This document shows, in pieces, positions 1-64,000 of a stretch of 64,000 bases of DNA; position 1 is the first letter of the stretch, and the number at the start of each line of letters is the position of its first letter. The notes below the pieces were generated by a model. It was not told the origin of the DNA. It worked only from the letters and a program-made list of their open reading frames with translations, and made no database searches. Source of the DNA: Perna viridis (lineage: Eukaryota). The stretch spans positions 1,612,001 through 1,676,000 of the forward strand of contig CM074511.1 in the NCBI GenBank assembly GCA_037379345.1. Reading direction: 5' to 3'. Both the position numbers and the translations under genes were made by a program.

Positions 1-74
1 CTTGACTACTCTTACGAGTGTTGCAAGGAAGGAACCTAATAAGAAATATTTTCTCCCTATATACAGCTTGTATT

Positions 75-500
75 TTAGACAGCAATCAAATTTTGGGGGT
101 ATATAGGAATTTCCTTGTCTGTCTGTCAGTTTACACATCTAATCAAACTTCTCATTAGTGCAACCCCCTCCTTAAATATTCAGTAGATTTTGATGTAATT
201 TTATTGGAATTTTGGGCATCAAATGCAGATTTGCACAAAGGAAGAATATGTTTTACATATATTATAAAAATGCCTGCAAAGATAGATAATGCTTATGGAT
301 TTAACATGTGAAATACTTTGAAGGCAACACTCTTCCTGAACTGTTCAATGTGTTTTATTGAAATTTGTTTATAAGAAGTTAAACATGGTATGTACATGTA
401 TTTATATAAGTAATTAATGAGGCATGAGGCAGTATCCAACTTATGGGTAAAGTCCATTTGAAGAAAGGGATATTTTAGTTTTGAGCTTGGTCATAGTATT
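75..500 (+). mobile_element. Degenerate Helentron/HINE-like non-autonomous element
   Basis: ggggtatatagga...ttgtctgtctgtc microsatellite followed by the family-typical body; related starts at ~960 and ~10400. Confidence 0.4.
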
Positions 501-571
501 CTTAGTTTTATAATAGGAATGAAATGTCATTATTTTCTCAAAACTGGTATAGATTTTTCTTTTTTCTGAAG

Positions 572-3500
572 TTTTCACCATCAGTTGGACCAGCAGGAGG
601 AAAGACAAATGTATCCATTAGTGGTATAAACCTTGGTAAAACAGCAACAGATATTCAATCAGGTGTGACAATAGCTGGAGTTAGATGTACTGTACTACCA
701 GAACATTATCAACCTTCTTTCATGTAAGTATTAAGGATGACTGATGAGAATAATATAGCTAGCTTAAGCTGAAGTTAAACAAGTGGCTATAAAAATTCCC
801 ATGATTTGCCCTTACCATAAGGTTTTGGGTATAAAGATGAATTGGTCTGTATATTATTTGTCTTTCTTGGCATCTATTATTCAAATGATTTGAAGTGTGA
901 TCATCTATACCCCATGTGAACCTTTGTTCGTCATTATATTCCATGGGAACAGAGTTCAGGGGGTATATAGAAATCACTTTTTTTTTTGTCTGGTCCATTT
1001 CTTCTTTGTTCTGTTGACATAGGCATACCAAATTTGGCGCATGTGATGATGAGTTAGGTACACCTTTGAGCTCAAGTAAAAAATATTGGACTTTAATATT
1101 CATACCATGTATCACCTGATTCTGTCCTTACATGACTTTTCAACATACACAGCCAAATGTGCCACATATGGTAAACATATGGTAATCATTTGATATTTAA
1201 CATGTGATGATTATCTATGTGATTCTCATATGTTAATTTTGGCTTTAAAACATATGGTAATTATATCTGTGAAAAGCACCTGATTATCATATAGTAAGTA
1301 ATTATTTATTATAGTGACATGTGTACAAAATCAAACTAACAAACAATAATTTTAACATGAAATAAGATACACCCGGCCCACTGGACCTATAAGTCACTTA
1401 AATTAGCTTTATCTATATACAATTTCAAGCAAAGTAAAACAACAGAAAAAAAAATCATTTTGAGTAAATGAACTGTCTACGCTTACAATAAGCTTTTAAA
1501 ATAAAATTTGAAGTTTGTCTGGGAAAATATTTCACAAGTTGAATTAACTGTTCACATTTTGGTAAGGTTTTGAAAGTATCAAGTCCATTTATGTTATTGA
1601 CAAGCTCAGTTCTGATATCATTGTAAAAACAACATTCGGTCAAAAAGTGTATTTCATCTTCAATTACATTGTCAGTGTCACACAAACGACATATTCTTTG
1701 ATGTTTGGGTTCACCTACATAGCGGCCTGTTTCGATCCTCAAAGGGAGAATTCCACATCTGAACTGTGCCATCATAGATCTCTCAGATTTCGATAAGTTC
1801 ATTTTGACGTATGGTTCAATTTGGAAGAACGATTTAAACGTTTTGTAAGTCCTCAACTTTGGTGAGTTTTCATTCATATCAAACCACTCATGTGCGTACT
1901 TTTCAACAAGAGAGTCATTTACGGTGTTAAGATCACATACGAGTTTATTACTAAATTGATGATTGAGTCCAATGTCATTCATCACAGACTTTAAATCTGA
2001 GGACCAGTTATTGTTACATCTGTTATAGTCCCACAGAAACACTTGTTTACATAATCTGTCGTCAGGCATTTTCATAAGTCTATTCCAGTATCTAACCATA
2101 TGTTGAAAATGTCTATGTCGTGATGGTAACCAACCCATATCTCCGATTATTGCCGATTTAGGTGCGAACTTGTGTACTCCTAAGAAGTATCTGATTGCTT
2201 TATTTTGAACATTGTCAATACAGTTGAAACCTTTAAATCCCCATATAGCAGCATTATAGTCAATAATCGGAGCCACACATGAGTAGAACAGTTTTTGAAA
2301 AGTACTAACTCCACAGTCCTTTAGCCCGTGCACTTTTGAGATTAGGGCCCCGAGGGCACGACCTCCAGCCTTAGCAAGATTATCGGCATTTGACTCGAAT
2401 GTTTTCTTTTCATGAAATATCACGCCTAGATACTTATATTGTTCTGTTATTTGTAGCATATTATCACCAATTTTAAACTGGAAGGATGTAATAATCATCC
2501 GATAATGATATGATAACTGAAATATATCAATATCATATGCTGCTCAATTTATATGATCATCATATAATGCAACCAAATGATTCTCATGTGTGGCACATTT
2601 GCATATGTAACATTAAATGTTTTAGTTTTAGTGACTCAAGCCAGCATGAAGATATGTGGGTGACAAGGGGTATCCTTTGTGAACTTTTCTCACAGTATTT
2701 CTGCTTTATGTACTAGTTCTACTGAATTAAGGAACTCCAGATTTATTTCTTTATAATTACAATAAATGTCACAAATGTAAAATGGGGCTTTGCTACTTAA
2801 TATCAGATGTCACTTTTATTCCTAACGAGCACCATTGAAAGTTTGAACTTCTGCACAGCGCATGGCTACTTGGGGATACTTGGTTTTTTTTTTTTTTTTT
2901 TCTCAAATACAAAATCAAAGGCAACAATGAGCTTGATATAGTCCCGTTACACGGTTGAACATCCATAACATTTATCTTACCTTTTTTAGTTTCGATTGAG
3001 ATTATTGTTTGTTGTCTTCTGAATTTTGTGGTTCTAGTCTACCTACAAAAATTGGAACCCCACAAACAATAATGAAGCCTAGTAAATCTAAAACTTCTCA
3101 CAGGTATCAGTATGACAAAGAGTAATCAAGGGAACCAAGATTTTAGTGGAAATAACAAAAAATGTAATCCAGGGACAAAGACCAGAAATGGGAAACAGAC
3201 AAACAGAACAATGAACATAAAATAACCAAAATAATATGTACAAAGCAACAAAAGTAAATGAGCAACTCAGACTCCACTGAAAACTGGGAGTATGGATCTG
3301 GTGCAACATTAGGATGAAAGGAAAATTGACTATATGAAATGAAAGTCATCACATTTGTTGTATAATTTGGTCAATAGTTTTCTAATCAACTGAACTCATA
3401 TGTTAAAATACAAGAAATAAGTCTTTGATTTTTTTTTCAGGTTTAAATGTGAGACAGAACCTACAGCCAAACCAAGCAGTGGCCCTGTACAAGTTATCAT

Positions 3501-6500
3501 TGGAAAAAAATATACAGCTGTATCCCAGAATAACTTTACATTTGTGGTGTGTAAACCTAGTCTGTAGCTGTTGTTTTACAGCAAATGCATAGCAGAAGTA
3601 GATTTAAGGATTTGTATTTTTGTTTGAATTTAAATTTTATTTTTAATATGAAATACAATGTTGTACTTCCCACTTAATCTGCACTAAACATAGGTCCAGG
3701 TTGCTTAGATACCTTAATTATGGAACCAGAAATAAATTATATCAAAATGTAATTGATAGACTCTGTTCTGAATTAAAGGTCAATTGAGAAGGACAATAAA
3801 GTTTGACCCTTGATTTAAATGGATCACTTACGCTGAAACATACATATATGTTATAAATTTTGTCTACATGATTAATGTTTATTGTTAGGAGCCTCAGGTT
3901 TTGTTTTTGACTCCCACAATGGGTCCACGATCTGGTGGTACAATGATTACTATTGGAGGAACAGACCTTAACGCTGGCACCAGTGTAACAGTATCTGTTG
4001 GTGGTAGTTCTTGTCAGGTCAAACAGTAAGTTCACACACTGTAGATTGATTCCATTGACCAAGTAGATCTTCTGCATTTTTTTGAGAGGGGAATTAATAG
4101 TCTTTGTTTAATACGAAAATCAAGGATTTTATAGTAGACTGTAAAAATCCTCATGTAATTTAATTTAATTTTTTGTTAATTCATAGATGCCAACATTTTT
4201 ATGAATATTTCAGGTAGAATATTTGATCTTACAGTCAACAGTCTATATCTATGGATTTCCAATTGTTCCATGCCATTTCTGGTTTAGAAAACATACTCCA
4301 ATCGCTAAGAAGTTTAGCAGAACCTTTGAAATAAGCACAATAGGAATTTTGATCATACAGTGTGTTAAAATCTCCCGAAAAGTTATTGATCTCTGAGGAT
4401 AAATCTTATTGTTGCTGGATAGTGAACAGAATGCGTTTTCATACCAGATTATTTGAGATTTCAATTTCAATTTCAATATGATGACTGACAAAAGTGTCAA
4501 ATTACGGATGACTAATTTTTTTCTAATGATTGGATCAAAAAGGAGTTATATCTATGTTAATTTTCAAATCATAGCATGAAATAATTCTGCAGAGTCAAAC
4601 GGTCAAAGTCATAATTTTTTTCATTTTACGGTAATAGAAATGTAGAAATTGTGATAGATATTTTTTCTGTATGTCAGTGAACCCTTATTATTCCTTCAAT
4701 ATTTATTTTAGTGTATCACTTAACACCCTTTCCTGTAAGACGAGCCCCCAGACAGGACCTGAGGATAGCTCTGAGATTGAAGTCAGTTTTGGAGGTTATA
4801 CTAGGCTGATGCAACCAAAGTTTTCATACATGGATGATCCTGAAATCTCAGAAATTTCTCCTAAAAAAAGTATTCTCAGGTAAATTGTCATATTCTCTTC
4901 TTATTTTCCTATCATGAATTCTTTCCTAAATCATTTTTTTTATAATTTGGTTTCTATGACATTATTAATTTCAGTTAGTGTTCTTTTTCAGGGGAGGGAC
5001 TAAGGTGGTAGTTAAAGGAACCAGGTTGAATATTGTACAGAGAGCTGAATTCTTTATAGAAGTTGGGAACCAGAAATTTTCAACAGTAAGTTAAGTCTCA
5101 TGCACGTTTTTTTTATTATTTGTAGGGTACCTATTTTCGTGTTTTTTTTTGTTAGTACCAAGAACCTGAAATTTAAGTACCGAATAAAGTGTTTATTAGT
5201 GATAGGGGTGTCCTTCCTTTGATCTTTACTTCCTTCTTTCCTTTTGTTACAGTGAGGGATACCCATCTCTTATCCATTACTTCTACACTACTGAATGAAA
5301 TTTATTGAAACTTTCACAGAATTTTCATTACATATTATGCACCTCCTATTTTAGAATTTGATCCAAATCAGTATGAAAGACAAAGAGTGTATGTTATCAA
5401 AGGGATGTATTAAGGTAATGAGCATGGCTCATAGTTATTCTAAAAATAACCACAAAAAAAACCACGGTATGTCATCTGTTTTAATGTAATGCTGTTGTGG
5501 TTTCTGAGGGGTTTTTTTTTGTTTACAGGTAAGCAGTTCCATGGTATATTGATTATGTTGATGAACTTTAATATGACCTTTGATCTTAGATGTTATGCTA
5601 TTGCATTGTCCAGTATATATAATAACACTTGTCATGTTTACATTTGTTTTGGAAATAACATGATTATGATAATCATTCTCATCAAGAATGTGTATTTTTT
5701 ATTTAGATATGTGATGCCAATAATATAGGAATTGCTCACTGGTTGACATGTAAAACACCAAAACTTAATGTAGACCCACAGAATGTCACACTAACCAACC
5801 CCAAAGCTGTCCATTATGGGTTTAACCTCGATGGAGTTAAGACATACCGTAACCTCTCTCTGAGTAAAGGAATGATGGAGTATTATCCTGATCCTGAAGT
5901 AGATATGTTTGACACAGAGAACCAGGAAGTTAAATATAAAGCTGGAAAACCTCTTGTTATTAAGGTATATTAGAGTTTTATTATTTCCATATATTTTGTA
6001 GTATAGATTAAAATACAACAAAGACTTTAAAATGTTCAAGTAGAAGTGTTGCTTTAAAACTGTGAAGTTAACATTATTAAATTCATTTACTTTTCTACCT
6101 TAATATACATATAATGTGCTGATGAGAATACCCTAAGGTTTGTGTCCTTTGAGTCAAAAAATTAGATAAACATGACTTGTCAAATTTCAGTATTCCTCTT
6201 TAAGTTTGTACCCTCGTTCAATAGCTAAAAACATTTAATTGTATTCTGCATCATTCAAGAGTTTTGACTGTTCATTTCAGGGTCACTTCCAAGGTATACA
6301 GCAAGTGATTATGACATAAAGTTTTGACTGTTCATTTCAGGGTCACTTCCAAGGTATACAACAGCTTGTTATGACATAAAGTCTTGACTGTTCATTTCAT
6401 GGTCACTTCCAAGATATACAGCAGCTGATTATGGCATAAAGTTTTGACTGTTCATTTTGGGGTCACTTCCAAGATAAACAACAGCTGATTATGGCATAAA

Positions 6501-9500
6501 GTTTTGACTGTTCATTTTGGGGTCACTTCCAAGATATACAACAGCTGATTATGACATAAAGTTTTGACTGTTCATTTCAGGGTCACTTCCAAGATATACA
6601 GCAGCTGATTATGGCATAAAGTTTTGACTGTTCATTTCACGGTCACTTCCATGGTTTACAACAGCTGATTATGACATAAAGTTTTGACTGTTCATTTCGG
6701 GGTCACTTCTAAGATATACTGCAGCTGATTATGACATAAAGTCTTGACTGTTCATTTCAGGGTCACTTCTAAGATATACAGCAGCTGATTATGGCATAAA
6801 GTTTTGACTGTTCATTTCACGGCCACTTCCAAGATATACAGCAGCTGATTATGACATGAAGTTTTGACTGTTCATTTCAGGGTCACTTCCAAGATATACA
6901 GCAGCTGATTATGACATGAAGTTTTGACTGTTCATTTCAGGGTCACTTCCAAGATATACAGCAGCTGATTATGACATGAAGTTTTGACTGTTCATTTCAG
7001 GGTCACTTCCAAGGTATACAACAGCTGGTTATGACATAAAGTCTTGACTGTTCATTTCATGGTCACTTCCAAGATATACAGCAGCTGATTATGACATGAA
7101 GTTTTGACTGTTCATTTCAAGGTCACTTCCAACATATACAGCAGCTGATTATGACATAAAGTTTTGACTGTTCATTTCAAGGTCACTTCCAAGATATACA
7201 GCAGCTGATTATGACATGAAGTTTTGACTGTTTATTTCAGGGTCACTTCCAAGATATACAGCAGCTGATTGTGGCATGAAGTTTTGACTGTTTATTTCAG
7301 GGTAACTTTCAGGGTATACAACAGCTGATTATCCAGGATCTGAAGGTATTTGTTGGGAAGTCTCTTTGTGAAGATAAGGAAGCTACGGACCTCACAGTTA
7401 ACTGTACTCCTCCTGCTAAAGCCAATGGATTAGATAGTAATGGCAATGCTGAGGTTTATGTAAGTATTATAGATAATTAGATTCAACCAGCATAGAACAC
7501 ACTAAATTATAAAGCAAGGTTGGAGCAAGCTTGAAAGATATTGATGCTCTAGTATTGCTATGAAATATAAAGACAATACTAATATAAGCTGTACTCTAAT
7601 CATAAAAGTTTTGATTACAGTTTGTTAAGGTCAGAAATGTAAATAAGTGTTAATTGAAGAAGTTCACAGTCATACTATTAAAGGGAAGGCAAAGTTATGG
7701 CATATTAAGACTGTTGATTTTCTTATGAAGTATTTTTTTACATAGAAGATCCTACACATGGATATCTGAATAAAATATTTTGAATCAAGAGTATTGCTGA
7801 ATATTGACAGTCACTTTGACTGCTTACTGTGAAATACAGGCCCATAGTTTAGGTAGGTTTGGAATCAAAATAGCAAAAGAGCATGAAAACTCTAAAAAAA
7901 ACATCAAGCTTAATTTGGTGAAGTACTATTAAAAGTTGAAACAATTTTGTCCTAATACCCCTCTAAAAGATTACTGGCTAAAGGGCCCGAAAAGTGCATA
8001 TTTCTGTTTTATTTCACAGATAAAACTAGGAAACTACCGCAAGAAGTTAGGGTACCTGAGTTACTTTGAGCCTGAATCAGCAGACAAACCTATAGCTCTC
8101 GGTATTATCCTTGGTGTGGTCATCCCCATAATTGCTATCATTTTACTGCTAGCATTCTGTATCATAAAGAGACAGAGGAAGAATGGACCAACTAAGAATG
8201 CTATACCTGATATGCTGAAGGATTACGATACAGTGAAGGAGGAGGAAGATATAGGACTGCTCTCTGTCAAGGCTGATCTTAATGGCCAGATTCCTAATAA
8301 TGGTAACTATCTCAATCTTCTTTACCTCCTTCAAGGCTGACCTCTTTGGCCAGATTCTTAATAATGGTAACTACCTCAATCCTTTAATACCTCCTTCAAG
8401 GCTGCTCTTAATAGCCAGATTCCTAATAATTGTGACTACCTCAATCTTCTTTATCTTCTTTAAGGCTGACCTCAGTGGTCAGATTCTTAATAATGGGAAC
8501 TACCTCAATCCTTACCTCTTCCAAAGCTGATCTTAACGGCAAATTACTAACAATCGGAAGAATGATAACCTCAATCATTCTTACTCTCTCCACCTCAGGT
8601 AGTTTAAACAACCTCTATCTCTCCAATATCTAGTGATGACATGTCAATCCATTGTTATAGTCAGTTCAACTCTCTTGTGAGCTGTTGCTTGATTGATAAG
8701 TAGTGCAAGGTAAAGGACTAACTTGATATCTCACGTTATCAGCTAATGATCATTAGAACAGTTGTCTGAACTATTTTGTACACATCAGACAGAAGGTGAT
8801 ACATTTCATGTTAAAATCCACAAAATTCACTGTTACTTATTATTCAGAAAGGTTACAGACCATGTATTCAGACTTTAGTATTTGGTTATTGCATTTTTAA
8901 GACAAAAATTATATTGATAGAGGTCTCACTAACCATTTCTAACATTTCCATTACTTTACATGTTAAAAAAGTATTTTTCAAAGTTTACTTGTGAATTGGC
9001 AGAATAAATGACATCTTTAAAGTTGTGAAGCTTGGAAAATAAGGCTTTCAAAATCATTATGCTAATGGTACGATGATTGTAGAAATTCTTTACAAAATTT
9101 ACTTGAATAAATAATACTGAAAATCCACATTTTTACCTGTTCTGCTAACTGACAGCATGGAGGCAAATTACTCACACATATAAGCAATATTCATACACTT
9201 TTGTAGTAAATTACAAATATGATTTTAAAGTACAAATTCTCAGCTTTATTTTGACTACCTTTAATCAGAAAACATACAAATAATGCACTGACAATGCATA
9301 GATCTAGGTTCAGTGTGTTTTTGGTACTACATAGGGGGTGGCCATTTGACCCAGAAGTGGTTAGTGAGACCAGAATACAGAATTGGGTCTCACTAACCAC
9401 TTCTAACGTTTCCATTACTTTACATGTTAAAAAAGTAATTTTCAAAGTTTCACTTTTTAATTCCCAGGACAAATGACATTTTAAAGTTGCATACTGTTGC

Positions 9501-12500
9501 AAAGCTGGGAAAATAAGGCTTCCAAAATCATTATGCTAATGGTACGATGATTGTAGAAATTCTTCACAAAATTTACTTGAATAAATAATACTGAAAATCC
9601 ACATTTTTACCTGTTCTGCTAACTGACAGCATTGAGGCAAATTACCCACACATGTAAACAATATTCATACACTTTTGTAGTAAATTACATGTATGATTTT
9701 GAAGTACACATTCTCAGCTTTATTTTGACTACTTTTAATCATAATACACACAAATAATGCACTTACAATGCATATGTCTAGATTCAGTGTGTTTTTAGTA
9801 CTACATAGGGGGGTCACCCTTTGACCCGGAAGTGGTTAGTGAGACCTTGGCACTTCAGAATAGTTATCATTCTTGATTTCATTAGATACAGAGGGAAATG
9901 AATGTATGAATTTTTAAAAATACAAATGTGTATACAGATTGTAGGTGTTGACCAACAAAGCATGGTTTGTTCATTGGGTGTTTTTTTGTATCACCTGAAC
10001 TTTATATGTGTTGTTATTAGTGGTAGCATCGGATAAACTGATGAAATATTATGACAGATATTTATTTGTATTTGTAGATACAGGTCCCTACATAACAGAG
10101 CTGTTATCTCGTATCCCTGATGAAAGTATGAAACAGAAGATCTCCACATTCCTCATTGCTAGGAGTCAGATGGACATAGGAGAAGTTCTGGCCAAAGGTT
10201 TGTGTCATGTCACTGTTTTAATAATCAAATACATGAGAAGGTTTAGAAAGTAATAGTATTTGTTACTGTGTGACAGTGATTACATTGCATACTTAGGCAG
10301 TGGTTTAGTTATCATTTATTATAAGACATAGTTACAGACATAGTACAGATTTTTCACACATACTTTAGAGGCATTTAAAAAGTAAAGCTTTGAAGGAGAG
10401 TGGGGTATACAGTTTTACCCTTGTCCTTTAGTCCATGTTTCCATCCGTATCAATTTTTTCCATCACAGTTTTCTTAGCAGCTTGAAATTTGAACACATTC
10501 TTCCCATAGGTATGCAAGATGGTGGGATCCTTTTTCAGATAAATTTGACAACAACTTCATGTTTACCTAGAACTTTGTTTATTTTCCTTATATTGTGATT
10601 GACGGGAGGGTATCACTAGTGAGCCATTAATCATAGATTTATTGTTTTAAAGAACCAAATCAAAAAAATGTAAGATACTATGAACTTAATTTTATAGAAA
10701 ATGTCAGAATTTAGATTGTAGATTTTTAATGACATATTTCTTTGCAGGTTTCTATGGTAACACCTACAAAGCTGAATATAAAATATCTGCTGATAAGGAT
10801 CCATCTCAAGTTACCATTAAAGTCTTACAAGGTAAGGAGAAAAACAATAATCTTTTTAATTTGCAAAAGATTTTATTTGGTGGTATGGGTTCATTAATTG
10901 TTTTGACTTGTGTCTTTAATATATGGACTGGATTTTATAGCTAGAATAAAAGTTATAGAGGAGGTTATGTTTTGTGAACAGGTTTCCATACAGACACTGA
11001 TTCTATTGATAACTTTGTACAACACATGGTGACATACGGAGATTTACAACACTACGCACTAGTGCCTTACCTTGGGGTCTGTCTGGGAGCTGTTGAGGAC
11101 CCAATTCTAGTCTCATCATATACCTCATGTACTGATCTCAAAACATATGTTAAAGATGTTACTAAGGTGAGTTTACAGTAAGTGAGAAAGTTGAGTCTAC
11201 TTAGTGAGTTTTAGCATACAGTAAATGTGGGCCAATAAGTGAGAAAGTTTAGTCTACTTAGTGAGTTATAACAGTAAGTGAGTGAAATTATTGAATAAGT
11301 TGAGACTGAGTGAGATATTGTGGAGTTGAAAATATGGATCTAATGAATATTTTTACTTTCTTTAGTAGAACTTGTTCATGTCAGCATTGAAGTTGGGAAA
11401 TTCATAAAGGAAGATTGGACTTAAAATTGTTTTATTTCAATTCCAAGGGGTATCATTTTAAGTAGCAGATAAAAAATTGACCTACACTAACCCCTTGCCT
11501 GTTCCAAAAATTGATTAAATTCCTGCAAACTTAATTAAAGTAATGATAAATTTCAAAATTAAATAATTATCCCACAACACAAGTAAACTGTATGTTTAAT
11601 TACAGAATTTAACAGTATCAGACATACTAGAGATGTCACAACAAATAGCTGATACAATGGTGTATTTACAGAGCTTAGATTTAGTTCATGGTAATCTAGC
11701 TGCCAGAAATTGTTTGTAAGTAGGTTTAATAGTTCAATTCATCCATATATGTCATTTGGTGTTTAGAAATCAAAAGAAAGAGGCTGATCCAGGCACTCCT
11801 TTGAAGAATTGCTTATGTTTGAATATTAATACCAAGATTGATACTGAAACAGCTTTCAAGACAAATTAATACTTACAATCAACATGACTGTTCATGATAA
11901 CTAGTATGTATCTAGTCAGTATCATAAATAATTAGTATGTATCTAGTCAGTATCATAAATAATTAGTATGTATCTAGTCAGTATCATAAAAATAACTAGT
12001 ATGTATCTGGTCAGTATCATAAATAACTAGTATGTATCTAGTCAGTATCATAAATAATTAGTATGTATCTAGTCAGTATCATAAAAATAACTAGTATGTA
12101 TCTAGTCAGTATCATAAATATAACTAGTATGTATCTGGTCAGTATCATAAATAATTAGTATGTATCTAGTCAGTATCATAAATAACTAGTATGTATCTAG
12201 TCAGTATCATAAAAATAACTAGTATGTATCTAGTCAGTATCATAAATATAACTAGTATGTATCTGGTCAGTATCATAAATAATTAGTATGTATCTAGTCA
12301 GTATCATAAATAACTAGTATGTATCTAGTCAGGATCATAAATATAACTAGTATGTATCTAGTCAGTATCATAAATAACTAGTATGTATCTAGTCAGGATC
12401 ATAAATAACTAGTATGTATCTAGTCAGGATCATAAATATAACTAGTATGTATCTAGTCAGTATCATAAATAACTAGTATGTATCTAGTCAGGATCATAAA

Positions 12501-14197
12501 TATAACTAGTATGTATCTAGTCAGTATCATAAATAACTAGTATGTATCTGGTCAGTATCATAAATAACTAGTATGTATCTAGTCAGGATCATAAATAACT
12601 AGTATGTATCTAGTCAGGATCATAAATAACTAGTATGTATCTAGTCAGGATCATAAATATAACTAGTATGTATCTGGTCAGTATCATAAATAACTAGTAT
12701 GTATCTGGTCAGTATCATAAATAACTAGTATGTATCTAGTCAGGATCATAAATAACTAGTATGTATCTAGTCAGGATCATAAATATAACTAGTATGTATC
12801 TAGTCAGGATCATAAATAACTAACATTTCAGATTAACAGAGAATAACAAAGTACAGTTAACAGATTATGGTTACACACAGTTATTTACATCTGAGTTTTA
12901 TTCTATGGAGGATGATAAACGTCAACAAATAGTTAAATGGATAGCACCAGAATGTCTGGATAACTTCCAGTTTACTACATCCTCTGATATTGTAAGTCAA
13001 TAATGTGTACATACACTTTACACTGTGTATAACTGTAGAGACAGTTCCTACGTATGAGATATGAAATACTTATTTGTTCCTTCACTTAAATATATGCAAT
13101 AAGTTCACCTAAAATTTTACATTCACATCCATGAAAAAACTAAAACAGTATGTTGAATGAGAAATAGTCATGAACATCATATTTACATGACATCATGTTA
13201 CATTCATTTACATTACAGCAAATACACAATTTGATGGAAAATGTCCAGTTTTCTGCTAAACAGAGAGGGATTATTTTAAAGATGAATATAATACATAAAT
13301 ATTTTGATTAACTTGCTGATAAAACTTGAACCAAAATTTAAAGAAGATAAGATTTGTGTAGATATGATCGCCACTGTTGTATTTCAGTGGTCTTTTGGTA
13401 TAGTGCTATGGGAGTTGTTAACAAGGGGCGTAACTCCTTATCCAGATGTGGAACCGAAGAATATTAAGAGTTATTTGAATGGAGGCAAAAGATTAAAGAA
13501 ACCTAGACAATGTCCTGAGTCTCTGTAAGTATTTTATAATTAAATGAACTTAGTTATTCGGAAAATATGTGGTGGTTTTTCAGATACTTTTTATTACACT
13601 TTTGTACAGACACTTATTGTACACCTGTTGTACAGACAACTATTGTACAGACACCTGTTGTACTGACACCTATTGTATAAAGTAATGTTGCATGGAATAT
13701 CAAAGTTATAAAGCAACTGTTCCAAAAAATACTTTCTTAGTGGTAGCACAGGTCACACAGGTCAAGTCTTTCCCAAGCCTTTCAAACTGGTTTATAGAGT
13801 ATTTACTGCTTTGTAAGGGTTCTGATTTATGTGTATGAGTAAGGTGGCACAGCTTCCTGCCAGTTATTGCTTCTGAAAGCTAGTACAATAAAATTTGGAT
13901 GAGCAGACCAGTGCAAAGCAGGGTGTGTTTGATGGATCCAACATTCTTATCCTTAATGGTATGAAATGTTAGACTACAGTCAATCAAAACAAAACATGAA
14001 ATTATGGTTTTTGTTACAGGTACTTGTTGATGTTACAGTGCTGGACTGAAGTAGCTAATGATAGACCAACATTCCATGATATCCTCTCTGAAATCAAGAA
14101 ATTCATATCTAAAGAAGAATCTAATGATATTACTCAACCCTTATCCACTAAAATAGAACCTGGAGGTTCATCTGAGTACTTAGAGGTTGTTGGATAA
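572..14197 (+). CDS. MET/RON(HGFR)-like receptor tyrosine kinase, 3' portion (IPT/TIG repeats, TM helix, pseudokinase domain); 5' exons lie upstream of the window
   Basis: GT-AG exons join in frame: 572-723, 3441-3546, 3889-4025, 4712-4879, 4992-5085, 5707-5964, 7301-7459, 8020-8302, 10078-10197, 10748-10831, 10982-11166, 11606-11715, 12832-12991, 13388-13524, 14020-14197 (TAA). IPT motifs FSPSVGPAGGKTNVSISG, TPTMGPRSGGTMITIGG, SPKKSILRGGTKVVVKG. TM IALGIILGVVIPIIAIILLLAFCII followed by KRQRK. Kinase motifs KGFYG, [45 protein letters not shown], CW...RPTF. IPT+TM+TK is the MET/RON architecture. Confidence 0.9.
1146..2609. mobile_element. MITE with long imperfect terminal inverted repeats, interrupted by the LINE
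   Basis: TACACAGCCAAATGTGCCACATATG (1146) pairs with CATGTGTGGCACATTTGCATATGTA (2585-2609); similarity continues inward (aatcatttg...gatgat). Confidence 0.6.
1302..2498 (-). mobile_element. 5'-truncated non-LTR retrotransposon (LINE; C-terminal part of RT ORF)
   Basis: 347-aa ORF 2498-1455 with YKYLGV, APIIDYNAAIWG, LRIETGRY and RICRLC...EDEIHFLTEC; 3' UTR ends in an AATAAATAAT-like tail near 1302. Confidence 0.88.
3118..3310 (-). repeat. Dispersed repeat, related to the copy at ~49245-49490 (and through it to ~44105-44210)
   Basis: aatcaagggaac...acaaagacc...agcaactc(a/g)gactc is shared with 49247-49420. Confidence 0.55.
6261..7332 (+). repeat. 60-bp tandem array (18 copies) of the splice acceptor plus first ~32 nt of exon 7301
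   Basis: Unit gttttgactgttcatttcag|ggtcacttccaagatatacagcagctgattatgacataaa with exact 60-bp period; the last copy is the functional acceptor. Confidence 0.95.
8269..8590 (+). repeat. ~64-bp tandem array (5 copies) of exon end plus splice donor
   Basis: Unit aaggctgatcttaatggccagattcctaataatg|gtaactatctcaatcttctttacctccttc; the first copy is the real exon end at 8302. Confidence 0.9.
8922..9846. mobile_element. Two adjacent copies of a ~455-bp MITE (8922-9371, 9386-9846)
   Basis: Each copy is bounded by TIRs GGTCTCACTAACCA(C/T)TTC / GAAGTGGTTAGTGAGACC; bodies are highly similar. Confidence 0.85.
10395..10647 (+). mobile_element. Short Helentron/HINE-like element
   Basis: Start gagtggggtatacagttttacccttgtcc; end gggagggtatcactagtgagcc...ttattgtt. 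Confidence 0.4.
11895..12831 (+). repeat. ~31-bp minisatellite (~30 copies) running into the acceptor at 12831
   Basis: Unit (t/g)atcataaataactagtatgtatctagtcag; the final unit becomes gatcataaataactaacatttcag|exon. Confidence 0.93.
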
Positions 14198-15448
14198 CTT
14201 TGAACACAAGTGTCAAATTGACAAGGTGTTGTGACAATCAGTAAGGGGAGATAACTCATAGAAGATGATTGAAGGGAAACAATTGACATTTAAGTCTGTG
14301 TTCTAGCTACTAATTGTGCCATTTTTTACCCGCAAACTAATTGATGATTATTGTACTTTTAAAGAACATTATGATGCAATATTTTTTAAACATTTTACTG
14401 TTTTTATTATTAATATTTAAGTTTATCATCAATATTGAAGTCTATGCATTAAATTTATTCAGTATTCATTTTTGAATTTGAATTGCTTTTTTTAACACAT
14501 ACATTGAACAATACCTTGCCTGTATCTCTTCCATTTGTGAGTCATTAAATGACTAATCCCTTGAGTCAGGATTTATCAATTATTTATGTAGATACAATAA
14601 TCTCAACTCCAAAATCTACCCTGCCAGTTTATGTAGATACAGATATCTCAACTCAAGAATCAACTTTGCCAGTTTGTTGCCTTTAGAAACAACTTCATAG
14701 AGTATTGCTACATGTAGACAAAGTATAAATAATGTCTGCATGTGGTATGACCCAAGGGGGTTAAAAGCCAGAGTAATAAAGATGGGGTACTTATACATAT
14801 TTTTGCATTTAAAGAATCTCATTTTTTTTTTTTTTTATTTAAATGGTCGTTTTTATGCATATCCTTTGACTTGTTAACATTTTACATTTTGTGATATAAT
14901 CTATTTATCTTGTTTCTTTTACACAATATATCTTTGATGGAATATTTTGTTTATTAAAATTGAGATAAATTTTGTACCAATATCTTAAGTGATACAAGCT
15001 GAAGTCAGTGGTAAAAAAAACTTGACAATTCAGGCATTAATACTTAGTCCATATCTTTGGGACCAGATCATTCCTTTAATTAATTTGATGCTAGTACATT
15101 AATGTTTAACTCAATAGGTCTATGCAGGCATGCTGTATTATACAGTTTGATAAGTGTCCTCTTTAATACTTCGTCCCTGTAAATGGTGCTTTATTTATTT
15201 TTACTTAATACATGCATTAACACATTTAAGTATTTGTAGTATGCCATTTTTTAATTTTGTTACCAAGTTTTTTTATTGCAGTATTTGATGTTTTATATCA
15301 TTGATATGTGATGGAACCTGACCTTTTGTGTGTATTTTAGTGTCATTTCTCTCCAAGAGAGTTCTGTGTTGTGTAATATTTAAGTGTTGCGCTTTTGTAT
15401 ATTTTACTTGATATTTATATTAATGTAATGATAGGAGCTTAAAATGAC

Positions 15449-15454
15449 AATAAA
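15449..15454 (+). terminator. Probable polyadenylation signal of the MET-like gene
   Basis: AATAAA after a ~1.25 kb U-rich 3' UTR-like stretch, followed ~15 nt later by GU-rich ggtgttgttttt. Confidence 0.5.
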
Positions 15455-15517
15455 TGCTTTTATGTTAAGGTGTTGTTTTTATTTTTTAAAATGTTCACCA
15501 TTGGTGAAAATCAGTGT

Positions 15518-15815
15518 GTTGACCCTTCAGAGGGGGTGATAGGAAGGGCTGTTGTCTACACTTGTTTCCCCAAGTTGGTTCGCTTTTGACCCTTCAGAGG
15601 AGATGGTGTTAATGGCTGTTGGATACACTCTTGTAACAAGGTGATTGGCTTTTGACCCTTCAGAGGAGATGGTGTTAATGGCTGTTGGATACACTCATGT
15701 ACCAAGTTGGTTGGCTTTTGACTCTTTGAGGGCAGATATGAATGTAAAATATGACTTGTGTTACCAAGTTGGATGTTTTTTTTTACTCTTCAGAGGGAGT
15801 GATATGAATGGCTGT
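15518..15815. repeat. ~66-bp degenerate tandem repeat between the convergent gene ends
   Basis: ttttgacccttcagaggagatggtgttaatggctgttggatacactc, about 5 copies. Confidence 0.8.
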
Positions 15816-17204
15816 CTTTGAAGTGAATCTGATCTATATAGAGAGATCAACACAGTTATAAAATAAAATGTATTCAATACTGAATCACATAATAACAATT
15901 GTCATATCACAGAGAACTTAATAACAAAATACACCTGCTTCAAATAAGTGTTACACAAACATAAAAAGTTGCTAAAAAAAAACAAATACGTGCAATGTAA
16001 ATCAGTAATATTAGCTAGCTTATATGTAAAACTAAGCAACATGATAAATGGATACCTGGTTTAAATCATTCCTATTCCTATTCCTATTCTTTCCTAGAGG
16101 GACTTGAAAAATAAACGTGTAAAATTGTCCCTATATTGGAAAGTAGAAACATACATAACAGTAATGTGTATAGGGAGTGAACAGTACACATGTACTGAAA
16201 ATAGGATAAAAAATGTAACATACAGACTGGTTTACATATCTTATGATTTAAAATTTATAAATGACATAAAATGGTTGGAATGTTTCTCATTACTTCATAC
16301 ATAAAATCAAACCAGGAACATAAAAGAATTGGATTAAGTTCTAGACATTATAGCAAACTATAAGAACAGCCAAAATGATATCAATATACGTTTTGCTTCT
16401 CTGGAAAATAAGAACCTACAAAAAACTATTTGAAGAAAACCTATTTTGCAATAGAAAAAGATTTAAGTATCTAACTTGATCTAATTGAACTTCTATGCAC
16501 TTATATCACTTAATAAATAAAAATCACTTGTCTACAATCAAAACAATAAGGCACTATATAAATACACATCGGATAATGATTTTTACTCCGCAGCAGTTCT
16601 ATTTACATTAGTTATATCAGCAGTTTCTCCACCGATTTGTGACAAAATATTGTCAACAAAATCTAATTTTGAGAAAATATCTTAACTTCTATCTAAAAAT
16701 AGATTCTATATACAGAGTCAGCAGATTTATACAGCAGTCATAAAAGATACATACAGCAGTTAGAAAAGTATACAAGTGGCATACAGCACTCAAGGAAAAT
16801 AATTCATACACAATAATAATATTAACATTATCACAGAAGAGCAAAGTAAGAGATCTGATCACTAAAATAAATAAAAGACAAATTCCAACTAATTTTATGC
16901 CACTGAGTAAATGCAAAATGATTTTTTATTAACCTTGAAATTATTACTTCCTACTGTCTAATTAAGCAGCACCAAAATGTCAACAAATCACAAGCAAGGT
17001 ATTGATATTTTAATACCTACCATTTATTTTTGGAGACTTTAAAAGCTGTTCCTTAAAAAAAAGGTATTGAGCCGAGATTCACCTTAATACAAAAATTTAC
17101 AAATATTAATCATCTACAGAGCACTTAATGTACACCACAACACTCATACGTCATGATTTATCACATAATTCTTTATTGCTTAGTTACACTCTAATAAAAC
17201 TAAA

Positions 17205-17495
17205 ACAAAGTCTAAGATGGTAAGAGATAGATGCTGTTACCCATCTCAAATAAAGTCTTCCTAAGATTGTAAGAGATAGATGCTGTTACCCATCTCAAAT
17301 AAAGTCTTCATAAGATTGTAAGAGATAGATGCTGTTACCCATCTCAAATAAAGTCTTCATAAGATTGTAAGAGATAGATGCTGTTACCCATCTCAAATAA
17401 AGTCTTCCTAAGATTGTAAGAGATAGATGCTGTTGCTTATCTGAAATAAAGTGTTCTAAGCTTGAAAGGGGTAAGTGCTGTTATTCATCTGAAAT
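17205..17495. repeat. ~50-bp tandem repeat (~5 copies) downstream of the CFAP92 stop
   Basis: taagattgtaagagatagatgctgttacccatctcaaataaagtcttc. Confidence 0.85.
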
Positions 17496-17807
17496 ATTGT
17501 AGAACAATATAAGGGTCCTCAAATTCACACAGATGAGCAATACTATCTTCAGAGTACAACAGAGGCAGTCCTGACTCATTCCAGATCTGCCTTAAAATCA
17601 TTAACTTCATTTACATGACAAGTAATTAGTAAAAATCCTTCAAGAAAAAAGAAAAAATTCCAAGTATTAAAATTTTAATACTCATTCTATCCATCTCTTA
17701 CAATCTGACAGGAAAGCTATACCTTGATATTCTACACTATTATCCTTGTATTCTTACTTCTTTCTCAAAGAATTTACAACTATACTATAGCTAACTATCA
17801 AAATAAA

Positions 17808-20800
17808 TCATTGAGCCATAGCCTCCATTTGGCTGTTGGTCATCATGTTTGTTTGTGAGTTGACAGAAGGGTCTATCACAGATTGACTCATAGTAGTTTT
17901 AGACTCCTGAGCAGGGTCTCCAGGAATCTGAGGACCCAAGGATAGTTCTGGTAATGCCCCAAACCGTTTTGGATCATCTGGTATCCTAAATAGATGGTTT
18001 TCTCTTTCAGCATCTGACAAAGGTTTGATGTCTTTTCTGTGTAATACAGCTCTCTCCTTATGGATTGCACTAAAACAAAACCAGTATTTATATATAACAA
18101 AACTTCACAGTTCAAACTGCTGTAAATATGACTGGTTAAGTAGTAGATAAAAAAAACATAATTCTAGGTATAGACAATTGAAAGGCTGATATCAATGCAC
18201 ATTTTCATTCTCTTTGTCAATAACCATTATCTAGGTCAGTGTATTGTAGAAAATTTTGCTCAATATTTATTTAATATTACTTACTTGAAGTCCTGGCCTT
18301 TCACAATAGCAAATTTTTTATGTTCATAATCATGAGTGGGTATTTTATTTTTGTCCAACAGCCAGCCATGGTCCTCAAATGGACCAGGATGGAATCCTTT
18401 ATTGTTCTCATCACCTTCACCTTGTACTGCAGGTAACAATGGCTTTCCTTCTAAACGTGACAGTGTGTCTACACTCGGATTTAATACCACATTTAATGGA
18501 GGAACATCCCTTAATGTATAGCCAGGCTTTTTCAAAGCATACTTTTCAGGTTTATCTTTCAACAAGCCCTTTAACTTATCAATCTGATTTTGTCCTTTTT
18601 CATCCATCTCTGTGGCAGGTAAACACCTATGAAAATGACCACGAGGGTCTTGAACAATGATTTTAGACTTCCATGTTTCATAGTCTTTTTGGAATGCTTC
18701 TATTTTTTCTTTTCTAAGTTTTTCTCCAGCTAAATGTATTGTGATTGGTTCCCTGATGAAACAAGATGCTGGTCTCTTGTACAACTCTAGATCATACTGA
18801 CGATGCATCCAAGGGAAACGGTCACGGTTCAGTGGAGGTTGTAACATTCCAACATGTAGTATATTCTCTCGCCATTGCTAAAAAATACAGAAATAACACA
18901 GAGTTCACGGTGAGTAAACAAACATTAGAATATAGAGTAAAAACTTACTGCTATTTTATGTTAATCATAGAAAGATGTTAAAGAATATTGTTTCTATCAC
19001 AATTTATTGTATAAAACATATCCTTTAGCATTAAATACGGTTGTAAAAGGACAATTTGTATTTTCAATGTTCCCTTTTAAAAAGTGATTGTATGGCATGA
19101 CTTACTTCCTTCAGAGAATCTCTTCTTGCTGTTCCAGGTTTTCTAGGGTGTATATTACTCTCCTGCATTGATCTAAAGCCAGGATATGACCATCCTTTCT
19201 CCGTCTTCCATCGAGCTTTAGATTCCTCTTCAGCTTGTTTCTTCAGTGCCTCTACATTAACAGGGACTACTGTCATAGAGTGGTGGTAGTCCTGACAATA
19301 AGTATATCTTGTATCTGGGTTCTACAATAATAAAATCAAATAGACTGCTGAGTGTCAAGAGTATGTAGATGTATGAATATATATAACAAATTACTATAAC
19401 CCACGCAACAAAGTTGGGAAGGGTATCATGTTTTTGACCCATCTGTCAGTCCGTCCGTCAGTCCATTTTCAGTTTTCCTGACTTTTTTTCTAAATGCTTG
19501 CAGATATAGACATGATTTTTTATATATAAATTCACCATAATAAAATCAGTTACAGGTTAAGTTTAATTTTTGTTCTGCTCTGATGATTTCTATCGAAATT
19601 ACGGGCCTTGAACTTAAAGCTGCATTAGCTGCCAAACTTGTTCAGTTTTGATTCTACTGAATTTTGCTGATTCAATGAAATAAGTTTGTAGTAATGCAGT
19701 TGAAGCAATTAATGTTGATAATACTTACAGAATATTATGAAAACAACATTTTTTTTTTAATCAGAGAAGATCGATAGGTCTGATCTAATTATTTTTTACC
19801 ATTACTTCCGAAGATTGCCGACAGGACATTCACCAGGGTTAAAAATACTTTAAACTTGAATAACAATAATGGATACACAGGTAAGCATGTGTCTTGTTTT
19901 AATTTTATTTCATCTATTTTTTGATTAGTTTTCAAATAAATAATGACTATATTTGAGCCATATTATATCACAATACATAAATTTCAAAAGGATTCTTGCA
20001 TTATATTCAAACTTTTTTCTTTTACAGCTAGAGTCCATTAGTCTTCCTTACTGTGGAATAACCACTTTCGCTTTGCAATCAGATTTGTTATTAAAGAAGC
20101 GACCCTTACAACACATGTGTGGATTAAGGTCACCAGAAGTCACATGCATACCAATTATATAGGTCGATTTTTTGTCTTGCAAGACAATAAATATATAGAC
20201 ACCTATTCCATGTATTTAATGCATTTTATTTGTGGATATCAAATGAAATTGAACAAGAAAAGTACAGTTTAGTAGAAACAATTCAAAGTTAAGGTATATT
20301 TCAAAAGAAACAAAAATTGATAGCTAAAGCAGGTTTAACAAAATTAACAGAAATAGCAGTTTTCCAGACTTTTTATTTTAAACACTTACAGATATTGACA
20401 TGATTTTTGGTACATAAGTTCACAATGATAAGTTACAGGTCAAGTTTACGTTTTGTTCCGCTCTGTTACCAAAATTACAGGCCTTGAACTTAGCAAAATT
20501 CTCAGAAATAACAGTTTTCCAGACTTTTTTTTGTACATGCTTACAGATATTGACACGATTTTTAGTATTTAAATTCACCATGATAAGTTACAGGACAAGG
20601 CTGTAGTTGGTTCTGCTCCAATGAATTTTACCAAAATTATAGGCCTTGAACGTAACAAAATTCACAGAAATAACATTTTTCTGACTTTTTTTTCTAAACG
20701 CTTGCAGATTATGACATGATTTTTGGTACATAAATTCACTGTGATAAGTTATAGGTCAAGTGTATGTTTTGTTCCATTACAATATTTACTTTGAATTAAC

Positions 20801-23800
20801 TAAAACTCAAAAGAAATCCAGTCTGGAGTTTTAAACTACCATTCTGAGTAACAGAAGTTAGAAGATAAAGGTCTAAAGCCTAAAAAACACTCTTATTCCT
20901 TTTTTATCGGGGTCCTTCTACATGTATTTCTCTTACAAAAAAATTTACTTTCGTATCCAACATGGGGACGTGTGGGGTATGTGAGCATGCTAAGGTTCTT
21001 TAATTTTAGCAGAATTTTCCTTGAAAATTCCTATTTAATTTATTGAGGGCCATATTGAGAAGTAATATAAACCACCAGCATTGACCATACCTTAGCTAAC
21101 ATCTGTCTGAGGTCTTCTTTAGCCAGTTCTGTAGAGTTAAGATACTGTGTACTGTAGTTATGAGACACTTTAACACCAGCTTTGATTGTTGGTACTTTAT
21201 TCAATTCATTCTCAATCTTGTTTATATCACTGGCATGTTTTACTGACTCCTAAAAAACATTTACATTTCAATTACATGATTTAAAAGTAGAAGGCTTAAG
21301 TGACCAAATGTCAGTAATTTTCATACTATGCTAATGTTCCATGGTAGAAAATATTGTTTTATCAATAGAAAATCATCTGAAGTTAAACATGTCATAACTA
21401 ATACATGTACATCTTGTGACAAGAAAATTATGTTGAGTTGTTGAAAAACACATTTAACACAAAAAAATTATCAAATTCATGATAAAAGTGTCAAACAGGA
21501 TTCTGGACCTCTCATATGTATGATTTGCTTTGTGAATAGAAAATTAAAAATGTGTTATGAAATACCTTATTTTCCTTTATATAATTGACTTTAGGTGGTC
21601 CTTTCTCTTTACAGGCCAATTTATACTCATATTCTCTATTAAAGTTATCTATTGGAGTCCACACTCTGGATGTCTCTCTCAATATCACTGGCTCTTCCTC
21701 AACTTTGACATCAGACTCATCTACAGGTTTTTCTCTTGCTGGTTGTAATTCTGGAAAACAAATAAAAAATCCTTCATTTCAATCATCTCTATTGTTTGTG
21801 TAAAATAGAAACAAATGTAACTTATATCTAATAAAAAGTCAAAGAAGAAGTTGAAAGCTTACTAATACACAGAAATAGTGAAAAATAAAACTGATTCTGG
21901 TAATCTTAATAGAAACTCAGTAGGAACCATCAGACATAAAATAGGTTATAAACTTGTACATATAATGTACTCTTTTATTATATAGTTAGCAGTGTTTATC
22001 AAATGTTCCCAGTGTAATAAATTTCCATAATTCACACTGCAAAATAAATTTGATAATTTCACTTTCAGACTTTCTCCCCCCAAAACCTCACAGCTTTGAT
22101 ATCAATCCGCCAATCACAGAATTTAAAATTCATTTTCAAGATATCAATAAATTATGAAGAAAATCTTTATAATAAATAGGATAATCAGTTGGTTATAGTG
22201 AATAACCAAAATATGATTACTCATGCCAAGAAAGCTAGAAGATGTAACACGTGCACAGAACAAATTTCACACACTCTTTAAATCTAGGCATTCTTCCTCA
22301 CTTGGGATAATATTTTGGTTATTAACTCTTTCCAATTAGTTATCCTATTATTATCACCCTGAAAGTTTTATTCCTAAATCATACCTTCAAAATCCTCCTG
22401 TGTAAGAGGAACACCAAATTCTTTACTCATAGAAATGACCATATCAGCTGTAGGGAACAAATCATTCCTTACAACATTCTTCATCTGTTGCATCTTAGTG
22501 ATCTGTAACAACAAACATCAACATATCATCCAATTGTTTACTTTACAGCAATATAAAAGAAATGATTCATATACTTACTATATCATTGTTTTCAAATTTT
22601 AGGAGAATTCATTCTTAAATTTTTCAATACAGAGAAAATTTTCATTTCTTAACCGTTTAAAGTCTTCACTAAAACATGTAATAATTGCACATACAGGAGC
22701 ATTATTTACAGAAGTTATGTTTATTACTGATTTAATTTTTCTGTTTTGATTCTAAAACTGATTTAAAGGTTGTAAATGATAACAGACCTCATGAAGTTTG
22801 ACTAGAGCTTCAAAACAAGGTCTGGGTACCATGTCCCTCACATACAGTAGAGGCTGTTGGACTATTATAGACAAAGGTTCATGTAACTTAATTCTACACA
22901 GATCTACATCTAATGGACCATATAGACGGTCTCCAAAACTATAGTCAGAGTTGAACAGCACTCGAACATCTGTAATCAAATAAATAACATACCATAAACA
23001 GGGCAATTTTTTGCACTGTCTTTTTTATTATTTTCATTAAATTTTTCATCAATCAATCTACTTTTGCAGTTTAAAATCAAGATCATTCCTCAAATCATAT
23101 TATAATGTACTTTCAAGAAAATATTTATAAAAGTTAAGTTTTGGAATAACAAGTCTTACCACAAAACAGTAAAAACTAAAACTGCCACAAAAATTCACAG
23201 TTTACTGTAACTGAAAATGTCTACATACAAAATATAAGATAAATTGAGTTCCACATATTTTCACCAGTATGTGAAAAAATTGTTATATCACATTCATTTT
23301 TCTTTTTGGATATCAATAGATTTGTTGTGAGATCAACAGTTTCTAAGGAAAGATCATACACAATTGATGTATACAAAATAAACATTGAACAGGTGTCTTT
23401 GTTAAATTGGAATTTGGTACTTTGAAATTTGGAATTTAATACTTTGTAAAATTGGAATTTGGTACTTGGTAAAATTGGAATTTGGTACTTTGTAAAATTG
23501 GAATTTAACATGGTATTTTGTAAACTCCACTACATGTATAACAGGAGAAATATAATTTGCTTGTAAAGAAATAGTGTGAGAGTTCAAATAAAGTGCTTCA
23601 AAAATATATGTTGTTACATTAAAAATAATCTTCTACATAAAATCCACCAGAAATGTCTTACCAGATTGTTCAGGCATAGGTAATGTATTCCATAGAGAAG
23701 ATACAGCTCTGTCACGGATTCCCTCCAGTATAAATAAATGGAGATCCCCATCCATTAACTGGAACCCTGTTACTATATTTAACTCTCTACTTCTCTGCTG

Positions 23801-26800
23801 CTCTCTACAAAAATTTATCAACTTTTAAAATTGTATATACTGACACATTAATAGTCTAAATATAAAATAAACACCATACAGTCCAGAACCAATTCACCAG
23901 TCATATAAAGTTATGATCCAATTCAATAGTCATATAAAGTTCTGAGCTAATTCACCATTCATATAAAGTTCTGGGCCAATTCACCAGTCATATTAAGTTT
24001 TTAGTCAATTCACTATTCATATAAAGTTTTGAGCCACTTCACCAGTCACAGTTTTGAGCCACTTCACCAGTCACAGTTTTGAGTCAATTCACCATTCATA
24101 TAAAATTCTGAGCCAATTCACCATTCTTATAAAGTTCTGAACCAATTTACCATTCATATGAAGTTTTGAGCCAATTCACCAGTCATATACATTTCTGAGC
24201 CAATTTACCAATCATGTAAAGTTCTGGGCCAATTCACTAGTCACATAAAGTTCTGAGCCAATTCACCAGTCACATAAAGGTTTGAGCAAATTCACCAGTC
24301 ATATACATTTCTGAGCCAATTTACCAATCATGTAAAGTTCTGGGCCAATTCATTAGTCATATAAAGTTTTGAGCTAATTCACCATTCATATAAAGTTCTG
24401 GACCAATTCACCAGTCATATTAAGTTTTTAGTCAATTCACCATTCATATAAAGTTTTGAGCCACTTCACCAGTCACAGTTTTGAGTCAATTCACCATTCA
24501 TAAAAAATTCTGAGCCAATTCACCATTCATATAAAGTTTTGAGCCAATTCATTAGTCACAGTTTTGAGGAAATTCACCAGTCATATAAAGTTTTGAGCCA
24601 ATTCACCATTTACATAAAGTTCTGAGCATATTCACCATTTATACAAAGTTTTGAGCTAATTCACTAGTCATATAAAGTTCTGAGCCAATTCACCAGTCAT
24701 ATAAAGTTCTGAGCCAATTCACCATTTATACAAAGTTCTATTTTCTTAAGTAAGATGTTACTAAAAGAAATAATGAAAGTCATGAAAAAGATAAAAAAAA
24801 AAAAAAGAAAACATCAGAAGTTTTTTGAATTGCTTACATAGACAGTTTATAAGTAGATAGAGCAGCATTAACTACATGAGGTGGCATATCATCTAACTCT
24901 AATGCTTCAGCATTGATCTCTATCACTAGGTCCTGGAGTCTGTTTAACAACCCAATGTTCTTGTAGTTAAATATAAATACTATTCTACTGAATGGACACT
25001 GAAATAAAATATAGTCTCATAGTATCAAATACATGTATAAAATTCTCACATCATCAAATGCATGTATAAACATCTGATAGCATCAAGTATATGGTACTGA
25101 AAGGCTACCCCATGGTTCATTTTATCAGTTAAATAATTTCAGTATTTGAATATTTTGATTTCAAATATTCACCTCTTTAAATGGCAATAAGAGATTTGTC
25201 TGTTCACAATCAAATAAGTGATGTACACTTTTGTTTAAAAAAATATACAAGGTCACAAAAGAGTTGAATGACTTTACTGAATCACTGAGTATAGCATTAT
25301 AATGTATGTTAAAAATAGTTAAACAGATATAATGTAATATATTTGTTAGACCATACCTCTATAGTGAGTGGATATTCTATCTTGGCTGATACTTTCTCTA
25401 CACTGACTATAGGACAAGCTAATTCAATTTTGACCTTTAACATAGAATGTGACTGGATATATTGTCCTGACACTAAAGGTTTATCAACTGTAATAAAAAA
25501 TAAATATTATGTATTATACAGAGACAAATTATCAATCTGTCAAGTGTGTGTTGGATCATTCTGACAATAAACTAAAACAGCAAATACATACCAAAATGAA
25601 CTAAAGAATTTATTACTAAGCAAGCTCTGGAATGTTAAACCTACCAGATAAATGTGACACAGTAAAACCTAAAACTCTATGTTGCAATGTTTCTGTCAAG
25701 ATGGAGAAGGGTCAAGGTGGTTCAATCTAGAAAGTCTTTTACAAAATAGAAAAGATCAGTGATATTGTCTGATTTTAAGTTCCTCCAAAATAAGACTGTT
25801 TACTCTAATGAAAATTTCCAATTTGTCCAAAAATGTTTAAAAAATTATACCACATAAGATGAATTATTTTCAAATTGAAGGATGATAGGGTTGAAAAACA
25901 AAGCCAATAATATCACTGGAGGTTGAGTGGCCTATGCAGACAAAAATCTAAGCAACAAATACAACCTGGCCCATCAACAGCTCTGGCCATACCAACTATC
26001 TGAACAACAAATACTACCTGGCCCATCAACAGCTCTGGTCATACCAACAATCTGAACAACAAATACTACCTGGCCCATCAACAGCTCTGGCCATACCAAC
26101 AATCTGAACAACAAATACTACCTGGCCCATCAACAGCTTAGGCCATACCAACAATCTGAACAACAAATACTACCTGGCCCATCAACAGCTCTGGTCATAC
26201 CAACAATCTGAACAACAAATACTACCTGGCCCATCAACAGCTCTGGCCATACCAACAATCTGAACAACAAATACTACCTGGCCCATCAACAGCTCTGGCC
26301 ATACCAACAATCTGAACAACAAATACTACCTGGCCCATCAACAGCTCTGGCCATACCAACAATCTGAACAACAAATACTACCTGGCCCATCAACAGCTCT
26401 GGCCATACCAACAATCTGAACAAATACTACCTGGCCCATCAACAGCTCTGGCCATACCAACAATCTGAACAACAAATACTACCTGGCCCATCAACAGCTC
26501 TGGCCATACCAACTATCTGAACAACAAATACTACCTGGCCCATCAACAGCTCTGGTCATACCAACAATCTGAACAACAAATACTACCTGGCCCATCAACA
26601 GCTCTGGCCATACCAACAATCTGAACAACAAATACTACCTGGCCCATCAACAGCTCTGGTCATACCAACAATCTGAACAACAAATACTACCTGGCCCATC
26701 AACAGCTCTGGCCATACCAACAATCTGAACAACAAATACTACCTGGCCCATCAACAGCTCTGGCCATACCAACAATCTGAACAACAAATACTACCTGGCC

Positions 26801-29800
26801 CATCAACAGCTCTGGCCATACCAACAATCTGAACAACAAATACTACCTGGCCCATCAACAGCTCTGGCCATACCAACAATCTGAACAACAAATACTACCT
26901 GGCCCATCAACAGCTGAGGCCATACCAACTATCTGAACAAATACTACCTGGCCCATCAACAGCTCCGGCCATACCAACGATCTGAACAACAAATACTACC
27001 TGGCCCATCAACAGCTCTGGTCATACCAACAATCTGAAAAACAAATACTACCTGGCCCATCAACAGCTCCGGCCATACCAACAATCTGAACAACAAATAC
27101 TACCTGGCCCATCAACAGCTTTGGCCATACCAACAATCTGAACAACAAATACAACCTGGCCCATCAACAGCTCTGGCCATACCAACTATCTGAACAACAA
27201 ATACTACCTGGCCCATCAACAGCTCCAGCCATACCAACAATCTGAACAAATACTACCTGGCCCATCAACAGCTCCGGCCATACCAACAATCTGAACAAAT
27301 ACTACCTGGCCCATCAACAGCTCTGGTCATACCAACAATCTGAAAAACAAATACTACCTGGCCCATCAACAGCTCCGGCCATACCAACAATCTGAACAAC
27401 AAATACTACCTGGCCCATCAACAGCTCCGGCCATACCAACTATCTTCCCTTCTGATTTTTCTCCACTCAGTATCTCTGGTATAGGACAGTTATGGATTGG
27501 TACTTTGAGATGTAGGTACTGATGTCCTAACAACAACTCAGATAGATCTATCTTAGCCACACCAAATGGATCCCAGGGTTTGTTACGACCAATAAATGGA
27601 TTGTTTACAGTTCTCCTACCTATAAAAACAAATACAATATAGAAGGCAGATTCCAACAATCAACTTATTAGAAATAATTCTCCAATAATAAATGACTCAG
27701 TAATCCATTAATTGTTTGTTGACATGTTTAATATTTTCATTAAAGAATACAAAAAAATCTCTCAGTAACAATAGCAATAATTAATATGATGATGGTAATT
27801 GGTTAATAGAATTTACATACTTGCTACAGTTCCAACATTACTGATTTTTTCATCCTCTAAATCATCACCAAACAAGGATGCTTTAGGTTTACATTCCTCC
27901 CCCTTCCTGTCCCGATCATGTATCTCTATCTCTAAAGCAGGACCATTTAAGTATTCTCGTAGTTCTGAAGGTTCTATTGTACCTTAAATCAAAACATATA
28001 AAAACATCAATCAATTTTAAAATCTAAGGTCTTTTTATAATGTAATCTTTACATTCAAAATCAGTTAATTACTTGAAACTGCAAGAACTTACTGATATAA
28101 CTTTTGGGCTAAAAAAAATTACAGACCACAAACATTAAGTAAATACCTGCTAACACAACATTGATATCATCCCAGTACAGGTTCCTGCCATGTTCTCTTC
28201 CTACACTAATGTGTTCTGGCTGTTTGTAAAACTTATATTTACAGAATACTGGGTTACATCTAGTTAAAATAATAATAATCAATTTACAAGACAAAACAAG
28301 ATGAAAAAATATACTTGATGATGAAGTATGGAGTGACATTTATATTTACTTCCTTTTAAATAGCACATTCACATGGATTCACATAATCTTAAATATGAAT
28401 AATTAAAATGTATTTATTCCAGTGATAAACTATTTTAGCACCCAATTGTAAGAAAAAAGTTTCATTTTACTTGTTGACACATTATGGGAGATAACTCCTG
28501 CTTACCTGAGATGCAGGTCATCAAATGATAATGGAAAGTCTGGCATATTCTTTGCTGATGAAATTTTGAATATAAGTGGATTTAGTTCTTGTCGTTGTTC
28601 TTCATTCATTAAGGGTGCATTTATCTCTACAGTAACAAAGCAATCCTCGACACCCTGGACAGGGTTCTCTAATCTGTTGGTAATAGTCTTCATTCCTGAA
28701 AAACACAGAAACCACAGAGCACCTGTAATATTTGACACAGACCCTTTAGAGCACCTGTTGTCACTGAAACAGCACTATCAGAACATCTGAAGTTATAAAA
28801 AACAGAACCCATAAAACACCTGTATTTATTAACATAGAACACATATAGCACCTGCAGTAATTATCACAGAACACATGAAGCACTTGAAGTTATAAACATA
28901 GAACCCATAAAACGCATGTAGTTATTGACACTGAACACATAGAGCATCTGCAGTTATTGACATAGAACACATGAAGCACCTAATGTTATGAACAAAGACC
29001 CCATAAAACACCTGAAGTTATGAACAAAGAACCCGTAGAACACATGAAGCTATTGACATAGAACACATACAGTACCTGTAGTTATTGACACAGAACACAA
29101 AGAGCACCTGCAGTTATGAACACAGAATCCATAGAACACCAGTAGTTATTGACATGGAACACCTAGAGCACCTTTGGTTATTGCCATGGAACACCTAGAA
29201 CACATGTTGTTACAGACATAGCATTTCCAAAGTCTACAGTTCTTAATTAGGCTTTAACAATGAAATAACAAAAAAGTGAATATATTCAGAGGTACACATT
29301 ATTATTAAAAAAAATGCAAAATATTTTACTTTTTCATCATCAATGAGTCAGTAAAATGTTTGCTATATGACAGCTAATAACCTGGCTACACTTAATTCTG
29401 TTATGTCTGGTGTTATGATATTAACACTTCCATAACATATGAGATACACACCTGCAAACAGTGTGGACATCTTGATTGGGATCATACAGACACCAAACTG
29501 TTTAGCATGCTCAGCTGCCTCCTTCTGGGCTGCATCCATCTTCTTTGGACGCTTTGGTCTCATTTGTGTCAGCTCTTTATCACCTCCTCTACTAGAACCT
29601 GTAGATTATATCTAAGTCATGATAACAAAAAATATTCAATCTATCAAGTACTGCAACCTCTTTCAAAGTATATCAAATACTGTGGAAGTACATTAATTCA
29701 TGGATACCAAATTTGTGGATAAGGAAAGAAACACAAGTTCATGGATTCTAGAATTCATGGTTTTGAGGTTTTCAGTATACACATCTATGGGAATTTTCTT

Positions 29801-32800
29801 TTTGTTGGGAACCAAATTTCATGGTTTGGTCTACCCAAGAAAACCACGAAAATTGGTACCGCACTAACAATAGTACCTTCACAGTATTATAGTATAGAAG
29901 TCAATACTCTATCATAATAATTTTTTTCAAATGACAATAGATCATTTAAACTACAGTATTGGAGTTGGAGACTAAAATGTGTGTAGGGGGAAAGTCAATC
30001 TATAGGACACTGTTTTTACTGAGTGATTAATAAAAATAATAATTTGTTGTAAATCTTAATATTTGAATATTCTTCAACACTTTCCAATACTTAACCATGA
30101 TAATTGATAAGTTGCAACAAATTAATACTACACACTTTAAAAGAATCTGTTAAAATAATTTCCAGTATATCTCTTAATAAAACCAACCATACGTGTATAT
30201 CTCCATAATTAACTACATCATTATAACTTACCAGGAGTAGTAGATTTTAACCTTTGAGGAGACACTGACAATGCACTAGTTGAACTGCCAGGTTTACTTT
30301 TGGCAGAATCTCTTTTTGGAGATTCCTTCCTTTTTTGTGCCTGTGATTGAGGTGTGCCAGATGAAGCAGCTAATCTTCCAAGTCTACTGAATGAATTCCT
30401 GTAAAAGTCACAAGAAAACAGTAACAGATCACTGTATCAGCATAATGCTTTGGTTGTTGAAAACTAAAAGTAGAAACTTAACATATCAAAACAAAAAAGT
30501 ATGAAGAACTGCCTTCAGAATTGTTGAGAACAAATACAATGTATACAATGCTATGTAAAACAACATAAGATATCCTGACTGTAAGTACTTTGCATACTAC
30601 ATTATTTATTATTACCTTCCATCTTCAATAGCTACACTTGGGACCCCCATCAGCTGTTTTGGAGTTGGTGAACTTCCTCTCCCTGACTTCTGTGACTTCT
30701 TGTCAGATAAATTGTCTTCTCTTGAAATTTCTGTTGCTGGTTCTTAATCAAAGACATATTTTAATTTAATCCATGAAGGCATTTTACATTTTGAAATATC
30801 ATTATTTATATAAGTTTGTTCTCCATAAAAAATGTTTTCAAACAAGAGACTCCCAGAAGCCTGAATCGCTCACCTGATTAAGTTTTCGCCTTTCAAGGGC
30901 AATAACTCTAACAAGAAGTTGTCCGTCAATTTTAACTCCATGAAGGCTTTGGTAGGACTTATCATGAGGATTATTTCATCAATCGAAAGTCTCATTCTAT
31001 CTATTATAGTTTTCAAGATATTGACTGGAAACTGCAAAAAACAATTTTTAACCTTTAAAGGGCAATAACTCTTATATGGAGTTGTCTGACAACTTTGATC
31101 CCTGGAGACTTTTGTAGGCCTTATAATAAGAATCATTTCAGCAAATGAAAGTTGCATTCTGTCAATCATAGTTTTACAGAAATAGGCTGAAAACAGTAAA
31201 AAAAAAGTCATTTTTTCACCTCTCAAGGACAATAACCCTTTTATGGAGTCATCTGACAACTTTGATCCCATCTATACTTTTCTACGCCTTATAAGGATAT
31301 TTCAGCAATTGAAAGATATTGGCCAAACCTAACAGTTATGGAGATATATGCAAAAAACTTCTGTACGACCCCTATGTTCTATTTTCAGTAACAGCAGGGA
31401 TTGAAATTAGTCTGGATATTTGTCTAGACCACAGGACTAGTAGACAAAAAAATTGCGTAGACCTGCAAGCAAGCCACTAGACCTGATTTCATAGATAGCC
31501 TTGATAGAACCCTGAACTGAGTAACACAAGGTGGTTTGTATTTAATAAAAGTAGCAATTTGTTCCATTTTTGTTGTGTTTTTTATTGCTATCAAGTCTGG
31601 ATCCTTTTAGATGTTAATTTTTAAGATAAATGAATGGAACTTTGAAGACAACAGAAAATATTATCATAGAACTTGAAAGGCTGCAAACTTTCCATTGATT
31701 AACTTGTTATTGAAGCCTTATATAGACGTTGACCCAGTGGTTCTGAAATGTTTGGCGCAGCTTCGTCCAGTCATACTCCTTATTTTGTTCTTTTATTTCA
31801 ATGGAGGATCATTTTTAAGGAGTAGGTTTGTCCCCTTTCCAAGTGTCGCCACATGTTTACCTTGGTGTACCTTCATTGGAACTACTTGGATATTTCCCAC
31901 ACTTCAAATACTAACATTTGTGCTACAAGAAAGACAGAAATTCCACTTCGGTTTACATTGACATTGATATATGGAAGAATGTTTGAAGTATGCCTCTCAA
32001 ATTCTTTTAATGTTAAATGACTGGAATTAAGAAATGCCTAATTCTGGGTACATTTCCCGAAAATTCATCTAGACCATCGGACTGGTACAATAAAGTATTT
32101 TGCCAGACCGTGACTGTTTTACCAGACACAAGCTAGTGGACCAACAGTAATTTCGAACCCTGTAACAGTGGTCATGTTTTTTAGCCAATCAAAAATCCAA
32201 ACGGTCATTTTGATAAGGATACCCAAAAAATGAAAAATAAAAAAACAATTTTCATTGAATTCTCTACAGTAGTTTTTGAGAAGAAGATTTTTGAAAGTAA
32301 TAACATCAAAAACAGCAAAAAATGTCCAAAAAGGGCAATAACTCCAACATGGGTCAACAGATTTTTACCAAAATTTGACCACAGATAGATCTCATCATGC
32401 TGAATACTTTTATCCAGTCAGAATTTAGCTAAACCTAATGGTTTTGGAGATATATGCAAAAATCTGCTGTCTGACCCCTATGTTCTATTTTTAGTATTAG
32501 CAGTCATGATTTTTAAGTGATCAAAAATCCAAACAGTCAGTTTGTGCAGGATACTCATCATAAGTTTCATGCAAATCTATTCAGTAGTTTCAGAGGAGAA
32601 GATATTTGAAACTGTTATTGTTAACGACGAAGACGACGGACGCCAAGTGATGGCAACAGCTCACATGGCCTACGGCAAGGTGAGCTAAAAATAGTAACCT
32701 ACCAATTGCTAGACCTTATTAAATTCTCAAGACCTCTTTTTCATCTTATTCTGCTTTCTTAAAAATAGTCATTGTTAAAATCTGCACATTTATTTGTTTA

Positions 32801-35800
32801 CTGATGCACTTGCATATTAATTCTTTACTTAAAAAACTCTGTCTGATTTAGCTTGGCATCGTCATCATAGATAAAACTCCTACCTTCTTTTTTCTTTTGA
32901 ACCATATCAATGTTCGTAAACGAGACTTGTGTTGGTAAAGGACGCATGTCTTTTGACTTCTTCGGTTGCATTTTGTTAAAACTTTTGAACTGTTTGGAAA
33001 CCTTCCCCTTGACACCTTTGTTTTCTACATCACCTAAACAGAAAACCTCCAGTAAAATATATTGTACATAAAACTGTTTTGAGATAAGGATAGATGTTGA
33101 ACTCTTCAAAGTTCATTAAAGTCATATAATGATAGAATTTTGTTACTTCAGAGTATTTTAGGAGAACACATTGTGTTAATCTTTTTATATGACATTGTCA
33201 TGGTGCAAATTAAACTACATCTAATCATACATGTACAACATAAACCAACATAAATAAGTACATAAATGAAGACAAAGGTGTACACAATGAAGTGTAGACA
33301 GAGGTGTACACAACGAAGTGTAGACAGAGGTGTACACGATGGTCACTTTAACATTACACCATTATTATGTGAACATGCAGCTGTGTTCTGGTGAGACAAT
33401 CAAATCACCTTTCCATATAAAACTAAGATAAATAGAAAAAACATACACAGTATGTATTCATTTCTTTAAAATCATTTAAAACATTTCAATTTTTTATCAA
33501 ACACTAAACACAGATTTTCATGCAATAACTTTAGAAAAAATATTCAATCCCATTTCATGAATCAATCAGTGACAAACAATCTTTTCAAAATCAATAGTTT
33601 GACCAAAAAAAGTATAAAAAGTCTTGTACATAATTACTTATAAGTGTCAGTGTTAGGTTCCACTATATAGATAGGTCACTGCAGATAACTTCATGACAAT
33701 TTGTGGAAATAAAGCTAAAGTAAGTTGGCATGGTATAATTGTAAAAAAAAAAAACAAATAAAAAGTGTACCCTTTTCTGCTCAATTGTTCATGATTTTAA
33801 TTCTTAAAGTTCAGGCGAAATTTTGCATTTTTGAAAAACAGCCAGTTGGTACATGGAAGAGAATCTAATCCAGTGAGGGCCTGAATATCTCTGGATAGCT
33901 TATAGCATGCATTTTACACCTCTTTACCTTCAAAAGTATTGCATCTATATATGTATGATTGCTCTACCACCCACAATCATTATTTCCACCAAGTTTCATC
34001 TTTTATTTTTAAGTTTTACAAAATTAGACCGAGTCAGTTTTGTGTATGAAACAGTGCACCTAAATCCCATTTGTATAGTGCAACCTTAATCTAACTTTAG
34101 TATCCTTCCACTGATGTGAAGTTACAGCTTACCAACATAGAATTAAATATAGAACTTTGTACTTACACACTTAGCAAAACAGAAAGGATAAAAACTAATT
34201 ATTTGAGAAACATTTTATATCAATATCTAATACCTCAGATCTCAAGATGACAAGTCCTAAATGTTCAGTTAATGGCACTTCAGATATGAATTGTAGTTAG
34301 TGATCAAAAAATTTATATTCAGAATGCACCTTCCACTATAATGATATCAAATCTATCAAAAAATTCTTGCAACATAAAATTCTGTTTTGTAATACTATTT
34401 TTTTCTCTGGCCACTTGTTCATCAGATTTGTCTTGACAAAAGTGTGTATAACCCAGAAAGTTAGAACATAGTTTATAACTGGTCACAATCTTTTCTTAAT
34501 CAGTTTTTTTTCACCTGGAAGATGTAACAACTTACTAGATCTTGAGGAAGGTAACTTGATTGGTTTATTAAGTCTGTCATTTTTAGCTGTAGGTTTGAGT
34601 TTTTCTTTGATATTCCAGACCCTCATTTCCAGTGTGTGGTCAAACAGCTTCAGTAAAACATCTTTATTTATGTCTATAGTTTGGCTGCAAATAATGAAAA
34701 AAATATTGCGTCATAAATGTGAAGACTCAGTACATTCAAACATTCATGAGGCCATTCAAAGCTAATTTCATGGTTCTAAGGCATTATTTATGAAAACCAA
34801 TGACATTTTGAAGCATGTATTGCCCCAAAAAAATGTTGAAAATACCTTTTAAACCAATAAGTAAAAGCCAGAAAAAATGATGAGGGGTGTGTTTTTTTAG
34901 TTTTAATCTTTTATACATAGCAATAGAAATAGGTAATGAGGCACTCACTGAAGGGACACAGGCCTGAGAACCAAAAAAATATTGTCAGTTGGCCTAAAAA
35001 TCAAAAGGAAAATTGTGAAAAGTTTTAGTTTGTTAACACAAGTTGTAAAATCCTGAACATGTGATGTTTTAACATGTTTCTGGAGTTTTTCCATTATTTA
35101 GACAAAGTAAAGTAATTAGTTTTATATTGATTGAAGAATGTTTTTCCTTCTAATCAACATTCCTTGTTGTGTAGGATTACAAACCTATGAGTCCATGCAA
35201 CCCAAGTAAGATCTCCTTCCTGCCACGTTCTCTCATTCCTGGCAGCATCCGGATATTTAAAGAGTCGGTAGAGAGGGCCATATAATACACAGTCTGTCAT
35301 TGTTTGGTTAGTTCCTGGTAGGACAGAGAATTCTGTATGAAAGTAACCCTGAGGTCGTGACACTTCAAACGTCCGCTTCTTTTTCTTCATTAAATCTTTG
35401 AGATCAGGAACATCTTCATCCTCAACTGAAGAGACAAATATTAATTACACTTTATTCAATACTGTTTAGAATACCAGATCAATAATCTACTGGATATCAG
35501 TTTACATTATGAGCATATCAAATTTCAAAAACAGTGGAGAATTTGATGATTGAGACCAATAAATGTAATTTTTTAATATGTTATATGTTTTGGTGAATAA
35601 TTGATGTATTAGTGAAAAACTATACTCCCTCTAATAAGCTGAAATAAAATAATTTGTAATTAGAAAATGTTCAAATTATTAACCTTACATTCAGTTGATA
35701 ATTTGGTAGGAAAGTTGGGATAGTTGTTTTAGGTAATAGGTGTAATTATTTTATGGAACAGGGATAAGTAACAAAATTATAGAATCAAATTTCTATCACA

Positions 35801-38800
35801 CAAGCAAACCTTTATTTCCAAACACCCTGTTTGTGATTATTTCAAAAGTACGAAGTTTAGTAACTGGCAAAAAATCTCAATAAAGTTAATAAAAACATAA
35901 CAGAAGAGTACTAAAATACTTGTAGCAGTTAAGTATTATATCATTTTGATCTGCAGGTCTAGTGCTTAGCAGTGGACATATTTTATATTTACAAATATAC
36001 ATGTAGATCTATATCCTGCCATGGGTTATTGTATGTTTGGTGATTACCAACATTCCATTATATACTTGGTGTTTAAGAACATTCCATTGTATACTTGGTG
36101 ATAAGGAACATTCCATTGTATACTTGGTGTTTAAGAACATTCCATTGTATACTTGGTGATAAGGAAACATTCCATTGTATACTTGGTGATAAGGGACATT
36201 CCATTGTATACTTGGTGATAAGGAACATTCCATTGTATACTTGGTGTTTAAGAACATTCCATTGTATACTTTGTTATTGTACGCTGTGAATGTACTTTTG
36301 TTAGTAGGGTACCAATTTTAATGGTTTTTGTGGGTGAGCCAGACCATGAAGTTTGGTTCCCAACAAAAAGTAGATTCCCATTGATGTGTATACTGAAAAC
36401 CTCAAAACCACAAATTAAAGAATCCATGAACTTGTGTATCTTCCCTAATCTACGAAAATTGGTATCAATAAATTAAAGTACTTTTACAATACTAGGTGAT
36501 TAGGAACATTTCAATGTATGCTTGGTGATTAGGAACATTCCATTGTATACTTGGTGACTAGGACCAAGCTATTGTATACTTGGTGATTAGGAACAAGCCA
36601 TTCTATACCTGGAGATTTTGATTGTATACCTAGAACATTCCATTGTAAAAAATGTGATTATGAACATTCCACTGTAAACTCTGTGATTATGAACATTCTA
36701 TTGTTTACTTGGTGATTGTGAACATACTGTATACTAATAGTGAATGAATTTATTTTATACATCATGCTCTTGATATCAAAAGTAACTTTTACTAACCATG
36801 CAACATCCAATCATACAATGATAGATAAATGATACATCAATCTTTACAGTCAATTCTATAGAAGAATAACCGTACATTTTAAGAACAACACGGACATGAT
36901 TGTGTGATTGTTCTTTAGTTTTATGTGACACTGAAATAACATGCAACACTTCTTCACTGATGCATTATATATATGATCATGTGACATGCTGACTTAATGT
37001 GTTAAGACATGTCATGCAATATAATGTACCGTCAGATTCCTCCTCACTGCTTGAGTAAAATCCTAAATAAAATAAAAGGGGGATATCTTAACATTGTTTT
37101 CATCAAAAACATTAAATACTGTTATGAAATTATATAGAAACTGCTATAAATTAAATTTAGAAAATAATATATGGAAGGAACATTTAAAACAGTATTGTCT
37201 TAAGTACAAAATATTATGCTTACGTTTTATGTTTCAGATAAATGAGTGAAAAAAGACCCTTCTTTTAATATTTAAAACAATTTTCAAAACATATGAAACT
37301 TATCAACATATATCATCTATTCAAATATTAAACAGTTTTTTAACAAATATTACAGAACAATTGTGTTCACAATGAATAGATAATAGTATGTCATGGTGTT
37401 TAGAGAAACAAAATATATAAGAAAACTCATATTTGCTTTAAAATGATTTTTTCAAACAATATTTTAGAAAAGAATATTCATATGTATGGATGTGCAGTGT
37501 TTTCTAGGAATAACACAATAGTATTTTTGCTACAAGACAACGTAAGTTCTCAAATAAGTTGGCTTGGGCTTGCGATAATGTCAATATGAATCTAACGGGC
37601 GACTACTTAAACACAACAGGTATGTACACTAGTAAATACAACAGGTATGTACACTAGTAAAAACCTGTAACTAAGTCATTTAATAATCATCTGACAAGTA
37701 AAAACAAGTTATTTCTCCAAGAACTGAGTTACAACACATGAAATGTACAGTACAACCATTATGATTCACAAAGTATTTACATTTATAGCAGGGCTAAAAA
37801 CAGGAAATATAACTAATACAGATAAGAAAGTCAAACCAGCTGGTACAACTGGACTTCACCGTGAGAAAGTCAAACCAGCTGGACTTCACTAAGAGAAAGA
37901 ATTGTCTGCAGGAGCAGTGCAATAGAAAACAAGAGAATTTACTGCATTGAAAGTAGACAATAAAAAAAATACAAAATTATTAATAGAGATAATAAATGGT
38001 TGGGATTTTCAATGTGTATTTCGCATGAGATTGTTACCTCAAATTTCCAAAACAGAAAACAAATAATCCATCAAGTCACAAATTCTAGCTCCATTTTGTA
38101 AAGTCTTTCTATCCTATAAACTATAATCTAATTTGCATAAAGTACCAATAAGTTGTATGGTTCTAGAGAAAATATTCACCAATCAATAAACTAGGGCTGA
38201 GAAGATCAATACCCAATCATACAGACATAATAGATGTCAAATAACCACAGCTTCTGATCATGATTTAAATTAAGTCATTATGCCATAAAACATGGTATCA
38301 GAACTGCCAGCAAATAACAAAATTGGTGTTAGAGCAATCAATGGTAGCCACGGAATTTCTATAGACATAAATTGTATCTTACCCACAGAAATAAAGCAGA
38401 AACACATTCACAAGATTACAAGTGTTCAAAACATTAATCAAGTTAGAAACTAGATTTCTTTGTTTGGTTTTGTTTGCCTTTTACATAAACTATTAGGATT
38501 TTTATTGTTTTCAGCTGACACTTTTTGTGATGGCAAATTAGACCAGAATTCAATTTTGCATCAAAATGAATATACAGGCCAAAGTCTTTATATAAGACAA
38601 CATCCAACATATAACCTTCAGCTATTAGTTCCAAAAAGTCATACAGAGTGAACTACCCTTAAGAAAAACTTCAACAAAATTCTACAAAAGATTTGTTAAA
38701 TTTCAGGACTGCTTAGATTTTTCTTACTGACAACTGACTAGAAGATACTAAACACTCTGTCAGCCATTTTTTATCAACAAGAAAGAATTTGAAATTTCTG

Positions 38801-41800
38801 AATCAACATAATTTGTGAAAAAAAAGTTCACTTTAAAAGAATAGTTATAACAGCAAAGAAAACTGAAATAAAAGCAATGAAATTTTTTTTTTTAAATGTA
38901 AAAACATGGTAACAACAAAATAAAAGCAGAAACAACTTTTTGCACCTGTATTTTTGTATTCAATTATAATTGGATAAGGACCTTTGCCATCTCCTGAAAT
39001 GAGTTAAAGACAAAAATAAAATATGTGCTAGGATCTTTCCAACTTAATAAAGTTGCAATATATCTTGTGACAGTGAAAAGAATAAAAACAATTTCATGAA
39101 GTGCAAGACATTATCAACTGGACTACAAAGGATCAAAGGATTTTTTAAAGATCAAAATACTGAATAAAAGCCACTTGAAAATTAGCAATTTGCAACTTAA
39201 CTATTATCACCCAATAAGGACTGCTTTATAGTTAGAATCAATTGATTTTACACAACTAATTAACGATTTTCAATTATCTTAAAACACAATCCAATTTTAT
39301 CAAGTTTTCCCCAGTGATAACAGATTAATTGTGTTGAGTCACGAGAGCGGATTATTGAGAAAGGAAATTCCTGTCCTTTTGTGTAATGAAACAGGACTGA
39401 TTCTACTCAAATCTAATGAAAGATGATGGAAACCATTAACAAGTTTTCTGTTTTAAGTGCTAAAAGACTCTTCCAGATTTATTGATAGCAGATAACGAGG
39501 AATACTTAACGATTGTAGTTAATGGAAAAAGAGGAAGCTGTCGATTAAGTCAATGATGTGCCTGGTGCTATCAACTCACTGCAGTTTTTTTTCTAGATTG
39601 GAGAACAAATATTCCAGTAGACTAAAACATTAAATACAACATAATTTCTATAGTGTATCTGACATAATAACTAAATATATAAACATACATGTCATCATGT
39701 AATAAAAAAAATATATACATGTAAACCTGGAATCAATACATGTGCATGTAATCCTGATATAAAAAGAATTGTAAACTATTATACTTGCTACAAAATACAG
39801 ATCTCTTCATAATCATGTAAAAACAAATTAATGGACAAGGGTGATATTATCACAATAAAACAATGCCTGTCAATTTTGCATTATGAAAATGGACAATGAA
39901 CAGATTTAGGGTATAAACACTCTTTATACTTAGACACAAATCTACAATACTATATAATTTTCATTATAAGTATACAAGAAGCTCCTTCTCATTAATCTAA
40001 AAATATCTAATGTAAAATAAATACTTGCAAAATCAATCTAATGGTGCAAGGTGTACTAAGTTTTCTAATTTGAGTTCCAAAGCTGTGAAAGTAAAGGTCA
40101 AAAAGCAGCACATAAAGCAATTATGAATTGATCTATAAATTTAGTATCTATACATTTACTGTGATAGAACCACAAGGCAAGTTAAGTTACATTTTATTGT
40201 TGTAATTAAATGAGATATTGGAATTAAAAAAAATAAATTTATAACAACTAGAAGTCATGCAGGGTAAAGTAGAGGCCTGTATAATTAAGTAAGTAGTGAA
40301 CTTATAAACAACAGATAAAACTTAAGAAATCAAATGAAGAAAATGTTTTTTAAAGATTTTTTGGAGGAAAAAGAAGATTTTACACAAAAGGGGCATAGAA
40401 AATGGTGACTTCGTATATAGAAAATCACTAGAGTTATTGTTTGTTTGTTTGCTTTTTGAATATTTTTTATTTTCTAATTTAACTGTTCAGCAACTCATTT
40501 GGAAGGAAGCCATAGTTTAATATTTATTTCTGCAATAACATAATATGCCGTTTTCCATCAGTTTAGGATTGTAATTCACTTGAACACCTTGGACTTGTAT
40601 GAAGGTGTACTGTTAAGTACATTTTGTAATTCTTTATACATGTAGCTTATCGCTCTTCAAATAAATGTAGTTGTATTCATTCTAAGTGAACTGACTTTAA
40701 CTAAACAACCCAAGAAAATTGCCAATAATCTAAATGAGGGTTCAAAGTAGTGATGCTTAATCCACATATCATTAACAGTATTGAAAAGGTAAGACAAGGC
40801 ACAAACATAAATAAACAAGAAAAAAAAGTGAATTCTGTACAACCTACCACTCATAGCCAATACTGCAGAATTCATATCATCTGAAATAGGGTTAGCAAGA
40901 AATCCATTAGAAACAATTAAATAGTTATTTATTAGATATATAGTGTCAGGAAATTGTGTCAACACTGGACCATTTTGTATCAGAGGATGATAACCATGAG
41001 CAATGAAACCATGTAAAATAAAATCTTTGTGACATACAATCTTTATTTCAATAGATGAATGACACTTCTTAAATTTCTCAATAACCAAATACAAATAAAT
41101 ATATGGAAAAAAATATAATTTTAGTTACTAAAATACTTAAATGAGATTTATGCACAAATCTTAGAAATTGTGTCTACATTATTTACACAAGTAATTTAGA
41201 ATAATAGTGAACCATGTTGTACCCTTTCTGTCAACATGTTTAAATGTGATGGTGCTTTCTTTGTTTTCTGTCAACATGTCGTACCCTTTAAATGTTCTGG
41301 TGCTTTCTGTCAACATGTCGTACCCTTTAAATGTGATGGTGCTTTCTGTTAACATTTCATACCCTTTAAATCTGATGGTGTTTTCTGTCATCATGTCCTA
41401 CCCTTTAAATGTGATGGTGCTTTCTGTTAACATGTCCTTCCCTTTAAATGTGATGGTGCTTTCTGTTAACATATCGTACCCTTTAAATGTGAGGATGTTT
41501 TCTGTCAACATGTCATATCCTTTAAATGTGATGGTGCTTTCTGTCAACGTGCCCTACCCTTTAAATGTGATGGTGTTTTCTGTTAACATGTTGCACCCTT
41601 TCAGTGATTTGCTAATCTAAGAAAAAATATATAATAACCTGTAGGAACTGCTAATGACACAGTCACTTGAAATGTGACACTGTGTGTAGCATCAACAATA
41701 GCCTCTTTCTTGCCATGTCTACCTCTACCAAGGGAAGCACCACTACCACTACTCTTTAAATGTGATGGTGCTTGCCGTTAACATTTCGTATCCTTTAAAT

Positions 41801-42413
41801 GTGATGGTGCTTTCTGTCAACATGTCATACCCTTTAAATGTGATGGTGCTTTCTGTCAACATGTCGTACCCTTTAAATTTAATGGTGCTTTCTGTTAACA
41901 TGTCCTACCCTTTAAATGTGAGGGTGTTTTCTGTCAACATGCCCTACCCTTTAAACGTGATGGTGCTTTCTGTTAACATGTCGAACCCTTTCAGTGATTT
42001 GCTAATCTAAGAAAAAATATATAATAACCTGTAGGAACTGCTAATGATACAGTCACTTTAAATGTGACACTGTGTGTAGCATCAACAATAGCCCCTTTCT
42101 TGCCACGTCTACTTCTACCAAGGGAAGCACCACTACCACTACTCTTCGGCCTATCCAGGACTAAACTGTCAGAGCTTTTAGGTCTACTATCCACAGACTT
42201 TCTATCAGATGCAGGACTCTCAGTTTCTCTGCGACTTCTTCGACTTCCTGATCTGTCTGGAGTACCTCCAAGTTCATCCTCATAGCTAACTTTTCGTTCA
42301 ATATCAGTTACTTTTGGTGATTCTACTTTCTCTTTTTCAAACTCATCTTGTTTTATTTTAGCTTCTGTGTCACTTCTGGCTGATTCTTGAGCAACAGATT
42401 TCTCAGTCTCCAT
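17808..42413 (-). CDS. CFAP92: Cilia- and flagella-associated protein 92 (KIAA1257/DUF4550 family)-like
   Basis: Minus-strand GT-AG exons (approximate): 42413(ATG)-42029, [37062-37030], 35425-35185, 34684-34536, 33033-32829, 30742-30616, 30398-30232, 29598-29452, 28695-28506, 28259-28147, 27982-27821, 27619-27410, 25487-25357, 24998-24838, 23804-23662, 22969-22788, 22502-22385, 21751-21566, 21249-21091, 19321-19106, 18877-18285, 18069-17808 (TGA). Peptides recalled as CFAP92-family: TWQEGDLTWVAWTH, LEMRVWNIKEK, LNPLIFKISSAKNMP, GPALEIEIHDRD, WDPFGVAKIDLSELLLGHQYLHLKVPIHNC. Confidence 0.8.
19395..21002 (+). mobile_element. Helentron/HINE-like element with internal ~160-bp tandem units
   Basis: tataacccacgcaac...gggtat subterminal hairpin, gtcagtccgtccgtcagtcc microsatellite, repeated acagatattgacatgatttttggtac...gataagttacaggtcaag...ggccttgaac units, 3' end ggggtatgtgagcatgct. 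Confidence 0.7.
19618..20334. mobile_element. TTAA-targeting (Kolobok/piggyBac-type) non-autonomous DNA transposon nested in the HINE
   Basis: TTAA at 19614-19617 and 20335-20338; TIRs AGCTGCATTAGCT / AGCTAAAGCAGGT; removing it restores the host unit ggccttgaacttaacaaaatt. Confidence 0.75.
23402..23525. repeat. Short ~22-bp tandem repeat
   Basis: aaattggaatttggtactttgt, 5-6 copies. Confidence 0.8.
23885..24740. repeat. ~29-bp minisatellite (~30 copies) filling most of a CFAP92 intron
   Basis: gagccaattcaccagtcatataaagttct. Confidence 0.92.
25946..27443 (-). repeat. 52-bp tandem array (~29 copies) of CFAP92 exon end plus donor
   Basis: Minus-strand unit attgttggtatggccagagctgttgatgggccag|gtagtatttgttgttcag; the first copy is the coding end (IVGMAGAVDGP) of exon 27619-27410. 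Confidence 0.95.
28696..29215 (-). repeat. ~32-bp degenerate tandem array merging into a CFAP92 acceptor
   Basis: Minus-strand unit gtgctctatgtgttctgtgtcaataactacag; the last unit gtgctctgtggtttctgtgtttttcag is the real acceptor. Confidence 0.8.
29678..29886. mobile_element. ~205-bp TA-flanked MITE (Tc1/mariner-type); second copy inverted at ~36283-36492
   Basis: Termini tactgtggaagtac...gtaccttcacagta; internal sequence matches 36283-36492 in reverse. Confidence 0.75.
30842..32691 (-). mobile_element. Helentron/HINE-like element with internal tandem units, carrying a nested MITE
   Basis: aacaagag...tcgctcacctg at one end; acgacgaagacgacggacgccaagtgatgg...agctcacatggcc...ggtgagctaaaa at the other; repeated gggcaataactc units. 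Confidence 0.7.
31395..32162. mobile_element. Non-autonomous TIR transposon with 6-bp target-site duplication (hAT-like termini)
   Basis: TIRs CAGGGATTGAAATTA / TAATTTCGAACCCTG flanked by TAACAG at 31389-31394 and 32163-32168. Confidence 0.75.
36028..36730. repeat. ~30-bp tandem repeat interrupted by a MITE
   Basis: attccattgtatacttggtgataaggaac. Confidence 0.88.
36283..36492. mobile_element. Second copy of the ~205-bp MITE, inserted in a tandem array
   Basis: gtaccaatttt...ttggttcccaacaaaaag...tactgaaaacctcaaaacca is the reverse complement of 29690-29870. Confidence 0.7.
41215..42145 (-). repeat. 39-bp minisatellite plus a 390-bp duplication containing the 3' part of the CFAP92 ATG exon and its donor
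   Basis: ccctttaaatgtgatggtgctttctgtcaacatgtc(g/a)ta units; 41639-41755 copies exon sequence 42029-42145. Confidence 0.9.
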
Positions 42414-42745
42414 TTTCCTTAATACATGTACTAGAACTTCTTTACTTTATATCCACCAACCCATGTGGTCCCATTTTTTGTCCTTAAATATAAAAAAGTT
42501 TACAGTCACATCAGATAATAAAACTCCCCTCCAATCTTAATTTTTAATCAAGATAATTACTCTATCACTTTAAAATGTGCCATGTTTTTGCGCACTTGTT
42601 CAAAACTCATTTATCTTAATACTTTGGTATTTGTAAAGTTGATACACTTCGAATTCATACAATGTACAATCAGAACTACTTGTCATTCTTAGCTACACTG
42701 AAAAATGACTTTGACGTCTTTGTTTAAAAACAGAATTTTAGTATT

Positions 42746-42758
42746 GTTGCCTGGAAAC
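42746..42758. promoter_or_regulatory. RFX X-box upstream of the CFAP92 coding region
   Basis: GTTGCCTGGAAAC matches the X-box consensus GTTNCC-N(0-3)-RGNAAC; lies ~330 bp from the ATG of a ciliary gene. Confidence 0.6.
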
Positions 42759-42940
42759 TTATTAATCTGTGGTACAAAGTACATAATTGTATTTCTTTTC
42801 ACTAAGTGATGTTAAAATGTTTTGTTAGGTACACGTTATTTATCACAACAAATGAAATACCATAAATCCTAAAGAAATTCTGGTCCAAAGGTAAAAGCAA
42901 TACATGCATGAATGAGGTTATTCTATGTACAAAATAAAGG

Positions 42941-43389
42941 CCTGCGTTGTAGTGGGTAGTGAGATTTAAATAGCCAGTTAATTGACTTGGCTAAAGGATT
43001 AGTTCTTTAGCCGAATCAGTTTGTCACTGGCTTGTCACCGAGTGGTCTAGGGTTTGATCCTCGGTGGCAGAGTATAATTTTGTGAGTCAAATCATGCTCT
43101 CCCGTTACATTTTGGGCCCGACTAAAAAACCCACGGGATTTGGTTAGCTATTGAGCTATTGTTCGAGTCGTTCATGGTACGAAGACTCTTAAGGTGGGGG
43201 AAATGTGGCAGGACGCCCTACCTGCGTTGTAGTAGGTAGTGAGATTTAAATAGCCAGTTAATTGACTTGGCTAAAAGATTAATTCTATAGCCAAATCGGT
43301 TTGTCACTGGCTTGTCACTGAGTGGTCTAGGGTTCGATCCTCTGTGGTGGAGTATAATTTTGTGGGTCAAATCATGCTCTCCCATTACA
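42941..43389 (+). mobile_element. Miniature non-autonomous LTR retrotransposon (TRIM) with tRNA-like Pol III boxes in the LTRs
   Basis: Direct repeats 42941-43109 and 43221-43389, both ending TTACA; the 3' LTR starts TGT at 43204 right after purine tract AAGGTGGGGGAAA; TTTTGGGCCCG (PBS position) follows the 5' LTR; A box TAGCCAAATCGGT at 43288 and B box GGTTCGATCC at 43331. Confidence 0.7.
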
Positions 43390-43758
43390 GTTATATGGAT
43401 GGATGACCACAAACTAAATAACATTTATAATGTTAAGCAATATAGTAAATTGGGGCAAAACAATTTTGGCAACTTTCCTGGAGGCTGAAACAATTCTAAC
43501 AATAGTTCTGTCCAAGCGCAACAAGATCATTTACAGGTATACTTGTCGTCATTTGTCAAAATTCCCCACCAACAGGATATGTTGAATTACAGTGTTATGT
43601 TCTTTTTCAAATCGTATTTGCGTACTAACACGAAACGGTTTACAGGACCAAACAGATAATGTATTCAAATTGATCTTAAACCGTTTGATTAAATATGGTA
43701 CGTATAATTTCAATCAGTTACCTTTTGTTATTACAGAAGCGTAGTGAAAAAAACTTAC

Positions 43759-43795
43759 CTTTTCTTAATTTTTGTTGCCACAACTGCTTGGCAAC
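43759..43795 (-). promoter_or_regulatory. Putative non-coding first exon/TSS region of CFAP92 with paired RFX half-sites
   Basis: Strong minus-strand donor AG|GTAAGT at 43758; inverted GTTGCC...GGCAAC at 43774-43795; matching acceptor at 42483; CpG content rises here. Confidence 0.5.
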
Positions 43796-46700
43796 GATTT
43801 GCAGTTATGTCCCCTTGAACGTACTAATTTTTGGCTGCAAAACCGTACTCATTCCTAATTATACAAAATTAAAAGTAAAAAGAGTGAATTATTTTTTAAA
43901 ATGCAGACTTAAAATTTTTGAGCTATCGCTTGTTTTTCACCATCTTTTACAATAAAGATATTTACAGTCCCCTGCTATTACTTTGCGTTCAATCAAATCT
44001 GTTTTATCGGAAGTAACTATTAAATATATAATAACCACAAGCACAAGATCGTTACGACAATGAAAACTGATTTGTTCAACATTTCATAGTTTTCCTTTCC
44101 TCTTCCGTCTACTCTGGACTTGAATTTTTATAAGCAACTCGGTGGGTGTTTCTAGAAAAGCAGAGGACGCTTACCCTACCAGTGCACCTGGTCCATGCTC
44201 CCAGTTGTCAATTAACACAAAGATGGCTGTATGCATGCACTACACTGACATGAGCTACTATCGATGTCCCATTTTTTGTGTAGAACTTTTCCAAACGGGT
44301 CATAGACATTGTAAATGGACTACCGTCGACTCATTCTAGGTTTACGCAGCATTAAATATTTGACATACCTCGTTCTAACTCTTAGATAGAGTGGCAGTGG
44401 TTTCTCCTAAAATTACAAACTTGGGCCATGTTCTTAATATTCAAGGACATTATACCAGATAACCAAGTAAATTTGCTTATCAGTGATCAATTCACACCAC
44501 CTTTCAGAAAACCTGGCTACGGCCCTGAACTATTGTGGACTTCTTAATTCTCAATTTTGTTTTTGTTCTAGGATTTGAGTTTGAGGGGGGGGGCGTTAAT
44601 TGAATTAAAAGCAAGGCCAAAACTATTAACGGGTGAAATTTGAGGTGCAAATTATTGTTCTTACCGATTTAGGGGGACGTACGCCAGACCTTGGATCTGC
44701 GCCTGCATGCTTTATTGACCAAAGTTTCACATTGAGGAATCATATCTCAAAACTAAATCTAAATGCGTTTTCTTATCTTATATGTACGTAATAGCCCGAA
44801 AGCTCCCTTTTTAGCAATTTTCCATGTGTATCCAAATTATAAATTCGAATCGAGTGTAACTCCCAAAGGTTCGGCATTTTCTTCAGATGCAATTTTCTTT
44901 CTACTGAAATTAAAAGATAAATTTTGACTGTTTGTTTTTTCCCAACTCGCTTCCTTTCACAGAAATGAATGAAAACTAATTCCTAAGTCCAAGAACATCA
45001 TATTCTATTATCTTATTACAATCATGAACATCAGTATTATTGTTACAATGAAATACATGATTGTCATCAACATAATACTTGCATATTATACTCCCCTTAA
45101 CAACAGGAATATCATCATCTGTGATTTTGGTAATTTTATCTACTTCTTGGATTGCTAGATATTTGTGATGATACGAACTAGTGATATGAAATTAAGTATG
45201 ATTCTGCCTAAAAAACAGGCAGGGGTGATTTACCATGTCTTAAAATAATCAATGAAACTGTATAAATACATTTGTGAGGTCATAAAAACAACTCTTCCTA
45301 TGTTAATGTCCTTGGATCTGCAATTACAGTGAAATATTTCTTGATTATAGTGTAAAAATTCTGGCGGGAAGTTTTCCCTTACTTTTTTAGTAGAACTTAC
45401 TAAACTCTAATCGTTAATATATAGTTAACGTGGGAAATTTTCATTTGCATTTTTATTTTTAATACAATTTCAACGAGGCCTACTGAAGGATTTCCAATCA
45501 AAAAATTACTTGGGATCTCCTCTATATCTTGAAATATTTTTTCACTTGTTATAGTGTAAAAATTTGTTTAAGTTTTAAGTAGCACTCCAGGTAAGAATCA
45601 TGCAAAATGTGATTCATGGTTGGAAAGCCTACATTTCTTGCTTTTTGGCATTTTGTTTAAAATGTTATAGTTGATAGAAATTAACATGTGACTTTTAATA
45701 TAACCCTTGTTTTTGGAGATAAAAGTTATATAGAGTGTACTGCAGAATTCAATATTAAGGGAGATACTCTGTAAACTACACCATTATACCTCTAGAAACT
45801 GTTGGATTTTCAATGTTGATTATCCCCTAAGAGAAGGCAGATTGGAATAAATGATGATACATGTCATCATATAGACCCAAAAACAACTTCACAACAAAGA
45901 TAAAAATGTGTAGCCTTTTTTTAGGTGTATGCAGAATTTGCATCATTCTTACAAGGACTGCTATTTAATATCTCAAGTAAACTACTTTCATTTGCACTTA
46001 TATTTCCTAATACATTTTGTGGGGCCTTCAGAAGGATTCGCAATAACAAATATTTGGGATAAAGAAATGCATGAATTACCCATTATAAGCCTCTGCCTGT
46101 TTTGTTTAGACAGAACTGTACTTAAAACATGATTGGTCGAAAGCGACATTGTGACGTTTCTCATTTTCTTCTTCCGACACCATTGGTGACGTCATAGATA
46201 TTTTCACCATGTCAAGTAACATAGAGAAAAATGTTTTATAGCTCGTGTAAGTTGAATATCGCAAAATATTAACTCGCAGAGGCTCGTTTGTTATGATGTT
46301 GAAATTAAATAACTTAAGTTAATATTCTGCGATATTCATCTTTCACTCATTACACCTATAATTGATAAATACCTTAATATTGAAAAGAACAGGATTTAAA
46401 ATAACTTTATATGTAACTGATGTCTGACCAGTAAACAGACAAGTCCATCTTCGATATTTTTTTCTTTGTAGGTGAGACTGTGTATTTAACATGACATCAG
46501 AAAGGTGCAAAAGTCTAATTAAATCTACATGTTGTAGTTGTTATTTATTCGTTGGTGAATGTAACATTACATACACAGAGACATGCCATATTATACTGAA
46601 CTAACCAAAGTGTTTATTGGACAAGTCCTTTATCGTCAAACAATTAACCTTTTTGATCAAACGTCATAATAACCTTATATGGATACCGAATTAGGGTGTA

Positions 46701-46950
46701 ATTGAAGATGCTGAAAAATCCATACAAACTAGAGTTGCACTTTGTTTGACGCTACTATCATAAGTGCTCATAAGAAACAAATTAATCATTTTGTATAGGG
46801 CCAGAGCCTGTCTTTCTCCCACGGCTATTATGCCTGAGGAGTGAAGTTATGCAATGAATTTCTAAACGGTTGAATTTGTAACGAGACTTCTATATATGAC
46901 TGTAATTGTTTGACAAATGATCCTGTATGCAAATTTATCCGATTACAATA

Positions 46951-47060
46951 TATAAAATGTCACTCTGAGGGCATTGTATTGATGAAAAGATTGGCTACAA
47001 ATTCTATTCTACAAGATATATACACATTATGAGGGTGTTATATATACAGTTCCTTTGAAG
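46951..47060 (+). promoter_or_regulatory. TATA box and putative non-coding exon 1 of the globin gene
   Basis: TATAAAA at 46951-46957, octamer ATGCAAAT at 46927, strong donor GAAG|GTAAGG at 47061. The ATG-bearing exon has an acceptor at 50567, so an upstream exon is implied. Confidence 0.5.
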
Positions 47061-47674
47061 GTAAGGTTTATCTTTTCTACCTATCGATTCTTTGACAATT
47101 TTTTTCAAATTCGGGTTTTTTTCTTGAATGTTTGCCTTTTTTTACCTTATTGCAAATTTTCATAGAACAGAATTCAAAGAGACTCAAAAGAGTTCCATTT
47201 TTAGGTGCATTAAAATATCAAAAACATTAAAATCATTATCGTTCAATCAACTCCTGAACAGACAGGTCATTAATAGAAATCTACAGAAAGCATGTGTCAC
47301 ATAAGTGGCAGGACATTTATAAATAAAACTGTTTCATGGTTTTCTCGGATTATCTACTTTTATTAATAATAAACCGTGTTCTTTTTGTTCCAGTCAGTTT
47401 AGTAGGATTCGATGGTGTTTTCAGTTTTCTGTGATTGTTTTCTCGTTGTTTTATTTTATCTGTCAGTTGTTTCAGTTTCGTTTCGATCTTGTTTGGCTCG
47501 ATCTTTAGTTGTCCGTTTTCTTTTTATGTATCTCTAAATATTTCTGTTTTGGTGTCTACAGATAAAATTTATATATTTTCTCTGAAGAGCTTCGGAATTT
47601 TGTAAAGGAATCTTTTGGAAGTGGCAAAGACAGTATAAAGTCAACAAAACCTGAAACTTTCATGTTATTGTCAT

Positions 47675-47998
47675 AAATGAGAACCCGAGAATGTTTATTC
47701 AAGCTAAATAACACAGGCCAATGTTGAGATAAGTTTAATGAGAACCCGACGTTACTCGTGGTTTATTCAATAACACAGGCCAGGGTTGAGACAATAAGTT
47801 TAATGAGAACCCGACGTTACTCGTGGTTTATACAATAACACAGGCCAGGGTTGAGACAATAAGTTTAATGAGAACCCGACGTTACTCGTGGTTTATTCAA
47901 TAACACAGGCCAGGGTTGAGACAATAAGTTTAATGAGAACCCGACGTTACTCGTGGTTTATTCAATAACACAGGCCAGGGTTGAGACAATAAGTTTAT
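47675..47998. repeat. ~63-bp tandem repeat (~5 copies)
   Basis: aataacacaggccagggttgagacaataagtttaatgagaacccgacgttactcgtggtttattc. Confidence 0.9.
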
Positions 47999-49244
47999 GG
48001 TTTGATTTAAGTTGGGATAAAAACTTATTTCCCTTCCCCAAAAAATGGAGACAATCATCCATGGTATGTTCAATGCAAATACTAGAATGTAGACTTCTCT
48101 CTCAGCTTATTATCGATGAATATTTTTTTAAATGTCAGTATAAAGATTGTGGAGAATTTTATCATCTGTTCCTATTTATATTAACTGACGCTGAAAACTT
48201 TTTAGATATATATTAACACTGTACAGATGTTACCGGGTTTATAAACAAAATTTTGATATAACGTATATTCTACTCGAACTTAAAACTCCTTGTTTAAATT
48301 CGGATGGCGTTATCCTGATAAATTATAATAACAATTTAGGTGTTCAAGTTTCTTAGGTGCACCTGCTGCTTCAGGAATTTATTTAAATCAGGAAATACTT
48401 TTCAATAACTGTGCTTCATTAGTCGCCTTCATTCTATTATATCACCATAACAAAACAGTTACATAAATACGTTGGGATCTTACTAATACAGATATTGATG
48501 CTGAATGGTAAGTAGATTTCTCCGTTCATTATTTTTCCATTTCCATGGGATTTATATTTAATTTGGAGACAAATATTGCTCTTGTCGATGGACAACATTG
48601 CTCATAAAGATCTATGCATTGTCAGAAATATATAAAAGAACATGTCGTCTTACCATTTCCAATTGTTGTCGTGTAGTCTTGCTTGATTTTTTCTGTTTTC
48701 CTGTTGTGTTTGCGTTTCATTTCTCAACCCCTCGTCACAATTGACTTCAGGCAAATAGACGAAACTGTTTAACGAACATATTTTCCTAAAGAGCGATTTA
48801 CTTGTGAATAACTCATTTTGTTCTGATTGATTGTTTGTTCGTTTTTGTAAAATGTCACATTTCTATAATCATTTAATATATCTATGATATTTAATTATTT
48901 TTATTATTTTGATGTTATGTTTGGTTCATGATTAAATGGCAGAGTAATTCAATACAATAGCATGATATGTAGTTTAATGTATTAAATACAATGTACAAAT
49001 GTACTTAATGTAAATTGTGATCCAACAAGGGACCAGTGACTGAGATTTTAAACCAATCAAACTTCGTAACCATAAAAAGAAGTAAAAAACGCAAAACAAC
49101 GAAAAAGGGAGGAAAAACAATGGACGTTAGGGTGGCTCAAAGTCAGAAAATAGCTTGCCGGACAAACTCGAGCATTGCTGGAGTAGTGTTTTAGTACTTT
49201 TTAAAGACGGTACCTTAAAGTTTTGAAATTGTTTAATGTAATTA

Positions 49245-49490
49245 GAAATCAAGGGAACTATGGTTCGAACAGAAATCAAAAGAATAAAATCTAAGGATAA
49301 AGACCTGAGAGGTAAAACCAACACACACAACAAAGACAAACACACACAACAAAGAACATGAAATAACTAAAATAGCACGTACAAAGATATAAAAGCAAAT
49401 CAGCAACTCGGACTCGAACCAAAAACTGCACCGGTAGGGTAAGCGTCCTCTGCTTTTTAAGAAACACCCACCAAGTTGCTCATAAAATTA
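49245..49490 (-). repeat. Dispersed repeat (same family as 3118-3310 and 44105-44210)
   Basis: ggtagggtaagcgtcctctgc...gaaacacccacc is the reverse complement of 44135-44185. Confidence 0.6.
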
Positions 49491-63600: not shown

Positions 63601-64000
63601 CCCATCGTCATCATTGTCTTTATCATCTGGAATTCCATCTCCGTCATCGTCCGTATCTAGATAGTTCGGAATGCCATCTCCATCATCATCTTCTTGGTAG
63701 TCTGGAATACCGTCTCCGTTATCGTCATTTTCTAGATGATCGGGAATTCCATCCCCATCGTCATCATTGTCTTTATCATCTGGAATTCCATCTCCGTCAT
63801 CGTCCTTATCTAGATAGTTCGGAATGCCATCTCCATCATCATCTTCTTGGTAGTCTGGAATACCGTCTCCGTCATCGTCATTTTCTAGATGATCGGGAAT
63901 TCCATCCCCATCGTCATCATTGTCTTTATCATCTGGAATTCCATCTCCGTCATCGTCCTTATCTAAATAGTTCGGAATGCCATCTCCATCATCATCTTCT
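60694..64000 (-). CDS. Aspartate-rich calcium-binding repeat protein (thrombospondin type-3-like DxDxDGIPD repeats), last two exons
   Basis: Open frame >64000-63333 (donor G|GTAAAT) spliced to 61997-60694 (acceptor ttttacag, TAA stop); dozens of D-x-D-x-D-G-I-P-D motifs; Lys-rich and poly-Asp C-terminal tail. Confidence 0.85.

Follow-up and report, generated by a model that had tools for sequence, protein, structure and literature searches.

Mollusc Met-LP is best read, with moderate confidence from the comparisons below, as an old, conserved, HER3-like receptor pseudokinase working as a partner or scaffold; one such gene of Perna viridis has its 3′ end in the window analyzed here (64,000 nucleotides, positions 1,612,001 to 1,676,000 of contig CM074511.1). 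Because the catalytic Asp is gone both here and in other mollusc counterparts, signaling by the receptor probably involves no phosphorylation by its own kinase domain.

The kinase region comprises seven exons on the + strand with GT..AG joints, spanning window positions 10078-14197 and ending in the stop codon TAA (14195-14197), while the gene starts ∼17 kb upstream of the window. Exons were placed by RNA joints: stranded RNA reads of run X21 support each of the six joints (3–14 reads per joint), and transcript contigs from runs X12 and X13 use exactly the same six junctions; the gene is thus transcribed and correctly spliced. Every acceptor is AG and each of the six internal donors GT, and no stop interrupts the frame before the TAA, in agreement with the first-pass annotation, which had described frame and splice sites as intact and had given both outer limits of the region exactly as the RNA joints place them. 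Exon letters in DNA run X2, from another study, are identical to those of the window. The upstream exon with the transmembrane and juxtamembrane segments (Table 1) has its end set by a loose RNA end before 10077 and a GT at 8303, and its start inferred from a CAG acceptor and homology with Mytilus P0170.

Table 1. Features of the Perna viridis receptor gene in the window.
Feature	Position	Strand	Content	Evidence
IPT/TIG ectodomain exon inside open frame	524..727	+	exon edges within frame unmapped	Pfam PF01833, 23.9 bits
IPT/TIG ectodomain exon inside open frame	3901..4029	+		Pfam PF01833, 34.4 bits
Membrane-proximal IPT-region exons, two open frames (4671-4883, 4978-5094)	4671..5094	+	EVSFGGY..., GGT..V.G..L	by-eye likeness to relatives
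Membrane-proximal ectodomain exon, open frame	5743..5973	+	..HYGF.LDGV..Y.N.S	by-eye likeness to relatives
Transmembrane and juxtamembrane exon	8020..8302	+	PIALGIILGVVIPIIAIILLLAFCII ... IPDMLKDYD ... KADLNGQIPNN	
Kinase exon 1	10078..10197	+	conserved juxtamembrane GPYITELL motif, start of Gly loop (..LAK/G)	RNA joints, edges, motif conservation
Kinase exon 2	10748..10831	+	remainder of Gly loop (AKGFYG), β3 strand VTIK	RNA joints, alignment, edges
Kinase exon 3	10982..11166	+	αC (FVQH, Glu to His), QHYALV, hinge	Pfam, RNA joints, alignment
Kinase exon 4	11606..11715	+	αE, catalytic loop HGNLAARN	Pfam, RNA joints, alignment, solved-chain comparison
Kinase exon 5	12832..12991	+	DYG, activation loop (FYSMEDDKRQQIVKW), APE	Pfam, RNA joints, alignment
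Kinase exon 6	13388..13524	+	C-lobe, best conserved part	Pfam, RNA joints, 91% identity to Mytilus
Kinase exon 7	14020..14197	+	end of kinase fold (CW..RPTF), C-terminal tail ..GGSSEYLEVVG, stop	Pfam, RNA joints, edges

To locate the motifs, the exon peptides were aligned individually, as fragments, with 126 kinase domains; Pfam PF07714 matches five of the seven exon peptides (exons 3–7) at E ≤ 0.003, three of the seven above the curated cut-off. The HRD position reads HGN (CAT GGT AAT, 11687-11695), with the catalytic Asp replaced by Asn (AAT, 11693-11695); the HRD Asp is kept in all 97 other aligned kinase rows of the 126-row table. The β3 Lys is present in VTIK, as is the DFG Asp in DYG, which stands in place of DFG. 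αC reads FVQH where Met-family kinases read F-L-x-E, QHYALV replaces HPNVL, the Gly loop, which straddles the exon 1/2 junction, has Ala for its first Gly, and the activation loop reads FY without the canonical twin tyrosines. Direct reading and the 126-domain alignment both returned the motif states given in the first-pass annotation (HGN, FVQH, AKGFYG, DYG, HYALV). Under the sequence definition of a pseudokinase, a kinase domain without β3 Lys, HRD Asp or DFG Asp, the domain qualifies through its missing HRD Asp, with the Lys and DFG Asp present; the pseudokinase prediction is thus borne out, and conservation in mollusc relatives strengthens it.

Judged by its domain content, the gene is a mollusc orthologue of the Met-LP receptor and not of MET or RON proper, because it has a full plexin-type ectodomain. 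Met-LP receptors, Met-like RTKs with a plexin ectodomain, are known from Lophotrochozoa (Capitella, Aplysia) and echinoderms (Junqueira Alves 2019, PMC6374515). In Pfam searches, the gene's own exons scored for Sema (25.8 bits), PSI (31.3 and 25.9), TIG (23.9 and 34.4), TIG_2 (23.4 and 19.4), and TIG_plexin (16.1, below cut-off), and the search was silent for the membrane-proximal frames at 4671..5094 and 5743..5973. Mytilus coruscus P0170, the nearest relative of full length (1582 aa versus about 1340–1390 aa for canonical Met), contains Sema, two PSI, TIG_plexin, TIG_2, TIG, and PF07714, all above cut-off; its set of ectodomain families is that of a plexin, from which a canonical Met differs. 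A hydrophobic stretch, in exon 8020-8302, precedes the tyrosine-kinase fold (PF07714) of the Perna gene, which thus shares with the Met-LP family a complete plexin-type ectodomain, one membrane span, and a tyrosine-kinase fold replacing the plexin GAP. The Sema, PSI, TIG_plexin, TIG_2, and TIG set is common to this gene and plexins, but the plexin RasGAP cytoplasmic domain (PF08337) is absent from the gene and had no match between 1.594 and 1.676 Mb of the chromosome.

The Sema-PSI-IPT-TM-kinase plan is also that of MET, RON, and invertebrate canonical Met. However, the ectodomain of canonical Met is truncated, having a single PSI and lacking TIG_plexin and TIG_2, and the plan of MET/RON proper (Sema, one PSI, four IPT) does not describe the Perna gene, which has a second PSI as well as plexin-type TIG exons. 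Canonical Met moreover keeps HRD, DFG, the αC Glu, twin activation-loop tyrosines, and YVN-type tail sites, none of which is canonical in the Perna gene, where HGN, DYG, FVQH, and FY are found instead. The original label of MET/RON-like receptor is accordingly corrected to a receptor of Met-LP type (PMC6374515). Against solved kinase domains, exon 6 ranks one EGFR construct first, MET chains from rank 2 to about 40, and then RON; for exon 4 alone, MET comes after TYK2, insulin receptor, and TrkB. The same chromosome carries two canonical Met-like genes with FVHRDLAARNCM and DFG; the active paralogue that the first-pass annotation had suggested looking for is thus present in this genome, as far as sequence motifs indicate activity. 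A plexin gene is the head-to-head neighbor, about 34 kb away. Public names of these proteins are plexin-A4-like, plexin-B1, PLXNA, and hepatocyte growth factor receptor; such annotation is misleading, as none of the names signals predicted kinase inactivity.

Conservation was read from 24 mollusc Met-LP rows, which cover bivalves, gastropods, and a cephalopod. At the HRD Asp position, 21 of these have Asn and two have Asp (HGD), and the exon is missing from the model in one; both HGD rows carry GFG for DFG, i.e., no DFG Asp. Pectinid Met-LP reads HGD, and loss of the Asp is therefore not uniform among mollusc Met-LP. The β3 Lys is kept in 23/24 rows, the catalytic-loop Asn in 24/24, the Gly-loop glycines in 22–23 of 24, and the DFG Asp in 18/24, the DFG Phe being Tyr in 18/24; 20/24 retain the second activation-loop Tyr, and the αC Glu is Glu in only four. 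All 27 of the Met-type rows compared are canonical at the catalytic motifs. Mytilus orthologues share AKG, VTIK, FVQH, HGN, and DYG with the Perna gene, and Aplysia californica P0180 (1622 aa), in the same 100/99 clade as these orthologues, reads IVHRNLAARN and DYV. The alignment and phylogeny proposed at the outset thus found HGN conserved in Mytilus; HRD in close orthologues or other alleles, which had been named as evidence against the prediction, was not encountered, Mytilus having HGN and the other runs the same letters as the window.

Mollusc Met-LP forms one clade (support 100/99) with a species-like topology, and its sister (99/96) consists of the annelid Paralvinella and one further row, both HRD/DFG; the altered motif states of the molluscs trace to a single origin on this tree. 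HRD/DFG is kept in the long forms of both Paralvinella and the hemichordate Glandiceps, and the kinase domains of Met-LP and canonical Met fall in one Met-family group. The tree took in the Mytilus orthologues, and the Perna gene was placed through these and through per-exon comparisons. Identity to Mytilus is 68–91% over kinase exons 2–7 and 62% for the Sema exon. Across 10 pairs of matched taxa, the mollusc Met-LP kinase domain evolves approximately twice as fast as that of canonical Met (median ratio 2.26, range 1.09–2.89), a difference that partial relaxation might explain. Conservation across mollusc classes extends to the juxtamembrane and tail motifs: the tail motif EYL-x-V occurs in 18/24 rows, with another Tyr motif in three and Phe or no such tail in three bivalve rows, and the juxtamembrane Tyr is absent in two of the 24.

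Among known receptor pseudokinases, HER3 rather than JAK JH2 is the closest analogue by motif sequence. HER3 likewise combines αC Glu to His and HRD to H-x-N with retained β3 Lys and DFG Asp (PMC13259870), and that review, in Table 2 and in its text, gives it as αC His plus HRN, an accessible ATP site, and an allosteric activator. Active paralogues in the genome and tyrosine motifs outside the domain, candidate sites of phosphorylation by a partner, are further points of likeness. HER3 differs in belonging to another kinase subfamily with an unrelated ectodomain, and the Perna gene additionally has DYG and an Ala for the leading glycine of the Gly loop. Asn also stands at the HRD Asp position in the solved chains that most resemble the HGN exon (TYK2 4oli, LVHGNVCGRN; insulin receptor 1p14). 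The likeness to JAK JH2 noted at first pass is therefore real insofar as TYK2 reads HGN, but it is a single-motif resemblance: JAK JH2 is the regulator of its own JH1 in a cytoplasmic tandem, JAK rows are distant from the Perna gene, and HER3 is closer. The mollusc members of Met-LP, Aplysia P0180 included, lack the catalytic Asp. PMC6374515 treats Met-LP as RTKs, and its main text contains no occurrence of pseudokinase, inactive, dead, or active site.

In the mechanism we propose, the domain would still bind nucleotide and transfer phosphate poorly or not at all. A ligand, possibly a semaphorin, would unite the receptor with an active kinase, candidates being a canonical Met-like receptor or a cytoplasmic tyrosine kinase, and the pseudokinase domain would serve as allosteric partner of that kinase. 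Conserved tyrosines (juxtamembrane GPY-I-x-ELL and C-terminal EYLEV) may be targets of trans-phosphorylation and then docking sites for SH2 proteins, an arrangement that would not be universal, because the tail or juxtamembrane Tyr is missing in some mollusc rows.

One alternative, which we consider unlikely though the most serious of those weighed, is a weakly or unconventionally active kinase, one whose Lys, catalytic-loop Asn, and DFG Asp would continue to hold ATP and metal, and whose real role would be slow phosphotransfer, e.g., onto the receptor's own tyrosines. HER3 and JAK2 JH2 have weak residual activity despite Asn, and the three retained residues would permit the same here; high retention of these residues, the Gly-loop glycines, and the second activation-loop Tyr among molluscs is consistent with this idea, as is the listing of the HER3 ATP site as accessible (PMC13259870). 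It fits poorly with loss of the catalytic base in 21/24 rows, with the absence of the DFG Asp from the two rows that have the base, and with the scarcity of the αC Glu. The structures 1p14 and JH1 of 4oli, moreover, are forms that we take to be engineered to be inactive. Somewhat less probable still is that the intracellular domain is a folded anchor only, the plexin-like ectodomain acting as an adhesion molecule, as a semaphorin decoy or sink, or in complex with the neighboring plexin. The complete ectodomain, the nearby plexin gene, and loss of the tail Tyr in some bivalves would suit such a role; however, C-lobe, juxtamembrane segment, and tail outconserve the Sema exon, which an anchor would not need, and both the LAARN remainder of the catalytic loop and the P+1 loop (KWMAPE-like) are kept.

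Degradation of several motifs together (AKG, FVQH, HGN, DYG, HYALV) and a lower PF07714 score (234–250 bits versus 309–311 bits in canonical relatives) might suggest a recently decaying paralogue or pseudogene. This is very improbable, being contradicted by the open frame, the use of all splice sites in RNA, the same motif states in Mytilus, and a clade that spans bivalves, gastropods, and a cephalopod with species-like topology. The least credible explanation, for which no point speaks, attributes the HGN codons to faulty sequencing or assembly: no alternative letter occurs at 11687-11695 in 4/4 runs from four studies (X21 raw RNA reads, X12 and X13 transcript contigs, and X2 DNA contigs).

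Beyond the conserved HER3-like pseudokinase itself, we hold with even confidence a wider account, in which the catalytic Asp was lost at the root of Mollusca, over half a billion years ago, in a plexin-shaped Met-family receptor that bivalves, gastropods, and cephalopods have since retained as a HER3-like pseudokinase, while the annelid counterpart stayed active. Mollusc Met-LP would then be a new receptor-pseudokinase family, additional to the eight known in humans and without precedent in the MET lineage, probably linking semaphorin-type ligands to tyrosine-kinase signaling via a partner (canonical Met-like receptors or the neighboring plexin). A literature search found no published statement of mollusc Met-LP as a conserved pseudokinase, and a 2026 review names eight human receptor pseudokinases, with none of those in the MET family (PMC13259870). 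Receptor pseudokinases are few, and each is informative on noncatalytic kinase signaling; here a whole phylum keeps a MET-family receptor, predicted inactive, with the two kinase changes of HER3. The active-type annelid sister and the Met paralogues on the same chromosome provide a natural before-and-after pair for the passage from receptor kinase to allosteric partner. The finding also bears on the ligands and the signaling mode of Met-LP receptors, both left open in PMC6374515.

Motif positions in the Met-LP receptor gene of Perna viridis were assigned by entering its seven open exon pieces on the plus strand (window 10078-14197), each translated separately, as individual fragments in an alignment with 126 kinase domains. 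Five of the seven pieces match the Pfam model PF07714, and the curated cut-off is passed by three. In the alignment the first glycine of the Gly loop is Ala, the αC Glu position is His, the HRD Asp is Asn, and DFG reads DYG; the β3 Lys and the catalytic-loop Asn are retained. The first-pass annotation had described a MET/RON-like receptor with a predicted pseudokinase domain, HGN standing for HRD. The HGN codons were read at the same coordinates, and from these positions and the alignment all of its statements about the sequence are therefore correct. Searches for this gene were run exon by exon, with Mytilus proteins as full-length stand-ins. The solved chains most like the HGN exon, 4oli_A (TYK2) and 1p14_A (insulin receptor), both have Asn at the catalytic Asp: TYK2 reads LVHGNVCGRN in JH2, thus sharing the HGN loop with exon 4, and IHRNLAARN in JH1 of the construct, and the insulin receptor chain reads VHRNLAARNC.

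Coordinates of the Met-LP gene and of its neighbours; plain numbers are window positions, and G000:C1 marks chromosome coordinates
Feature	Coordinates	Strand	Content	Evidence
Sema exon of Met-LP gene	G000:C1:1594831-1595991		open, 387 codons	
Transmembrane and juxtamembrane exon	about 8020-8302			
Kinase exon 1	10078-10197	+	juxtamembrane, ends LAK	RNA joints
Kinase exon 2	10748-10831	+	FYGNTYKAEYK...VTIKVLQ	RNA joints
Kinase exon 3	10982-11166	+	contains FVQHMVTYGDLQHYALVPYLGVC	RNA joints
Kinase exon 4	11606-11715	+	catalytic-loop exon, His-Gly-Asn codons CAT GGT AAT at 11687-11695	RNA joints
Kinase exon 5	12832-12991	+	starts L, contains QLTDYGYTQLFTSEFYSMEDDKRQQIVKWIAPEC; DYG exon	RNA joints
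Kinase exon 6	13388-13524	+		RNA joints
Kinase exon 7	14020-14197	+	contains CWTEVANDRPTF, ends GGSSEYLEVVG, then stop	RNA joints
Cluster member, canonical Met-like gene	G000:C1, about 944-986 kb	+		
Cluster member, canonical Met-like gene	G000:C1, about 1391-1416 kb	+		
Cluster member, plexin	G000:C1:1560334 to 1469095	-	Sema exon 1559219-1560334, GAP exons 1469095-1479758	
Cluster member, Met-LP gene				

Reads or contigs of four runs were mapped to window 10000-14300. In X21, a raw stranded RNA run, 81 reads mapped, and the first mate of every one lay on the minus strand, which is the pattern of plus-strand RNA in most stranded libraries. All six joints between the kinase exons are GT..AG (5, 3, 7, 4, 14, and 6 X21 reads, in order), and the identical six joints occur in transcript contigs of 5222 bases in run X13 and 3138 bases in run X12, the latter labelled as another organism. 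The sole variant letter in the exons is a C>T at 14104 in X12 (TTC to TTT, synonymous by frame reading). DNA contigs of X2, a separate study, span every exon and differ at three intronic sites only, so that polymorphism is too sparse for use in dN/dS. In ten more runs, of RNA or uncertain kind, 0.27-0.44 of sampled words were present, a share that would roughly correspond to the exonic share of the stretch. Because of the six RNA joints and the matching DNA and RNA letters across runs, HGN cannot be put down to an error or to a silent gene. A sequencing error or allele at HGN is ruled out by RNA and DNA runs that carry no other letter there, and a pseudogene is ruled out by splicing and expression, the 126-domain alignment, and the tree described below.

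The gene starts upstream of the window (G000:C1:1612001-1676000). Downstream of the Sema exon and before the window lie more Sema pieces, a PSI exon, TIG_plexin and TIG_2 exons, and a second PSI exon; within the window, IPT/TIG exons and the transmembrane and juxtamembrane exon precede the seven kinase exons. No plexin GAP exon (PF08337) was found in the gene or after it. With its Sema, two PSI, TIG_plexin, and TIG_2 exons, the gene has the architecture of Met-LP, as described in the accessible text of PMC6374515 (2019), and not that of MET/RON proper. Repeated units occupy several introns, comprising a 60-bp unit repeated 17.9 times ahead of the transmembrane exon (6260-7332), a 474-bp unit in two copies, 90% alike, ahead of kinase exon 1 (8922-9846), and a 31-bp unit in about 29 copies that takes up the greater part of the intron separating the catalytic-loop and DYG exons (11897-12822), across which the X2 contigs fragment. 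A further 64-bp unit (8267-8554, 4.5 copies) reproduces the final ∼35 bases of the transmembrane and juxtamembrane exon with its splice donor, and the donor of the first copy is the one used in RNA. Within an intron, an open frame of 347 codons (1455-2498, minus strand) resembles, by reading, the C-terminal region of a reverse transcriptase from non-LTR retrotransposons. Farther along, 26001-28000 has a GC content of 0.42 and a GC skew of -0.43, as compared to about 0.32 GC elsewhere, and coincides with an exon-end array at 25946-27443.

A query with the Sema exon matched four further places on this chromosome, and two of them were also matched by kinase exons 5 and 6. The genes at these two places read FVHRDLAARNCM, with KVADFGLARD and VVGDFGLSRD, motifs that mark them as canonical Met-like kinases; the first-pass annotation had asked whether an active-type paralogue exists, and these two genes supply one. 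An own-genome search with the HGN exon returned itself and one weak hit; since this query missed the known canonical paralogues, a blank from so short a query means little. The Met-LP gene stands head to head with a neighbour whose Sema exon best matches plexins, and no kinase domain was seen in the 40 kb of minus strand scanned by eye. With its GAP exons this neighbour is a plexin, which rules it out as a kinase receptor. Four Sema-PSI-IPT receptor genes thus lie inside 0.7 Mb (G000:C1:0.94-1.63 Mb), with window 1-14197 as the right end. A plexin also adjoins a Met-LP in a starfish, according to the available text of PMC6374515.

Relatives were collected by querying the full library with the Sema exon (1002 hits at E<=0.001) and by a search with the kinase region of an Ostrea edulis relative (189 hits at E<=1e-20, 120 listed). 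Among the matches listed, the closest full-length proteins are P0170 from Mytilus coruscus and P0171 from M. edulis, which share the AKG, VTIK, FVQH, HGN, and DYG states of the Perna gene in the 126-domain alignment. P0170 carries Sema, two PSI, TIG_plexin, TIG_2, TIG, and PF07714 domains, an ectodomain set that is the same in plexins and that canonical Haliotis Met lacks. The mollusc table holds 24 long-type rows (nine named bivalves, nine named gastropods, the cephalopod Argonauta, and five Logan proteins), five near-copies having been left out. The first-pass annotation had also raised the question of whether HGN is conserved in lophotrochozoan homologues: in 21 of the 24 rows Asn replaces the HRD Asp (HGN, HRN, HHN, or HSN), and the annelid Paralvinella has HRD. 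Two rows, the scallops Argopecten and Mizuhopecten, have Asp, both with GFG for DFG, and a Pinctada model without that exon lacks the position. The Pinctada imbricata model P0006, with the catalytic-loop exon missing, repeats the β3-strand block EQDNTVAI[KR]ALQGK eight times, reflecting either an error of modelling or assembly or the reading into protein of an exon array similar to those of the present window. Across the 24 rows, the catalytic-loop Asn is universal, the β3 Lys is present in 23, the DFG Asp in 18, and a Phe-to-Tyr change in DFG in 18; at the αC position 4 rows have Glu, 8 have Asp, and 12 have another residue. The 27 comparison rows are canonical Met and non-mollusc long forms, and span molluscs, chelicerates, an echinoderm, hemichordates, amphioxus, fish, amphibians, and the annelids Paralvinella and Ridgeia. 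They are canonical at all these positions, one gap excepted, and the HRD Asp is kept by all 97 rows of the 126-row table that fall outside the mollusc group.

A maximum-likelihood tree was built from 57 of the 126 kinase domains (328 columns), each named species or cluster being represented by one hand-picked row; ROS, insulin-receptor, and FGFR domains served as the outgroup. The 23 mollusc rows form a single clade (support 100/99), within which cephalopods, bivalves, and gastropods split as the species do, and its sister (99/96) comprises the Paralvinella protein and one other, both of the long type and with HRD and DFG. Read most simply, the pattern implies a single Asp-to-Asn change on the stem leading to the molluscs, followed in scallops by a later change from Asn to Asp, after loss of the DFG Asp. 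Kinase-domain change in Met-LP relative to canonical Met has a median ratio of 2.26 (10 pairs, five matched taxa, range 1.09-2.89), and PF07714 scores are 234-250 bits for Met-LP versus 309-311 for canonical domains, together indicating a kinase domain that appears relaxed as compared to an active kinase, yet still constrained. In mytilids the kinase domain is conserved more than the Sema exon, identity to P0170/P0171 being 85, 75, 78, 68-75, 91, and 81-83% for kinase exons 2 to 7 and 62% for the Sema exon. The finding of a predicted pseudokinase is real, and better founded than the first-pass annotation could know.

Although the catalytic base is missing, most of the residues that bind ATP and metal are retained. 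This pattern is reminiscent of HER3, the only human receptor pseudokinase to combine precisely an αC His and HRN, with VCIK and DFG kept (PMC13259870, Table 2, in the part available); the same accessible text describes an ATP site that is accessible and an allosteric activator whose tail is phosphorylated by partners. The Perna gene has the same pair, αC His and H-x-N, with the Lys and the DFG Asp retained, but DYG where the DFG of HER3 is intact. Two tyrosine motifs, both outside the kinase domain, are strikingly conserved in molluscs: the juxtamembrane GPY-[IV]-x-ELL, whose Tyr, by reading of the alignment, is present in 22 of the 24 rows, and the C-terminal GGS-[TSQ]-EYLEV-[IV]-G, with EYL-x-V in 18 of 24, the exceptions being three heterobranch gastropods with another Tyr motif and three bivalves with Phe or no such tail. 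EYLEV presumably resembles known SH2 sites. Canonical invertebrate Met tails carry YVN-type sites, and the Met-LP tail Tyr may thus descend from a Met docking site. The missing base, the kept ATP and metal residues, the HER3 parallel, and the conserved tyrosines favor a ligand-binding partner or scaffold that would depend on an active kinase in trans; the main rival is a weakly active kinase.

The Met-LP family was published in PMC6374515 and restated in the review PMC10084454, both of which, in their accessible text, speak of a tyrosine kinase domain. The main text available for PMC6374515 contains none of the terms "pseudokinase," "inactive," "dead," and "active site," and a Met-LP pseudokinase goes unmentioned in the accessible portions of PMC4883820, on the oyster kinome, and PMC8662651, on the holozoan tyrosine kinome. 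No statement calling Met-LP or any MET-family receptor a pseudokinase was found in the literature covered, which largely excludes subscription journals and supplements. Source databases name the mollusc proteins plexin-A4-like, plexin-A2-like, plexin-B1, PLXNA, Plexin b2a, or hepatocyte growth factor receptor(-like). The gene belongs to Met-LP, a known but barely studied family, and what is new concerns its mollusc branch, which by its aligned residues is a conserved, HER3-like predicted pseudokinase.
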